Shown one piece after another: positions 1 to 64,000 of a stretch of DNA of 64,000 nucleotides. The position numbers and the translations under genes were made by a program. The DNA is from Thermoprotei archaeon (GTDB lineage: Archaea > Thermoproteota > Thermoprotei > Thermoproteales > B15-G16), in the NCBI GenBank assembly GCA_003649205.1, contig QMRC01000003.1, forward strand, positions 160,001 through 224,000. The letters are read 5' to 3'. Position 1 is the stretch's first letter. Each line of letters starts with the position of its first letter. A model generated the notes under the pieces. The model had not been told where the DNA came from. It worked only from the letters and a program-made list of their open reading frames with translations, and ran no database searches.

Positions 1-100
1 GATATAGGGAAGATAAGAGGCTTAGTACCTTATATATTCACATTAATTTGCTAACTCATGAACATATATCCTTTGTATGTCTATGTAGGTTACTAGAGTT

Positions 101-1378
101 TTGGCGGGGGACTTCGCTTATATATCTGTATTGTGGTTGCTTTTGGGGGTTGCCTTGTCCTTAAGGTGGAGTGTTGTTGCTCTGTGTTTTGCGCTTGCTC
201 TAATTGGTACTTCTGGTTTTAGGTTGCTAATTCCTGCTATCTCATACCTGTGTAGGTACGTCTTCGGTGTCTCTGCTCTTGCGCTTGCTCTCTTGACTGT
301 TCTCTTTTTCGTTGCTAGGTCTATCTCCTCTGTCCTGGTTGGTAAATTATGTGAGGTTTATGGTAGGTTGAATGTAGTTGTGTTCATTGCTTTCTCTCTA
401 TTTGCTTTAGTTTCCCTGCTATTTGCCTTTGCTGGCTCCATACATCTCGTCCTTGTTCTTAGGTTTGTGCAGGGTCTCCTAAGTGGTTTTGCTTGGGTTA
501 CTGTTCAGCTCCTTCTTGGGCTTTCTGTTCCTAAGGAGTTTAGGGGTAGGGTTTTCGCTATCTACTTTATGCTTGGTTCTCTTGGTTTTTCCTTAGGAAA
601 TTACCTGTACTCTGTGCTCTCTAGCTTTTCCCTATTATGGATTTGTTTTGTTGCTTTCTGCATGTACTGTGTTTGTGCTATCTTATCTCTACTCCTACCT
701 TCGAGAGCTACGATTACTGGTATTCCCAGTGCTAACGTTCTTCGCGGTCTCTCATCTGTATTACGTGTTTTGAGGTTTGGTTTTCCTCTCTTTACTTTGC
801 TCTTTGTTGTTCGTCTCTACTTCTCTATTGTTGGTGGTGAGCTGGGTTATGTGTACTTATGTGAGTTCACAGGTTTATCTATGGGGGTTGTTGCTAGGTT
901 TCTAGCTATTGTTTCATTGATTTCCCTTGCTGTTAGCTATGGTATTGCTTGGTTGGGTGATAGATTTTCTGACTTACTTGCTCTATACCTATGTTCTCTA
1001 CTCCTAGTTGCTGGTTCCCTACTTCTTGCTGTCTCTAATGTGTCTCTTGTATTCCTTGGTTTCCTTCTCTTGTCGAGTAGTTTGAGGTCTCTAACACCTT
1101 TGTCTAGGAAATTTGCTACTACGTACTTTAGGTCTAGAGGTGTTGCTATTGGTCTCGTTAATTCTGTTACTAATTTAGGTGCTGCTCTTGGTGCTGTTTC
1201 TGCTGGTTATCTCTACGATGTTCTTGGTCTTGTGACTATATCTATTAGATTTCTTAGTACTTCTACTGATCTCTGTATTTTTACTCTTGTGTTAGCTCTC
1301 TTTGTATCTACTTTAGTTCTCTTCTCATGTCTCCTACTTCACATGTGGAGGTTTAGGTTAAAGAGCTCCAAATATTAG
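101..1378 (+). CDS. MFS transporter
   Basis: About 12 hydrophobic segments; motif-A-like GKLCEVYGR and WLGDRFS; RFVQG; RGRVFAIY. Confidence 0.8.
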   Translation: MAGDFAYISVLWLLLGVALSLRWSVVALCFALALIGTSGFRLLIPAISYLCRYVFGVSALALALLTVLFFVARSISSVLVGKLCEVYGRLNVVVFIAFSLFALVSLLFAFAGSIHLVLVLRFVQGLLSGFAWVTVQLLLGLSVPKEFRGRVFAIYFMLGSLGFSLGNYLYSVLSSFSLLWICFVAFCMYCVCAILSLLLPSRATITGIPSANVLRGLSSVLRVLRFGFPLFTLLFVVRLYFSIVGGELGYVYLCEFTGLSMGVVARFLAIVSLISLAVSYGIAWLGDRFSDLLALYLCSLLLVAGSLLLAVSNVSLVFLGFLLLSSSLRSLTPLSRKFATTYFRSRGVAIGLVNSVTNLGAALGAVSAGYLYDVLGLVTISIRFLSTSTDLCIFTLVLALFVSTLVLFSCLLLHMWRFRLKSSKY

Positions 1379-2761
1379 GATTAATGCTGCTATTAATAGT
1401 GGTGATGTAGCTATGAGTAGGTACATAAGTAGCCTCACTACCAGGGCTCTGGGTACCTTGCTAGCTACTGCATAGAGTAGCTTGTTCAGTATTGCTGCTA
1501 GTGTTGTCAGCATGACGCTTATGCTTACGACCTTCTCACTTGCTAGACCTACCTGCAGTAGTGATAGTGCTGAGAATATCATTGCTTCAGAGCTAACTAA
1601 TCCACCTAGGATCGATAGTGTTAGTAGTCCTTTATCGCTGAAGTACATTGTTGCTAGAGTCGTCATGACGAGAATTGCTGCGAATAGTAGGCAGTACTTG
1701 ATTGCTGCTCTATAGTTTATTGGTGAGGTTAGTGATGGTACCTCTTCACCACGGATATTCATATTGGTGCTTACCTGTGGTTTGCTCTGAATTAGTTTGA
1801 GTTTAATTGGTATGTAGAGTGCGAGTGCTGTTGCTAGTAGTGCTAACATAGTTAGTACTGTGTACCTACTAATCTCTGCTGTTATAGCCATCGTGTATCT
1901 GAGGAATGTGAATATGAGTAGATTTCGTATCACCATAGCTAGATTAGCTGAGAGGATACCACCTAGCACTAGGTTGCTAACTGCATTCCTGAAACCTAAT
2001 TTCTGACCTAGTACAATTAGGTTTATTGTAGTTGCTTCACTGTGTACTAGACCTCCAAAGAATGCGAAGTAGGTCAATGCTCTCATACCACACATCTTCA
2101 CAACCATGTAGCCTATGTAGGAGATGATGAGGATTATCACGAAGAATATGTAGAGTGTCTTGAAATTGACTACGTGGAGTAGTGGATCGTAGATGTCTCT
2201 AGCTAGGAAGGGACCAAGTAGGAAGACTATGATACCTATCTCAAGAGCTGATAGGAGTTCCCTATACGTGACACCTCTAATCGCTTTAACTATATGGAGC
2301 TTAACTGCTAGCATGAATGTGATTAGTACAGAGAGAGCAACAGCTTCAAGTACGTAACCTAAACCAACAAGAACCCCAAGGACATAGGCTAGTCCTAAAG
2401 CTAGTGGAGTTGTTATTCCACTCTCCTTGAGAATGAGCATTCTATGGATTATAAAGAACAGGATTGTGAAGATGGGTGGTAGTATTAGTGGGATTAGTAC
2501 GTACTGAGCTATGTCGCTAGGCATGTAGTAGGGCGCTATTATTGTCAAGGCACCGAGTAAGCTCACGAAACCAAAGCTTCTAACACCTGGAAACTCCTTG
2601 ACATCCTCCGTATTGCCACTCTCGGCAGCTTCCTGCTTAGCCTTCTCTCTCTCAAGCCCTATGAGTGCACCAACAGCAAATGCAATGAGTGACTTCATGA
2701 GAAGTGTCCACTCAACACTCGTATTCAATCCGTGAATAACCATATCTAGCACCTGAAGCAA
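1358..2761 (-). CDS. MgtC/SapB-DUF4010 membrane protein
   Basis: GALIGLERE, PGVRSF, GITT, GGLVHSEATT motifs. Confidence 0.85.
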   Translation of the reverse strand: MLQVLDMVIHGLNTSVEWTLLMKSLIAFAVGALIGLEREKAKQEAAESGNTEDVKEFPGVRSFGFVSLLGALTIIAPYYMPSDIAQYVLIPLILPPIFTILFFIIHRMLILKESGITTPLALGLAYVLGVLVGLGYVLEAVALSVLITFMLAVKLHIVKAIRGVTYRELLSALEIGIIVFLLGPFLARDIYDPLLHVVNFKTLYIFFVIILIISYIGYMVVKMCGMRALTYFAFFGGLVHSEATTINLIVLGQKLGFRNAVSNLVLGGILSANLAMVIRNLLIFTFLRYTMAITAEISRYTVLTMLALLATALALYIPIKLKLIQSKPQVSTNMNIRGEEVPSLTSPINYRAAIKYCLLFAAILVMTTLATMYFSDKGLLTLSILGGLVSSEAMIFSALSLLQVGLASEKVVSISVMLTTLAAILNKLLYAVASKVPRALVVRLLMYLLIATSPLLIAALILIFGAL

Positions 2762-2980
2762 AGACCATATCCTGACCTACTTAAATTCATTACTGTTATA
2801 ACAGTGACTTTAGTCCTTTATACACATTTTTATTTCTCTACCAATAGATTTATCGCTATAGTATAAGTGTTACACCACGTAAGTTATGTCTAGGTATAGC
2901 TAGTGTTTTTATCAGCGGTGCTAATGTTGTGTGGTTAAGGAGTAGACTTCTTATCCTTTACTCATGATCCTACCTATGAG

Positions 2981-3517
2981 GTGTTTATTGTGTCTTCGAG
3001 TGTTGTACCTGTGTATGCTCAGGGTTTCTTCATTATGTCGAGACTTGGCCGTGTAACTCAAATTGTTGTCTTTGATTACTATGATCCTGAGAAGTACTAC
3101 CTATCGCTACTGAGGAGAGGTTCTCTTGAGGAGGAACTGTCGAGAATTGAGGAAAATATGCAGTACTTTCTCGATGAGGAGAGGGTCTACATAAATGGTG
3201 TTCGGACCTACCCTAAGGTCATCTCTACCACTCTTAGTTTCCGTGGTGATGTGACTAGACCTTACATTACCTTCATTATTGAGTTTAGTGGTCCTATTAG
3301 GGCTGGTTTGAATAAGTACGAGGATTACTATGAGGAGGAGGTTGTTGAGTATGATTATGAGTTTACATGGTTTTTCCCTGAGGGTTGGAGAGTTAGAGGT
3401 GCTGAGCTTGCTGTTCCTTATGAGATTATTGAGGATAGGGTACTTGTTGCTAGGGTTAAGAAGGGTACTAAGGTCGGTCCTTACGAAGCCATCTTATTTG
3501 AGGTAGGGGAGAAGTAA
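2981..3517 (+). CDS. Conserved hypothetical protein
   Basis: 178-aa ORF with typical codon usage; no recognised motif. Confidence 0.65.
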   Translation: MFIVSSSVVPVYAQGFFIMSRLGRVTQIVVFDYYDPEKYYLSLLRRGSLEEELSRIEENMQYFLDEERVYINGVRTYPKVISTTLSFRGDVTRPYITFIIEFSGPIRAGLNKYEDYYEEEVVEYDYEFTWFFPEGWRVRGAELAVPYEIIEDRVLVARVKKGTKVGPYEAILFEVGEK

Positions 3518-3569
3518 TCAGTCGCTCCCCCTTCAATCACCTACTCATTCCTCACCTCCTTCTCATCAC
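3518..3569 (-). ncRNA. Box C/D sRNA
   Basis: Minus strand: GTGATGA-gaaggaggtgagga-ATGA-gtag-GTGATTG-aagggggagcga-CTGA. Confidence 0.75.
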
Positions 3570-3580
3570 GGAGCCCTGGT

Positions 3581-3793
3581 TTACTGATCTGGTTTAGTCT
3601 TGACTACTCCTCCGAACTTCTTAACTATTTGAGCTATATTAGTTGTACCTGTTGATTCTGCTTTCGTACTCTCTACCCTAGTCTTTGTACTCGTGATTTT
3701 CTGTGCTTTAACTGCCTTAACTGCTCCTTTCGCCATTGGGTTAGCCCCACTCGCTAATGCTGCTCTCACTCCTGCTCTAGCTTTCATACTCAC
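3581..3793 (-). CDS. Small basic hypothetical protein
   Basis: 70 aa, Lys/Ala-rich; GGGTG upstream of the start; fills the intergenic gap. Confidence 0.45.
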   Translation of the reverse strand: MSMKARAGVRAALASGANPMAKGAVKAVKAQKITSTKTRVESTKAESTGTTNIAQIVKKFGGVVKTKPDQ

Positions 3794-3843
3794 ACCCGTA
3801 CTAGTACTGGTTCTGAGGATTAATTAATTCAGCGAGTCTTAAA

Positions 3844-4707
3844 TTACCTGAGTACACGACCAAATGCTAGTCCGCGTATCATGTACTTCTGCACGTATAG
3901 TGATAGCAAGAGCACAGGTAGCGCTGATGTCAGTCCTGAAGCTGCTAACCTACCCCACTCAATCTTAAATTCATAGATGTACGTAGCTACCCTCACCGTA
4001 ACTGTGTACTTCTCTGGTGAATTAATGAACACAAGTGCATACAGGAACTCATTCCATGTCAGTATGACAGATAGTATCATTGTAGCTATGAGACCTGGTA
4101 ATGCTAGTGGTAGTATTATCGATGTCCATACTCTAACCCTCGATGCACCATCTATGAGTGCAGCCTCCTCAATTTCTCTAGGTATTTCACGGAAGAATCC
4201 AAGTAGAATCCACACTACATACGGTAGTGTGTAGACTTGGTACGCAATCATGAGTCCAAATCTCGTATCTATCAAACCCAGTGTCCTCAGTACCATGAAG
4301 AGAGGTATTGCGAGTACTATCGGTGGTAACATCCTAACGACTAAGACCCAGGTAAGGAATAGAGAATCTACGAAACGCGGTACACCTATCCTAACTAGAG
4401 CATAAGCTGCTAGAGAACCAATGAGGAGCGATATGATGGTAGCTCCTAGTGAGACCACTAGTGAATTGAGGATGTAGATGTAGAACTTGTCCTCAACCAT
4501 CAACTTAACGTAGTTCATGAGTGTCGGGTGAAGAGGATAGGGTAGTGATGGATACATTAACACTTCCCATTCAGGTCTAAACGAAGTTACGATAACCCAG
4601 TACAGTGGGAAGAAGGTCCATACTAAGACTACAGCTATGAGAACTCCATGTATTACCTTACCAATTAGTAGATGAATTAATCTAGACCTACGAACCAAAG
4701 ACGTCAC
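3844..4707 (-). CDS. Sugar ABC permease (MalG-like)
   Basis: EEAALIDGAS EAA loop; WNEFL. Confidence 0.92.
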   Translation of the reverse strand: MTSLVRRSRLIHLLIGKVIHGVLIAVVLVWTFFPLYWVIVTSFRPEWEVLMYPSLPYPLHPTLMNYVKLMVEDKFYIYILNSLVVSLGATIISLLIGSLAAYALVRIGVPRFVDSLFLTWVLVVRMLPPIVLAIPLFMVLRTLGLIDTRFGLMIAYQVYTLPYVVWILLGFFREIPREIEEAALIDGASRVRVWTSIILPLALPGLIATMILSVILTWNEFLYALVFINSPEKYTVTVRVATYIYEFKIEWGRLAASGLTSALPVLLLSLYVQKYMIRGLAFGRVLR

Positions 4708-5567
4708 CTCCTCCTCGTTATGTATAGGTAGAGCATGACTATAGTCAAGACAGTAGCTAGCATTATAACAGCTTCAGCACTACCAAGACCAAAGTCGTAG
4801 TACCTAAATGCAGTCTTGTAGATGACGAAGGTCAGTACCTCGGTAGCATTACCTGGTCCACCAGCTGTAAGTGCGTAGACCTTATCGAAGACTCTAAAGG
4901 TGTCGATTATCCTCAAAAGCGCAACAACAACTATCTGGGGCTTGAGTAGTGGTAGTATGTGGTATCTAGTTAACTGAAGTCTATTTGCCCCATCTATCAT
5001 AGCTGCCTCATATATTTCACGTGGTATTGAGAGGATACTTGTGTAGAGGATAAGAAAGACAAATGGTGTGTACTGCCATACATCCACCAGCACTATAGAC
5101 CACATAGCTACTCTTGGATCACCTAACCAGTTGATCTTAGGTAGATTACATGCTGTTAAGATTGCATTCAATACACCGAATTCTGTATGCAGCATTATCC
5201 TCCAGAAGCTACACACAACTATCGTAGGTAACATCATCGGTAGTATAACGAGTGGAGCTATGTACTTCCTACCGTAGAACTCCCAAGCAAATATAAGTGC
5301 AAACACAAGACCTAGAGCTACTTCACTTACTGTTGCTCCAAAAACGAAGAGTAAGGTGTTTAGGAAGGATATCCTGAAGAGCCTATTGCTGAGAGCTGAT
5401 AGGTAATTAGCTATATTAACGAACTCAAAGGTGAGCTTGGGGTAGAATGATACCTTGTGTAGAGATAGGTAAAAAACATAGATTATTGGGTAGAGGGTTA
5501 GAAGTGCCATTACTATTATCGCTGGTAGTGCTAGCAGAAGTCCAATGTGATGCTGTTTTAACTTCAT
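4704..5567 (-). CDS. Sugar ABC permease (MalF-like)
   Basis: YEAAMIDGA; WQYTPF; TAGGPG. Confidence 0.92.
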   Translation of the reverse strand: MKLKQHHIGLLLALPAIIVMALLTLYPIIYVFYLSLHKVSFYPKLTFEFVNIANYLSALSNRLFRISFLNTLLFVFGATVSEVALGLVFALIFAWEFYGRKYIAPLVILPMMLPTIVVCSFWRIMLHTEFGVLNAILTACNLPKINWLGDPRVAMWSIVLVDVWQYTPFVFLILYTSILSIPREIYEAAMIDGANRLQLTRYHILPLLKPQIVVVALLRIIDTFRVFDKVYALTAGGPGNATEVLTFVIYKTAFRYYDFGLGSAEAVIMLATVLTIVMLYLYITRRR

Positions 5568-5580
5568 GGTATTGAGTCAC

Positions 5581-6849
5581 CTATCCAAGTAACTTTGTGA
5601 GTTCTTCCTGAGCTTTCTTTAATGCCTCTTCTGGTGATAACTCACCTATTAATGCGGCATGTATGTAGGTTGCGAGTATGTCCTCTATCTTCTTCCAGAC
5701 AGGTACTCTAGGTCTCATCTTTGCTGTCATCAGTGCTTCGAGCTGTACTGGGTACCATGGGTACTTCTTGACTAGGTCAGGATCTTTGTAGAGATCAGCT
5801 ATGGTTGGTGGTACACCTGCTTCTAGTGCTATCTTCTTCTGCATTTCCTTACTCAGTGTGAAGAGTATGAACTCGAGTGCGAGGTCCTTGTTCTTCGACG
5901 TTACTGGGATACCTAGTAGCCAAGCACCTATCATAGGTCTTGCTCCTGGTGGTGGTATTATCTTGACCTTACCAACTACCTTAGACTTCTCTGGATTCTC
6001 TAGGTCAGGTACCCATGCTGGCCACACTTCACCTACTATGGCAACCTTACCACCCAGCAAGTATGCTCTAACCTCTGCAGAGCCGAAGTTCTCCGTACCT
6101 GGTGGACAATACTTCTTCAACTCAATGAATACCTTCAGTGCTTTCACTGCCTCAGGTGAGTACACTGCTGGCTTACCTCTCTCATCTAGTATCTTAGCAC
6201 CATAAGCCCAGAATATTGGTAGGAAGTTAGTGACAACAGGATTACCCTTCTTACCTCTAATCACATAACCATAGATTCCTTCCTTCTCCATTATTATCTT
6301 AGCTGCTCTTAACACATCTTCCCATGTCTTAGGTTCTGGTAGACCATACTTCTCAAATAGATCCTTCCTGTACGCAAATAACTGTACATTACCTACGTAC
6401 GGTAGTGCGTAGAGTCTTCCCTTGTACTTACATACCTCTAGGCAGGTCGGTATGAAGCCTAGCTCCTCAACCTTAATACCCTTCTTCTTCAGCATCTCAC
6501 CAATATCAACTAAGAAGCCCTTGTCAGCAAACTCTGCTAACCATGGATCATCTAGCATCACTACATCAAAAGCACCTGTCTTCTCCATCATCTCCGTCAC
6601 TAACTTATCGTGTAATGCTGCATAGCCGAAGTCCTGTACAACAACCTCAATACCATACTTCTTAGAGAACTCTCTCGCAGCTATCTTCAAACCCTCAGCG
6701 TACGTACCTGATCTAGCTGCAATAACTAACTTCTTCGGTGCTTTAGGTGGTGCTACATAGTAGGTTAAAGCTAGGTACCCCACTATGGCCGCTACAATTA
6801 CTACTATGACTACAATTGCTATGAGTACCGTACGTGAGATACCTCTCAA
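5581..6849 (-). CDS. Sugar ABC substrate-binding protein
   Basis: N-terminal membrane anchor; LYALP, YRKDLF, PKTWE motifs. Confidence 0.92.
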   Translation of the reverse strand: MRGISRTVLIAIVVIVVIVAAIVGYLALTYYVAPPKAPKKLVIAARSGTYAEGLKIAAREFSKKYGIEVVVQDFGYAALHDKLVTEMMEKTGAFDVVMLDDPWLAEFADKGFLVDIGEMLKKKGIKVEELGFIPTCLEVCKYKGRLYALPYVGNVQLFAYRKDLFEKYGLPEPKTWEDVLRAAKIIMEKEGIYGYVIRGKKGNPVVTNFLPIFWAYGAKILDERGKPAVYSPEAVKALKVFIELKKYCPPGTENFGSAEVRAYLLGGKVAIVGEVWPAWVPDLENPEKSKVVGKVKIIPPPGARPMIGAWLLGIPVTSKNKDLALEFILFTLSKEMQKKIALEAGVPPTIADLYKDPDLVKKYPWYPVQLEALMTAKMRPRVPVWKKIEDILATYIHAALIGELSPEEALKKAQEELTKLLG

Positions 6850-7015
6850 CCTCTACACCTCCTACTCAATGTTACTCAACGTAATTAAGTATCTAACGAG
6901 GTATTTAAGTATTTATTGTAGTAGTTAGACTTGGGTGGTCTAGTCAATGCACTAGATATCGAATATAGATAATTAAGCTCCCTATTTATACTCATTACTC
7001 TCGGCTTTAACTACA

Positions 7016-7066
7016 TCAGCGGACTGCTATTCGGTCACGAATATCCCCACTTAGCCTGTTCATCAT
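7016..7066 (-). ncRNA. Box C/D sRNA
   Basis: ATGATGA ... CTGA spanning 51 nt; internal boxes degenerate; D guide aatagcagtccg resembles the complement of the 16S 5' region (GACTGCTAT, recalled). Confidence 0.6.
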
Positions 7067-7123
7067 CTATTACCTTGGATTTGAAGAGAGTTTTTATGTG
7101 TTGATCTGTGTAGCCCCTACTAG

Positions 7124-8251
7124 GTGTCTACTGTGAGTCTGTGGTATGTACTGAGGCCGGATGCTATTAAGGTTTGGGAGAATCCTGTTGTTGTTGAGAG
7201 GTTGAGGTGGTACTACGATGTTATGAGAGATAGAAAGCCTGCTAAGTTCATGATATGTAAGAGGTTGGATGCTGGTTGTGATCCATCGAAGCTATCTCTC
7301 GAGGAGCTTTGGAAGCTCCATGATGATCTCAGTAAGGAGTTTGGTCGTGTGTGGTCCATGATTTGTAGTGATGAGCTAAGTCTTGATGAGTTACCTAGAC
7401 CTAAGTTCAGTTACCTAGATGTCAAGATTGAAATCGCTAAGAGAATTCTACTGAGTTGTCACTTCTGTGAACATAGGTGTGGTGTCAATAGGTTAAGTGG
7501 TGAGAGAGGTTTCTGTCGTCTAGATTACAGAACATACGTACATTCGTGGTTTCACCACTATGGTGAGGAAGCGCCATTAGTACCTAGTGGAACGATTTTC
7601 TACGGTAGCTGTAACTTCAGATGTGTATTCTGTCAGAACTGGGATATCAGTCAGGAGCACCCACTAGATGGTGTAGAGGTTGATGCTTGGAGATTGGCTC
7701 TCATGCAGAAGGAATTGAGGAAGACAGGTGCTAGAAATATCAATCACGTAGGTGGTGAACCAACACCAAATCTACACACCATACTTGAGTCACTGAAGTA
7801 CCTCGATGTGAATGTCCCACAGCTCTGGAATAGCAATATGTACTGTAGTGTGGAGACAATGAAGTTGCTGAAGGACGTCATTGACATTTGGTTACCTGAC
7901 TTCAAGTACGGTAACAACAAGTGTGCAGAGAGATTATCAGGTATTAAGAACTACTGGGAGGTGGTAACGAGAAATCTCAAGATAGCTGCTGAGTCAGCGC
8001 CCATGATAATAAGGCACTTAGTACTACCAAATCACATTGAGTGCTGTACAAGACCTGTACTCAAGTGGATTGCTGATAATATAAAGGATAAGGTACTTGT
8101 TAACGTCATGGAGCAGTACAGACCTGAATGGTTGGTGAGTAAGTACCCAGAGAAGTGGCCTGATATCAGTAGGAGACTTAGGAGTAGTGAAATTGAGGAG
8201 GCGTACGCTATTGCTAGAGAGCTAGGTATAGTGTATGAACCGGTTTCGTAG
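7124..8251 (+). CDS. Radical SAM protein, PflX-like
   Basis: CNFRCVFCQN; CHFCEHRCGVNR; GGEPT; PDFKYG; RHLVLP. Confidence 0.88.
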   Translation: MSTVSLWYVLRPDAIKVWENPVVVERLRWYYDVMRDRKPAKFMICKRLDAGCDPSKLSLEELWKLHDDLSKEFGRVWSMICSDELSLDELPRPKFSYLDVKIEIAKRILLSCHFCEHRCGVNRLSGERGFCRLDYRTYVHSWFHHYGEEAPLVPSGTIFYGSCNFRCVFCQNWDISQEHPLDGVEVDAWRLALMQKELRKTGARNINHVGGEPTPNLHTILESLKYLDVNVPQLWNSNMYCSVETMKLLKDVIDIWLPDFKYGNNKCAERLSGIKNYWEVVTRNLKIAAESAPMIIRHLVLPNHIECCTRPVLKWIADNIKDKVLVNVMEQYRPEWLVSKYPEKWPDISRRLRSSEIEEAYAIARELGIVYEPVS

Positions 8252-8255
8252 GGGA

Positions 8256-8325
8256 TGTCCGTGAGGTGCCAGCCCTACCTTCATAGACCCCAATGTGGGG
8301 TCTCTGGTAGGTCGGCTGTACTGCG
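8256..8325. ncRNA. GC-rich hairpin with K-turn geometry (possible H/ACA-like RNA)
   Basis: Nested stems CAGCC/GGCTG, CTACC/GGTAG, AGACCCCA/TGGGGTCT. Confidence 0.4.
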
Positions 8326-8372
8326 TATTTTACGTGATTAATTTTTATAGTTTCCTTTGATGTTATAACCTA

Positions 8373-9782
8373 GTGCATCTCAGTAAAACACCTAGGTTAC
8401 GCAATGGATATGTACTGTGGTTGAGTATGGTGAGGTATGTTCTCCCTATTGTCTTGATTCTGTTTCTCTTCCTTATTCCAAGTCATCACTGTTTATGTGC
8501 TTCTGCTGAGGTCATGGTAGTTAGAGGTTTTGTATATGTTGAAGGTGGTAAGCCTCCGGTCAGAGCTGATATCCCGGTGTATGCGGTTTATGGTGGTAAG
8601 GTTATTGCTGAGAACTTAACCTCAATGGATGGTTCCTTCGTCTTAATTGTAAGGGGTTTGAGTAATGGTACTGAGTTCTCTATACGTGTTGGTGAGTATG
8701 AGGTGCGTAAGTTAGTGTTCTCTCCTGGTGCTGTGATTAGTGTAGGCACTCTTAAAGTTAAGGATGCTTTGAGACCTAGTAGACCTAAAATAGTTGAAGT
8801 TCGTAGTGGTATTAGGTGGGTGTTTGTTAGGTGGAGTCACTCTAGTGATGATGTAGCTGTTTCCAAGTACGTTGTCTCGATTAGGTTAGTTAATGTGGAG
8901 AAGTACGTATCCTCCATCGAGGTCTCTAGTAAGAAGACCTCCGTTAACTTAAGTGAAGTACCTCCAGGTATTTACCTCGTTGAGGTGCAGGCTATTGATG
9001 TTGCTAATAGAGCTAGTGACGTAGCTAGTGCTAGAGTAGTTGTGTATCCGGAGAAGGTTGTAGTGTGGGGTAAGGTAGTTGTTAGGGGTCCTAGGGGGCA
9101 AGCTATGTTACCTGGTCTTTCGGTTAGGGCTTACGTTGGTAATGAACTAGTCAATAGTACTGTGACGATGCAGGGTGGTTGGTACTCACTAACTTTACCT
9201 GGTGAGAAGGTATTTGGTAAGGTGATAAAGCTTGTGTGTAGAGATTCTGAAACCGTAATCACGATCAATAGGACTAAGGTGAAGGTAGACCTAGTAGCTA
9301 GAGACTACACAGCACCTACCCCCCCTGCAAACTTAATAGCAACGTATATCGGTGACGCAGTTATCGTTAAGTGGTCTCCATCAGTAGATGACGTGGCATT
9401 GGGTGGTTACTATGTTGAGTTTCGATCTAAGTTAGTATTTACCAATGCTACGTCTGTAGTGATTAAGTGCGGTAAGTTGATACCAGGTAAATATGTGGTT
9501 CGTGTATGGGCTATGGATGCTGTTGGTAATAACAGTACAGCGGCTGTAACGCATGTGTATGTTGAGTTTCCTCATGAGAAGTTACTTACGGTGGTTAGTA
9601 TCCTAATTGTTGCGATAACTGTGGTGTCAGTGCTCGCTATAGTGCTTAGATATGTAGCTACTAAGAGAGCAGAGCGGTACGTTGACCTGTATTATAGAGC
9701 TACGTTATTGGTAGGTCGCTACTCTTCACTCTGCATACGGGCACTATCCTTGACTTCAAATCCTCTAATCTACACTCTCTAA
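8373..9782 (+). CDS. Surface protein with fibronectin type III-like repeats (true start probably ~8428)
   Basis: Signal-like N-terminus; two repeats W..S.DD...Y / V.A.D..GN; C-terminal TM helix. Confidence 0.75.
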   Translation: MHLSKTPRLRNGYVLWLSMVRYVLPIVLILFLFLIPSHHCLCASAEVMVVRGFVYVEGGKPPVRADIPVYAVYGGKVIAENLTSMDGSFVLIVRGLSNGTEFSIRVGEYEVRKLVFSPGAVISVGTLKVKDALRPSRPKIVEVRSGIRWVFVRWSHSSDDVAVSKYVVSIRLVNVEKYVSSIEVSSKKTSVNLSEVPPGIYLVEVQAIDVANRASDVASARVVVYPEKVVVWGKVVVRGPRGQAMLPGLSVRAYVGNELVNSTVTMQGGWYSLTLPGEKVFGKVIKLVCRDSETVITINRTKVKVDLVARDYTAPTPPANLIATYIGDAVIVKWSPSVDDVALGGYYVEFRSKLVFTNATSVVIKCGKLIPGKYVVRVWAMDAVGNNSTAAVTHVYVEFPHEKLLTVVSILIVAITVVSVLAIVLRYVATKRAERYVDLYYRATLLVGRYSSLCIRALSLTSNPLIYTL

Positions 9783-10167
9783 TACCACTACCGCTGTAAC
9801 AGTAGATATTGCTCAGTGGTACTGGTCTATGTCTCAAGTCTGCGATAGGTCTGAGGTATAGTATGTAGTACTTCTCACTGTAGCTTGTTATTGGGTATAT
9901 CTTCTTAAGCTCTTTAACTAGCTCTACTCTGCTTCTGAAGCCAGCTGCTTTAGCCTCATCATCACTTATACTCCTAAGCTCTTTGATGATGACTTTAGTG
10001 ACCTCAACAATGCCAACAATGCCGGATCCAGTAGCTAGAAGTAGTTTATCACCAGATCTGACGAGATCTATGTTTACAGTACCTTCCCACCTAACTTCAG
10101 CTATCTTCCTACCATCGAGAATTGCATCAGCATACTTCCTCCTTACTGCAATTACCCAAATCGCCAT
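9700..10167 (-). CDS. ASCH domain protein
   Basis: ILDGRKIAEVR (GxKxxExR); EAKAAGF. Confidence 0.85.
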   Translation of the reverse strand: MAIWVIAVRRKYADAILDGRKIAEVRWEGTVNIDLVRSGDKLLLATGSGIVGIVEVTKVIIKELRSISDDEAKAAGFRSRVELVKELKKIYPITSYSEKYYILYLRPIADLRHRPVPLSNIYCYSGSGIRECRLEDLKSRIVPVCRVKSSDLPIT

Positions 10168-10174
10168 GTTCTTC

Positions 10175-12340
10175 CTAGCTAAGTAGCTTCCTAACAGCTT
10201 TATCTACAGTAGCTTTAGCGGTCTCTATATCGGTTCTGAGAGCAGCAGCCACATCGTCCAAAGGTTTACCCTGCAGTACATAAGCAATCAACGCAACTAA
10301 TTCGCTGAAGCTTAGATCTACTGAAGGGGATTCACATAACTTCCTCAATGTTGCTAAGTAAATAGCATCCATAGCTGATTCAAGTAGAATCCTCCTACTT
10401 AAGTACATCTCGAGTCTCTTCTCTTGATTTCTCGTTAACTCAATTCTCACTGACACAGGTACCCTAATACTCTTCAATACACTAGCAACAACCTCAGCAC
10501 TTAAATCCCTGTAGACACTCATTAAGCAGGTAAGTAATCTAACCTTAAATTCCCTCAATGCTTCTTCAACGTAATGTCGCATCCTAGTACTCAGTGGCTT
10601 TATCACAGCTATGTTCTTCTCACCTGTCACCTTATTGAATCGTGGAGATACATAGATTGGTAAGTACCCGTTCTTTAACCAAAAGTCAATGATGTCATTT
10701 CTAGAGAATATAGCACCGATCCAGTCAAGGTTTATACTACGTGCTTCCTCCTCGAGGAAGTTTAGTAGTTTTGAACCGTAGCCTCTTCTCTGTAGATTAG
10801 GTACTACAGCAATCCTAACAATTCTCCAGCCTCTTGTCTTAGCAGCTTCCTTAGGACCGTACCTCAGTAACTTATCTAAGACCAGTACTCCTCTTAGACC
10901 ACGTGTAATAGCTCTCTCAACATCACGAATAGGTCCTTCCTCAGCTATCTGCGCAACAGCTACAACTCCTCTATCGGAGTTGAGTATACGAATGTGGTGA
11001 TGAGGGGCGTCAAGCATGGTCATTAAGTCATCAGGTTCATTCCTGTAGTGCGCTAGAGCGAGTAAGCCATAGACTTTCCGTAGTAAATCCCTATCCTTAA
11101 CTAGCTGTTCTTGATCTACAGAAGAGTACTCCACATTCTCTGGTTTCGGTATCTCTATTGGGTCTACTCGGAGAAAGAATACTTGGTAAAGCCACTCTTC
11201 AAGTGGATCATTTGATAGGTACCTAATAGGTACCTTGAACTCGTAGACTAGTGGACTAGGTAGCTGCTTAATTAGCAGTTCAGAAGCTACCCTTCCAGAA
11301 CCTTCGTAACCGTGGACTGTAGTCACCATCATGACCTTCCTACTCTTAGCACACAACCTCCTAACACGAGCAGCACCAACAGCAGCAGCCTCATCAATCA
11401 CCGTTAATCTAGCACCAGTAGCTAACCAAGGGACAACATACCTAACTTCAAAACCCCTACCCCTAATACCCACTACACTTCCCTTCTCAGTAATTGTCTT
11501 ATAATCAATACCTAGCTTCTCTAGCCCTAGACAGAGGAACTTCATGAATGTCGTGATACTGCGTGGTGAAGGTGCTGTTACCAAAATCTCATCAGTGTAG
11601 TTATGTGCTATAGCCAGCGCAGTTGCTAGACCGAGAGCAGCGCTCTTCCCTCTACCACGATCACCTTTACCAACTAAAACCTTAAGTGTTAAGTCACTAA
11701 GCAGTCTTAAGCTATGCAAAACGAACTCGTACTGATCCTCAGTAGCACATAGCGAAAGTACCTTTCTCAACCTCTCATCAACATTCGTGATCTCGGGTGT
11801 GAACTGTCTTCGAGATAACTTACTCGGTAGATTACGCAATACCACCTCACCGCTATCAACATCAACTACAAGGATTGATCTACACAACTTAAGCGACTCA
11901 AGTAAATACCTACGGAAGGTACCTCTACCACCCTCGACACCTGGACTCCACAAACTAAGTGACTTAGTTAACCAGATACTGAATCCACCGCACCTAATCA
12001 TCTCTGATGCAGCAGAAACAGCATTAGGTCTGAAGAAGTACCTAAAATCCATAATGACAGAGCTATACTCCCTACCTAGGTAACTAGTCAGCTCATGAAA
12101 TCTAGCTACCTCAATATCATGCACAGCAAGTACCTTACGTAGGTCCCTACTATCAGTAAATGCGAGTATAGGTCTAGCTAGGTGCCCAAGTAGTGTGCTT
12201 AATACGTGTATTACTTGTTCTGTATCACCACTGAGGACTATCAGACCTCTAGCATTACAGCTCCTAACATAGTCGATGAATTGCTTAATCTCATCAGCAA
12301 TACTACCTGTAGTTCTCATAGACATGGCAACTACATGCAA
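10175..12340 (-). CDS. tmcA: RNA cytidine acetyltransferase TmcA/Nat10 (start probably 12319 or 12325)
   Basis: GDRGRGKS; IDEAA; TTVHGYEGSGR; AHYRNEPDDL; RIVRIAV..QRRGYGS. Confidence 0.93.
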   Translation of the reverse strand: MHVVAMSMRTTGSIADEIKQFIDYVRSCNARGLIVLSGDTEQVIHVLSTLLGHLARPILAFTDSRDLRKVLAVHDIEVARFHELTSYLGREYSSVIMDFRYFFRPNAVSAASEMIRCGGFSIWLTKSLSLWSPGVEGGRGTFRRYLLESLKLCRSILVVDVDSGEVVLRNLPSKLSRRQFTPEITNVDERLRKVLSLCATEDQYEFVLHSLRLLSDLTLKVLVGKGDRGRGKSAALGLATALAIAHNYTDEILVTAPSPRSITTFMKFLCLGLEKLGIDYKTITEKGSVVGIRGRGFEVRYVVPWLATGARLTVIDEAAAVGAARVRRLCAKSRKVMMVTTVHGYEGSGRVASELLIKQLPSPLVYEFKVPIRYLSNDPLEEWLYQVFFLRVDPIEIPKPENVEYSSVDQEQLVKDRDLLRKVYGLLALAHYRNEPDDLMTMLDAPHHHIRILNSDRGVVAVAQIAEEGPIRDVERAITRGLRGVLVLDKLLRYGPKEAAKTRGWRIVRIAVVPNLQRRGYGSKLLNFLEEEARSINLDWIGAIFSRNDIIDFWLKNGYLPIYVSPRFNKVTGEKNIAVIKPLSTRMRHYVEEALREFKVRLLTCLMSVYRDLSAEVVASVLKSIRVPVSVRIELTRNQEKRLEMYLSRRILLESAMDAIYLATLRKLCESPSVDLSFSELVALIAYVLQGKPLDDVAAALRTDIETAKATVDKAVRKLLS

Positions 12341-13577
12341 TGAATGTTATCGTACCTAGATCAACGTCAAGACCACTTCTCTTAAGTTCTTCCGTAATGT
12401 ACTTCATTACCTCTCTAACGGCAAATACATTGTGTACGAAGGCACTCCTAAAGTCGTGGCTCCTCATGTACACCGTAGCATGTAGCTTACCATCCCTAAT
12501 CATGAATTGCCACAGTATGAAACAAGGTGGGTTCTCTGTCTTGACCAAGTCCTCGTAAGGACTCCAGAACACAGCAACAGCTTGTCTAGTACTCGGTTCA
12601 CTACGTAACTTATCGACGATAGCTCGCAATTGATCACCGAACTTAACCCTCAACCTCTCACCATAGCTATACTCATAACCCTCAATACTCCTACCCTCGA
12701 GAATAGCTCTACAGTACTCCTCAAGATACTTCTTAGCACCAAGTGGGTACTCTCTAGGTACTTCATCACAGAGAGGATCAAGTACGTGTATCACGACATT
12801 CATTAACTCCTTCGTAATTCCAAACCTAGACTCAACACATCTACCAAATCTCTCAATTAGTCGAATCACTTCCCTATAGGCATCAGCTACTGACCTCGCA
12901 ACAACGACTGTAAGGTTCTGTGATAGAGTCTCCACATACCCCCCGCTCACCTTACTCGTTACCTTGACTATATATGGCTCTAAGTCATATGCACCAGGAT
13001 CGAATAACCTATACTTAATACCCTTCACCTCAATCTCAACAGCATTCCAAGGTTCCTGAATACAGCCTCTAATCACCTTTCTCAGCATCTCCCTATCCGT
13101 CACACCTAGCATATCAATGACAATTACCTGATCACGAAATCTCTCAATAGCTTCAAGCGGCAGATTTGGTATGTAGGCCGTTGGTGCATCGCAATTCAGC
13201 ACTCTCCTACTCTCTGGATCCACACCATACCTCCACAACTTAATCATAGCTTCACCACTACGATGACCGCTTGTATCGTGACCAACAACTACTAGGTACC
13301 TAATGTTTGGATTAGCTAGCACATTACATACTACCTTCTCAATCCCTATGTTAGCTGTCTTACAGAAACCAGCTATTGCTACACCAAGCTCAATAGCTGT
13401 CTTCACCAATTCATTACCTACCTCATCATCCAGTGGTACCATTACAGCAACGGGATGGAACTTATTACCAAGTACGTAATTCCCATCCTCAACAGTCCAC
13501 CTATCCGGAACATTACACTTACTACACTCCTTACCTCTCCACGAAACCTTAACATGCTGAATAACACTGTAGCTCAT
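12303..13577 (-). CDS. MtrA-like corrinoid-binding domain fused to thymidylate synthase
   Basis: N-terminal KTANIGIEKVVCNVLANPNIRYL..GH.SG..ERFRDQV; C-terminal YSYGERL, TRQA, PPC, RSHD..N, HVY. Confidence 0.85.
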   Translation of the reverse strand: MSYSVIQHVKVSWRGKECSKCNVPDRWTVEDGNYVLGNKFHPVAVMVPLDDEVGNELVKTAIELGVAIAGFCKTANIGIEKVVCNVLANPNIRYLVVVGHDTSGHRSGEAMIKLWRYGVDPESRRVLNCDAPTAYIPNLPLEAIERFRDQVIVIDMLGVTDREMLRKVIRGCIQEPWNAVEIEVKGIKYRLFDPGAYDLEPYIVKVTSKVSGGYVETLSQNLTVVVARSVADAYREVIRLIERFGRCVESRFGITKELMNVVIHVLDPLCDEVPREYPLGAKKYLEEYCRAILEGRSIEGYEYSYGERLRVKFGDQLRAIVDKLRSEPSTRQAVAVFWSPYEDLVKTENPPCFILWQFMIRDGKLHATVYMRSHDFRSAFVHNVFAVREVMKYITEELKRSGLDVDLGTITFIACSCHVYENYR

Positions 13578-13712
13578 GGGTACTCACACTTGAGATAGTA
13601 CCAGAACCATAATTAACTTACGACGACATAGATCGTGAGGTATATGTAGATGCTTCGAAGTGTAGAGAATGTAGCTAAGGTTTAAAGAGACATAGTATTC
13701 TGATCACGTTGG

Positions 13713-13761
13713 ATGATGCTCTCGGGGCTCACTGAAAAGTGATGACTAGCTCCATCGATGA
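13713..13761 (+). ncRNA. Box C/D sRNA
   Basis: ATGATGC-tctcggggctca-CTGA-aaa-GTGATGA-ctagctccatcg-ATGA; TTTAAAG at 13681. Confidence 0.65.
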
Positions 13762-13839
13762 CACACACTCTACTTCTCTCTAGGTAATAAGCGGATAAAG
13801 GAGGAGAAAAAGACCGGGTTTGTGAGTACTTACAAGTAC

Positions 13840-15342
13840 TCACTTGTTCTCTCTCTTGTTCATTACCTTACCACACCATTCAGGATGTGTCAATCCTCGT
13901 TCTTCCGGTGTTCCTGGTATCAGGTTATCTAGCACGATGCCGACTATAGCTGCAACGGCCATACCTGTCTCGAGTATAATCTCAACTATTTCACCTAACC
14001 ACATTAGTTGTGGAGGTAGCAGTGCGACGATTGCTCCTCTACCTTTAACACCGTATGGGTTGTAACCTTTCATCCACATAGGTACGCTTAGACCGAGGTA
14101 CAGTGACATGCCTACGATCAGTAGGTTTCTAGGTGATTTCAAGTCTATTAGCGTAAGCAGCGAAGCTCCTACAGCAGCTATCATACCGAATACTACGAGA
14201 TATAGACCTCCAATAATTGGCTTAGGAATTGTCGCCATGAGTGCTCCGAACTTACCGAAGAACCCCATTAGCAGCATGAATACCGCACCTAGCTGAATGA
14301 CGTATCTACTAGCTACCCTAACTAACCCAATGACACCTATGTTCTCTGAATAACTCGTGTACCCTCCAGCACAACCGAAGATACCACCAATTAGGCAGCC
14401 AAGGCCTTCAGCACCGAGACCCTTGGATATTGTCTTTTCGTCTGGTGGTGGTGCCTCACTCACCCTACATACTGTGTGGTAGTCACCTATAGACTCAACC
14501 ATCGATGCTACGTAAGCAGCTAACATACCGAGGATGAACGCTGGTACGAACTTAGGTAAACCCCATGGAAATGGCTTCGGTATGTTTAACCAAGGTAATT
14601 CCATGAGTGGCCTTAAATTCACGTACCCTGGATCACCAGGTTTTAGGAAGCCAGTTATCGAGAGTAGTAGTGCAACTACGTAGCTGATCATGACACCGAG
14701 TACTACTGGGAACAGCATGAATATCCTGTACCTCCTGCCAAGTACTTGACTAAACAGCACAATGAGTACCACTGTAAGTAGTGCAAGACCCCAGTTACCA
14801 CTTGCCTGTGAAGCTCCTACATCAGCTAGTGAGAGCCCAATAACTATTATCGTTGGCCCGATAGATACAGGTGTTATGTACCTTCTCAATAGACCAGCTA
14901 ATCCACTGTACCCAATCACGATCTCAAAGAATGAAGCACCTATGATAGCTCCTGTTGTGTAGAGTAGTATTTCGCTACCTCTAATCCCCATGCTCTTACA
15001 GGTAGCTATGATAGCTACTAGAGGTCCTAGAAAGGAGAATGAGGATCCTTGTACGATAGGTAACCCACTACCTACCTTTTTCCACGTTTGCAGTAGTGTA
15101 GTAATACCTGCACAGAAGAATTGAATACATACTAGCTTTGCTGTATCCTCTGGCGTTAGCTCCATTAGTGATGCTAGGAGTAGCGGAACTGCGACTGTAG
15201 CTCCAAACATTGTGAGGTAGTGTTGGAATCCTAGGAACAGTGCTGTAAGGAGTGGTGGTTTCTCTTCGATTCCATAGATTATGAATCTCTTTGTTTTAGT
15301 GTCTCTACTCTCTCTGCTAATTTCTTCAGGTAGCTTACTCAG
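13840..15342 (-). CDS. NCS2/NAT (uracil/xanthine) permease; start extended to CTG at 15342
   Basis: SYSENIG NAT signature; conserved YGIEEKPP..GFQHYL lies in frame upstream of the first ATG (15210). Confidence 0.88.
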   Translation of the reverse strand: MSKLPEEISRESRDTKTKRFIIYGIEEKPPLLTALFLGFQHYLTMFGATVAVPLLLASLMELTPEDTAKLVCIQFFCAGITTLLQTWKKVGSGLPIVQGSSFSFLGPLVAIIATCKSMGIRGSEILLYTTGAIIGASFFEIVIGYSGLAGLLRRYITPVSIGPTIIVIGLSLADVGASQASGNWGLALLTVVLIVLFSQVLGRRYRIFMLFPVVLGVMISYVVALLLSITGFLKPGDPGYVNLRPLMELPWLNIPKPFPWGLPKFVPAFILGMLAAYVASMVESIGDYHTVCRVSEAPPPDEKTISKGLGAEGLGCLIGGIFGCAGGYTSYSENIGVIGLVRVASRYVIQLGAVFMLLMGFFGKFGALMATIPKPIIGGLYLVVFGMIAAVGASLLTLIDLKSPRNLLIVGMSLYLGLSVPMWMKGYNPYGVKGRGAIVALLPPQLMWLGEIVEIILETGMAVAAIVGIVLDNLIPGTPEERGLTHPEWCGKVMNKRENK

Positions 15343-15441
15343 AAAACCCTTACCGATCTAGAGATTTGGGGAGTTATTAAGTTAACGTTTTCATACGGTT
15401 AGGTATTGTTACTGTATTGCTGTCACACACTCTGATAGGCT

Positions 15442-15490
15442 TCAGCGATAGCTGGTTTCTTCACTAATCTGCTAGATGGCCCCTCATCAC
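15442..15490 (-). ncRNA. Box C/D sRNA, probable 23S rRNA target
   Basis: GTGATGA-ggggccatctag-CAGA-tta-GTGAAGA-aaccagctatcg-CTGA; D guide complements conserved 23S GATAGCTGGTT. Confidence 0.88.
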
Positions 15491-15540
15491 CGTTCCCACA
15501 TACTTACCTAGATGTTTTTATTCCTCACCGAGTTAGAGCT

Positions 15541-16134
15541 ATGGGGATCTCCGTGAGTACTGTTACCGAGATTATGACAACCTACTTCTCTAGGCCAGGT
15601 CCTGAAAATACAGAGAAGACGCTTAGAGTAGCTAAGGAGTACGCAGAGAGGTACGGTATTCGTAATGTGGTTGTTGCTTCGACAACGGGAAGGACTGGTC
15701 TACTAGCTACTGAGGTCTTTAAAGGTTTCAACCTAGTTATCGTAACTCATGCTACTGGTTTCATTAAGCCTGGTTATCAAGAGATGAGTGAGGACGTTAG
15801 GAGGGAGCTTGAGAGGAGGGGGGCTAAGGTCTTAACCTGTGTTCATGCTTTTGCTGGTGTTGAGAGAGGTATTAGGCAAGCTCTCAATATTTGGCTACCC
15901 GTTGAGTTGATAGCTTTAGCTCTGAGGAGATTATTCGGAGAAGGTGTTAAGGTGGCTATTGAGATAACATTGATGGCTGCAGATGCAGGTCTAATACCAC
16001 TGGATGAAGATGTTATTGCTATTGCTGGTACAGGTCACGGTGCAGACACAGCACTACACATAAAACCAGCTACTACGAGCAACTTCTTTGACTTAAAAGT
16101 GAGGAGAATAATATGCAAACCAGATACCTTCTAG
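15541..16134 (+). CDS. Pyruvate kinase C-terminal-like protein (COG1751-type)
   Basis: YF..PG..NT; VVASTTG; GVKVAIEI.LMAADAG; GADTA. Confidence 0.85.
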   Translation: MGISVSTVTEIMTTYFSRPGPENTEKTLRVAKEYAERYGIRNVVVASTTGRTGLLATEVFKGFNLVIVTHATGFIKPGYQEMSEDVRRELERRGAKVLTCVHAFAGVERGIRQALNIWLPVELIALALRRLFGEGVKVAIEITLMAADAGLIPLDEDVIAIAGTGHGADTALHIKPATTSNFFDLKVRRIICKPDTF

Positions 16135-16400
16135 CACTACACTACAGAAGGTACTTACTGAGGAAGCTAGAGCAAAAGGGTGTAGTAAATTTCGTGCTGA
16201 TGATACTACTCTTCGTACTAGCTATAGTACTCGCTCTACTCGTATTTCTGTTACTGAGCAAGCTGATAATCATACTGCTGCCGGCAATATTCGCTGCGTT
16301 CCTAGTTTACGTCTTCACTAAGAGCGGTTTCTGGTCATTAGTAACCTTTCTAGTGGTTGCTCTCTTGGTGTCTCTGCTAAAAGTATTTGTATGGATCTAG
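16113..16400 (+). CDS. Small membrane protein (start probably ~16195-16200)
   Basis: Hydrophobic C-terminal ~65 aa. Confidence 0.5.
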   Translation: MQTRYLLALHYRRYLLRKLEQKGVVNFVLMILLFVLAIVLALLVFLLLSKLIIILLPAIFAAFLVYVFTKSGFWSLVTFLVVALLVSLLKVFVWI

Positions 16401-18115
16401 TTTTTGACCGTAAAGTACTTAGCTAATTCGCCAACTACTTCACTTAGCTCACTTACCGATTTAAATGGTCTCATCCTCATGATCTTCCTTACCTTGTCTT
16501 CAGTCATACCTGGAATCAGCTTCAGTACCTTGAGGGGAGCTGAATTCACGTCAAGGGGGTACGGTACAGCAACTACAGATCTAAATCCATGGTCAACCAC
16601 TAGGAAGTCCATGTACTTACCTAGCTCTAACCTCATGGGACACCATATGAGTAGGGGGTATGTGCCTACTTGTCTAGCATATGTACCACCACCGTAGTGA
16701 GCTTCTGTAAATGCTCTCTTCAGTACGGTACCCTTGGGAACTACTTTCCTGAGCATGGGTAAGTCTATTTCCTTACGTACCTTCCTCTTGAAGCTTTGAA
16801 AGTAGTTCCAATGTCTCCTAATTATTGAGGTACCTACGCTAGCCATTCGAGTACACGGTAGTACGAGTACCTGTCTAATGTTTACTCTCCTAATGAGGTA
16901 ACCTAGCTCAAGTACCTTCTTTAGGAATATGTAGTTGAGGTAGTACGTTTCTTTTGTTTCACCTATTAATCCACAGACGAAGTTTACTCCAGGTAGTAGT
17001 TCAGGTAACCCATTCCAACCACGTACAGAACCAACTTCACATATTATCCTAATTGCCTCAAGAGCTTCATCGGGCATTACCTTAAGGTTATTCAACCTAA
17101 CAACTCTTGGGTCAGCACTCTCAATACCGAAGGCAGCTACATCACCTGGTGTGTGGTACTTGATTATTATCTTGGTTATTTCTCTCGCTTCTCTTGGATG
17201 ATGATAGACTGTACCCGGATTAACATTATCTATGTGTAGAGTCTCGAGTTCTGGAGCAACATTCCTTATACCACGAAATAATCTCTCAATAACTTCAGGT
17301 CTAGGTTTAGGGAACTCCTCAACGCCTGTATCCTTAGCCCAGTAAGCGTAGAGATCTGGTTGCCGACCAATCCTAAAGCACCTAACACCCCATTCGTACA
17401 GTGCTCTAATTTCCTCAACAACATCCTCTACATCTCTAAACTTAACACAACCCCAAAGTGGTTCAATACAGAATGAACAGCCGCCAGTTATGTACCTTGG
17501 ACACCCTCTATATGTCTCGATCTCACAAATCAGGTTCTTACCATAGTTCGGGTGCTGAGTAACTATCCTCGCACCCTTGATAGCGAATTCACGTATTTCT
17601 CGATAGCTCTCCCTCAACCTATGTGGATCAACGTAATCAACTCTAAGACCCTCCCTAACTAGGTCATGCACAACAACCTCGATATCACCTGGAACCACTA
17701 AGTCAAAGTACTTACTGAAGTACTCTGGTGGAGTAGCTATTTCACCACCAACACCACCAAGACCAAACCTAGCAACAGGACCACCGAGAACCTTAATAGG
17801 CTTCCTCATTAACTGTGGCCATAGAGTTAATTCCTCTTCCTTAATTGGTTCGCCACCTAAGTACTTACCTGGAACTATGACACCAGCTATGAACACCACT
17901 AGATCTGATTCATTGCATATCTTCATGACCTCACTGAAGTGTGCCCTAACGTAGTCAACGGTGAAGTACAGTACCTGTGCAGAGGGATTTACTGACCATA
18001 CAGCTCCTGCTACATACCTTGGGAAGACATCTAGGTACGGTGGTACACCAAGTCCTGCTGGAGTATCCACATAACCATCGATTATAACTACCTTCTCAAC
18101 TAACTTCCCAACCAT
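16397..18115 (-). CDS. Radical SAM protein with C-terminal HhH (COG1031-like)
   Basis: IDGYVD.PAGLGVPPY; ETYRGC..GGCSFC; C-terminal DVNSA..IPG. Confidence 0.88.
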   Translation of the reverse strand: MVGKLVEKVVIIDGYVDTPAGLGVPPYLDVFPRYVAGAVWSVNPSAQVLYFTVDYVRAHFSEVMKICNESDLVVFIAGVIVPGKYLGGEPIKEEELTLWPQLMRKPIKVLGGPVARFGLGGVGGEIATPPEYFSKYFDLVVPGDIEVVVHDLVREGLRVDYVDPHRLRESYREIREFAIKGARIVTQHPNYGKNLICEIETYRGCPRYITGGCSFCIEPLWGCVKFRDVEDVVEEIRALYEWGVRCFRIGRQPDLYAYWAKDTGVEEFPKPRPEVIERLFRGIRNVAPELETLHIDNVNPGTVYHHPREAREITKIIIKYHTPGDVAAFGIESADPRVVRLNNLKVMPDEALEAIRIICEVGSVRGWNGLPELLPGVNFVCGLIGETKETYYLNYIFLKKVLELGYLIRRVNIRQVLVLPCTRMASVGTSIIRRHWNYFQSFKRKVRKEIDLPMLRKVVPKGTVLKRAFTEAHYGGGTYARQVGTYPLLIWCPMRLELGKYMDFLVVDHGFRSVVAVPYPLDVNSAPLKVLKLIPGMTEDKVRKIMRMRPFKSVSELSEVVGELAKYFTVKN

Positions 18116-18211
18116 TTCACGTTCATTAGCTCTACTTCAGCTTAAAAACGTACTAACTTACCAATCCCTATTAGGCTAAGGTTTTTAGACTTAGCCACAG
18201 TTCACTAGACT

Positions 18212-18943
18212 ATGGGAGAGCTAAATGGTGTTAAGTCACTAGAGCTACTAGTTCTAGTCGATAACACTCCAGGACGTGAGGAATTACGCTCTGCATGGGG
18301 TCTTTCCATACTATTGAAGACAGATAGCTACGTAGGGCTCTTCGATACAGGTCCCGACCCCTATACCCTTCAGCACAACATGGATGTCCTCGGTATCGAT
18401 CCTAAGTCACTAAGCTTCATAGTTATCTCTCACGACCATTGGGATCACGTCGGTGGTTTAAGATACTTAGCTGAGTCCGGTACTAGGTGCAACGTATTCA
18501 TCCCATCATCAGCAATCGATCTAGGCGAATGGCTGCAAAGACATGGATTTATAGTTACCAGAGTTGATTCACGTACTGAAGTTGCTCAAGGTACTACTGT
18601 ATTCCTGTTGGGGAACTTCATTGATGAGCTATCTATGGTAGTCACTGTCAAGAACTTCGGTGGTGTACTGCTTGTAGGTTGCTCACATCCAGGTATTGAA
18701 CGTATTGTTGAGACTGCACATGGGATTGCAAAAAGGCTTAGAGTTGTTATTGGTGGTATGCACCTACTCGATGCATCTGAAGATAGGTTGAGAAAGGTAG
18801 TGAATACGTTTGAGCAGTATAGTATTGATGAGGTCTACGCTATTCATTGTACCGGTGATGTAGCTACTGAGTACTTCCGTGAGAAACTACCTTCGTACAG
18901 AGTAGGTTTTACGGGTTTGGTTCTCAGGTACGGTACTTGCTAG
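18212..18943 (+). CDS. MBL-fold hydrolase (COG1237-like)
   Basis: WGLS; FDTG; SHDHWDH; GCSHPG; HCTG. Confidence 0.88.
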   Translation: MGELNGVKSLELLVLVDNTPGREELRSAWGLSILLKTDSYVGLFDTGPDPYTLQHNMDVLGIDPKSLSFIVISHDHWDHVGGLRYLAESGTRCNVFIPSSAIDLGEWLQRHGFIVTRVDSRTEVAQGTTVFLLGNFIDELSMVVTVKNFGGVLLVGCSHPGIERIVETAHGIAKRLRVVIGGMHLLDASEDRLRKVVNTFEQYSIDEVYAIHCTGDVATEYFREKLPSYRVGFTGLVLRYGTC

Positions 18944-19146
18944 ACTTCTCTAACTGGGCACTTATCCTTTATCTTCTTCAATATCTCTTCAGCAGTCTTT
19001 GGGTCTAGCTTAATTGTATAGAGGTACCTCTTCAATCTGAGCTTAAGCTTAACTATACCCTCATCCTCAAGTCTCTTAACACGGCATTCCCTTGCGTACT
19101 GAGCTAATCTAATGAACTCATCAATATTGAATATTTCCTTCGGCAT
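18940..19146 (-). CDS. rpl38e: Ribosomal protein eL38
   Basis: MPKEI..F; KLKLR..RYLYT. Confidence 0.9.
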   Translation of the reverse strand: MPKEIFNIDEFIRLAQYARECRVKRLEDEGIVKLKLRLKRYLYTIKLDPKTAEEILKKIKDKCPVREV

Positions 19147-19177
19147 AATCCCTAACCACGACCTCTAGGGTACTGAA

Positions 19178-20443
19178 TTATAAATCTTCTTCGTGGCCTA
19201 TCTCTGGTACCTCCACATCGAAGTTCATTTCCCTGAGGTACTCAGCAAACTTCACACCACCTTCAGGCTCTGTATGTACCAGCACGATCTTAGCATCACT
19301 AAATCTCTTAACGAAATTAATTAGTTCCCTTCTACCGCAATGTGATGAGAAGTCAAACCACTCCACTCTAGCCTCTACTCTAAGCTTCTCAGCACCTAGC
19401 TCAAAGGTACCTTCCTCAAGTATTCTGAAGCCAGGTGTAGTAGGTGATTGGTAACTAACGAAGATTACTGCATTACGTGGATCACTGTACAGCTTCTTTA
19501 GGTAGAATAGTGCTGCACCACCTTTGAGCATACCTGCTGGTGATATTATTACGCAGGGTTTCTTGAGTATCCTCTTCCTCATATCCCATCCGTTAACCTG
19601 CTCAACTCTCTCAAGCACATCCATATATCTCCTGTAGTCCCTAAGATATCGTGGGTACTTAGCTAGAATCTCCGCAGCTTGCCTAGCCATTCCATCGACG
19701 TATATCGGGTACTCTGGGATCTCTTCAGCACACACAAACATTATCTCTTGTGCTCTACCTACGGAGAATGCTGGTACCAGTACCTTACCACCTTCATTAA
19801 GGACCTCCAGCACTGTTCTAACGAACTTTCTCCTCACATCTTCCCTCCTTGGATGATTGTAGAGTGCGTACGTTGCCTCCATGATCACGACATCTACCTT
19901 CCCTACACTGTACACATCTGCACCCCTGAGCAATTCCGTCGATACCGTGTTGAAGTCTCCTGTGTACAGTATCCTCTTGTCATCGACCTCTATCACAGTC
20001 ATTATGCTACCTGGTATGTGACCAGCATTTAGGAAGGTTATGCGGAAACTACCTAGCTCAAGTGATTCGCCGTACTCAATAGCTTGTACGTTCCTCATCA
20101 TTTTTCTTATCTCAACATCCTCGTATGGTAGGTAGTAACCAGAGATCTTCAACATGTCATTCAGTAGTAAATTGCTTAATTCTGCAGTTAAGCTCGTGGT
20201 ATAGAGTGGTAGTGAGTACGTTGTGTAGAGTAGTGGTATTGCACCACAGTGATCGAGGTGAGCATGAGATAGTACAATACCTTTTAGCTCTTTTGGTGCT
20301 ACGTGCAGTGGAAATACTGGTCTATCATTTTCGTCAAAGCCAACACCGTAGTCGAGAAGTAGCTTCTCACCACTACGTGACTCAAGTAGTATAGCTGTTC
20401 TACCGACTTCCCTACCTGAACCAAGTATCTTTAGCTTAACCAT
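19178..20443 (-). CDS. Beta-CASP ribonuclease (aCPSF2-like)
   Basis: GSGREVGR; SHAHLDH; AGHIPGS; YTGD; FSSH. Confidence 0.9.
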   Translation of the reverse strand: MVKLKILGSGREVGRTAILLESRSGEKLLLDYGVGFDENDRPVFPLHVAPKELKGIVLSHAHLDHCGAIPLLYTTYSLPLYTTSLTAELSNLLLNDMLKISGYYLPYEDVEIRKMMRNVQAIEYGESLELGSFRITFLNAGHIPGSIMTVIEVDDKRILYTGDFNTVSTELLRGADVYSVGKVDVVIMEATYALYNHPRREDVRRKFVRTVLEVLNEGGKVLVPAFSVGRAQEIMFVCAEEIPEYPIYVDGMARQAAEILAKYPRYLRDYRRYMDVLERVEQVNGWDMRKRILKKPCVIISPAGMLKGGAALFYLKKLYSDPRNAVIFVSYQSPTTPGFRILEEGTFELGAEKLRVEARVEWFDFSSHCGRRELINFVKRFSDAKIVLVHTEPEGGVKFAEYLREMNFDVEVPEIGHEEDL

Positions 20444-20487
20444 CGCAGTTACCCTTCAGAGCTTGCTCAATGTCGTAATGTGAGTAC

Positions 20488-21843
20488 CTAATAAACCTTA
20501 TCTAATATACAAAACCACTTAACGACAGGACAGTGGTGTATCCACGGGTGCTCCAACCCAGATCGCTCCAGTGGCTTAGTTAAGTGTCTATGTGCTCTCT
20601 TACTTGCTACCCACGTACCACATACCTCATCACCAACGTAATTGAGAGACTTGATCTTGATGCTGCTGATTCTGAAGCCACATCTACGACACTTAACACC
20701 ACCTCTAGCACCAAGAGAGGTCATTGTCTTACCACATCGTGGACATGGTACATTACCCTCAACAACCCTAGGAGTAGACTTCTCAACGATGATCTTCTCG
20801 ACATTTAAAGTCAACTTACCACCAGGTAGTGGTCTCACACCACCCATAACATACACCACATCACCTGGACGTAACTTGAGCGCCATACTCCTCAAGATAC
20901 CTGTCTCCCGATATACAGAACACTCAACAACGCGACCATCTACAGCTACCTTGAGAATAACGTGAGATCCAGGTAGTACCCTCGGTACATCAATTACTAC
21001 TCCACGTACTGTAATGGAGTCGTAGGGATGTACTGAGGTAGTTAGGTTACAGAGATGAGCATCAGTACCTTGATTAGTCCTAAAGAGACACCAACCATAT
21101 ACCTCCTCCTCAACACGTATGTACTTCAGGGAGTGAATCAGCACTAGAGGATCCTCACCTCTAACACCATAGAGAACAGGATCAGGACCATGAGGAGTAA
21201 TCAGCACTCTTTCACCCTCCTCATCAACATTATTGAACGTCAGAAACTTAGTAACCTCATCAAACTCGAGAACAGACTCAAACACGACTTTCCTCTCAAG
21301 ACCCCAATTCTCAGGACTACGGTATACAAGGAACTCATAGGTAAAGTCCTCCATATCGTACGCACCAACAGCAGCTAAAGCACCGATTAACCCTCTCAAC
21401 TTACCCCTCTTGACGGATACAACACGTATAGGAACTCTACTCAAGATCCTCTCAACAACACTAAGCGGAACAACAGTGTACAGCGCCCTACGGTATAACC
21501 ACTTAACATCCTCAGGAACTGGATCGGGAATGAGAACAGCAGTAGGAGCAGACTTACCATGTTCAACATCCGAGAACTCGCGAAGAGCCCCATCAACAAC
21601 ATCAACTACCCTATCGAGATCACCTGGCTCAACCTCTACCGTAAGAGCAACAGCACCATTACCTCTAGTCTTCCAAGGAATATTCGGATTCAACCTAACT
21701 AACCTAGGAACCTCAGCAAATACAACGCCAATATCCACTAACCTACGACATAAATTGAGAGCTACATAGGTCGTACAACCAGCTCTAGGAGAATCAGTAT
21801 CATCAAGACCTATGTGAATCCTCAATCTCTCCATAATCTCCAC
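20488..21843 (-). CDS. tiaS: tRNA(Ile2) agmatidine synthetase
   Basis: GLDDTDS; CTT; LNPNIPWKTRGN; TNQGTD; C-terminal Zn ribbon. Confidence 0.95.
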   Translation of the reverse strand: MEIMERLRIHIGLDDTDSPRAGCTTYVALNLCRRLVDIGVVFAEVPRLVRLNPNIPWKTRGNGAVALTVEVEPGDLDRVVDVVDGALREFSDVEHGKSAPTAVLIPDPVPEDVKWLYRRALYTVVPLSVVERILSRVPIRVVSVKRGKLRGLIGALAAVGAYDMEDFTYEFLVYRSPENWGLERKVVFESVLEFDEVTKFLTFNNVDEEGERVLITPHGPDPVLYGVRGEDPLVLIHSLKYIRVEEEVYGWCLFRTNQGTDAHLCNLTTSVHPYDSITVRGVVIDVPRVLPGSHVILKVAVDGRVVECSVYRETGILRSMALKLRPGDVVYVMGGVRPLPGGKLTLNVEKIIVEKSTPRVVEGNVPCPRCGKTMTSLGARGGVKCRRCGFRISSIKIKSLNYVGDEVCGTWVASKRAHRHLTKPLERSGLEHPWIHHCPVVKWFCILDKVY

Positions 21844-22354
21844 TACGATCTACAGACATCAATTTCTTCAGAATCTCATCCTCAGCACTTAAGTTACCAC
21901 GAGCATACTCATCTAGTAACTCCCTATTCAACTCAATGAAGTGAAGACCCCACTTAAACAACGACAGCACTCTCTCAGCGAGCTCTCTATACCCAAGAAT
22001 GTAGAGAGCAGCTGCAATAGCCTCAACACTACTGAGCCTATACGGTTTAGCGTAGTTCACCGGATTAGCAGCGAAGAGGAGCGGCAACCTCCTATGCACA
22101 CCTCTCAACCTTCTCTTAAACACCTCTTCTGCTCTTTTCCAGGAGCAATCAACTACAACAATACCGTACTTCTCAGCTATAGATACATCACTTGGCGTCA
22201 ACACAGTCCTAGCATATGGATTGAGTACTATAGCTCTCGGAGGGTAATCATGTACCGAGAATACTCGCTCTGCTAGACCTTTCCTCGCTAACTTAATCCC
22301 TGTGCACTTACCTGGATCACAATGCCTCCAATCTAGGACGTATATCTTGATCAT
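21803..22354 (-). CDS. tsr3: 16S rRNA aminocarboxypropyltransferase
   Basis: CDPGKC; VDCSW; RRLP.L.AANPVNY; LSSVEA. Confidence 0.95.
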   Translation of the reverse strand: MIKIYVLDWRHCDPGKCTGIKLARKGLAERVFSVHDYPPRAIVLNPYARTVLTPSDVSIAEKYGIVVVDCSWKRAEEVFKRRLRGVHRRLPLLFAANPVNYAKPYRLSSVEAIAAALYILGYRELAERVLSLFKWGLHFIELNRELLDEYARGNLSAEDEILKKLMSVDRSGDYGEIEDSHRS

Positions 22355-22377
22355 GAGTTATCACGAAGTACTAATTT

Positions 22378-22716
22378 GAGCGCCCTAGGGCCGGTAGTAG
22401 CCCACCTTCTGTCTTGCGGGATTAGTCTCAGGGCCCACCCGGGCCTTCGTGCGGGGACCTCATCGGCCCCTATTTGGCCCTTTTGCCGTGGGCTGGTCGT
22501 CTCACCCTCCTCCCACCATTGTCAGTGGTTAGGACCGCGTTACCGCGGTCCATCCCACCTCATCCACATCCAGTGGGAGGGGTCTCGTTTCTGTACCCTA
22601 TCCCGGAGATTTCCCCCGGCGGCTTACGCCGCCACGGCCCCCGCTACCTGGTGGAGCTTCCTCAGGGGGCCCGTCGCCGGAGCCCCCCGACGCCCGCTAC
22701 CGGCCCTAGGGCGCCC
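22378..22716 (-). ncRNA. rnpB: RNase P RNA
   Basis: GC-rich; long terminal helix; GAGGAAGCTCC, ACAGAAAC and AGACAGAAGGTGGGCTAC conserved regions. Confidence 0.95.
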
Positions 22717-22737
22717 AGATTGAGTAGTTACTTAGGA

Positions 22738-22745
22738 TTTATAAA
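22738..22745. promoter_or_regulatory. TATA box for rnpB (palindromic, possibly bidirectional)
   Basis: TTTATAAA about 22-30 nt upstream of the rnpB 5' end. Confidence 0.65.
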
Positions 22746-22810
22746 TCTATGTACTACAGCTAACTATGTGAATGAGGGAATAGTTCAAGAGTAACCCACT
22801 AACTCTTCTG

Positions 22811-23758
22811 GTGATGTGTGAGGGATCTACCTTGTCAATACCAGCTATTGAACCATCCCACATCTATAAGAAGTTAAGTAAGGTGCTAAAGTTCAGTGAA
22901 ATTATCTGGTATCTCAATAATGTACTGAAGATAGTTGACATGTCTCTTCATACATACAGGTACAGATACAAAGTACTTACAGATCCTGCTAAACATGTTT
23001 ATGTAATAGTTTTTGAGGATGAGTCAGGTAACGTAGTATTCGTGGATATTACTTCGTGTGAAGACCCTAGACCATACCTAGAACACCTAGCTCTTCCCAG
23101 TACCGTGATTGAGAAGTACTATGATTTGTGGAAGAGAGCTAGAGATTATGTAGAGACCATGAGTAGGACCATAGCATTCAAGCCGCTAAAACCCTTCGAT
23201 ATGAGAGACCTAGAGATTGCTATGGCAGCTGTGAAAGAGGTATTTCCAAGATTCATAATTAAGGAGTTAGAACCTATGGAGATGCCCAGTGAAGCATATG
23301 ATCCAGGTAGGAATCAGTATAGAGCTGAGATCGTCTTGGATGCTCTCGAAAAGGTGAAGAGAGATATTAGTTGTGATTTCCTCATAGGGTTCACCTCTGC
23401 AGATATCTACAGTGGAAACCTGAACTTCGTCTTTAGCCTTCAGAATAAACCCATTGAACCATCTATAGCGGTATTCTCAACAGCTAGACTACACAATAGC
23501 TTCTACGGTGCAGAGGAAGTACCGGAAGTGACTAGGGAGAGAATAAGGAAGCAGCTTCTGCACATAGTATACCACCACCTTGGACTACCTGATTGTCCCA
23601 ATAGTCGTTGTGTAATGGCTTACGTCAATTCAGTAATGGATGTTGACTCAAAGACTATGGATCTGTGTAGTCTCTGTAAAGCACTCCTCATCAAGAACTA
23701 CATGTACAAAATCCTTGTGGGTGAGAGCAGAGTCCTCGGTGAGCAGTACATAATGTAA
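22811..23758 (+). CDS. Archaemetzincin-like protein with degenerate active site and N-terminal extension
   Basis: AYDPGRNQY.AE; DIY..LNFVF; STARL; HIVYHHLGLPDC..CVM. Confidence 0.75.
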   Translation: MMCEGSTLSIPAIEPSHIYKKLSKVLKFSEIIWYLNNVLKIVDMSLHTYRYRYKVLTDPAKHVYVIVFEDESGNVVFVDITSCEDPRPYLEHLALPSTVIEKYYDLWKRARDYVETMSRTIAFKPLKPFDMRDLEIAMAAVKEVFPRFIIKELEPMEMPSEAYDPGRNQYRAEIVLDALEKVKRDISCDFLIGFTSADIYSGNLNFVFSLQNKPIEPSIAVFSTARLHNSFYGAEEVPEVTRERIRKQLLHIVYHHLGLPDCPNSRCVMAYVNSVMDVDSKTMDLCSLCKALLIKNYMYKILVGESRVLGEQYIM

Positions 23759-23827
23759 TGTGTGAATTTGTAGTATAGTATTTGGTGAAGTAGCTGAAGT
23801 GTTTACATTAGGTTGATGTAGCAGTAC

Positions 23828-26800
23828 TTAACCACTCTGCTTGCTAGACAGTAAGCTATCAGCGAGTAGGTACAGTACGTACAGTGCCTTCACCCTATTA
23901 GCAAGATATCTCTCCACTAGTTCTCGTTCATTCCGTGTTAATTCGCTTCTCCTCTCCTGTGTGAGCTTCGTGAGTACGCTATGTACCGTCTCTATACTTG
24001 GCTCTAGTGAAAGCTCTAACTCAGGTACCTTAAGCTCCTCAATTATCGTAGGTACTGAAGTAGGTTCAATACCTGCGTTCCTCAGATGCTCATACACATC
24101 AACTCCATGCTCCTTAACTAGCTTCACCAATCTCTTCAATTGGACTACCTCAAGTTCTCTAGCTACGACATCTCTACCTGGTACAAGTAGTCGATAACCA
24201 TCGTAGTACACGTACTCCTCTAGCTCTACCTCAAGTAGTCTCAACACTTCAGGTGGCTTCACAAAGGTCGTGCCGTAACACGTCTCTACTACAGTCCTCA
24301 CTTCATCACCATCAAAGTAAGCTATGGCAACCAGGTACCTAGGGAACCTAACCCTCTCCTCAGGTAGCTCATGAATAAGTAGGTCAAAGGTAACTAACTT
24401 CAACCCTCTGCTAGGTCTTGGAATTGTGATTTCTCTTCCTCTAAGTACTGCTCTGAGTCTATGCCTTAGCTCAAGATAGTCTATTACTCTCTTCGCAGCT
24501 TCCCTAACTACCTCCCAGCTACAGTTCAGAGATATGAAATCAGAGTAAGCTACCTCATCAACTTGACTAAGTAGTACTAGATCCAGGTCATCAGGTACAT
24601 AGCTATCAACTAGTTTACGTATACTTGACCAGTCAAGTAGCTGAAGTACTCCAGAGGCTTCAGGTTCATGTAGCTCGATGAACTTCTTCTCACCAACCTT
24701 CTCCACTCCATACAGTATGGTTTCAAGAGGTATACCGAGTACTCTCCTCAAAATAATCGTTATGTATGCTAGCCCTAGCCTAAGTAGTACAGGATCTTCC
24801 CTCTCATCAACCTCCACGAGAATACCGTATGTGTAGTCACGGTACTCACCTACACAGAGTGAAGGTACGTAGATTGCTCGTCTTGAGTACGTAACTACAT
24901 GCCTATTCTGAACCTGAATTATCTTCGGCTTCTCAGAGGTGATGATCCATACTACACGGTTAGGTAACTTCCTCAGTAATCCAAATCCCATTCTAGGTGG
25001 ATACACAACACAATGTACCTGTGAAGTTATCTTTCCCTTAACCACATCACGTAGGAAATTAGGCTCCTCACCCCACTCCCTCTTCACAAGAATGTACTCT
25101 TCATAGGCATCAGCTAGCACATCACTCTCATAGAAGTTAATGCAGTTCAAAGGTTGCTCGAGAACAGCAGTTACAGACCTACCTCTCTTACTCAGCTTCA
25201 GATCAGTCACCATAGCTAGATTAGCAACGTCAATACACCCTACCTGAAATCTCTCAACAAGATCACACCTACCGATTGGTTCTAGAACCTTTACCTCAGT
25301 TCCATCACTGAGATACCTCTTAACACCGTAAGGTGGTCCAAATTCGTAGAAGTTAATCCTCTCCCAAATGTACTTAATCAACCTCTCATTAATCTCCTTC
25401 TCACCACGTAACACACCTAAGTCCTTGAGTAACTTCACCTCATCATCACTTAGAGGAACCCTCATCCAGGGTGATAACAACTTAGCCAATGCTAGAAATA
25501 GCTTCACATAGTCGTTACTGGGATTCACCAAGGTCTTCTCCAGTGGTAGCTTAAGCCACTTCTCAAGTACTTCACTACCCTTAGTCAGTAACTCCCAATC
25601 CCACCTAGATGAGGGTATGATCAATGTCTCAGTAAACGGAATGTCTCTCCTACGACCCTTCCTCCCCTCCCTCTGATAGAACTCCCTAACATCTTCAGGA
25701 AGACCAACGTGAACAACCCTAACTACGGTACCTATGTCAATACCTTGAGTAAGTGTACGAGGACTAACGATTACCTTAACTAAGCCCTTCCTAGCTCTCT
25801 CCTCAATCTCCTCACGAACCTTCTTAGGAACTAAGTGATGGTGAGTAGCTACCAGCTCACCCTTATCACCAAGTGAACTCTTTAACTTCCTAGCAATATC
25901 CTCAGCTCTAGCAATACTCCTAGTGAAGACTAAGGTAACACCATCATCCTCCACATATCTTTGCAATATCTCACATAGGTCAATACCTAAGGTAGGTACT
26001 TCAAACCCGAGAGCACTTAAGTAAGCAAGTACCCTATGTGGATTCCTACGGAACTTCTCAAAGTCCTTAAGTGCTTCAAGTACCTCTCCATCAATGTCAC
26101 CTCTCGTAGCTAACTTACTGTACAGATCACTTAACTTCCTCCAAATACCCTCTAAGTTCTTACCGAGAACTACGTAGGTGAAGTTCTTGACATGAAACGG
26201 CTTACCCTCAACAACTCTGTAATCTCTTCCAGTTACTTCACGTAGGTACTGTCCTATGTCATCTGGATTAGCTAGAGTAGCCGTCAAGATAACGACCTGT
26301 GGCTTCACCTCACTAAACATTGAAATTACACGAAGCATAGCAAGTAGTAGAGCTAAGCTCCTAGGACCGTAGAAGTCCAGCTCATCGATAACTACTAGAT
26401 CTAGTTTCCTGAAGAAATGGTAGAGGTATGGTCTTGAGGGATTGAGTACAAGTTTCTTAACCTCATGAAGAAGATACGCAGGATTAGTGATCACCAAATT
26501 AGCTGTACTCACTTCACGTCTCAAACCATGAGAACCTAACTTCTTGATCAATTCATCTCTTCTAGGAGCATCTAGTTGGAGAACCTTAATACCAACAGCT
26601 CTAGCATAACGCTCAATTCTCCTAATCTGATCATTTGCTAGAGCTAGAGTAGGGTATAGAGCAATTGCTCTGAGACCACCCTCCTTAGCTCTACGTAGGA
26701 AGTACATGACCCAAGCCTCAGTCTTCCCAGATCCAGTACCTGATTTCAATATGACGTTGTAGCCCTGCTCCAAGTAGTTCAAGGCCTCCCACTGATGCCT

Positions 26801-27022
26801 ATACAGCCTCTCATACGCAAGCTCACGAGTTTCTGGACAACTACTGAGTTCATGTACTAAGTCACAGAACTTAACATCTACTCTCTCAGGTTCCTCACCT
26901 TCAGTAACGTAGGTACTGAAGCTGTACCCTAACTCCCTGAGAAAAGCCTCACTGCGAACTACATGCACTAAGTAGTCACCACAGTAAAGTTGCTCAATGA
27001 GGGAGATAAACGTTGAGGACAT
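23828..27022 (-). CDS. SF2 helicase (Hrq1/MrfA-like)
   Basis: LYRHQ; GTGSGKT; YPTLALANDQ; IDELD; TATL; QREGRKGR. Confidence 0.88.
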   Translation of the reverse strand: MSSTFISLIEQLYCGDYLVHVVRSEAFLRELGYSFSTYVTEGEEPERVDVKFCDLVHELSSCPETRELAYERLYRHQWEALNYLEQGYNVILKSGTGSGKTEAWVMYFLRRAKEGGLRAIALYPTLALANDQIRRIERYARAVGIKVLQLDAPRRDELIKKLGSHGLRREVSTANLVITNPAYLLHEVKKLVLNPSRPYLYHFFRKLDLVVIDELDFYGPRSLALLLAMLRVISMFSEVKPQVVILTATLANPDDIGQYLREVTGRDYRVVEGKPFHVKNFTYVVLGKNLEGIWRKLSDLYSKLATRGDIDGEVLEALKDFEKFRRNPHRVLAYLSALGFEVPTLGIDLCEILQRYVEDDGVTLVFTRSIARAEDIARKLKSSLGDKGELVATHHHLVPKKVREEIEERARKGLVKVIVSPRTLTQGIDIGTVVRVVHVGLPEDVREFYQREGRKGRRRDIPFTETLIIPSSRWDWELLTKGSEVLEKWLKLPLEKTLVNPSNDYVKLFLALAKLLSPWMRVPLSDDEVKLLKDLGVLRGEKEINERLIKYIWERINFYEFGPPYGVKRYLSDGTEVKVLEPIGRCDLVERFQVGCIDVANLAMVTDLKLSKRGRSVTAVLEQPLNCINFYESDVLADAYEEYILVKREWGEEPNFLRDVVKGKITSQVHCVVYPPRMGFGLLRKLPNRVVWIITSEKPKIIQVQNRHVVTYSRRAIYVPSLCVGEYRDYTYGILVEVDEREDPVLLRLGLAYITIILRRVLGIPLETILYGVEKVGEKKFIELHEPEASGVLQLLDWSSIRKLVDSYVPDDLDLVLLSQVDEVAYSDFISLNCSWEVVREAAKRVIDYLELRHRLRAVLRGREITIPRPSRGLKLVTFDLLIHELPEERVRFPRYLVAIAYFDGDEVRTVVETCYGTTFVKPPEVLRLLEVELEEYVYYDGYRLLVPGRDVVARELEVVQLKRLVKLVKEHGVDVYEHLRNAGIEPTSVPTIIEELKVPELELSLEPSIETVHSVLTKLTQERRSELTRNERELVERYLANRVKALYVLYLLADSLLSSKQSG

Positions 27023-27761
27023 GAGAGAAACCTACTAACATCCTGATCTCAGTAATCACATCACTAGACCTCTCAACATAACCAACTGGTAAGTTAACGA
27101 AGTTACCACCTGAAGTAATGAGTAGATTCAGGAATGTCAAGTTCAGAGCTGATGCTAGCGGATTATTACTCAAAGAAAAACCAACAATATTACCCCACAG
27201 AACACGTCTACATCGAAACATCGTGAAATCTCTCATCACGAGAACAAAGTACCTAGATACCACGTACCTCGTACAGTAGCTAGTGACCAACCTGTACCCC
27301 GCATAGAGGAGACCAACAGTAAATAGCATCAGGAGGAAGATGTTGAATACAGTGAGTAAGGTAGTGAGTACTAGAGCTAGTAGCGTGAGCACAATAACTA
27401 AGTAGGGTAAGCACCTAGGCTTAATCACTATGATAGGTTCCACACCCCTTAGGTAAGGTATCGTAGTAGCGAGAACAGACCTAAAGCTCCTAAACATCTC
27501 GAGTGCTAACCTACCTAGCGGTGTAAGCCTATAACCACCACTATGAGGATCCCTATCAATGAGCATCCTCATCCTAGATAGGTGATAGTTAAGCGTACTA
27601 CTATCACGAATACCACACCTCCTAAGTAATTCACCTGGTGACACGCACCCACCATCAGCAATAACCTCCAGTATCTTCCTCCTCTGAGAACTACCTAGAG
27701 CAGAGAACACGTAATCCATTAAGTCATCTAACTTCACATACTCATCACTACGAGTAGACAT
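26994..27761 (-). CDS. ArsR-like wHTH fused to a membrane domain
   Basis: FSAL...RRKIL; LNYHL; YRLTPLG followed by two TM helices. Confidence 0.75.
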   Translation of the reverse strand: MSTRSDEYVKLDDLMDYVFSALGSSQRRKILEVIADGGCVSPGELLRRCGIRDSSTLNYHLSRMRMLIDRDPHSGGYRLTPLGRLALEMFRSFRSVLATTIPYLRGVEPIIVIKPRCLPYLVIVLTLLALVLTTLLTVFNIFLLMLFTVGLLYAGYRLVTSYCTRYVVSRYFVLVMRDFTMFRCRRVLWGNIVGFSLSNNPLASALNLTFLNLLITSGGNFVNLPVGYVERSSDVITEIRMLVGFSHVLNVYLPH

Positions 27762-28437
27762 ACCGGCACCTACGCCTCCACAGTACGTCGATTACAAAGA
27801 GAGCTATAGCCACTACTGAAGTAACTGCAAGTGAGCTTACAAACATCACCAGGTCACGTGGAGTAGCACCAACGTTCACATCAACGTTCATACTCAAGAC
27901 ACATACCTCCCTAGGTACCTTAGGTTTTGGCTCAAAGTCCTCAATATACACTACAATGTATGAGCTATTGCTGATCAGTACCCTTAAGGTAGCTACATTA
28001 CCATTGAAGTAACTACGACCAATGAGGTAACTAAGTAGCTTTCTGTAAAGGATCTTAGCTTCTTCACCACTCACAACACCTTCCCCTTCCCTCAATTGAG
28101 TTACATTGAAGAATTTCAACGCAACGTCTGAGGGAAGCAATGCTATGAACCCACTAACATTTGGTCTCCACCACCTAAATCCCTCAGGAGATCGACACCC
28201 TACACCAATCCCAACTCTAACCTCTACCAATCGTGAGAGGTATTTAGGTACATCAATGTATTGTACACCACATACTAGAATAGGAGGTAGTTTGTACCTA
28301 CTCAGGTTTATGCTAGTTCCTGTCGATATGTGCATTGGGTATGGAGGTATGAAGTAACCGAAGTACTGCGGAACATAGGTTATAGCTATGATCGCTGTTA
28401 TTACTAAGAGTATACAGGACAAAGCCTTCAACATCAC
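27748..28437 (-). CDS. Membrane-anchored hypothetical protein
   Basis: N- and C-terminal hydrophobic helices; overlaps both neighbours. Confidence 0.6.
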   Translation of the reverse strand: MMLKALSCILLVITAIIAITYVPQYFGYFIPPYPMHISTGTSINLSRYKLPPILVCGVQYIDVPKYLSRLVEVRVGIGVGCRSPEGFRWWRPNVSGFIALLPSDVALKFFNVTQLREGEGVVSGEEAKILYRKLLSYLIGRSYFNGNVATLRVLISNSSYIVVYIEDFEPKPKVPREVCVLSMNVDVNVGATPRDLVMFVSSLAVTSVVAIALFVIDVLWRRRCRYVYS

Positions 28438-29339
28438 TTAACCACCTCCAATCTCCTAGCAACTAGGTACAGAGCAGATAGCACAAGTAAAGTAAGCAAG
28501 ATCATGGGTACAATGATGAAGAGGTTACTAGCTGCAGTACTCATGGGTATTGATATGCATGCAAGTCCTCTACACCTAACACCACTAAACTTCAGACCTA
28601 GTACGTTACATAGTACGTAGTAAGCTAGTGCCTCATCTATGGGGAGTGCTGATGTCGAGATAGTTAGCTTGAGATCTACTTCAGGTAATGCCGTAGTGTA
28701 GAGAGCCCACACGTACCTCGAAACTACGTAGTGAAGTAGGCATACTCCAAGGGCTGTGTACTTCCTTAAACTTTCACGTTGTTCACTCAGTAACATCATG
28801 ATGATTAGTGATAGCGATGTGTAGAGCAGTGCTTCCACTATGATCACTGTGTACTTGATAGCTATGTAGTTCAGTACCATCACCATGTAGTTACCGAGCA
28901 CTAACCAGAATGGAGTCACTACTGCGCACACGTACGCTATGGTGTACGTAATCAGTACGTCTAGATAGGTTGTGACTCCAATGAACCTTCTCGTGTACGG
29001 TAGTGAGAGTAGGAGTGCTCTTAAGTCATTTACCTCACCTGTTGTTGTTACGTAGGTCTCAGCTATGTACCATGAGTAAACCATCACGAGCATTGGCGTC
29101 ATGACGTCTACGAGTATGTACTTAAGAGCATCCACTACAGGCTGTGTTGAGAATATCGATGTCACTGTGTAGAGGGGGACAGCTACCGTGAATACAGCAA
29201 GAGCAAGACCGAGGATTATGAGATCTCCCGTACATACAGTGTTCCTGAACACAACTACGTAGATCATCTGCTTCAGGTACTGTCTAAGTGAGGTCCTCAT
29301 AGACATACTAACCACCAACTGCTCTAACATATAGCTCAC
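28434..29339 (-). CDS. ABC-2-type exporter permease (putative)
   Basis: About 6 TM helices; LLSLP.TR; follows an ABC ATPase. Confidence 0.7.
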   Translation of the reverse strand: MSYMLEQLVVSMSMRTSLRQYLKQMIYVVVFRNTVCTGDLIILGLALAVFTVAVPLYTVTSIFSTQPVVDALKYILVDVMTPMLVMVYSWYIAETYVTTTGEVNDLRALLLSLPYTRRFIGVTTYLDVLITYTIAYVCAVVTPFWLVLGNYMVMVLNYIAIKYTVIIVEALLYTSLSLIIMMLLSEQRESLRKYTALGVCLLHYVVSRYVWALYTTALPEVDLKLTISTSALPIDEALAYYVLCNVLGLKFSGVRCRGLACISIPMSTAASNLFIIVPMILLTLLVLSALYLVARRLEVVK

Positions 29340-30249
29340 TAAGGTTGTGGAACAGGTACGTTATCTTCCTAATACCGAATTCACGTAGCTTACTCACGAC
29401 CTGATCCAAGTACCTAGGATCAACAATGAACGTGATACCCTCTCTATCCACAACCGTACCAGATACTCCCTGTAACCTACCTACCTCATCACACAACTTC
29501 CTCACATCTAGATCACGTGTAACAGCTACACACACCCTAACACTCAACCCCAATCTTCTACACACATCCACTACACTACCGCTACACATAGCAAGACCTC
29601 TACATAGAACAACAACGTAGTTACAGATGTACTCAAGTTCAGGTAGTATGTGACTAGCAATCAGGACATCCACACCGAAATCCTCGTGAAGTTCCCTAAG
29701 GTACCTCAAGATCTTGATCCTCATACCTGGATCAACGTGAGTAAGAGGCTCATCGAGAATTAGTACCTGTGGCGAACCCATGAGAGTACAGGCAAGAGAA
29801 ATCCTCTGAATAACACCACGTGAGAGAGTAGATATCCTAGCACCTAAGTACTTCTCCAACTCAAGTAACTGAACAACATTCCTAACTTCACCCTCCCTAA
29901 CACCCCTCAACCTAGCATAGAACCTAAGTACCTCCCAACAAGTAGCCTTAAGTGGAAAAACAGGAACCTCAGGTAGATAACCAAGATACCTCCTCAGCAC
30001 ATATCCTTCCTCCCAAGGATCATAGTCGAGAACACGAACAGTACCAAAATCAGGCCTCAATTGACCAACGAGAATCCTCAGCAAAGTAGTCTTACCAACA
30101 CCATTAGGACCAATAATACCGACGATCACACCCCTAGGCACAGAAAAGGTTACACCACGAAGAGCTTGCACCGAACCGAAGGACTTACACACATTCCTCA
30201 CATCAATAAAATTTCCCAACCACACCACCTCACATAGAAGGAAACTCAA
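29308..30249 (-). CDS. ABC exporter ATPase
   Basis: GPNGVGKT; LSRG; ILDEP; SHIL. Confidence 0.92.
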   Translation of the reverse strand: MSFLLCEVVWLGNFIDVRNVCKSFGSVQALRGVTFSVPRGVIVGIIGPNGVGKTTLLRILVGQLRPDFGTVRVLDYDPWEEGYVLRRYLGYLPEVPVFPLKATCWEVLRFYARLRGVREGEVRNVVQLLELEKYLGARISTLSRGVIQRISLACTLMGSPQVLILDEPLTHVDPGMRIKILRYLRELHEDFGVDVLIASHILPELEYICNYVVVLCRGLAMCSGSVVDVCRRLGLSVRVCVAVTRDLDVRKLCDEVGRLQGVSGTVVDREGITFIVDPRYLDQVVSKLREFGIRKITYLFHNLSELYVRAVGG

Positions 30250-30334
30250 CTAAGTAAAATCCTCCTTAAAAAGAATAACTACTGAGGATAACTGGAGAGA
30301 AATCCACAAATACCTACCCCAAGGAAGATACCAC

Positions 30335-31201
30335 GTGAGCACCCTAATCAAAAACCTCCAAGGCCTACTAGTCTACATAGCCGTGGCATATACCATAGCA
30401 TACCTCATGGACATCCCTGTAATTCTCAAGATAGTGGAGATGAAGTACGTACCCCTCATCCTCGCAGCTAGAATGTACGCACCATTCCTAGCAGTTATAA
30501 CAGTGATCGTACTCACTAGGAAACCAATCCTTAGAGAATTAAAGGAGTTAGGTATTCGGTTAAGCACGAAGAATCTGAAGTACTTCTTCATAGGTGCTGG
30601 AGTGCCTTACGCCGTATATGCACTAGGTACACTCTATGCGTACCTACTTGGATTTAGAGTAGTGAATCCAATAGCTGAGCTACCTCTAGCTAAGATGTTC
30701 GGTCCTATCACCGTACTCATAACTACACTAGTTGGAACATATGTAGCCGCCATAACGATCAATACAGCTTTTGCACTTGGTGAAGAAATTGGATGGAGAG
30801 GGTATCTCTACATACTACTCAGACCTAAATTCGGAACTACTCTCTCATCGATCATCATTGGAACTATATGGGCACTATGGCACGCCCCCCTCATACTGTT
30901 CCTAGGTTACAACTACCCACATCACAGAGATATCGTGGGATTAGGTATGTTCATACTCATCTGCTCCGTATGGAGCTACATAATGCTGTACCTAAGAGAG
31001 GTTAGTGGTAGCGTTCTTCCAGCCGCTACTATGCATGGAGCTATAAATGCACTAGCTGGATTAATGAAGCTTACAGTGGACATAGAGGATGAGCTGTACT
31101 CAATGCCTGTCGGTATGTTGTCACTACTAGCCTCGCTAACCGTGGCTATAATCGTAGCTACAATACCTCGTACTAAGGTATTGACCTCCTCCTCAAAATG
31201 A
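30335..31201 (+). CDS. CPBP/CAAX (Abi) intramembrane protease
   Basis: GEEIGWRG; WALWH; HGAIN. Confidence 0.92.
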   Translation: MSTLIKNLQGLLVYIAVAYTIAYLMDIPVILKIVEMKYVPLILAARMYAPFLAVITVIVLTRKPILRELKELGIRLSTKNLKYFFIGAGVPYAVYALGTLYAYLLGFRVVNPIAELPLAKMFGPITVLITTLVGTYVAAITINTAFALGEEIGWRGYLYILLRPKFGTTLSSIIIGTIWALWHAPLILFLGYNYPHHRDIVGLGMFILICSVWSYIMLYLREVSGSVLPAATMHGAINALAGLMKLTVDIEDELYSMPVGMLSLLASLTVAIIVATIPRTKVLTSSSK

Positions 31202-31558
31202 GTAGTACAAATGTAAAGAAATATTACGAGTAGTGGTATGTGTAATACTGCTCCTCCCTAAAAGGCTCTGCACATCAACACTCTGGGTACTCAAATTGTG
31301 AAAGAACACTCATTACAGCAAATTAAAGTCCTAGAAAGGTGGTTAACCTCAGAACATTAATCCTCGGATAGTGAAGAAGCATTATGGTCAATACGACAGG
31401 TGTTGACAAGCAGTAAGCTGCACCGAAGTAACCAGCTATCAAGTGTCTAAGTAGGTAAGTGAGGTCAGGTCTAGGTCCTGAAGGTGGTCAAAATGCTAGC
31501 GTAGTAAATGGCATTAACCACAGTAAACCTCGATTGAGAATCCCTGTAAAGTCATCTC

Positions 31559-31837
31559 TTAGCAATGCACTCTCAAATCCACGACGTAGCGACTAAGAGA
31601 GCTAGACCTGATTACCCATATGATCATCATCCCGTACCTCTCACTAATACCTATGCTCTGACCAATAGCTATCACGAGATATGGCACGGCACAGAGAACG
31701 ATGAACATAGTAGCTAACTTATGTCTCAACATTACGAGGAGGATAGCTAGGAGAGACACTACGTGGATAATTAATGCCAGCCAAAGTAGCTCAACCATTG
31801 TATTTATCATTGCGTTCCTAAGTCCTTCAAGTATCAC
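31559..31837 (-). CDS. Hydrophobic hypothetical protein or gene remnant
   Basis: 92-aa hydrophobic ORF in a low-coding region. Confidence 0.3.
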   Translation of the reverse strand: MILEGLRNAMINTMVELLWLALIIHVVSLLAILLVMLRHKLATMFIVLCAVPYLVIAIGQSIGISERYGMMIIWVIRSSSLSRYVVDLRVHC

Positions 31838-32066
31838 TGAGTAGGTCCCTGCAGATGATGAGTATTCTCTTAGTGCATAAGTGGTAGTAGGAGGAGTTCA
31901 ATGAGTAGCAGTACTAGAACTACTTGCTTACCAGGTAGTCTATTACCTCTTCAAACGAGGTACTACCCATGTAGTAGGGTGAATAATGGACCTGAAGTTA
32001 CTAATACCCTTACCACATGTGTTACCATTAATAGGAGTGCTCTCAGCATTCTCTACAGAGCTACTT

Positions 32067-32978
32067 ATGTCGTCTCGTGTTATTGGTCGTGGTGTATGTC
32101 CTAGGTGTGGTAGAGTTGGTAGTGTTGTTCTTAAGGAGTTATCGGGTAAGATCTACGTATATGTCAAGCATGGTAGGGAATGGTGTTACGTAGGTCCACT
32201 TGAGAAGGTTGATCTATCTAGAGTTCTTCAGGATCTAAGGACTTACCACAGTATTACCACTATATTGAGTAGGTACCTCGTACCTAGGTATGAAGGTGGT
32301 GTATCAATGAGGTACGTACTGATATTTGTAATTGGTCTATCTCTACTATTGTCAGCATATGGGTTGAGTACTAGGTATGGTTACGAGAGTATAGCTTTGA
32401 CTCTGACACTGCTCTCTACTGTGGTATTTTCACTGGGTATAGCGATCTATGAGGTTACTACATCACCTACAATGCAGTATGGTAGCCTTAAGAGGATTTT
32501 AGGTCATGGATTGTGGAAGTACTTTCTGGTGATAGTCGCTGTAGTTCTCCTCACTATCCTCATGACCTTGCCAATAGCTAGTCCTGTGAAGTTTTCATTT
32601 AAGTATAAAGCACCTGTGTTATGTCATGCAGTTACCTGGATTGGGGGTAGGAGAATTGAACGTGAGTATGTGGTGTATCATGCCGTGCGCTATGACGTAC
32701 CACTTACCTCAGTACTGCTACCTCCACTTGTCATTACTTACCTCCTCAGACCTATAGCACAGATGCGAGGAGTAAAGTGGTACCTAGTGCTAATGCTACT
32801 TACACTACTCACATCCAATCTAATATTTCATGCGGTGCCACAGGTAGTACGTGCATTGATGCTAGATCCATGGAGCTTACTCATGTATACTCTCACTACT
32901 TCACTAACTATGTTTGTGGTAGGGGTGTTGTTCACTACATTCATTCATGTGTTGAAGAAGCTAGCTTCAGTTCACTGA
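32067..32978 (+). CDS. Zn-ribbon/D-335-like putative DNA-binding domain fused to a multi-TM domain
   Basis: CPRCG..YVYVKH..WCYVGP followed by about 6 TM helices; start taken at ATG 32067. Confidence 0.65.
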   Translation: MSSRVIGRGVCPRCGRVGSVVLKELSGKIYVYVKHGREWCYVGPLEKVDLSRVLQDLRTYHSITTILSRYLVPRYEGGVSMRYVLIFVIGLSLLLSAYGLSTRYGYESIALTLTLLSTVVFSLGIAIYEVTTSPTMQYGSLKRILGHGLWKYFLVIVAVVLLTILMTLPIASPVKFSFKYKAPVLCHAVTWIGGRRIEREYVVYHAVRYDVPLTSVLLPPLVITYLLRPIAQMRGVKWYLVLMLLTLLTSNLIFHAVPQVVRALMLDPWSLLMYTLTTSLTMFVVGVLFTTFIHVLKKLASVH

Positions 32979-33051
32979 GGAACAGCATCTAAGAGCCCAG
33001 TTCTCACTAAATTACTAGTTACCTTATTTAGTACTCAAATGTACTCATAGC

Positions 33052-34416
33052 TTGATGGTTGTTCGTGAAGTTGTTGAGTGTGTAGAAGCTGTTCCTGAAT
33101 ACAGTAGATTTCCACTTGTTGACGAGCTTACCTCCAGTACTAGGGAATTGGGTAGGAGATTTAGTGATAGGGTTGAGGTTTTTGAGGTGAGTTGCTCTAG
33201 ATCTGGCGACCCTATTTTAGCTACTAGGATTGGTAGAGGTAGTAGGGTTGTTCTTGCTCTTGGTTTGGTGTATCCTGATGACCCTGCTAGTGCTCTTGCT
33301 CTAGATTACTTGAGTTGGTACATGGTTAAGAGACCTGAGGTTTGGATGGTTAGTGATACTACGTGGATCATCGTTAAGGTCGTTGATGCCTTAGGTGCTA
33401 GGTTTAATGAGGAGTGGTTTAGGGATGTGTCTTCCGTAGAGAAGCTCATTCTTAATCACTATGTTCCTCCCCCGTCGCTATGTGTTGAATCTACATTCCC
33501 TATTGAGTATAAGGAATTGAGATGGAGTAAGCCATTACCAGAGACTGAAGCAATTATGAAGTTGGTTAATGACTATAAGCCACAGTTCATTTTTCAATTT
33601 CGTTCCTGTTTCTTTAGAGGTCTTGCGTACTACCTATCTAGGCACTCACCTGAGCTGTATAGGTATCTACGTGCCATATCTGAGAGATTCAAGCTTCCTC
33701 TCTACGCCAGTGAATTTAGACCACCATACGTGATCAAGCTTGATACTGCGGTGTATAGGGTACCTCGTGCAAGGGATTACTGTGATGTTGTTGAGAGCGT
33801 TCTCGGTAGGGTACCTGTAGATGTCCTTAAGTTCGGTGGATCTAGTGGTGACTTCATTGAGGGGTTTAGTGGTGATGTGCTTGAGGTCGTTGCTGAGGTT
33901 CCGTACGTTGTTGATGAGAGGATTTCAGATACAGCACCCACTGGTATTCCGAGGAGGGAGGTATTCTTGCTCTCGCTCAGGAAGTTAAGATTCGAATTGA
34001 GGAATTTAAGGAAGAATCTTGAGATCTTGAGAAAGTACGTATCGAGTGATAATCCTTACTACGAAGCTCTTGACCACATGACACCTCTCGATTTAGTGAA
34101 TACAGAGATTCAGGATAAGTGGATTAAGTCACATGGTACCTCTACGGAATCAGCTACTGTTGCTGATATAGTCAGTAGCTACGTAGTTCACTACCTCTAC
34201 ACTACCGCACTTAAGTATGGTCTACTACATCAATGTATTAGGTACGAGACTACTAGAGGGAGAACAGTACCGAGTACAATTAAAGGTAATGTGGTTAAGA
34301 AGGTGGAGAAGCATCTTCATGAACTCAATTCCTGTGCAAGGTACAGAAAGGTTTCGATAAGGAATGTAGTTCAGACATGTCTGTACACAATGCTCATGGT
34401 AGTGACGCTACTGTAG
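33052..34416 (+). CDS. M14 zinc-carboxypeptidase-like protein, degenerate
   Basis: SRSGDPI..RIG.G; PLPETEA..L..YKP; EVPY; HxxE position reads YPDD. Confidence 0.7.
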   Translation: MMVVREVVECVEAVPEYSRFPLVDELTSSTRELGRRFSDRVEVFEVSCSRSGDPILATRIGRGSRVVLALGLVYPDDPASALALDYLSWYMVKRPEVWMVSDTTWIIVKVVDALGARFNEEWFRDVSSVEKLILNHYVPPPSLCVESTFPIEYKELRWSKPLPETEAIMKLVNDYKPQFIFQFRSCFFRGLAYYLSRHSPELYRYLRAISERFKLPLYASEFRPPYVIKLDTAVYRVPRARDYCDVVESVLGRVPVDVLKFGGSSGDFIEGFSGDVLEVVAEVPYVVDERISDTAPTGIPRREVFLLSLRKLRFELRNLRKNLEILRKYVSSDNPYYEALDHMTPLDLVNTEIQDKWIKSHGTSTESATVADIVSSYVVHYLYTTALKYGLLHQCIRYETTRGRTVPSTIKGNVVKKVEKHLHELNSCARYRKVSIRNVVQTCLYTMLMVVTLL

Positions 34417-34689
34417 CAGCATAACTAACTTACTGACCTCCCTCGAGTAACCTAGTTAATTTCATCGCGTAAAGTGAAATCCACTACCCATCCAGTTAAT
34501 GGGTCAAGCATTATTGAGTTATGTCTTGAGAGGTATTAGTTGGCTTAGTGCCATTCCTACTAGTAACTGCTTATATCTCCATAGGAGGGGTATGCTGAGG
34601 AGACAGTACCTAATTCTTCAAGAAAGGTAGTTGCTAGTATGCATACTAAGTATCATACATCGTATCAGGAGTGAGAGAAAAATTAGCGG

Positions 34690-35271
34690 CTAGTGTATAC
34701 TCAATGCTCTTCTACTTAGCTCATGAACTGAAACCCACGTGCTCTCTCTAGGCCAAACCTCTCTAATCATCATGTTCTCAAGATCACCCTCAAAGATCTT
34801 CTCAACTCTACCAAAGTAAATCAAGCCCTCACCGATGAAACTACATGAAAGTGATGAAACTAGTCTATAGTACCCCGTACGATCACTAGTGAATGAATAC
34901 ACCTGTAGAACAGCTTCACTGTAATTCCTCAACCTCCTAACTAGATCACGGTACTTAGCTAAACCACTAAACGAGAGTTCTAGTGGAATCTCCTCACCAA
35001 TACTGAGTGCTCTCAAGATAACTCTCAACACCTCATTACACAATCCCAGCTCAACTTCTAAATCACAACCACCATACCTCCTCACTAACTTCAGGACTGA
35101 CTGAACAAATCCATGAGTTAAGTCGAAGTATAACAGCATAGGTACCTTAGCGTATGTACCGCGATAAAGTACAGTAGCGAACCCAATGGTGAAGAAGCTC
35201 CTTCCCTCCTCAATTACTTTATGTAGTATCGTATCCATGGCTCTCAACGAAGTAAGAGATAACTCACCCAC
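34690..35271 (-). CDS. Hypothetical protein
   Basis: 193-aa ORF with host-like codons. Confidence 0.6.
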   Translation of the reverse strand: MGELSLTSLRAMDTILHKVIEEGRSFFTIGFATVLYRGTYAKVPMLLYFDLTHGFVQSVLKLVRRYGGCDLEVELGLCNEVLRVILRALSIGEEIPLELSFSGLAKYRDLVRRLRNYSEAVLQVYSFTSDRTGYYRLVSSLSCSFIGEGLIYFGRVEKIFEGDLENMMIREVWPRESTWVSVHELSRRALSIH

Positions 35272-35293
35272 ATAATAACCTTGTCCAATAGCT

Positions 35294-35470
35294 ATGGTCA
35301 GAATAGGGTATCCAACGAGAAGAGGAAAGAGACATTGGAGAAGAAGATGGAAGTGGATTCTCTGGTGGCTCTGGAGCTACAAGTGGCAACTCATTTGGGC
35401 TAAAAGACAGGGAATCCTACTTAAGAGAAAACAAGGTAAGAGAAAAGCGCAGAAAGCACTGAGTAGGTAA
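35294..35470 (+). CDS. Candidate 58-aa Trp/Arg-rich peptide (below the ORF-track cutoff)
   Basis: ATG..TAA: MVRIGYPTRRGKRHWRRRWKWILWWLWSYKWQLIWAKRQGILLKRKQGKRKAQKALSR. Confidence 0.3.
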   Translation: MVRIGYPTRRGKRHWRRRWKWILWWLWSYKWQLIWAKRQGILLKRKQGKRKAQKALSR

Positions 35471-35573
35471 CACATACACTTATAAACTACGTACAAGCTA
35501 CCTTAGACCCTTAGGAAAATTGGAAAAACCCAGAGTTAAATTAGTTAAATTAAAGTACTGAAGAGGTGTCTAC

Positions 35574-36437
35574 ATGCAGGTTGTTCCAGTACTACCGCTG
35601 TGGAATTGGAGAACAGCTAGGGTACCAGTACTCACAACACAATTGAGGAGATTGAGAGCTAGAAGCTGTGGTATCTTCTACCCGCTATCGCTAGATAGAG
35701 CGGCTGATGTAGATACGAGAGCTAAGGTCTGTACGCAGATCATGACCGAGTTAAGGAACGTAGCTAGGGATCTAGATGTCACTGTCGTACTACATACAGA
35801 GTACATGAATCCACCATGGACATCGAGTGAGCAGTGTAGTAAGTACATCAACAGAATCAAAGCACTAACTGAGGAGTTGTGTAAGCTGGAGTACAGGGTA
35901 TGTATTGAGCTTCATCCAGGCTTCGTACCTCTAAGCGCATTTAAGAAAGCATTGATTGAACTAGCAAACCAGGTACAGAGCTTAGGAGATAAGGTAGCTA
36001 TAGCTATAGAGCCTAGAACAGGAGCACCAACCATGAGGAGACCACAGGTAATCTCGACACTGACAGACCTAGCACTTCTCCTCAAGACGGTAGATACCAT
36101 ACCCACGAAGGTGATTCCAGTACTTGACATATCACAACTAGTAACAGCGCTACAGATTAGGTACAACCTAAGTGAAGGTGAGGCAATAGATCTCCTTAAG
36201 TACGAGCTAGAGACGCTTAGTGAGCTATGTCAGAGATCAGGAGTAGCTGAGGTACACATACATTGGCACTGGAGGAATAGACCAATACCACCACAGATAG
36301 CTACGAAATTAGTTGATGTACTGAAGCCATACCTAAAGAACTTCACAACGATGTACCTGGTACCTGAGATACTTGGCGCAACAGCAGATCTACTCGTAAC
36401 AACACTACAGAGAGCAACCACACTCCTCACAAAATAG
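35574..36437 (+). CDS. Xylose-isomerase/AP-endonuclease-2-like TIM barrel protein
   Basis: VLH; LHPG; IAIEP; LDISQ; EVHIH; PE; SD GAGGTG. Confidence 0.6.
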   Translation: MQVVPVLPLWNWRTARVPVLTTQLRRLRARSCGIFYPLSLDRAADVDTRAKVCTQIMTELRNVARDLDVTVVLHTEYMNPPWTSSEQCSKYINRIKALTEELCKLEYRVCIELHPGFVPLSAFKKALIELANQVQSLGDKVAIAIEPRTGAPTMRRPQVISTLTDLALLLKTVDTIPTKVIPVLDISQLVTALQIRYNLSEGEAIDLLKYELETLSELCQRSGVAEVHIHWHWRNRPIPPQIATKLVDVLKPYLKNFTTMYLVPEILGATADLLVTTLQRATTLLTK

Positions 36438-36520
36438 GGAGTAGAATAGATCACTGGAACAGAGGTATCTTTTTTACGAACCTCACTCATTGAACACTAA
36501 GCGTAACTACTCATTCTACC

Positions 36521-36570
36521 GTGATGAGAATCCTACACTCTGACTTAAGGATGAGGGTGGTGTTTGCTGA
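36521..36570 (+). ncRNA. Box C/D sRNA, probable 23S rRNA target
   Basis: GTGATGA-gaatcctacact-CTGA-ctta-AGGATGA-gggtggtgtttg-CTGA; D guide complements 23S AAACACCACCC (recalled). Confidence 0.85.
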
Positions 36571-36724
36571 CTCATCTACATCCTACAGGTACCTACTACG
36601 TGGTAGACGTGTACCTGACTGCTTGAAGTGATGTAGCCTTGATCGCTGATGTAGATGTCATCAGCGAGATTGCTCTCAAGTCCTTAGGCTTTGTCTAATT
36701 TTTATAGCACCCACTTAGGTACTG

Positions 36725-37453
36725 ATGTTTGTGATGTATCGTTCCTATACAGATTGGGTTAAGGTAATTGTTGTGATAGATAATAATGTCTATCGAGAAG
36801 ACCTTTACACGTCTTGGGGTCTTTCAATCTATGTTGAGACCCCAGGTGTGAGGGTTCTATTCGATACTGATACTGATGGTTCTAGGTTGGTGTACAATGC
36901 TGAGAAGCTAGGTATTGACTTATCTACTCTCAATGCTATTGTGATTAGCCATGACCACTACGATCATAGTGGTGGTCTTGAAGCGATTGCTAACTTCTGT
37001 CGAGGTAGACCTATCTACGTACCTGCTCATAGCTACCTACTTGACTACGTCTGTAATCTAGGTCTCACTCCAGTGCCCGTACACTCCACAACACTGATTG
37101 CTGATGGAGTTTACGTTGTAGGTGAGTTATCTAGTGGAGCTTTTGGTCTCTACGAGATAGCTCTTGCCATTAAGGTAAGGAGTGGTAAGTTGGTTACTCT
37201 GTGTGGTTGTTCACACCCCGGTATTGAACGCATTGTTGAGAAGGTGCTTAAAGATATAGGTGGGATCCCCGTGGCTGTTATTGGTGGTTTTCACTCACCT
37301 ACATCGTATAGTCTTGATAAACTTGTTGAGTTAGGTGTTGAGAAAATTTACCCACTTCACTGTAGTGGATTAGGTGCTGTGAGGTACCTAAGTAGGAAGT
37401 ATCCTGAGAGGTTAGGTACTGGTGGTAGTGGTTTTGTGCTATATGTTGAGTAA
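36725..37453 (+). CDS. MBL-fold hydrolase (COG1237-like), paralog of 18212-18943
   Basis: WGLS; SHDHYDH; GCSHPGIERIVE shared; HCSG. Confidence 0.88.
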   Translation: MFVMYRSYTDWVKVIVVIDNNVYREDLYTSWGLSIYVETPGVRVLFDTDTDGSRLVYNAEKLGIDLSTLNAIVISHDHYDHSGGLEAIANFCRGRPIYVPAHSYLLDYVCNLGLTPVPVHSTTLIADGVYVVGELSSGAFGLYEIALAIKVRSGKLVTLCGCSHPGIERIVEKVLKDIGGIPVAVIGGFHSPTSYSLDKLVELGVEKIYPLHCSGLGAVRYLSRKYPERLGTGGSGFVLYVE

Positions 37454-37514
37454 ATACACCTCTTTTTACTGTGTCTAACTGTTAAATACTATCTACGTTA
37501 AACAGTATTACTAG

Positions 37515-39851
37515 TTGCATATGCCTTCGCTAGTCTTTGTCATTGGATACGGCAATCCTGCTCTCTCTGTGCTACGTGATCTTGCTCGTGAATTCGGTAG
37601 CACCGTAGCTGTGTTCTCTCCCGGTACCGAGATCCCCGAGCATGCGCTAAGAGACGTAGAGGTATTGTTCCTGTATACATATGAAGTACCTCCATTGTTG
37701 AGTAAGATCATTGATAGGTGTAGCATCGTGATTGGTGCTTCTGAAGCTACTTCGCATCTATGTAAAGGACCTAGTCACGTGGTTGAGAGAGCTATTCAGT
37801 ACTTTAGGTATGGTGGTGTTGAGAATCTGAGGTACCTCATACAGTACCTGCTCTGGATCTTAGGTAAGTACCCTAAGGAACCTCCTGATCCGAGACCTGT
37901 ACCCTGGCATGGTATTTGGCATCCTGAGCTAGGTACGTTCACAGATCTAGAGCAGTACCTTGAGCAGTACCCCTACTCAACTAGACCTCTCGTTGGGATC
38001 CTATTCTACAGGTCTCGGTGGCTCTATGGTGATGTTGCTCCTGTAGTGGAGTTGATCAAGGCTTTAGAGGATGAGGAGCTAGGTGTTGTATCTGTCTTTA
38101 CACCTGGTGTCCATAGGTTAGGTGTACTTGGTGAGCCCTCGGTAGCTGATACTGTACGTACCTTCTTTATGGTGGATGGTAGACCTGTTGTTGATTTGAT
38201 ATTATCCTTCCTCAGTTTTTACTTGGATTGTGAGGATGTATTTAGGAGTCTTGGTGTTCCTGTCCTCAAGGTAGTTAAGGAGTCGTATAGATCTGTTGAG
38301 GAGTGGCTTGCTAGCGAGCAAGGTATTTCCAGTATGGCTCAGGTATGGGAAGTTATTATGCCTGAAGTCGATGGTATTGGAGAGCCTATCTTCTTGTGTG
38401 GTGCTAGGGAGGTTGGTGGATGTAAAGTCTATGAGGTTTTCTCTCCACACGTGAAGTACATTGCTAGGAGAGTTAGGAGGTGGATTGAGCTTCGACGTAA
38501 ACCTCCTAGTGAAAGGAGAATTGCTATTGTTCTCAATAATCCTCCTTGTAAGCAAGTTGAGGCAACAATTGGTGTTGCTATGGGTCTCGACGTTCCTGAG
38601 AGTTTGGTTAGGTTTCTACATAGGTTGAAGGAGTTAGGTTACTACCTAGGTGATGGTGAGCTTCCGAAGAGTGGTAAGGAGTTAATTGAGTTGATGCTTG
38701 AGAAGAGAGCTACGAGTGAGTTTAGATGGACTTCACCTGATGACATTGTTAAGCGTGGTGGTTGTGTTGGTTCTGTAGATCTCGATACGTACATGAGGTG
38801 GTTCAGTGAATTACCTGAACGTGTTAGAGAGGTGATGATTAAGGAGTGGGGGGATCCAAGAGATATCCTAGGTGGTGAAGTTGATAGGGTTTTTGCTGGT
38901 GCTGTTTACGAGGGTAAGTTCATCGTTCCTGGAATTAGGTTCGGTAATGTGGTCATCATCCCTCAACCTAAGTTTGGGTGTGCAGGTTCAGCTTGTGATG
39001 GTAGAGTCTGTAAGATACTTCATAACCCGAGGATTCCTCCACCACATCAGTGGCTTGCTGTCTACAGATGGATTACAAGGATATTTAGAGCTGACGTAGT
39101 GATTCACTTCGGTACGCACGGCACTCTCGAGTTTAGACCGGGAAAAGGTGTTGGCTTATCACCTATGTGTTGGCCAGAGATAACGATTGATGACGTACCA
39201 TTTCTCTACATCTACATCGTGACTAATCCTATGGAGGGTGTCATAGCTAAGAGACGTGGCTACGCTATCATTATAGACCACATGTACCCACCTATGATGT
39301 TCACTGACTCAGCGCTCCAGGAACTCGATGAATTACTGGAACAGTATGAGAGAGCTCGTAGATTCAGTGATACATCACGTGCTAGTGAGCTGTATAGGGA
39401 ACTAGTGTCCAGGATCAAGAAGCTAGGTATTCCTCTCAAGATAGACTTACCTGAGGATGAAATCGTATCTGAACTCCATAAGTACTTAGAACTCATTAAG
39501 AGTACTCAGGTAGAAAAGGGACTGCATGTATTTGGTAAGACACCAACTGATAGCGACGAGCTTGCTGAAACCGTAGTCGTAATTATGAGGTATGATACAT
39601 CTAGCTGGCCATCAATACGTAGAGCAGTAGCTGAGTACCTTGGTCTTAACTATGATGAGCTCCTTAGGAAACCGAGTGAGTACTGCAAGGTACTAGGTAC
39701 CACTAATAGGAGAGTTCTCGAGCTACTAGATAAGATAGCTGTTGAGGTTTTGAAGAAGTTACTTGAGGTAGGTACTTCGTCCTCTGATCTCGATTGGTCA
39801 ACTCTTGAGGTTATACTTCATGAGGTATGTTCAAAGTACCTAAGGAGGTGA
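37515..39851 (+). CDS. cobN: CobN/ChlH-family chelatase, N-terminal part
   Basis: PEVDG; NNPPC; GLDVPES; PPPHQW; HFGTHGTLEF.PGK; EG..AKRR. Confidence 0.9.
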   Translation: MHMPSLVFVIGYGNPALSVLRDLAREFGSTVAVFSPGTEIPEHALRDVEVLFLYTYEVPPLLSKIIDRCSIVIGASEATSHLCKGPSHVVERAIQYFRYGGVENLRYLIQYLLWILGKYPKEPPDPRPVPWHGIWHPELGTFTDLEQYLEQYPYSTRPLVGILFYRSRWLYGDVAPVVELIKALEDEELGVVSVFTPGVHRLGVLGEPSVADTVRTFFMVDGRPVVDLILSFLSFYLDCEDVFRSLGVPVLKVVKESYRSVEEWLASEQGISSMAQVWEVIMPEVDGIGEPIFLCGAREVGGCKVYEVFSPHVKYIARRVRRWIELRRKPPSERRIAIVLNNPPCKQVEATIGVAMGLDVPESLVRFLHRLKELGYYLGDGELPKSGKELIELMLEKRATSEFRWTSPDDIVKRGGCVGSVDLDTYMRWFSELPERVREVMIKEWGDPRDILGGEVDRVFAGAVYEGKFIVPGIRFGNVVIIPQPKFGCAGSACDGRVCKILHNPRIPPPHQWLAVYRWITRIFRADVVIHFGTHGTLEFRPGKGVGLSPMCWPEITIDDVPFLYIYIVTNPMEGVIAKRRGYAIIIDHMYPPMMFTDSALQELDELLEQYERARRFSDTSRASELYRELVSRIKKLGIPLKIDLPEDEIVSELHKYLELIKSTQVEKGLHVFGKTPTDSDELAETVVVIMRYDTSSWPSIRRAVAEYLGLNYDELLRKPSEYCKVLGTTNRRVLELLDKIAVEVLKKLLEVGTSSSDLDWSTLEVILHEVCSKYLRR

Positions 39852-39852
39852 T

Positions 39853-41400
39853 GTGATGAAGACGATTGAGTTTAAGGATGATCAGACTAGAGAACGTGTA
39901 CTACGAGCATTTAAGATAGCTCTTAGACTTGCTGAGTTGATTAGAGAATGTGGTGATAACGAGCTTAGAGGTATTGAGAAAGGTCTAAGTAGCTCCTATG
40001 TAGAGCCCGGTCCAGCTGGGTCGCTTACCCGTGGTAGAATAGATATCTTACCTACTGGAAGGAACTTCTACAGCATCGACCCGAGAAAGATACCGACACC
40101 TGCTGCTTGGAGAGTTGGCGTTGAATCAGCTAATAAACTTCTGCAGAAGTTTCTTGAGCTACATGGTAGATACCCTGAGAGCGTAGGTGAGGTGTTATGG
40201 AGTATCGATGCATATAAGGCTGATGGTGAGCAGATATCGAGGATACTCTATCTACTTGGAGTTAGACCGGTGTGGGGTTCTGATGGTGTTGTCAAGGGAA
40301 TTGAGGTTATCCCACTTGAAGAACTTGGTCGACCTAGAATTGATGTTGTTGTAAGAATTAGTGGTATTGTCCGTGATAATCTACCGAATTACATAAGTTT
40401 GATAGATGAAGCTATTGAGAAAGTTATTACTCTTGATGAACCTCTAGAGATGAACTACCCGAAGAAGCATTACCTAGAGTTCATTGAGAGGTTGAGAGAA
40501 CTCAATCTACCTAACATCGATGTTGAAGAACTAGCTAGAGCACGTATTTGGTGTGCACCACCAGGTGCCTATGGTGCTGGTGTGAATTATGCAGTCTTTG
40601 CATCCGCGTGGAAGAACGAAGACGACTTAGCTAAGGTATGGATTCACTGGGGTATGTATGCGTACACGAGGAAAAGATACGGCGTACCCATACCTCACTT
40701 ACTCACCCTTCAGCTATCGAGAGTAGAGGTCGTTGTACGCAACCATGTTAGCGATGAACATGACCCAACGAATTGCTGCGGCTACTTCGCTTACCAAGGT
40801 GGTTTCCACGTCACTACAAAGGTAGTTAGTGGTAAGGAACCGCTTAACTTGGTAGTGGATACCAGAGATAGCTCAAGACCTCAGATCCGTACCCTGAGCG
40901 AAGAGTTGGTAAGGATAGTGTATGCAAAGCTCCTTAATCCTAGGTGGATTGAGGAAATGAAGAAGCACGGGTATAGGGGTGCTGCTGAACTCATGAAGAA
41001 GATAGTTCATCTCTATGGGTGGCAAGCAACTACACGTGCTGTACCTGACGAAGTGTGGAATAGAATAGCTGAGAAGTACGTACTGGATGAAGGTATGAGG
41101 AAGTGGTTCATGGAGAACAATCCATATGCTTTCGAGGAACTCACTCGTAGACTTCTCGAAGCAGTTGAACGTGGTCTTTGGAAACCAGATCTCAACGTAC
41201 TCAAGGGGATTCAATTAGCTAGAATGGAGGTAGAGTCCCTGCTGGAAGGTGAGGTCGCTGGAGTGAGTGTACAGGGAGGTGAAGTCTCGATATACACAGC
41301 TGATGATGTTCAGCCCTGGAGAGAAAGAGCTAAACCAGCTATTGAAGCTCTTGAATGGATTAAGAAGCTGAGGGGTGATGTATCTGTCTCAGGGCAGTAG
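39853..41400 (+). CDS. cobN: CobN/ChlH-family chelatase, C-terminal part
   Basis: PGPAG; LPTGRNFY; LGRPRIDV; LNPRWI..M.KHGYRGA; own SD GGAGGTGA. Confidence 0.9.
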   Translation: MMKTIEFKDDQTRERVLRAFKIALRLAELIRECGDNELRGIEKGLSSSYVEPGPAGSLTRGRIDILPTGRNFYSIDPRKIPTPAAWRVGVESANKLLQKFLELHGRYPESVGEVLWSIDAYKADGEQISRILYLLGVRPVWGSDGVVKGIEVIPLEELGRPRIDVVVRISGIVRDNLPNYISLIDEAIEKVITLDEPLEMNYPKKHYLEFIERLRELNLPNIDVEELARARIWCAPPGAYGAGVNYAVFASAWKNEDDLAKVWIHWGMYAYTRKRYGVPIPHLLTLQLSRVEVVVRNHVSDEHDPTNCCGYFAYQGGFHVTTKVVSGKEPLNLVVDTRDSSRPQIRTLSEELVRIVYAKLLNPRWIEEMKKHGYRGAAELMKKIVHLYGWQATTRAVPDEVWNRIAEKYVLDEGMRKWFMENNPYAFEELTRRLLEAVERGLWKPDLNVLKGIQLARMEVESLLEGEVAGVSVQGGEVSIYTADDVQPWRERAKPAIEALEWIKKLRGDVSVSGQ

Positions 41401-43390
41401 AAGGATCTACTTCCCCTTCTCAGCTATTGTAGGTTTAGAGAAGGCAAAACTTGCACTCCTAGCAGTTGCTGTTGATCCAACAATTGGTGGTGTACTACTG
41501 TGTGGTGATAAAGGAACTGGAAAGACTACACTTGTGAGATCACTAGCACAGATACTACCTGAAGTACCTGTTGTGAAGGGTTGTCCATTTAACTGCAATC
41601 CCCTTAACCCTTATGAGATGTGTGAAGAGCATTACCAAGCATGGCTTCGTGGTGAGAAGCTCGAGATTGAGTACAAACCAATGAGGGTTATCGACTTACC
41701 ACTTAATGTAACTGTCGATCGATTAGTTGGCACCATAGATGTTGAGCGTGCACTGAGAGAAGGTAAAGTAGTGTTTAAACCAGGTATACTAGCAGAGGCT
41801 AATAGAAACATCCTATATATTGACGAAGTTAATCTACTCGATGACTACATAGCTGACCTCCTACTAGATGCAGCAGCTACGGGTTGGAACATAGTTGAAC
41901 GTGAAGGAATTTCGTTTAGACACCCAGCACGCTTCGTACTTGTTGGTAGTATGAATCCTGAAGAGGGTGAATTAAGGCCACAGATCCTGGATAGATTTGG
42001 ACTCTTTGTCGATGTTTCTGCATCAATGAATCCTGAGGAAAGAGCTGAGATCGTTAGGAGAGTTGAGGAATTTCATAGAGATCCCTTATCCTTTATTAAG
42101 AAGTTTGAGAGTGAGGAGAGGAAAATTCGTGAAACAGTTGCTAGAGCTAGGGAACTAATTAGGGAAGTTCATATAGACAATGACCTACTGAAGCTCGTTG
42201 CTGAGACCATGGTCAAGCTACGTGTAAGAACCCATAGAGCCGACATAGTTGTAGTTAAGACAGCTAAAGCTATTGCTACACTAGATGGTAGAACACGTGT
42301 CGAACTAGAGGATGTGAAGAAAGCTATGGAGCTAGCGTTACCACATAGAATCAAGACAACTGCACCTCAAAACCCTAGACAAGCAAGTGAGCTTCTAGAG
42401 AAAGTCCTCAATGAAGTACTCGGTACTAAACAGGAATTAAGTACTGAGCACTCTCATAAGCACGCAGCAGGAAGCAGTTCTAGGGTAAATATTAGCGATA
42501 CACATGTAGCTATTGGCTCTGGCATCAGCGGTAAAGATAGCATTATAGCTAAACTAGGAGACCTAACACCTACATCACAGGGACTAACCTCATTACCCAC
42601 AACAATAACTAAGTCATCAACTATCCGTGAATTACACTTAACACCAACAACACCAACGAAGGGACGTACATCAAGAGAATGTAGTGTAACTCTAGTAGCA
42701 GTCGGTAGAGGTCGTGTCATTTACCACACAGTACCCGTTCACGACAGTGAGTACAGGGATATAGACTTAGTTGCTACACTTAGAGCTACAGTTTCAAGAT
42801 GCCTCACAACTAAGTTACCGATCCCGAGTCAAGACATTAGGGTAAGAGTTAGGAGAGTTAAGGTACCTGTACTCAATATAGTGGTGCTGGATGCTAGTGG
42901 TAGCATGTTAGCACTAAACAGAATTCAACTAGCTAGGGAGCTAGTTGAGAAGCTAGCGACTAGGAGCTACGTTACAAGATCTAGCATAGCCATTGTAGTG
43001 TTCAGAGGAAGAAGTGCATCGTGTATTCTACCACCTACGAGATGCTATGCAAAGGCTCTCGAACTCCTCAGGGAAATTGAGGTAGGGGGATCAACTCCTC
43101 TCTTCCACGGATTACTGGAGGCTTACAACGTAGCTAAGCTCTATAGACTGAGGTATCCGCTCTCTCGAGTCCACATATACTTAGTAAGTGATGGTAAGGT
43201 AAATGTACTGCTGACCGGCGACTTAGATCAAGATATTCGCACTATAGCCACATTACTTGAGAAACTCCAGTGTAAGCTCACTATATTCGAAGTTCGAGGA
43301 GAGTACTCACTCAATATTGGAATGAGTGTTATTGAGAAGTTAGCTGAGATGACTAATGGAGAGTACAGAGTAATCTACGTCAGCAAGTAA
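41375..43390 (+). CDS. ChlI/ChlD-type AAA+ ATPase with C-terminal vWA domain
   Basis: FPFSAIVG; GDKGTGKT; YIDEVNLL; MNPEEG; DASGSM; SDG. Confidence 0.92.
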   Translation: MMYLSQGSRRIYFPFSAIVGLEKAKLALLAVAVDPTIGGVLLCGDKGTGKTTLVRSLAQILPEVPVVKGCPFNCNPLNPYEMCEEHYQAWLRGEKLEIEYKPMRVIDLPLNVTVDRLVGTIDVERALREGKVVFKPGILAEANRNILYIDEVNLLDDYIADLLLDAAATGWNIVEREGISFRHPARFVLVGSMNPEEGELRPQILDRFGLFVDVSASMNPEERAEIVRRVEEFHRDPLSFIKKFESEERKIRETVARARELIREVHIDNDLLKLVAETMVKLRVRTHRADIVVVKTAKAIATLDGRTRVELEDVKKAMELALPHRIKTTAPQNPRQASELLEKVLNEVLGTKQELSTEHSHKHAAGSSSRVNISDTHVAIGSGISGKDSIIAKLGDLTPTSQGLTSLPTTITKSSTIRELHLTPTTPTKGRTSRECSVTLVAVGRGRVIYHTVPVHDSEYRDIDLVATLRATVSRCLTTKLPIPSQDIRVRVRRVKVPVLNIVVLDASGSMLALNRIQLARELVEKLATRSYVTRSSIAIVVFRGRSASCILPPTRCYAKALELLREIEVGGSTPLFHGLLEAYNVAKLYRLRYPLSRVHIYLVSDGKVNVLLTGDLDQDIRTIATLLEKLQCKLTIFEVRGEYSLNIGMSVIEKLAEMTNGEYRVIYVSK

Positions 43391-44360
43391 ACGAGGAATA
43401 GCTGCAGAGGCAACGAGGTGATTGATATCGAGAGCGAAATAGCGACCAATTTCACAACTAGCTTAGGAGGATAGAGTGAGAGATATAGTGGAACTACGTG
43501 TCGAGGATAATCAGATAACACAATGAAGAGAAACCTAGTCAGCACCAGTACGAGAAGCGCTTCTCTACAACTGAGGAAACTAGATCTAACAAATTCACCT
43601 ACTAGGAATACAGCAGTAACCGGACTAATAATACCTGTACACACAACAATAACGAAATGGTACGAAAAACCTAATGTGTGAGGCAATGGAGTTACTACAT
43701 TACTGAGGTAAGTAGTTACATTCAGTACCGTGAAGATTACTACTAACGCAGTAGCAACTATGTAACGAGGAACAATTCTCGAGAGAGCATGAATTGCTAA
43801 GTGCAGAGACCTACGAAGTACCTCGCGTAAACTATAGGAAGCACTAACCTCAATAGTACGACTAGGCTCCGTGTAAATTCCATGTACTTTAGATCTACCG
43901 TACACAATAGCGACTAGCAAACTTATGATCTGCGGAACAAGTGCTAGCAATAGGTACCTCAGTCCCAGAGAAACTCCGAGAGCAACCAACACAACAGGTA
44001 TGTAGTACCTATGAGGTGGGTGATCAGCGTAAAGGGTCTCCTAGGCAGTACATACGCAATCACAACATCATCCCCTACGACGCCTCCAGTCCTTAACTCA
44101 GAGAGGTATGCTTGCTCAACCTTAACATCCACTACGGCGGCAGGTATGAGAACTGCTAAGTCTGGTGGTAACCTCGCTAGTAACATAAGCGACCTGAAGG
44201 GTTTACACAGAATTCTCGAAATACCTAGCTCGTAGACCATACCCAGAACGAGAACGCCAAGGAACATCAGTGTGATGGAGATGGCTACATACCTGAGGTA
44301 AGACAGGACTAGTGATGCTAAGTCCAAGTCACTAAACCTCAGTACTAGCTCTTGGAACAA
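43375..44360 (-). pseudogene. Gate/nucleoside-recognition-like membrane protein split by a frameshift near 44010
   Basis: Overlapping ORFs 43959-44360 and 43375-43992 join as HLI-RYYIPVVLVALG if one base is added. Confidence 0.6.
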
Positions 44361-45129
44361 CTACCACAAAACCACAGTGCTCAAACCTAACGAAGTCAAC
44401 ACCATAGACCTCCCTAAGTACCTCAGGTCTCAATACATCACGTGGACTACCGCAAGCCACAACACGCCCCCTACTCATTAGCAGCACCTTATCACTGAAA
44501 CTAGCTGCTAAAACAGGATCGTGCATTGCCATGATAGCTGCATCTACTCTACCCGACTTCACCAACTTCCTAACAACTGAAAGCACACGTACACTATTGA
44601 CAATATCTAGGTGTGCCGTTGGTTCATCGAGGAGTAATACCTTTGCTTCCTGTACAAGCGCTCTTGCAATCAGTACCAACTGCATCTGACCACCGCTCAA
44701 CTCAGTAATAGACCTCTCGAGAAGATCCTCGATACCAAGTAACTTAGCTACCTCGTGAACTTTCTCGTAATCCCTTCGAGAAGGTAGTGAGAACATCGTG
44801 TGGTGAGGTGCTCTACCCATTAATATAAAGTCAAGTACCCTGTACGCAAATATGCTGTGATGTGTCTGAGGTACATAGCCGAAATACTTAGCGAGCTCTC
44901 TAGAACTAAGTTCATCCCATCTACGCTTACCATTAATGTACACTACACCTCTCGGTTCGAGAAGTCTAAGTATGCACTTGAGAAGCGTAGTCTTCCCAGC
45001 ACCATTTGGGCCCAGTACTGTCACTACCTCTCCACTATACACCTCAAACTCCACATCACGTAGAGCAACTAGATCACGAGAGTACGTGTAGCTAAGTCCC
45101 TCTACCCGAAGTACACACCTCATCTCCAC
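44332..45129 (-). CDS. BtuD/FecE-type ABC ATPase
   Basis: GPNGAGKT; YVPQ; LSGGQ; LDEPTAHLD. Confidence 0.92.
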   Translation of the reverse strand: MEMRCVLRVEGLSYTYSRDLVALRDVEFEVYSGEVVTVLGPNGAGKTTLLKCILRLLEPRGVVYINGKRRWDELSSRELAKYFGYVPQTHHSIFAYRVLDFILMGRAPHHTMFSLPSRRDYEKVHEVAKLLGIEDLLERSITELSGGQMQLVLIARALVQEAKVLLLDEPTAHLDIVNSVRVLSVVRKLVKSGRVDAAIMAMHDPVLAASFSDKVLLMSRGRVVACGSPRDVLRPEVLREVYGVDFVRFEHCGFVVVVPRASTEV

Positions 45130-46136
45130 ACACCACTTGCTCTCCTAAGTAAGTATATGTAGAGTGGTGCACCCATGATCGTCGTGAGAACACCAATCGG
45201 TAGCTCCTCACTCGTGAGACACCTAGCTAAGTCATCAGCTAGTACCATGTACGTAGCACCAAACACAATACTGTATGTCACCACCACCCTATTGTCCGTA
45301 CCCAACATGAGCCTAACTATGTGGGGCACTAGTAGCCCAACCCACCCGATGATTCCGGTGTAGGCTACAGTAGCTGAAGTCATGAGAGCACAGATAGCAG
45401 TCAACAAACCTCGTTCCACAGTTGGATTCACACCAAGTGCTCTAGCCTCTTCATCTCCAAGAGATAGTACATTAAGTCTCCACCTCATAAACCAGATAAC
45501 GAGTATACAGGGTAGTGATATAGCTAACATACGCATAATCTTGTACCAAAACGCTGCTTGACCAATATCACCCATCAACCAGAAGACTATTGAGGCCAAT
45601 CTATGAGGATCTGGAGCTAAGTACTTAACAAGTGCTAGAGCTGCTGAGAAAAATGCATTAACTATGACACCAGAGAGGACAAGAGCTATTACCCCACCTC
45701 TCCCCCAACTCCAAGCTAGGACAAATGCCAGCATGAATGCGATGAGTGAGAAACAAAAAGCAACCAACTCTACCGGTACTGTTGGCGGTAAGAACGCTAT
45801 AGCTAATGCAGCACCGAACCCAGCACCTGAAGCTATGCCCAGAATGTAGGTATCAACTAAGGGGTTACGAAGCATTGATTGCAGAGCGGCACCAGAAACA
45901 GCTAGGACAGCTCCTGTAATAGCTGCTGCAATAGCTCTAGGTGCTCTATAGAGCAGTACAATCACTCGAACTGTCTCAGGTGGACTATGAATAAGGTGAG
46001 GGAATACAGCTGACAACACCACCTCAAGTACGGTCTTAGGGTCGGTCCTATAGTGACCCAGTAGGAGAGAGATCAAGATTGCTAGCGGTAGAGAAAAAGA
46101 AACAAATAGCTTTGGTACTAGCTTCCTCAAGGACAC
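45120..46136 (-). CDS. BtuC/FecCD permease
   Basis: RAPR; RNPL..LGIASGA; GWVGLLVPH; GAP. Confidence 0.93.
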   Translation of the reverse strand: MSLRKLVPKLFVSFSLPLAILISLLLGHYRTDPKTVLEVVLSAVFPHLIHSPPETVRVIVLLYRAPRAIAAAITGAVLAVSGAALQSMLRNPLVDTYILGIASGAGFGAALAIAFLPPTVPVELVAFCFSLIAFMLAFVLAWSWGRGGVIALVLSGVIVNAFFSAALALVKYLAPDPHRLASIVFWLMGDIGQAAFWYKIMRMLAISLPCILVIWFMRWRLNVLSLGDEEARALGVNPTVERGLLTAICALMTSATVAYTGIIGWVGLLVPHIVRLMLGTDNRVVVTYSIVFGATYMVLADDLARCLTSEELPIGVLTTIMGAPLYIYLLRRASGVWR

Positions 46137-46143
46137 TCACCCA

Positions 46144-48204
46144 CTAACCAGCGCTAGCAACCTCAGAATACAGTATACCATACCACTCCATGTAGTATTT
46201 ATTAGCTATCTCCATGAAGTTTATGTCACTAAACCTATCTGGGTACATCTTACACGCTAACCACAGCACGAATAAGGTTAAATCTGGGCCCCAATGCTCG
46301 TAGTAAGGCTCCTTGTACACTCTACCCTCTTTAACCGCCTTAACGACACTCCACTTAGGATCCTTGAGGAGATCCTCAGGACCGTACTTAGCCCACCACC
46401 AAATCACTATCATATCTGGATTCCACTTAACAATACGCTCAAAGTCAACAGTTACATAGCTCTTGTCTGGAAACTCCTTTGCTGCAACATTTACACCACC
46501 AGCGAGAACAATAGCATCATTCATGGTACCTCTACCACCTTGAACTCTAGTAGGCTTACTCCATAGATACAGCACACGTACTCTCTTCTCAGATGGTATG
46601 TCCTTTATCCTCTCTCGAACTAACATCAGTAGGTTATCCATATCGTTAATGATCTTCTTGACCCTATCGACCACACCATACAGCACACCTAAACACCATA
46701 GCAACCTCCTGACATCATCGTAACTATAGAGATGAACTTTCACAACTGGAATACCGAGCTTCTCAATCTGCTCAACAACACTTGGCTTATATGGCCAAAT
46801 TATGACGACGTCAGGTCTCAACATCTCAAGCACCTCTATGTTCACCTTAAACGAGGAGCCTGGACTAGGTATGTCCTTGATCTTGGGATACACCTTCAGC
46901 AGTACAGGATTCTTCTTAGCATACTTCGACACACCAACGAGTCTATCCATAACACCTAGAGCTAGGTCAGAGAGGTACGATATCAAGTCAACTACTTTCT
47001 TCACCTTTCTCGGTACCTTAACCACATTACCCAATGGATCGACAATTTCCTTCCACTCAATACTGTACGCAGCAAATGCCTGCTTAGGTATATCAATACC
47101 GTAGAAGTGCTCGAGCAGATACTCCATATCACCCCTCCAGTCGACTTCCCTATACACGTCCGGGTACAGGAGCTTCGCAATGTACTCTCTACCAATGATG
47201 TCTCTCGGACCCCAATCAAGAACTCCACCAATGCTACCCCAGCAAGGAACTACGTAGATTCTACCACTCTTGTAAGCCTTGAGAACATGCCACCTAGTAT
47301 CACTAGCAACCTTATCCAGTACCTTCTGTACGTACTTCACAGATGAGGTAATGAATACTACATCTGGATCCCACTTCACTAAAGTCTCGAAATCAACCTT
47401 AGGCCACTTCTTATTTGGGAACTCATGTAATGCCACATTGACAGCACCTATATCCTCTACAGCTCTACCCCACGAAGCATTTGCATAGAGCGAAAGAGCA
47501 CCACCCTTGAGAACACTCGAACCACTGATGAAAACAACTTTAAGTCTCTTACTCTCAGGTACCTTTGCACCAAGCTCCTTCAACTTACCGTACCTAGTCT
47601 TGATGAACTCAATAAGCTTCTTAGCCTTCTCCTCAGCACCAAGTACCTTACCCAAGATCTCAATTGCCTTTATCTCATCTTCGATACCTCTAATGAAGAG
47701 ACCAATGACAGGTATCCCCATTTGCTCAAGTTTCTTAATAATCTCATCAGCCTTACCATAGCCGAAGTCCATAATTACGACATCTGGCTTCAGAGAAGCT
47801 ATAGCCTCAACATTGACACCTCTAAATATGCTTCCAACCTTAGGTAGGTCCCTGACTTCAGGGGGTAGGTACTCATCGTAAGGTACGTAGCTACCAACAC
47901 CAACAATAGTATTAGCCTTACCGAGAGCTACAATTACCTCAGCCCAGTATGACTGAAGAACTACAACCCTCTCAGCAGGTTTAGCTAACTCAATAGTCTT
48001 CCCTCTAAAGTCCTTAATCACAATAGCTGGTTTAGTAGGTTTGGTAGGTTTAGTGGGTGGTGGAGGTGCTGTAGGTTTAGATGGTCTAGCGCTATAGTAG
48101 AGATATGTAGTGATTACAGCTGCTACAATTGCTACAATTACTACCACTAGGATTGTAACCAGAACCCACTTACTGATACCTACTTGCGACCTCATTAGAC
48201 TCAC
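46144..48204 (-). CDS. Tandem BtuF/FepB-like substrate-binding protein
   Basis: Two repeats (KDFRG..RVV..KPDV..WDPD; VDPLG..RPDV..WNPD); TM anchor plus Pro-rich linker. Confidence 0.9.
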   Translation of the reverse strand: MSLMRSQVGISKWVLVTILVVVIVAIVAAVITTYLYYSARPSKPTAPPPPTKPTKPTKPAIVIKDFRGKTIELAKPAERVVVLQSYWAEVIVALGKANTIVGVGSYVPYDEYLPPEVRDLPKVGSIFRGVNVEAIASLKPDVVIMDFGYGKADEIIKKLEQMGIPVIGLFIRGIEDEIKAIEILGKVLGAEEKAKKLIEFIKTRYGKLKELGAKVPESKRLKVVFISGSSVLKGGALSLYANASWGRAVEDIGAVNVALHEFPNKKWPKVDFETLVKWDPDVVFITSSVKYVQKVLDKVASDTRWHVLKAYKSGRIYVVPCWGSIGGVLDWGPRDIIGREYIAKLLYPDVYREVDWRGDMEYLLEHFYGIDIPKQAFAAYSIEWKEIVDPLGNVVKVPRKVKKVVDLISYLSDLALGVMDRLVGVSKYAKKNPVLLKVYPKIKDIPSPGSSFKVNIEVLEMLRPDVVIIWPYKPSVVEQIEKLGIPVVKVHLYSYDDVRRLLWCLGVLYGVVDRVKKIINDMDNLLMLVRERIKDIPSEKRVRVLYLWSKPTRVQGGRGTMNDAIVLAGGVNVAAKEFPDKSYVTVDFERIVKWNPDMIVIWWWAKYGPEDLLKDPKWSVVKAVKEGRVYKEPYYEHWGPDLTLFVLWLACKMYPDRFSDINFMEIANKYYMEWYGILYSEVASAG

Positions 48205-48426
48205 CCAAATTCAAGCTGTGTTAATACTAACTTCAATATTTTTTAATACTTTCAGTATGAGTGCACTACGGTAATGGTAGTACCATAGCTGGGGACATGG
48301 TTCCAGAGGCACTATTAAGTACCTTACTTGAGCTTGGTACTGTGCGTCCTTGCTTAAGTCACATATAGTGAATGAGTTACTTCTTCATCTGAGAAAGACA
48401 CTAAATCACTACTGAGTACTCATGTG

Positions 48427-48861
48427 TCATGGCTTGACCTGCGGGTATAGGTCCACTAGCTTCTTAACCCTCTCATAGACGTAGTGAGCCATGTACAATG
48501 CCTCTTCTGCGTCCTCACGATCATACAGAGCTTCTGGTGGAAGTCCGGACTCTTCATCACCGTACATACTTGGTTCCTTCTCTCTACGTAATCTCCTTGA
48601 GTATCTGGCCATAGTTGGTATATCACGACGAAACCATTCAGGGAATCTATCGGCTTCTCTCCTCAGTATTGGTCCAACATCGTGCCAACGAGGAGGCTCT
48701 ACACCAACTAATCTTAGTGCTGCTTTGAGCAACAGCTCGACAGCCTCTTGACATTGCCTCACTACATAGGGGTAGTTCCCTCTTTCAAGAGCTTCTCTAG
48801 CATGGTGAATCCTCTCCTCAGCTTGTCTCACGTAGGATAGTGCCATCTCTGTATTCCTCAG
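48427..48861 (-). CDS. HEPN domain protein (ATG 48846 or CTG 48861)
   Basis: QEAVELLLKA; PRWHDV; SMYGD. Confidence 0.9.
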   Translation of the reverse strand: MRNTEMALSYVRQAEERIHHAREALERGNYPYVVRQCQEAVELLLKAALRLVGVEPPRWHDVGPILRREADRFPEWFRRDIPTMARYSRRLRREKEPSMYGDEESGLPPEALYDREDAEEALYMAHYVYERVKKLVDLYPQVKP

Positions 48862-49364
48862 ATCTCAATCACCTCACCAAACCTATAATCACGCTTCAAC
48901 CTCCAGTACCATAACTTACCAAATCTCACTCTCTCAGCACCGAGCTCCTCCAATCTCCTCCTCAAATTCTCGAGGATATTCCTGAAGAAGTCATCCCTAT
49001 CATACAGCAACACAGCATCCTCAACAAGATCTAGGTACAGAGGTACAACCCTACTCGCTTCCTCCGGTGTCTTCAGTATTGGAGAGAACTCAATGTAGTA
49101 ACCTCGCCTCTCCAACTCCTCAAGCAAAGGCTCTAACTCCTTCTCAACTTCCATGAACAAGTCCTGTCTCCTAAACCTACCCCTAGGGAGATTCCTAACC
49201 ACAATAATCAAATCTACATCACTATCAGGTCTTGCCTCACCCCTAGCTACAGAACCAAAAAGCACAACAGATACCAAGTCATCACCAAACCTCCTCTCAA
49301 GAACCTCAACCAACTTCAAGAGTATACTCCGATACGGCTCAGGTACCTGCGCCAAATTCCTCAA
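48858..49364 (-). CDS. Minimal nucleotidyltransferase (MNT); MNT-HEPN pair
   Basis: LFGSVARG...SDVDL. Confidence 0.92.
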   Translation of the reverse strand: MRNLAQVPEPYRSILLKLVEVLERRFGDDLVSVVLFGSVARGEARPDSDVDLIIVVRNLPRGRFRRQDLFMEVEKELEPLLEELERRGYYIEFSPILKTPEEASRVVPLYLDLVEDAVLLYDRDDFFRNILENLRRRLEELGAERVRFGKLWYWRLKRDYRFGEVIEI

Positions 49365-49486
49365 AACACATCTACCCCCATTATTGGGAGTAAATCACCC
49401 AATCAACTCATAACAGATGAATTACCACATAACGTAGTACACAAAGCTTTATCTAAATCTGACTACTTTCCTACTAGGGAATCACC

Positions 49487-49981
49487 ATGAAGCCCCCTCA
49501 AGCACTGAAGTACATCTGCGTGTGGCTTGCACTAATCCTAGGCATTGCTACTGGATACGTACTAGATCTCAACTACAGCAGTTACGTACTACTACTCGTA
49601 GGTTATATCATCTTTGGATTAGGTATGTACATCCACTACCTAAGTCATAGAGCACACCCAAGAGCACATAGAGGTATTGAGGAAATAGACTACGTAGCTA
49701 CACATGGAATCTACTCCTGGATTCGACATCCAGGATACCTAGGTCTATCGTTAGCATTCTACGGACTAGCCATAGCATTTGGTAGTGTACCCGGATTAGC
49801 AATAGCTACCGTACTTACACTACATCACTACTACCTCGCAGTTAGAGAAGAGAGATTAATGATCGAGAAGTTCGGTACTGTGTACATTAAGTACATGGAG
49901 GAGGTGCCAGATAGGTTCATACCAGTGAGGAAGATCGCTAAGCACCTTAAGAAGAGGCTATCACCTAAGCAAGCTCTCTAA
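49487..49981 (+). CDS. ICMT/PEMT-family membrane methyltransferase
   Basis: GIYSWIRHPGY; EE..M..KFG..Y..Y. Confidence 0.88.
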   Translation: MKPPQALKYICVWLALILGIATGYVLDLNYSSYVLLLVGYIIFGLGMYIHYLSHRAHPRAHRGIEEIDYVATHGIYSWIRHPGYLGLSLAFYGLAIAFGSVPGLAIATVLTLHHYYLAVREERLMIEKFGTVYIKYMEEVPDRFIPVRKIAKHLKKRLSPKQAL

Positions 49982-50029
49982 GACAAAGCTTTTACCTGCT
50001 AACCTCCTCGTTCTCTCTAGGCGATACTC

Positions 50030-51085
50030 ATGAGAGAGGTCATAACAGAGGGTATCAGAGGTATCGTATTCAAGAAGTTAATCACCGAGGTAGAGCTAGA
50101 GGCACCACCTGACTTCAAGATCAAGAAATCAATTATCGAGTACAGACAAGATCCCTTTACAGATCTCTGGGTGAGGATCAGTGTAGAGCGTGCAATGAGA
50201 CCAAGACAAGTACCACTAACACCACCTGAAGTAGAGAGCTGGAAAAGAAAAGACTACGACGAGAAATGCCCCTTCTGCACAGTAGAGAGATCAACACCAA
50301 AGTACCCACCACATATACTGGAGGAAGGTAGGTTAATCGAGAAATCACAGTACCTATTCCCAAACCTATACCCCTTCGCAAAGTACCACGCAGTAGTAAC
50401 ACTAACACCAAAACACTTCAAGGAATACCAAGAACTCACTACCGAGGAGTGGTATCACGCACTACACCTCTCTATAGAGTACTTCAGGAAGATATCTACT
50501 AGGGACAGAGAAGTGAGGTACTTCACCATAAACCTAAACTACCTAGCACCAGCAGGAGCATCAATACTACATCCACACCTACAGCTAGTAGCTGACGTAA
50601 AGCTAGGAAACTACACAGCACTACTCCTACAGAAGTACAGGGAATATAGGAGTAAGTGGGGCACAGACCTCATTCAGGACCTAGTGGAGTCTGAAGAGAA
50701 GCTAGGTGAGAGATTCCTATGGAGAGGTAAATTAGTGACCTGGATCGTAGCCTATGCACCTTGGATACCTGGCGAAATTATAGGCACAGCTCAGGTAAGT
50801 GACATAAGGGAGCTAAGTGATAGCGAAGTAAGGTACCTAGCTGAAGACATAAAGAACCTACTCAACCCCTACAGACAAGCGGTGAAGACAGATAGCATAA
50901 ACGTGAGCATGTACTCACTACCAGGAACAGACCTACCCCTACTCATAAGGATAGGAGCAAGAAAACCACTACAACCATACTACACAAACGACAGAGGATT
51001 CATGGAAGTACTCCACCAAGAACCAATAACAGACATACTACCAGAAAACCTCACCAAAACACTACGTGAACTAAGAAAGCAGTAA
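50030..51085 (+). CDS. galT: Galactose-1-phosphate uridylyltransferase family protein
   Basis: RQDP..R.MRP; CPFC; PNLYPF; AGASILHPHLQ. Confidence 0.9.
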   Translation: MREVITEGIRGIVFKKLITEVELEAPPDFKIKKSIIEYRQDPFTDLWVRISVERAMRPRQVPLTPPEVESWKRKDYDEKCPFCTVERSTPKYPPHILEEGRLIEKSQYLFPNLYPFAKYHAVVTLTPKHFKEYQELTTEEWYHALHLSIEYFRKISTRDREVRYFTINLNYLAPAGASILHPHLQLVADVKLGNYTALLLQKYREYRSKWGTDLIQDLVESEEKLGERFLWRGKLVTWIVAYAPWIPGEIIGTAQVSDIRELSDSEVRYLAEDIKNLLNPYRQAVKTDSINVSMYSLPGTDLPLLIRIGARKPLQPYYTNDRGFMEVLHQEPITDILPENLTKTLRELRKQ

Positions 51086-51146
51086 CCAAGCACCAAAACA
51101 ACACCCCTTATAGCTTAAATCATACTCAATATCAATGGGGATTTAA

Positions 51147-51551
51147 GTGGAGGTAAATCCCATCATCAAAGCTAGAGTAGTCATTAAAGGAAGTAGAAGA
51201 GTTACTGAAGGTAATGTACTAGTTGATACAGGAGCTACATACAGCATAATTGATGAGGAGCTAGCTAATGAAATTGGTGTAAAGCTACTGGAGAGACCAG
51301 AGAGGATATTGTTGAGAGGTATTTGCTGTCAGATTGAAGGTAGGCTATGTGTAATCGATACGTTGATTATAGAGGACATCACTGTAGGACCTTCAGTGGC
51401 GGTCTTAACTAGGTTAAGTACTGAAGTCAAGGAGATACTGAAGAGTTACGAAGTCCTGAACACTTTCATACTTGGTCTCCGTGATATTGTTGGATTTACC
51501 ATTGATGTGAAGTCAGGTAGATTGAAATGGGTTGGATATCTAGCGCTGTGA
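51147..51551 (+). CDS. Retropepsin-like aspartyl protease
   Basis: LVDTGAT; FILG. Confidence 0.8.
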   Translation: MEVNPIIKARVVIKGSRRVTEGNVLVDTGATYSIIDEELANEIGVKLLERPERILLRGICCQIEGRLCVIDTLIIEDITVGPSVAVLTRLSTEVKEILKSYEVLNTFILGLRDIVGFTIDVKSGRLKWVGYLAL

Positions 51552-51597
51552 TACCACCTCTGAATTAGCTAGCATGGTTCATCTGTGGTGAAACGTA

Positions 51598-52953
51598 ATG
51601 AGATACTACGTGTTTGTGCTTGTACTCATCACGCTACTACCAATAATGAGTGTCTTACATCTACGCTTAGCTACCTTATCTTCCAGTGAAGGACAATGTG
51701 CTAGTGCAGAACAGGTCAAGTACCTTAAGGTATATGTTCTAAGCTGTAAAGACTTGGTGCCCTACTACATGTCACTACTTAATCAAGTCAAGAAGTTAGT
51801 ACCTACTGTTAAGGTGTGTGTACTCTACTACCTAGATCACAGGTATCTACAGTGGGCAAATCTGACGCTCATTGACTCTAATTGGTTGTTAAGGCAAGAT
51901 AACTACACAATCACGGATCTGAGCAAGGTAACTGCTAGCTACCTCATGAACTATGGAGTACTTGTAATCTACGGTAATACCACGCACATTGTAGCATCGA
52001 AGCTACTGAGTAATTTTGTTCTCAACAACTTAACAATAGCCATAACCGAGGACGTTGAATTGAGGAAAGGTGTTAAAGTACCTAGCTTTAGTCTTGGGAA
52101 TAATACCATAGCTCTTGGACTAGCTATACTGAGGATTGGTGAGCTAAGAGCTATACCAGGGTACTTCAGATATATCGCGAAGGGTGATTGGGCATATAGG
52201 GAGGATACCCTTAAGAGTGTTGCAGTGAAGTTAGTGAAGTACATTATTGAGGTATTGAAGACTAGGAAGTCCAATGCACTTAGGGTACACACCCATGCAT
52301 CTAGATTCAATCCAGCAACATGCTACATTCCTCAGGATGTCGTTGAGATTGTTGGATATGAATTCATGGGCTACGTCTACAACGTCCTAGGGATAACGTA
52401 TGAAGAGCAAGTAGTTGGCGAATATACTCATTACGATAAAGTTTACTGCTATGTGACGTATAGCGGACCAGATTTCGTAATTGTTTCTGTCCAATGGCTT
52501 GAAGGCGAGAGCGGTTGGTCCCCTTACGAATGGTACACATATTATAATTCACTATACGATATGTATGATGAGCAGTTGATAGTAACTTACAGACCACAGG
52601 GAACAAAATCTTGGATTCAATCCATTACATTCACAATAGGCTTCGGCCCACCATACGTAGCTGTATCGTTTAGTGTAGCTCCTGACTATCTATGGTACTC
52701 CGCCGATTCTGATATACCACGTTGGTGTGAAATCACGTATCAGCTATTAACTAATGCACCAAATGCAGAGAAAGAAACTGATTTCGCTATTGAGGGTTTT
52801 CTAGACATCTCACGAGGTAGTGAACCATATATCTGGTCAGTGAAGAAAGTAGCGACAGTGGTCCTAGAACTACCAATGTTCACGATTACAGCGAGCACGA
52901 GCGACAGTTACTATCTAGTTACATGGTCTGATAGAGAGCCTGGAAGATGGTGA
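51598..52953 (+). CDS. Secreted hypothetical protein
   Basis: Signal-like N-terminus; Tyr/Trp/Thr-rich C-terminal half. Confidence 0.65.
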   Translation: MRYYVFVLVLITLLPIMSVLHLRLATLSSSEGQCASAEQVKYLKVYVLSCKDLVPYYMSLLNQVKKLVPTVKVCVLYYLDHRYLQWANLTLIDSNWLLRQDNYTITDLSKVTASYLMNYGVLVIYGNTTHIVASKLLSNFVLNNLTIAITEDVELRKGVKVPSFSLGNNTIALGLAILRIGELRAIPGYFRYIAKGDWAYREDTLKSVAVKLVKYIIEVLKTRKSNALRVHTHASRFNPATCYIPQDVVEIVGYEFMGYVYNVLGITYEEQVVGEYTHYDKVYCYVTYSGPDFVIVSVQWLEGESGWSPYEWYTYYNSLYDMYDEQLIVTYRPQGTKSWIQSITFTIGFGPPYVAVSFSVAPDYLWYSADSDIPRWCEITYQLLTNAPNAEKETDFAIEGFLDISRGSEPYIWSVKKVATVVLELPMFTITASTSDSYYLVTWSDREPGRW

Positions 52954-52987
52954 AGGGGATTAGGAGGCTTTGAGCTTCGGAGATTTC

Positions 52988-54427
52988 CTAAGTTTGAAAC
53001 GGTGTTTTTATCGATAATTCTCTCGGTTCTATAACTCTCCTAAGCCACGTCCCCCTCGATATCCACGCTAGAGATAGTAAGCCAGCAGCTACGTTACTCA
53101 CCGACATCGCCACCCAAATACCTGTCGACCCCATACCTAGGTACAGTGCAAGCAGTACCGATAAACCTATCCTAAATAGCCACAGCCTCACTACAGATAT
53201 CACAGTCATAGCCTCAGGGTGGCCAGAACCCTGGGCAACACCATTACACACGAAGAAGATACCAAAGAACGGAATACTCCAGACGAAGTAACTCAAGAAT
53301 ACGTCCCCCTCCTCAATGACAAGGGGATCAGGTACAAAGAATGATATTACAGCATCCCTAAACACATATATGGCGATAGCTCCCACCCCCAGGATTGAGG
53401 TTACGAGAGTTATTGACGTTCTTGAGATCCTCTTCGCTCGATCATAGAGTTCAGCACCAACACACTGACCCACCATAATCGAGGTAGCTCTCTGAATACC
53501 CATCGTAAACGCCTGTACGATATCTACAATCCTGATACCTATCCCATACGCAGCAACTGCTACGGAGCCAAATCGAGACACTATACTCATCATGACAGTG
53601 AAACCCAGCGCGTTCGAAGATGACTGGATGTATATGGGTACAGCTATGGAAACCACCTTCCTGAGCCACCACCTCTCAATCCTCATACACCTGAGACGCA
53701 ACTTAATCCCATGAACTCCCCTTACAAGCATGTAGAGACCTACAAACGAAACAATCCCCCTCGCCAACAGTGTTGCTAGCGCAGCCCCTACAACACCCAA
53801 TGCCGGTAACCCAAAGAGTCCAAAGATGAGTATTGGGTCCAATACGATATTTATCAAAGCCGAGATCAGAACTAACTTCATAGGAGTTCTAGTATCCCCT
53901 AAGGAGTTCAAAATCGCTGAAAACGCAAATCCTAGAAATGCTAGAGGGATACCCGCAAAGATAACCCTAGAGTACGCAACAGCCAACGGATAGATGTCCT
54001 TAGGAACACCCATTAACTTTAGAAGAATGTGAACAGTAGAGACACCTAGCATGCTAATGGATAGAGCTAGTACCGCGAGCAGAGCTACCAACTGACCAGA
54101 ACACCTACTACTCATCTCATAATCTCCAGCACCAAAGTACTGAGATATCAATGCTGTACCCGCCTGAGCAATACTCATACCTATAGCATTGAACAACATT
54201 ATCAAAGGCCAGCTAACTGTGGGTGCTCCGAAAGCATCCCTACCCAACCTACCAAGCCACAACGCATCAACGAGGTTGTAAGTCATCATAGCGAAAGTAC
54301 CTACAATAACTGGCCACGACAACCATAAGAGCGTCCGAACTATCGACCCATTCAGTATCCTCTCTCTATACGTGATGATGGTACTACTAGCCATCCTCTT
54401 CACCTGAACGCTCTCTAGAAGAACCAA
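52988..54427 (-). CDS. MATE efflux transporter
   Basis: YNLVD; GDTRTP; NIVLDP; GAALAT. Confidence 0.93.
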   Translation of the reverse strand: MVLLESVQVKRMASSTIITYRERILNGSIVRTLLWLSWPVIVGTFAMMTYNLVDALWLGRLGRDAFGAPTVSWPLIMLFNAIGMSIAQAGTALISQYFGAGDYEMSSRCSGQLVALLAVLALSISMLGVSTVHILLKLMGVPKDIYPLAVAYSRVIFAGIPLAFLGFAFSAILNSLGDTRTPMKLVLISALINIVLDPILIFGLFGLPALGVVGAALATLLARGIVSFVGLYMLVRGVHGIKLRLRCMRIERWWLRKVVSIAVPIYIQSSSNALGFTVMMSIVSRFGSVAVAAYGIGIRIVDIVQAFTMGIQRATSIMVGQCVGAELYDRAKRISRTSITLVTSILGVGAIAIYVFRDAVISFFVPDPLVIEEGDVFLSYFVWSIPFFGIFFVCNGVAQGSGHPEAMTVISVVRLWLFRIGLSVLLALYLGMGSTGIWVAMSVSNVAAGLLSLAWISRGTWLRRVIEPRELSIKTPFQT

Positions 54428-55204
54428 CTGAGTACAAAAACCTCAGCGCGAGTAAACATTGGAAGTTGAAAACAGTTATTTGAATTTTATTTGAATTTCG
54501 AGTATAGCGCTTATCCCAGTACAGGTATACCATCATTGGTATTGTTGAGGAAGAACCCAGACTTCAACCTATGAAACTTGCTCCACACGCACTTACGACC
54601 CCCCTGTACAGCCACACTCGCTAATGTACGTATGGTTATAGTATCTAAAGCATAGAGCGCACCTACAAAAGCACCAGTTAACTATTTACTCTCAAGTCTT
54701 AACAGTCGCTCCAAGGACGTCGTACTGTATAACCATCAATACACCTATCCACACACTCAAGAAGAGTGTTACTAACCTGTCCATGACTACGGCTAGAGCA
54801 AAAACCAACAATGGAGATAACAGAGAAAACGTTGAGAGGTAAGTTACGACTATAGCTACCACAATTACACCTATCTCTAGAGAAACCCCACCTTACGTAT
54901 TTCCGGAGTTTACACACTATTAGTGAATGTGAGAAATACTCTACCTCCCAACTCCAATAACCTCGAAAATCCTCCAACATCCACCTCGTGTAATCTCATG
55001 AACTCAAACCCAACAACTTACTCAACCGCTATAGGAATTACTATCACAAACCCATTCCAGCCCATGCCGAAGCGCCATAGAGATCTCGATCAGAAATGAC
55101 TTAGTCCTCCTAACTATAGCTCCCACCTTCAGCCCTGAAACTAATTAGGACCTAAACTCGAGAGGAACTAAATAGGTATGTAGTGGGTAGTGGGGATGAG
55201 GTTT

Positions 55205-55282
55205 TGGTGCCCCGGCCGGGATTTGAACCCGGGTCACGGGCTTGAAAGGCCCGCATACTTGACCGGGCTATACGACCGGGGC
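55205..55282 (-). tRNA. tRNA-Glu(TTC), intronless, CCA encoded
   Basis: GCCCCGG acceptor stem; CGGGC-CT-TTC-AA-GCCCG anticodon arm; GGTTCAAATCC; TTTAAAA upstream. Confidence 0.96.
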
Positions 55283-55330
55283 ATCTAGTTGTGTTGTCTT
55301 TAATTGGGTTTTAAAGGTTGCTTTGTGTTG

Positions 55331-55380
55331 TCAGTTGGGCAAGTGCTTCTTCATCTCTCTGCTGCTCAGGTGCTCATCAC
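55331..55380 (-). ncRNA. Box C/D sRNA
   Basis: GTGATGA-gcacctgagcag-CAGA-gag-ATGAAGA-agcacttgcccaa-CTGA. Confidence 0.82.
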
Positions 55381-55429
55381 CTACGCTATTTCTCAGTTAC
55401 TCGTTATTTTAGTCTTAGCCGCTTCCTAT

Positions 55430-55759
55430 CTACCAGTTGCTTCTCCATGGTAGGTACATTGATTCACGTAGGTAGTACCTATTTGTGAGGTACGTATTCT
55501 CTCTCCTCCTACGTACTTCCTCTACGTACTCTCTCGTGAATTCATGTAGTAACTTGATTAGTACGTCTCTCCTCCTCTCACGGTCTTCTCTTAGTCTTTG
55601 TTCGAGTTCTCTACAGTTTAGTCCTCCTGCTGGTGCATATACTTGGTTAAATCTGTAGAGGAGGTAGTTTAGGTAGTTTGGTGTATCTGGTTCTACTCCG
55701 TAGGTTCTCGATACCATTGCTATTAGATCTGCTATCACCATGAGTGCTTCTAGACTCAT
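55430..55759 (-). CDS. Hypothetical protein
   Basis: 109 aa; GGTGA SD upstream. Confidence 0.65.
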   Translation of the reverse strand: MSLEALMVIADLIAMVSRTYGVEPDTPNYLNYLLYRFNQVYAPAGGLNCRELEQRLREDRERRRDVLIKLLHEFTREYVEEVRRRRENTYLTNRYYLRESMYLPWRSNW

Positions 55760-55833
55760 GTCTGTTCACCGCTCTCTAATTTTCTTGAGTAAGGTATTTC
55801 TCTTTCTTCATTGTCTTCTCTTGTCGAGTTGCT

Positions 55834-57084
55834 GTGTGGTGTCTCTGTATGTCTGGTTGGAGGGTTGAGTTGAGAAGGAGAGCTGAGAATGCGTTGAGTA
55901 AGGTACCTCCCTATGGTGTTGATGTTGATTTTAGTGAGTTCATTACTTCTGTTCCTGCTACTGTTGAGGAGAGGAGGATTGAGGAGCTTCCTAGTGGTGT
56001 TGTTGAGAGGGCTAGGGAGTTGGGTGTTGATGTTAGTGAGGAGAGGGTTGGTGGTACGTACTTTCAGCTTGATTACAGCGTTGTGAGGACTTATGTTGTT
56101 GAGAAGTTGAGGAGGTATGGTGTTGTCGTTACGAGTATTGAGGATGCTTTGAAGAAGTTTGATTGGGTTCGTGATTACTATTGGCGTGCTGTACCTGTTG
56201 ATCTCGATAAGTACACTGCTGCTACTGAGCTATATGGTAAGCATGGTTACTTCATCTATGTACCACCTGGTGTTAAGGTTAAGGAGCCTATTCAGGCTTG
56301 TCTCTTCATTCATAGGGAGTCTGTTGCTCAGTTGGTGCATAACGTAATTATCGTTGATGAAGGTGCTGAGCTGAATCTCGTGACAGCATGTGCGTCTTTA
56401 CCTACAAAGGCGCTTCACATAGGTGTCTCTGAGTTCTACGTGAGGAAGAATGCTAAGTTGACATTTACTATGGTTCACTTCTGGGGTCATGAAACTCATG
56501 TTAGGCCTAGGGAAGCAGCTATTGTTGAGGATGGTGGTTTCTTCGTTAGCTACTATGTGACTATGGCTCCTGTCAAATCTCTTCAGATGTACCCAACCGT
56601 TTACTTAGTTGGTAGGGATGCTCAGGCATACCTCACAACTATACTCCTAGCTGGTAGGACTTCGCAATTGGATGTTGGTGGTTGTATTGTGTTTAGTGGT
56701 GATGATACGAGAGGTGAGGTGGTTTCTAGGTCCGTTATTAGGGATGAGGCGTATGTAGTCATGAGAGGTGAGCTTGTTGGTGAGAGGAGGTGTAAGGGTC
56801 ATCTTGACTGTAAGGGTCTCATACTGTCTACAAGGGCTAGAGGTGAGGCAATACCTATGTTGAGGACCTGTACTGAGCTTGCTGAGCTTACTCATGAGGC
56901 TGCTCTCGGTAGAATCTCTAGAGATGAGTTAGAGTACTTGATGTCTAAGGGATTCACTGAGGAGGAAGCTACATCAATGCTTGTTAGAGGATTCCTCGAG
57001 GTAGGTCTCGATAAGATACCATCCCCTGTTAGAGAGTACGTAGCTAATGTACTTGAGGTAATAGCGAAGTATGCGAAAGGCTAA
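55834..57084 (+). CDS. SufB/SufD-family Fe-S scaffold (SmsB-like)
   Basis: PIQAC; HIGVSE; GHLDC.G; LTHEAALG; YLMSKG..E.EA. Confidence 0.9.
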   Translation: MWCLCMSGWRVELRRRAENALSKVPPYGVDVDFSEFITSVPATVEERRIEELPSGVVERARELGVDVSEERVGGTYFQLDYSVVRTYVVEKLRRYGVVVTSIEDALKKFDWVRDYYWRAVPVDLDKYTAATELYGKHGYFIYVPPGVKVKEPIQACLFIHRESVAQLVHNVIIVDEGAELNLVTACASLPTKALHIGVSEFYVRKNAKLTFTMVHFWGHETHVRPREAAIVEDGGFFVSYYVTMAPVKSLQMYPTVYLVGRDAQAYLTTILLAGRTSQLDVGGCIVFSGDDTRGEVVSRSVIRDEAYVVMRGELVGERRCKGHLDCKGLILSTRARGEAIPMLRTCTELAELTHEAALGRISRDELEYLMSKGFTEEEATSMLVRGFLEVGLDKIPSPVREYVANVLEVIAKYAKG

Positions 57085-57098
57085 GCGAGCTAGCGAGT

Positions 57099-57148
57099 TC
57101 AGCTGAGCAACTCCTCCTCATCAATCAGCTAATCCGGGCACTCATCAC
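57099..57148 (-). ncRNA. Box C/D sRNA overlapping the HAD gene stop codon
   Basis: GTGATGA-gtgcccggattag-CTGA-TTGATGA-ggaggagttgctcag-CTGA. Confidence 0.82.
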
Positions 57149-57789
57149 CTAGATCTCGCTAGTTCATCAACTAAGTTGAGTAATTCACGTAAATCTCTAA
57201 TCACATAGTCTGCACCTAGATCATCAGTGACATGTGGTCTCTTCACGATTACAATCTTTACATTTGCTGATCTAGCGCAAACTACATCTATTACCGTATC
57301 ACCAACGTAGATCGATTCCTCTGGTTCAACACCTAGTCTCCTCAATGCCTCAACTATTATGTCAGGGTATGGTTTGGGTCTTTGGACTTCGTCCTGAGCT
57401 ACTACGGCGTCGAAGTACTGAGCAATACCGAAGTAATTCAGCATGAACTCTAGCCTACTCCTGATGTTACCTGAGGCTACTCCAAGCTTAAATCCTCTAC
57501 GACGTAGCTCTGACAATACCTCAATGACGTCTGGATAGAGCTTAACGTACCTACTCCACAGCATCCCCATGTACTGTCTACGAAGTTCAACAAATCTATC
57601 TAGTAAGTTGCTGGGAACACCTACCAATCTAGCAATTTCCCTACTAGGTAAACCTAAAAGTCTCTTCACAGCATCTAGATCAATACCTACTCCAAGTTCT
57701 TTAGCAGCTAACCTAAAGCTCTCTACAACAGCATCCACACTATCAACTAACGTACCATCAACATCGAATACTATGGCCTTTAGCACCAC
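57145..57789 (-). CDS. HAD-family phosphatase
   Basis: FDVDGTL; KPYP; VGD..D. Confidence 0.92.
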   Translation of the reverse strand: MVLKAIVFDVDGTLVDSVDAVVESFRLAAKELGVGIDLDAVKRLLGLPSREIARLVGVPSNLLDRFVELRRQYMGMLWSRYVKLYPDVIEVLSELRRRGFKLGVASGNIRSRLEFMLNYFGIAQYFDAVVAQDEVQRPKPYPDIIVEALRRLGVEPEESIYVGDTVIDVVCARSANVKIVIVKRPHVTDDLGADYVIRDLRELLNLVDELARSR

Positions 57790-57803
57790 ATCACTAACCT
57801 CTA

Positions 57804-58028
57804 CTACTGAGGATTGACGTAGAGTCCACTCCTCTCAATACCTAGCCTCTTCTTAATCTCTTCAAACCACCTCTTCTCCAAAACCTTAACCTTAGTTGAC
57901 CCACAGTAAGGACACTTAACTAAGCTCTCACCCTTTAGAGCCTTAATGATTTCATTCTCGTCAATACTGAAGAAGCCACCTCTACCATCTCTACTACAAG
58001 TAACGCAGAGACAACGTACTCTACCCAT
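57804..58028 (-). CDS. Small Zn-ribbon protein
   Basis: CVTC and CPYC; GGTGA SD. Confidence 0.65.
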   Translation of the reverse strand: MGRVRCLCVTCSRDGRGGFFSIDENEIIKALKGESLVKCPYCGSTKVKVLEKRWFEEIKKRLGIERSGLYVNPQ

Positions 58029-58083
58029 GTAATCACCTTACCACAGCATAGATAAAGACGCTGTAATTAACTTTTACCTCTAG

Positions 58084-58638
58084 GTGATGGAGGTAGTGAC
58101 TAAGGATCGATGTAGGGAGGTGTACACTATTGGGCACTCAAATCGTAGTCTAGAGTCGTTCATTAGTACTCTGATCTTCTACAGAATTGAGTACCTAGTT
58201 GATGTCCGCAGATTTCCTACATCACGTAAGTACCCACATTTCAGCAAGGAGGTTCTCGAGATAGAGCTTAGGAGGAGGGGTATTGAGTACCTGTGGTTAG
58301 GTGAAGGTCTTGGTGGTTACAGGAAGCTACCTCGGGGTACTGAGCTTCATGTTAGAGATGAGTTGAGTAGAGGCTTCTTAGCCTATGTCTATCACATGAG
58401 AACAGAGGTCTTTCGAGTTTACTTCCAGAAGTTACTTGAAGTTATTGGTAGTTATCGTACTGCTATCATGTGCTCTGAGAAGATACCCTATAGGTGTCAC
58501 AGGAAGTTACTCTCAGATTTACTTACGTTACTAGGTTACAGAGTCGTACACATAATCGATAGGGGGACCACCATGGACCATAGATTAACGAGGTACTCTA
58601 GATTAATTCGTGATTTTGTTCACGAGTTCTCTACATAG
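58084..58638 (+). CDS. DUF488 family protein
   Basis: YTIGHS; DVRRFP; LGG; MC.E..CHR. Confidence 0.9.
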   Translation: MMEVVTKDRCREVYTIGHSNRSLESFISTLIFYRIEYLVDVRRFPTSRKYPHFSKEVLEIELRRRGIEYLWLGEGLGGYRKLPRGTELHVRDELSRGFLAYVYHMRTEVFRVYFQKLLEVIGSYRTAIMCSEKIPYRCHRKLLSDLLTLLGYRVVHIIDRGTTMDHRLTRYSRLIRDFVHEFST

Positions 58639-58723
58639 CTATGGTCAGTACCTAGGGGATTGCCTTTGCACTTATGGTTAGGGGAATCGTTATAATGTCT
58701 CTACCCTACTACCTCTAGGTTGG

Positions 58724-59158
58724 GTGCTAGTTATGTGCTCTAGTACTGAGCTGAAGCCTGGTCTCAAGAATGTGATAACTAAGGTTGTTGGTCCTGATCA
58801 CATTGCTGAGTTTCTTGGTAGTGGTGGTGTACCAGTTCTAGCTACTCCCATGATGATTGCGTGGATGGAGGAGTGTGCTAAGCTACTTGTCGACAATTAT
58901 CTCTCACCTGGCCAAGTAACTGTTGGTACTCGTGTTGATGTAGTTCACAAGGCACCGGCGAAAGTAGGTACCAAGGTCACTGTTGAGGCTGAGTTAGTTG
59001 AGGTTAGTGGTAGGAGGTTGCTTTTTAAGGTGAGAGCTTACTCAGGTGATGTAGTTATTGGCGAGGGTACTCACGAGAGATACATAGTTGACCTAGAGAA
59101 GTTTAAAGCGCGTACTGAGGAGCTATCTAAGAGAATGGAGTTTGAGACACCTAGGTGA
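58724..59158 (+). CDS. FlK-like hotdog thioesterase
   Basis: VLATP..ME; TVG..H.AP; G.H.R. Confidence 0.88.
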   Translation: MLVMCSSTELKPGLKNVITKVVGPDHIAEFLGSGGVPVLATPMMIAWMEECAKLLVDNYLSPGQVTVGTRVDVVHKAPAKVGTKVTVEAELVEVSGRRLLFKVRAYSGDVVIGEGTHERYIVDLEKFKARTEELSKRMEFETPR

Positions 59159-59161
59159 TGG

Positions 59162-59731
59162 GTGGTGGTCATGACCGTAATTGAGGGTATTGATGCTGAA
59201 TACGATGCGATCCTGATCACGGCTAAGCTCATGTGCGCAGCAGCTAGGACAGCACCTAAGACACGTGGAATAGATGACATAGTCACCAAGGTCATTACAG
59301 GTGAGGAGATTGAGAGATTAGCGAATTTCATGGAGAAGCTTGGTAAGGAAGTACCGGAGTGGAGTTTCTTCATTAGAGATGCTAGGAGTATCAGAGAGGC
59401 AAAGGCTATTGTCTTAGTTGGCTTGAAGAGTCCTAGAGTTGTTGAGGTCAATTGTGGTGCATGTGGTTTGACATGTAGGGAACTTAGGGAGAGGTCCTGT
59501 AGTGTTGAGGGACCTGCATACAGAGGTCCTATCTGTGCTCTTCAGCTACTGAACCTAGGTATTGCCATTGGGTCTATGGTGAAGGTAGCTTCCGAGATGA
59601 ACATCGATAATAGAATCATGTTCTCAGTAGGCGTAGCAGCTAGGAAGTTAGGGCTGATAGATGCTGATATTGTTGTTGGTATTCCACTAACCTGTAAAGG
59701 TAAGAACCCATTCTTTGATAGGAAGTACTAG
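59162..59731 (+). CDS. DUF2148 ferredoxin-like protein
   Basis: AARTAPK.RG.D; NCGACG..C; DNRIM; K.PFFDR. Confidence 0.85.
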   Translation: MVVMTVIEGIDAEYDAILITAKLMCAAARTAPKTRGIDDIVTKVITGEEIERLANFMEKLGKEVPEWSFFIRDARSIREAKAIVLVGLKSPRVVEVNCGACGLTCRELRERSCSVEGPAYRGPICALQLLNLGIAIGSMVKVASEMNIDNRIMFSVGVAARKLGLIDADIVVGIPLTCKGKNPFFDRKY

Positions 59732-60546
59732 CTAATGTACTTCATGACAGGTACCTCAACCCAAGTACCATGGTATACAGAACCTAGTAAACCCTCTGGC
59801 TCAAGCGGTACCTCACAGTACGGTACATCGTCAGCTCTCGCAGCTAACTCTGTTGCCGAGCAAACTACATCAACTATTCTCCTCCTATCAACACCACGAT
59901 GCACCACATACTCAACGTAGGAGACCCAACCATAAGAAATCACGTGAACTAGACACGTAGACTCCTTATCAACATACACACGACCAGGTGCTGTACTCAA
60001 GTACTTGAGGTACTTCCCCAAGTCAGGATACCACCAGAATAGCTTCCTCCAACCACCTACACTCAATACATCACCTAGATCTCGACCAGTAACCTCACAC
60101 ACCTCTTTTAAAGGACTTAACTCACCAGCAACCCACCAAGTATATGTGACGGAACCCAACCTATGATCAATGTGGTAGCCACGACTAAGAAACCAACTAA
60201 GAGCAGACCCCCTCCTCTTAGCAACATAAGCAACGACCTTACTAACGCCTAGACCCCTAAGCACTTTCTCAACCTCATGAAGTAGAGCAGAACCAATACC
60301 CCGTCCCCTAAAGTCTTCACGAACACCAATCCTATAGATAACACCACAATCGCCAATAGCATCGAAGTGAGCAAAACCAACAACCTCACCATCAACCTCA
60401 CACACCAAGAACCTACCTATACCGTGAAGTATTAACCACCTAAAGAACTCAGGAGGAACCTCCTCCAGATACGGAAACCCCTCATTATTGATACTAGCTA
60501 TGTCAGACACATCACCAACAGAAGCCTCACGAATGAGAAAGTGCAT
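59728..60546 (-). CDS. GNAT acetyltransferase
   Basis: V...FRGRGIGS acetyl-CoA motif. Confidence 0.85.
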   Translation of the reverse strand: MHFLIREASVGDVSDIASINNEGFPYLEEVPPEFFRWLILHGIGRFLVCEVDGEVVGFAHFDAIGDCGVIYRIGVREDFRGRGIGSALLHEVEKVLRGLGVSKVVAYVAKRRGSALSWFLSRGYHIDHRLGSVTYTWWVAGELSPLKEVCEVTGRDLGDVLSVGGWRKLFWWYPDLGKYLKYLSTAPGRVYVDKESTCLVHVISYGWVSYVEYVVHRGVDRRRIVDVVCSATELAARADDVPYCEVPLEPEGLLGSVYHGTWVEVPVMKYIS

Positions 60547-60563
60547 GATAAATCACCACTGAA

Positions 60564-60612
60564 TCAGCTAGGCTACATCTCCTCACACATCAGAACCCCA
60601 ATCCCTCATCAC
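60564..60612 (-). ncRNA. Box C/D sRNA
   Basis: GTGATGA-gggattggggtt-CTGA-tgt-GTGAGGA-gatgtagcctag-CTGA. Confidence 0.85.
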
Positions 60613-60700
60613 ACAAACACCCACAACCAACGGGCCTTAATAAGCTAACTCACAAACACAAGAAATTTCAATAACAGAACGAGAAACCTCATGAGAAAGC

Positions 60701-61528
60701 ATGAGTATCAAAGTACCGCCAGAGTACCCAAGATACATCAAGAAAGGACAATTCAAATCATATGACCCAATCAAGGTCAGTAAATGGACTGAGGAAATAG
60801 TCTGTAAGTACGTGGATGGTGAACAATGGAGGAAGTACACGAGTTTTTATGGTGCTGGAGTGTATCGTGGTATCTCTACAGCTGCTGTCGTAGGTTGTAA
60901 CCTCAGATGCTTCTTCTGTTGGAGCCCTCTATCCAGAGATTTCCCAGAGAGGTATGGAACTTACTACAGTCCTAAGGAGGTGTGTGAGAACTTAGCTAAG
61001 GTAGCTAGGAAGTATGGATTTAGGAAAGCAAGGTTATCCTGTGGAGAGCCGACGATTGGTAGGGATCATCTACTGAAGGTGCTTGAGTATGTTGAGAGGT
61101 GTGACTACATAAAGCTATTCATACTTGAGACAAACGGTATATTGATGGGATTGGATAGGGACTATGTTCGTGATGTACTTAAGTTCAGTAAGGTGTACGT
61201 GAGGATTAGTTTGAAGGCGGGAACACCAGAAGCATTTACCTGGAAGACAGGTGCTATACCGCAAGCATTTGAGCTACCATTCAAGACCATAGAGTACTTC
61301 GTTGAGGAAGGTGCATGGGGTAGATTTCACGTAGCGGTAATGTCAGATCCTAGGATCATGAGTAAGGAGGAGAGAGTAGCTCTACTCGAGAAGCTCTACA
61401 GCATAGATCCTAAGCTACTGAGGTTGATTGAGGAAGAGGTTGTAGATCCATACGATACTACACTCTTTAGATTGAAGGAAGCTGGTGTTGAACTGGATTG
61501 GTCACTGTGGAGAAGTTGGTTTAGCTAG
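60701..61528 (+). CDS. Radical SAM protein (COG5014-like)
   Basis: GCNLRCFFCW; GEPT; ETNG. Confidence 0.88.
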   Translation: MSIKVPPEYPRYIKKGQFKSYDPIKVSKWTEEIVCKYVDGEQWRKYTSFYGAGVYRGISTAAVVGCNLRCFFCWSPLSRDFPERYGTYYSPKEVCENLAKVARKYGFRKARLSCGEPTIGRDHLLKVLEYVERCDYIKLFILETNGILMGLDRDYVRDVLKFSKVYVRISLKAGTPEAFTWKTGAIPQAFELPFKTIEYFVEEGAWGRFHVAVMSDPRIMSKEERVALLEKLYSIDPKLLRLIEEEVVDPYDTTLFRLKEAGVELDWSLWRSWFS

Positions 61529-61612
61529 CTTTGACTTGACGAAGTTGAGTAATGCCAGGTGCTTTTCTAAGGTATCAAACAGATAAATTATCCTTAAAGA
61601 GTATCAGATATC

Positions 61613-62728
61613 ATGTCTGTACCCGAGCTACTTGAGGAGGCTAAGGTTAAGGAGGAGAAGCTTCGTAACCTCCTAACTTCTCTAAACCTAGATGCAATAG
61701 TGTTGACACGTAGGAGAAATGTCTCTTGGCTTACTTGTGGTGGTGAGTACCACATTCTCCACAGTACTGATGAGAGTGTTGTTGCTCTCGTAATTACTAA
61801 GGAGGAGAAGCTGCTCTTCACTACGAATAATGAGATTGACAGGATTTTAGATGAGGAACCTATTTCACAGCTAGGTTATAGGACCGTTGTCCATAAGTGG
61901 TATGAGAAGTCACCTCTTGATGCTGCTCTCGAGTATCTGAAGGGTGTTAGTTCTATCGGTACTGACGTCCCAGTTCCTGGATGCACATGTATTGAGCCTC
62001 ATCTTAGAGAGCTTCGTCTAGTACTGACAACCTATGAGGTTGGTAGATTGAAGGAGCTCGGTGCTACTTCAGCTAAGTTGCTAAGTAGTGTCTTGAGGGA
62101 TCTTCGTAGAGGTACCACGGAGCAGGAATTAGCTAGTGAGCTCTTACATGAGTTTGCTCGATATGGTATTAGGTTGCCAGTGATCCTCATAGCTGCTGAC
62201 GATAGAGCCTTCAAGTACAGACACCCGCTACCCAAGGATCGGAAGATCAATGAGCACGTTATTGTGTCTATTGCTGCTGAGAAGTGGGGTCTTCACGTAA
62301 CCTTAACGAGACTTGTTCACTTTGGTTCTCTACCTGCTGAACTCAGGAAGAGGTATGAAGCGGTTGCTAAGGTTGATGCAACGTACCTCAGTATGACTAG
62401 ACCAGGTACTAAGGCCTGTGATGCTCTTAGAAGGGGTATTGAGGTCTTTAGCTCTCTAGGTTATCCTGATGAGTGGGAAAGACATACACAGGGTGGATGG
62501 ATTTCGTACCTACCTAGGGAGATAGTCATTGATCTACGTACTGAGAGGTGCTTTGGTGAGTATGAAGCTGTGTCCTGGAATCCAACCATAACGGGTACCA
62601 AGGTAGAGGATACGTTCATTGTGACTAGCGAAGGCCTTATCAATGTAACTTACGATAGTGAGTGGCCTATGCTAACTGTGGAGATTAATGGCTATAGGTT
62701 TGAAAGACCAGATATACTGGTGAGGTAG
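61613..62728 (+). CDS. M24 (Xaa-Pro/creatinase-like) family protein
   Basis: N..WLT.G; RHP; LTR; H.QGG; WNP; KVED. Confidence 0.8.
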   Translation: MSVPELLEEAKVKEEKLRNLLTSLNLDAIVLTRRRNVSWLTCGGEYHILHSTDESVVALVITKEEKLLFTTNNEIDRILDEEPISQLGYRTVVHKWYEKSPLDAALEYLKGVSSIGTDVPVPGCTCIEPHLRELRLVLTTYEVGRLKELGATSAKLLSSVLRDLRRGTTEQELASELLHEFARYGIRLPVILIAADDRAFKYRHPLPKDRKINEHVIVSIAAEKWGLHVTLTRLVHFGSLPAELRKRYEAVAKVDATYLSMTRPGTKACDALRRGIEVFSSLGYPDEWERHTQGGWISYLPREIVIDLRTERCFGEYEAVSWNPTITGTKVEDTFIVTSEGLINVTYDSEWPMLTVEINGYRFERPDILVR

Positions 62729-62780
62729 GGGTAAGAGTTTTTATGCGGTTTCAATCACTTCTCTGCTAAGAGGTGTCGAG

Positions 62781-63689
62781 ATGGGTAAGGTATTTGTCGT
62801 CCCTGGATCTGCTAGTGAGAACTTAGCTAGGAAAATCACTCAGGAAGTCGGTGTTGAGGTACTGGGTGTTGAGAGGAAGGTATTTCCGGATGGTGAGACC
62901 TATTTAAGGATTTGTGCTGAAGATCTTTCCGGTGCTTCTGTGTATGTCGTTCAGAGCTTAGCTAGGAAACCAAACGACTACCTACTTGAGCTACTGCTGC
63001 TTGTCGAAGCCGCTAAAGGTCTTGGCGCTAAGAAGGTTACAGCTGTTATACCGTATCTAGCGTACGCTAGACAAGACTCTAGATTTAAGCCAGGTGAACC
63101 AATAAGCATTGTAGCAATTGCTAGAGCGCTAGAGGCTGTTGGTGTTGACGAAGTGGTTACAGTTGACATGCACCTACATAGGTTCCACGACGTATCTGAA
63201 GTATTCAGGGTCCCAGCTACTAACCTCACATCGATACCTCTACTAGCGAAGTTCGTTAAGGAGGTATGGAAGCTAGAGAAACCCGTAATCATCGGTCCTG
63301 ATGAGGAGTCAGAACAGTGGGCCAGCATCATGGGTAGAGAGCTTGGGACTACGTACTCAGTGCTCGAGAAGGAGAGGTTAAGTGCTACGGAGGTTCAGAT
63401 CAAGGTTAGGGGCGAGGTATCGGTCAAGGATAGAGATGTTGTGATAGTTGATGACATAGTCAGTACTGGTGGAACAGTAGCGGAAGCTGCGAAGGTACTT
63501 AAGCAGTTAGGTGCTCGTAGAGTATTTGCCGCAGTAGTCCACCTCGTACTAGCACCCGGTGCTATCGAGAGGATGAAGAGTGCAGGTGTGGTGGATATCG
63601 TTGGTACAGACACAATCGAGTCACCGTATTCTCACGTATCAGTAGCTCCAGTAATTGCTAAATACATAAAGGAGAGAGAAGGTCTCTAA
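62781..63689 (+). CDS. prs: Ribose-phosphate pyrophosphokinase
   Basis: FPDGE; PYLAYARQD; VDDIVSTGGT. Confidence 0.96.
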   Translation: MGKVFVVPGSASENLARKITQEVGVEVLGVERKVFPDGETYLRICAEDLSGASVYVVQSLARKPNDYLLELLLLVEAAKGLGAKKVTAVIPYLAYARQDSRFKPGEPISIVAIARALEAVGVDEVVTVDMHLHRFHDVSEVFRVPATNLTSIPLLAKFVKEVWKLEKPVIIGPDEESEQWASIMGRELGTTYSVLEKERLSATEVQIKVRGEVSVKDRDVVIVDDIVSTGGTVAEAAKVLKQLGARRVFAAVVHLVLAPGAIERMKSAGVVDIVGTDTIESPYSHVSVAPVIAKYIKEREGL

Positions 63690-63761
63690 CCAATACCTTT
63701 TCTTACCTTAAAGCAGTGTAGTATAATGTTTAAGTTTTGATACTGGACTTCTGTTTTCAGG

Positions 63762-63809
63762 ATGCTGAGGGTAGGCGCTGCCGACTTGTGAGGAGAGAAC
63801 CCCCACTGA
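63762..63809 (+). ncRNA. Box C/D sRNA
   Basis: ATGCTGA-gggtaggcgctg-CCGA-ctt-GTGAGGA-gagaaccccca-CTGA; TTTAAG about 30 nt upstream. Confidence 0.7.
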
Positions 63810-64000
63810 GTTGGCTCCCATCCTCATGATTTCCCTGAGGGATGTAATAAAATTCAGGAAATTACTTGATAGCAGATAAGCTACCTCATATGACAATTAC
63901 ACTTCTCAATGAGAATCATCAATCCTCCAACCTTCTCTATCAAGTTATGTAGGTTATGTAGGTACAGAGGACACAGGCTAAATTAAACAGCTTTATCAAC

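Follow-up and report, generated by a model that had tools for sequence, protein, structure and literature searches.

Whether B12 plays a part in the chemistry of thymidylate synthesis is the question raised by a gene of an uncultured archaeon that would encode a thymine-making enzyme with an apparently intact B12-binding domain. From the window, the 64,000-nucleotide stretch of DNA analysed here, the original prediction had proposed an MtrA-like cobamide domain fused to thymidylate synthase (ThyA) and, with it, corrinoid-coupled synthesis of dTMP. The fusion itself was borne out as a single reading frame; for the corrinoid-coupled route there is only partial support. The locus has these features:

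12303..13577, minus strand: the whole MtrA-ThyA fusion gene, a single uninterrupted open reading frame of 424 amino acids, with its ATG start and its stop codon (12303-12305) both checked
13029..13514, minus strand: predicted MtrA-type cobamide-binding domain, residues 22-183 (PF04208, E 3.6e-40)
13263..13265, minus strand: codon of His105, the counterpart of the cobalt-ligating His84 of MtrA (5LAA alignment, codon checked)
12909..13028, minus strand: conserved inter-domain segment, residues 184-223 (alignments of fusions and AF2)
12312..12908, minus strand: short methanogen-type thymidylate synthase domain, residues 224-422 (TIGR03283)
12522..12524, minus strand: codon of Cys352, catalytic nucleophile of the PPC motif (alignment to solved ThyA chains, codon checked)
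12429..12431, minus strand: codon of Asn383, the Asn that selects dUMP over dCMP in classical ThyA (alignment, codon checked)
13840..15210, minus strand: xanthine/uracil-family nucleobase permease, a neighbour only (Xan_ur_permease PF00860, E 3.9e-85)

Every motif quoted in the original prediction was located in the translation, namely NIGIEK (76-81), NPNIRYL (89-95), GHRSG (104-108) and ERFRDQV (145-151) in the MtrA half and PPC (350-352), RSHDFRSAFVHN (372-383) and HVY (418-420) in the ThyA half. The AF2 model of the whole fusion has a mean pLDDT of 88.6. Because the first ~18 residues are missing from most homologues in the alignment and have low pLDDT in the model, the true start of the gene may lie slightly downstream of the listed ATG. 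Between the domains, D193, G195 and P201 are invariant and the motif Y-x-L-[FY]-D-P-G-A is conserved in two fusion alignments; in the AF2 model a beta-hairpin is predicted at 180-191, after which comes a loop of low confidence (pLDDT <50 at 209-211). The neighbours of the fusion gene are TmcA and the permease, which lies upstream on the same strand, as had been noted, across a gap of 262 nt; no Xan_ur_permease was present among the neighbours scanned at 15 other fusion loci.

Domain architecture and residue conservation

Per-domain profile searches recovered both predicted domains above their gathering cut-offs, MtrA (PF04208) with 137.9 bits against 25 and Thymidylat_synt (PF00303) over residues 312-422 with E 5.7e-14 and 52.3 bits against 24.3. 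Among solved structures, MtrA 5LAA gives the best sequence match (E 1.4e-33), and against it the MtrA half of the AF2 model scores a target-normalised TM of 0.92 in Foldseek; together with the Pfam E-values and the TIGR03283 score given below, these values place the match to both families far beyond chance.

The His of the MtrA motif had been assigned to the cobalt-ligand position, and H105 does align with residue 84 of chain 5laa_A, whose numbering agrees with the 109-GAIPYxEN motif of PMC4915002, the paper in which His84 is the cobalt ligand of MtrA. That paper gives nine cobalamin-contacting side chains, including Glu54 and His84, and eight of the nine are kept in the fusion: besides H105, the nucleotide-tail pocket formed in MtrA by Tyr18, Lys52, Thr53, Asn55, Gly57, Val61 and Asn64 is represented by Y34, K73, T74, N76, G78, V82 and N85. 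The fusions share only 35-57% overall identity, yet they keep these eight. Glu54, the hydrogen-bond partner of His84, is replaced by Ala75, with loss of the His-Glu linkage, and Ala is nearly invariant at this position across the fusions. Where MtrA is fused to other partners, such as TusA, Glu is retained at this position. The MtrA meander motif GAIPYxEN reads APTAYIPN in the fusion, and the true-MtrA equivalog TIGR01111 is matched only at model positions 9-194 of 238, scoring 132.2 against a cut-off of 249.15. In agreement with the original prediction, the fusion has no membrane anchor, the ThyA domain coming right after the MtrA domain. Judged from its sequence, the MtrA-type half is most probably soluble and binds cobamide base-off/His-on via His105.

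The C-terminal half matches the NCBIfam methanogen-type thymidylate synthase, TIGR03283: the protein search aligned residues 224-422 with model positions 2-196 of 201 at 171.8 bits, against an equivalog cut-off of 174.55 bits, and a six-frame genome search gave 174.5, or 174.7 counting neighbouring matches, a value that the search program marks as passing. The catalytic residues and the specificity-determining Asn claimed for this half are indeed kept: C352, R372, S373, D375, N383, H418 and Y420 do not vary among 20 aligned fusion proteins and align with the same residues in solved ThyA chains, Cys352 pairing with the Cys of 'lppc' and Asn383 with the Asn of 'vpfn'. The catalytic Cys is present in 148 of the 148 ThyA domains compared. 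In the ThyA family, Asn rather than Asp sets dUMP specificity over dCMP, and D375, part of the R-S-x-D phosphate/pterin motif, corresponds to the pterin-binding Asp of classical ThyA. Alignment to solved ThyA chains of 263-264 aa ends at position 212, where the fusion protein itself ends, and the C-terminal ~50 residues of the classical enzyme, which close over folate, are missing from the fusion as from the whole short TIGR03283 type.

Host genome and phyletic distribution

The host genome (G000) is an uncultured Thermoproteales MAG, 93.8% complete, from what has been described as a hot-spring-type archaeon. No McrA was found in it, which supports the earlier view of the host as a non-methanogen as far as a MAG of this completeness shows. 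Its Mch (354 bits) adjoins Ftr and Fwd-like genes, and by this gene content the host would have the H4MPT/methanofuran C1 pathway (Fwd-Ftr-Mch); CobS is also present. A search for methylene-pterin-forming enzymes that covered SHMT, GcvT, MTHFR and F420-dependent Mtd found none in G000, ThyX and DHFR gave no match there, and Pterin_bind had no match in G000, G001 or four fusion-bearing DPANN genomes. The claim that the window holds no other mtr gene stands for MtrA and MtrH, since profile searches for these two found no gene besides the fusion, but it needs correction for the genome at large: contig C1 carries the sole MtrH match (247 bits), in a methyltransferase cluster apart from the fusion that also contains a separate B12-binding (corrinoid) protein and a RACo activase (602 aa; RACo_C_ter E 7.4e-88). 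Of the three places in G000 that match PF00303, two represent the fusion gene, whose contig is palindromic; the other is a paralogue on contig C8, which lies in an island resembling a mobile element and has an NrdD gene 8.3 kb upstream.

The distribution of the fusion is complementary to that of ThyX, which occurs in 53 of the 62 genomes of the host's order. Among the 37 with a completeness of at least 90%, 35 have ThyX; the other two, G000 and G002, both carry the fusion, which is thus very probably the host cell's own chromosomal thymidylate synthase; it also stands in place of ThyX in G001 (71% complete) and G012 (87%). With no DHFR match in G000 either, the phyletic comparison with thyX and folA agrees with the original prediction. 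G000 and G002 have MtrH homologues, none was found in G001 or G012, and the four fusion-bearing DPANN hosts gave no match to ThyX, SHMT, MtrH, Pterin_bind or CobS. Two-domain fusions with the His span Thermoproteota, Halobacteriota and DPANN, and the MtrA-ThyA combination, as recognized by sequence, occurs in many uncultured archaea.

Relatives of the fusion

Among 54 two-domain representatives, 45 retain the cobalt-ligating His and 9 lack it, but of 69 bacterial three-domain representatives only 2 have it (lost in 67); the ThyA residues are intact in the His-less members of both classes. The fusion of G012, a genome with no ThyX match that is apparently fusion-only, has Tyr at this position. 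Conserved ThyA columns are identical in fusions with the His, fusions without it, the three-domain forms of bacteria and the unfused forms of methanogens. Fusions of genus g4 combine a decayed ThyA half with an intact MtrA half, from which the MtrA half would have some use besides dTMP synthesis.

The three-domain relatives, which are mostly bacterial and carry the database names 'thymidylate synthase' or 'DUF4346 domain-containing protein', form clusters of 52-113 members in the ESM Atlas, and all three domains were found in 13 of the 25 representatives scanned. Their first two domains are arranged as in the fusion, with the same short ThyA core, but they add a C-terminal PterinBD-DUF4346 domain, the gain of which coincides with loss of the cobalamin pocket and looks like one cofactor-handling module replacing another. 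DUF4346 was also considered as a relative of MtrA and ruled out (hhalign probability 0.2%).

The short ThyA core is unfused in most of 103 genomes from a 121-genome sample, in open frames of ~209-292 aa, and an MtrA-family match is absent in 14 of the 16 genomes that carry its tandem form. Compared with the TIGR03283 proteins, the fusion agrees over 195 of 201 model positions, in all conserved columns (catalytic Cys, RS.D, Asn and H.Y) and in its C-terminal end; it differs from the unfused forms by an additional ~190-aa N-terminal MtrA domain. With MtrA and the cytoplasmic MtrA homologue of methanogens (5LAA, 5L8X; PMC4915002) it shares the fold, the cobalt-ligating His and seven other contacts, and with the cytoplasmic homologue a predicted soluble state, whereas it departs from MtrA in lacking the anchor and an mtr operon, in being joined to an enzyme domain, in having Ala for Glu54 and an altered meander motif, and in its sub-threshold TIGR01111 score. 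Protozoan bifunctional DHFR-TS, which is among the fold matches, likewise has an N-terminal partner that handles a C1 cofactor, but that partner is a pterin-recycling DHFR, where the fusion has a predicted corrinoid-binding domain and a ThyA of the short type. ThyX fills the same slot in the order with an unrelated fold and cofactor. The MtrA-MtrH fusions of Asgard archaea (PMC11291895) also join an MtrA-like corrinoid domain to a C1-transfer enzyme in a non-methanogen, the partner there being a methyl-H4MPT:corrinoid methyltransferase and here ThyA.

Chemistry and the role of the cobamide domain

On the best reading of the fusion, which is tentative and carries somewhat less than even confidence, the ThyA chemistry is the ordinary one with methylene-H4MPT and the cobamide domain is an accessory. 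Cys352 of the short ThyA half would attack C6 of dUMP, and C5 would take up a one-carbon unit, most likely the methylene of methylene-H4MPT given that the cell has an H4MPT/methanofuran C1 pathway; reduction and release would then yield dTMP as with other ThyA enzymes. The cobamide domain would be accessory rather than the C1 donor, a module that may descend from an ancient fusion event and assist in building or gating the enzyme. Relatives retain it even with a decayed B12 pocket. The equality of the ThyA columns in all four fused and unfused classes, the prevalence of the unfused core, the tandem-form genomes with no MtrA-family match and the repeated loss of the His with the ThyA residues intact all argue for this reading, as do Methanosarcina extracts, which are reported (PMC9931769) to convert dUMP to dTMP with labelled formaldehyde and the extract's own tetrahydrosarcinapterin. 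Mch beside Ftr and Fwd-like genes, with no SHMT, GcvT or MTHFR found in G000, points to H4MPT as the carrier, and the eight retained 5LAA contacts are consistent with cobamide binding, as is the presence in the genome of CobS and of a RACo activase accompanied by a B12-binding protein. Accessory status leaves unexplained, however, the selection on the whole cobalamin pocket in 45 of 54 two-domain forms, and the pairing of pocket loss with DUF4346 gain resembles a swap of cofactor-handling modules. Also counting against it, none of the methylene-pterin-making enzymes searched for was found in G000, the short ThyA lacks the segment that closes over folate, and no purified archaeal short ThyA is known to use a pterin (PMC9012536, PMC9931769).

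A methyl-cobamide relay is a possible though rather unlikely explanation. Here the MtrA domain would serve as corrinoid carrier in a three-part methyltransferase, with the ThyA domain as the second methyltransferase. An MtrH-type enzyme would load the CH3 of methyl-H4MPT onto cob(I)amide, and the Cys352-dUMP enolate would attack methyl-Co(III), giving dTMP without pterin oxidation. This is consistent with a single chain that unites a methyl-carrying corrinoid domain with an enzyme accepting C1 units through a conserved linker, with the intact pocket and commonly retained His of the two-domain class, with MtrH homologues in G000 and G002 and the RACo activase and CobS of G000, and with the lack of matches to DHFR, SHMT, GcvT, MTHFR and F420-dependent Mtd there. 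The missing C-terminal segment may leave the active site open to a protein-bound corrin, bacterial DUF4346 gain coincides with pocket loss, and the Asgard fusions (PMC11291895) offer another MtrA joined to a methyltransferase. Against the relay, MtrH was not found in G001, G012 or the four DPANN fusion genomes, the last also being without Pterin_bind and CobS matches; the MtrH of G000 belongs to a cluster of its own that has a B12-binding protein distinct from the fusion; and genus g4 retains its MtrA half despite a decayed ThyA half. Of the two-domain representatives 9 of 54, and of the three-domain ones 67 of 69, lack the His, G012 has Tyr in its place and no ThyX match, the DPANN hosts lack MtrH and CobS matches, the short core occurs in genomes without an MtrA-family match, and ThyA-domain conservation, including D375 at the pterin-binding position, equals that of unfused forms; these observations count against the relay and against an obligatory corrinoid role in general. 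Of the original claim of corrinoid-coupled dTMP synthesis, then, the conserved fusion with intact pocket and ThyA residues stands; the roles proposed for the corrinoid, as supplier of the C1 unit or reductant or in recycling the pterin, are putative.

We consider it improbable that the MtrA-like half no longer binds cobamide and acts solely as a scaffold on which the short ThyA folds or oligomerises. The persistence of a degenerate, His-less domain in nearly all three-domain representatives, the Ala for Glu54 here and in most fusions, the altered meander motif and the low TIGR01111 score would fit such a vestige, but eight of nine contacts are kept at low overall identity and the MtrA half stays intact even beside a decayed ThyA half. 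There is only a slight chance that bound cobamide is the reductant, with the methylene supplied by pterin and cob(I)amide reducing the exocyclic methylene intermediate, so that the pterin stays tetrahydro as with ThyX. The lack of a DHFR match in G000, the DPANN hosts with no ThyX, SHMT, MtrH, Pterin_bind or CobS match and the fusion of other MtrA homologues to 4Fe-4S domains (Pfam annotations), which hints at redox use of the fold, favour this scheme; the protein has no electron-input domain, however, and the His-less members count against it as against the relay. Regenerating cob(I) at every turnover would be costly, and we know of no precedent. Least probable among the explanations considered is that the product of the ThyA-fold domain is some other pyrimidine nucleotide modified at C5, such as a hydroxymethyl or hydroxy derivative: although there are fold matches to phage dCMP hydroxylase 9iqu (target-normalised TM 0.80), MilA and T4 dCMP hydroxymethylase (functions from PDB titles), the specificity residue is an invariant Asn rather than Asp, the fusion substitutes for ThyX in genomes otherwise without a thymidylate synthase, and its top NCBIfam model is the methanogen-type thymidylate synthase equivalog.

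Our literature search found no paper on an MtrA-ThyA fusion. Were the methyl-cobamide relay true, the fusion would represent a third way to thymidylate, one with no methylene-pterin, pterin oxidation or flavin, and the cytoplasmic MtrA homologues of methanogens, so far without an explanation, might do likewise for the unfused short ThyA of their hosts.

An MtrA-type domain joined to a short thymidylate synthase

The original prediction described an uninterrupted 424-aa frame with an MtrA-like half and a thymidylate synthase (ThyA) half. Per-domain profile matches from Pfam and NCBIfam confirmed this organization, and all cited motifs were found in the translation, with key codons verified.

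12303-13577, minus strand: MtrA-ThyA fusion gene, single ORF, 424 aa

Pfam placed the MtrA domain at residues 22-183 (E 3.6e-40) and the Thymidylat_synt domain at residues 312-422 (E 5.7e-14). In NCBIfam, residues 224-422 matched positions 2-196 of the 201 in TIGR03283, the methanogen-type thymidylate synthase model, with 171.8 bits on the protein and 174.5 in a six-frame genome search against a cut-off of 174.55; the true-MtrA equivalog TIGR01111 scored below threshold (132.2 versus 249.15). The top solved structures by sequence were the MtrA entries 5LAA, 8Q3V and 5L8X, with classical ThyA chains next. An AlphaFold2 model built with 20 fusion proteins as input (mean pLDDT 88.6, pTM 0.55; ESM Atlas model, pTM 0.51) predicts that each domain is confidently folded and leaves their relative orientation unsettled. 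Foldseek paired the N-terminal half with 5LAA at a target-normalised TM of 0.92; for the C-terminal half it returned ThyA-fold enzymes. A complex prediction for two ThyA parts and two MtrA parts scored 0.02 against a mark of 0.32 and counts neither way.

The predicted ThyA hallmarks and specificity Asn were borne out by alignment to solved ThyA chains, in which C352, R372, S373, D375, N383, H418 and Y420 align with catalytic residues; the catalytic Cys, R-S-x-D motif, specificity Asn and H-x-Y motif are all kept. Relative to classical ThyA of 263 positions, the fusion ends at the counterpart of position 212 and is without the C-terminal ~50 residues, whereas unfused methanogen-type enzymes share its end point. 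Conserved columns of the ThyA domain were identical across all classes compared, and the ~10 columns that differ track tree clades and are thus uninformative on function. That fusions with the His might specifically have lost pterin-related residues of ThyA was considered and rejected, as no such loss was seen.

For the MtrA half, we mapped residues by HMMER alignment to chain 5laa_A, whose numbering is consistent with the 109-GAIPYxEN motif of the MtrA structure paper (PMC4915002), and took the cobalamin contacts from section 6 of that paper.

Cobalamin-pocket residues of MtrA and their equivalents in the fusion
Tyr18: Y34
Lys52: K73
Thr53: T74
Asn55: N76
Gly57: G78
Val61: V82
Asn64: N85
His84, cobalt ligand: H105
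Glu54, hydrogen-bond partner of His84: Ala75

Ala at the Glu54-equivalent position is almost invariant among the fusions, unlike MtrA joined to other partners, which retains Glu there. In an HMM-guided alignment, the ligand-position His was present in 45 of 54 two-domain (MtrA plus ThyA) representatives: 20/26 in the clade of the window protein, 18/21 in the other large clade and 7/7 in the others. Wagner et al. (PMC4915002) noted that non-methanogen MtrA homologues exist with His mostly conserved; the word 'thymidylate' is absent from their text.

The host genome and its candidate thymidylate synthase genes

The host genome (G000) is a 2.07-Mb MAG of 31 contigs, 93.8% complete with 4.2% contamination, and the named relatives of the fusion gene come from MAGs of uncultured Thermoproteales and Thermoproteaceae, at 93%, 55% and 52% identity. 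Contig C3, which holds the window, equals its own reverse complement across all 291,428 bases with 0 mismatches and is a fold-back assembly artefact. The window (C3:67429-131428, minus strand) lies inside one arm, and each C3 gene is doubled in genome searches. We therefore rejected gene duplication as the origin of the two identical C3 matches and count one gene.

To our knowledge, thymidylate synthases come in just two kinds, ThyA and ThyX. ThyX occurs in 53 of the 62 genomes of the order; at a completeness of 90% or more the count is 35 of 37, and the two without it, the host and G002, each have the fusion. The fusion without ThyX was also found in G001 (71% complete) and G012 (87%), and fusion and ThyX occur together in G013. 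Five genomes of 61-89% completeness with no ThyX match (G011, G025, G031, G044 and G060) have no full fusion; G011 encodes just a short form of MtrA, in a 321-aa frame that gives no TIGR03283 match, and G060 a ThyA-like gene without MtrA. Since ThyX appears to be replaced, the catalytic residues are intact and Asn occupies the specificity position, the fusion very probably functions in dTMP synthesis, as judged from its sequence and distribution. Elsewhere in the order, ThyX is encoded in G061 (C39:5264-6966) at ~0.8 kb from a ThyA-like fragment on the other strand, which has a 285-aa frame and no MtrA domain.

A second MtrA-ThyA protein is encoded in the host on contig C8.

C8:66583-68166 (L089:10583-12166): MtrA-ThyA paralogue, 527 aa, two insertions

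This paralogue has HHPC instead of NPPC and retains the ligand His. It lies in a mobile-element-like island with genes for NrdD, a serine recombinase, a PIN protein and a Cas4-like nuclease, along with many orphan genes. A viral identity for the island was not adopted, as 17 of the 22 proteins scanned had no PHROG match. Viral carriage of the fusion was likewise rejected, IMG/VR holding just two distant loci (23% identity).

The prediction of an apparent non-methanogen host held, as McrA was not found in the host genome. Searches of the genome likewise gave no match for ThyX, DHFR, SHMT, GcvT, MTHFR, F420-dependent Mtd or Pterin_bind. They did recover Mch (354 bits) adjoining Ftr and Fwd-like genes, and CobS. 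Two host clusters are pertinent.

C5:80000-88100 (L114:8064-16098): Fwd-Ftr-Mch gene group; Fwd-like molybdopterin, amidohydrolase and GXGXG subunits, Ftr, Mch, F420-ligase-like protein, RimK-like ligase
C1:284299-293557 (L088:4299-13557): corrinoid cluster; MtrH homologue (C1:284299-285231), B12-binding corrinoid protein, three URO-D-type methyltransferases, MFS transporter, RACo activase

The corrinoid cluster looks similar to O-demethylase systems for methoxydotrophy in other archaea, and is not known to us from Thermoproteales. From the Mch, Ftr and Fwd-like genes, CobS and the corrinoid cluster, together with the lack of an McrA match, the host is predicted not to be a methanogen, to have a C1 pathway of the H4MPT/methanofuran type and to run functional corrinoid biochemistry; it should have access to methyl-H4MPT and, presumably, to methylene-H4MPT. 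SHMT is missing only from the host and G001 (60 of the order's 62 genomes have it), and no other family of the order is without it.

Among 85 neighbour proteins scanned with Pfam at 15 fusion loci, there is no recurrent methyltransferase, activase or pterin enzyme, and the permease adjoining the window gene is absent at the other loci scanned. Two genes follow the fusion in the window.

10175-12340, minus strand: TmcA-type RNA cytidine acetyltransferase, downstream of the fusion, its ORF overlapping the fusion end by 38 nt
9700-10167, minus strand: ASCH-domain protein, downstream, after TmcA

The fusion-TmcA-ASCH order is also seen at the locus of a 93%-identical relative (L008). Some ligases of the RimK type attach glutamate to H4MPT and F420. 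At four of four Nanohaloarchaea-type loci (L019, L020, L025 and L026), which are mutually related and not independent, two divergent RimK-type ATP-grasp ligase genes lie upstream of the fusion; these genes may bear on its cofactor.

Breadth of the architecture

A word-index search listed 120 proteins, 26 of them with both Pfam domains. An exhaustive search of representatives (clusters at 50% identity) gave 5,451 matches at E <=1e-3 and 64 at E <=1e-30, and the joining of MtrA to ThyA was found in at least 54 representatives. A Pfam scan of 25 representatives returned MtrA plus ThyA in 5, MtrA-like plus ThyA plus PterinBD-DUF4346 in 13, ThyA plus DUF4346 in 3, ThyA alone in 2 and MtrA without ThyA in 2. 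The two-domain gene was found at full length in MAGs with the labels Methanoperedens, Methanotrichaceae, Nanohaloarchaea, Aenigmatarchaeota and Nanobdellati. In the ESM Atlas, 60 archaeal members make up an MtrA/ThyA cluster with Nanobdellota as its commonest phylum, and there are bacterial ThyA plus DUF4346 clusters of 52-113 members. In a ThyA-domain tree of 148 rows (FastTree, midpoint root, read as unrooted), the window protein falls in a well-supported clade of 26 rows, all two-domain; the rows were picked by likeness to the fused query and are biased to fused forms.

Bacterial proteins P0130-P0258 (~445-625 aa), a large class, combine a degenerate MtrA-like domain, a short ThyA and a C-terminal PterinBD-DUF4346. 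Named members of this three-domain class belong to KSB1, Abditibacteriota and other bacteria, under the database names 'thymidylate synthase' or 'DUF4346 domain-containing protein'. Across the class, the ligand-position His is present in 2 of 69 representatives. DUF4346 as a piece of MtrA was rejected (hhalign probability 0.2%).

Among 34 candidates for unfused relatives from the word-index search, none was significant, and unfused short-ThyA forms were obtained by genome search instead. Among 121 genomes sampled from another archaeal phylum (that of G066), short ThyA is for the most part not fused. Sixteen of these genomes encode one 419-518-aa frame with two tandem short-ThyA domains (for example, G092:C9:20142-21452), possibly a covalent 'dimer', and 14 of the 16 lack an MtrA-family match. 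In genus g4 of the host's order (G009-G015), MtrA is present in 7/7 genomes, mostly as ~320-350-aa frames (P0021, P0022, P0027-P0032). The aligned short forms keep the MtrA half, linker and His, and their ThyA half is decayed (no P-C, no RS.D), which implies that the MtrA half is of some use by itself; a ThyX was found as well in five of these seven genomes.

Does the cobamide take part in catalysis?

We tentatively favour canonical ThyA chemistry on methylene-H4MPT with an accessory cobamide-binding domain, a reading that leaves the preserved pocket unaccounted for. Close to it in rank is a direct methyl-cobamide relay, possible if somewhat doubtful, which leaves the His-less members and those without MtrH unexplained. 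A vestigial MtrA-like domain is unlikely; a cobamide acting as reductant is improbable, and a different nucleotide product more improbable still. Participation of the cobamide is supported by the conserved pocket and its His in most two-domain representatives, by the conserved inter-domain linker and by the host genome, in which none was found of the searched enzymes for methylene-pterin formation or dihydropterin recycling. In the bacterial class, the pocket is lost where DUF4346 is gained.

An obligatory cobamide, however, fits poorly with the 9 two-domain and 67 three-domain representatives that are His-less yet retain all ThyA residues, with the ThyA columns shared by every class, and with the fusion of G012, which has Tyr at the ligand position in a genome without a ThyX match. 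Four DPANN carriers (1.1-1.3 Mb) gave no match for MtrH, ThyX, SHMT, CobS or Pterin_bind. MtrH is present in only two of the four fusion-only Thermoproteales genomes and also in three fusion-free ones, and the host MtrH sits in a separate cluster with its own corrinoid protein. The largely unfused short ThyA of the other phylum, the tandem-ThyA genomes without MtrA and the retention of the MtrA half and His in g4 point the same way, as does extract work reported in PMC9931769, which favours formaldehyde plus tetrahydrosarcinapterin as C1 source for one methanogen.

Our literature search found no paper on the MtrA-ThyA fusion or on DUF4346; the architecture is already in databases under automatic names. 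In the parts consulted of PMC9012536 and PMC9931769, dTMP synthesis in archaea with H4MPT in place of folate is not worked out with purified enzyme. The fusion is a ThyA with a previously unstudied cobamide domain, joining a well-preserved B12 pocket to a poorly understood short ThyA, and in some Thermoproteales it occupies the usual place of ThyX. If the cobamide is not catalytic, the fusion would offer a clean system for the role of soluble MtrA homologues outside methanogens and for the C1 donor of short ThyA. If it is catalytic, both the nucleotide chemistry and the use of B12 would be new, and DNA synthesis in these archaea, DPANN symbionts included, would hang on cobamide supply.
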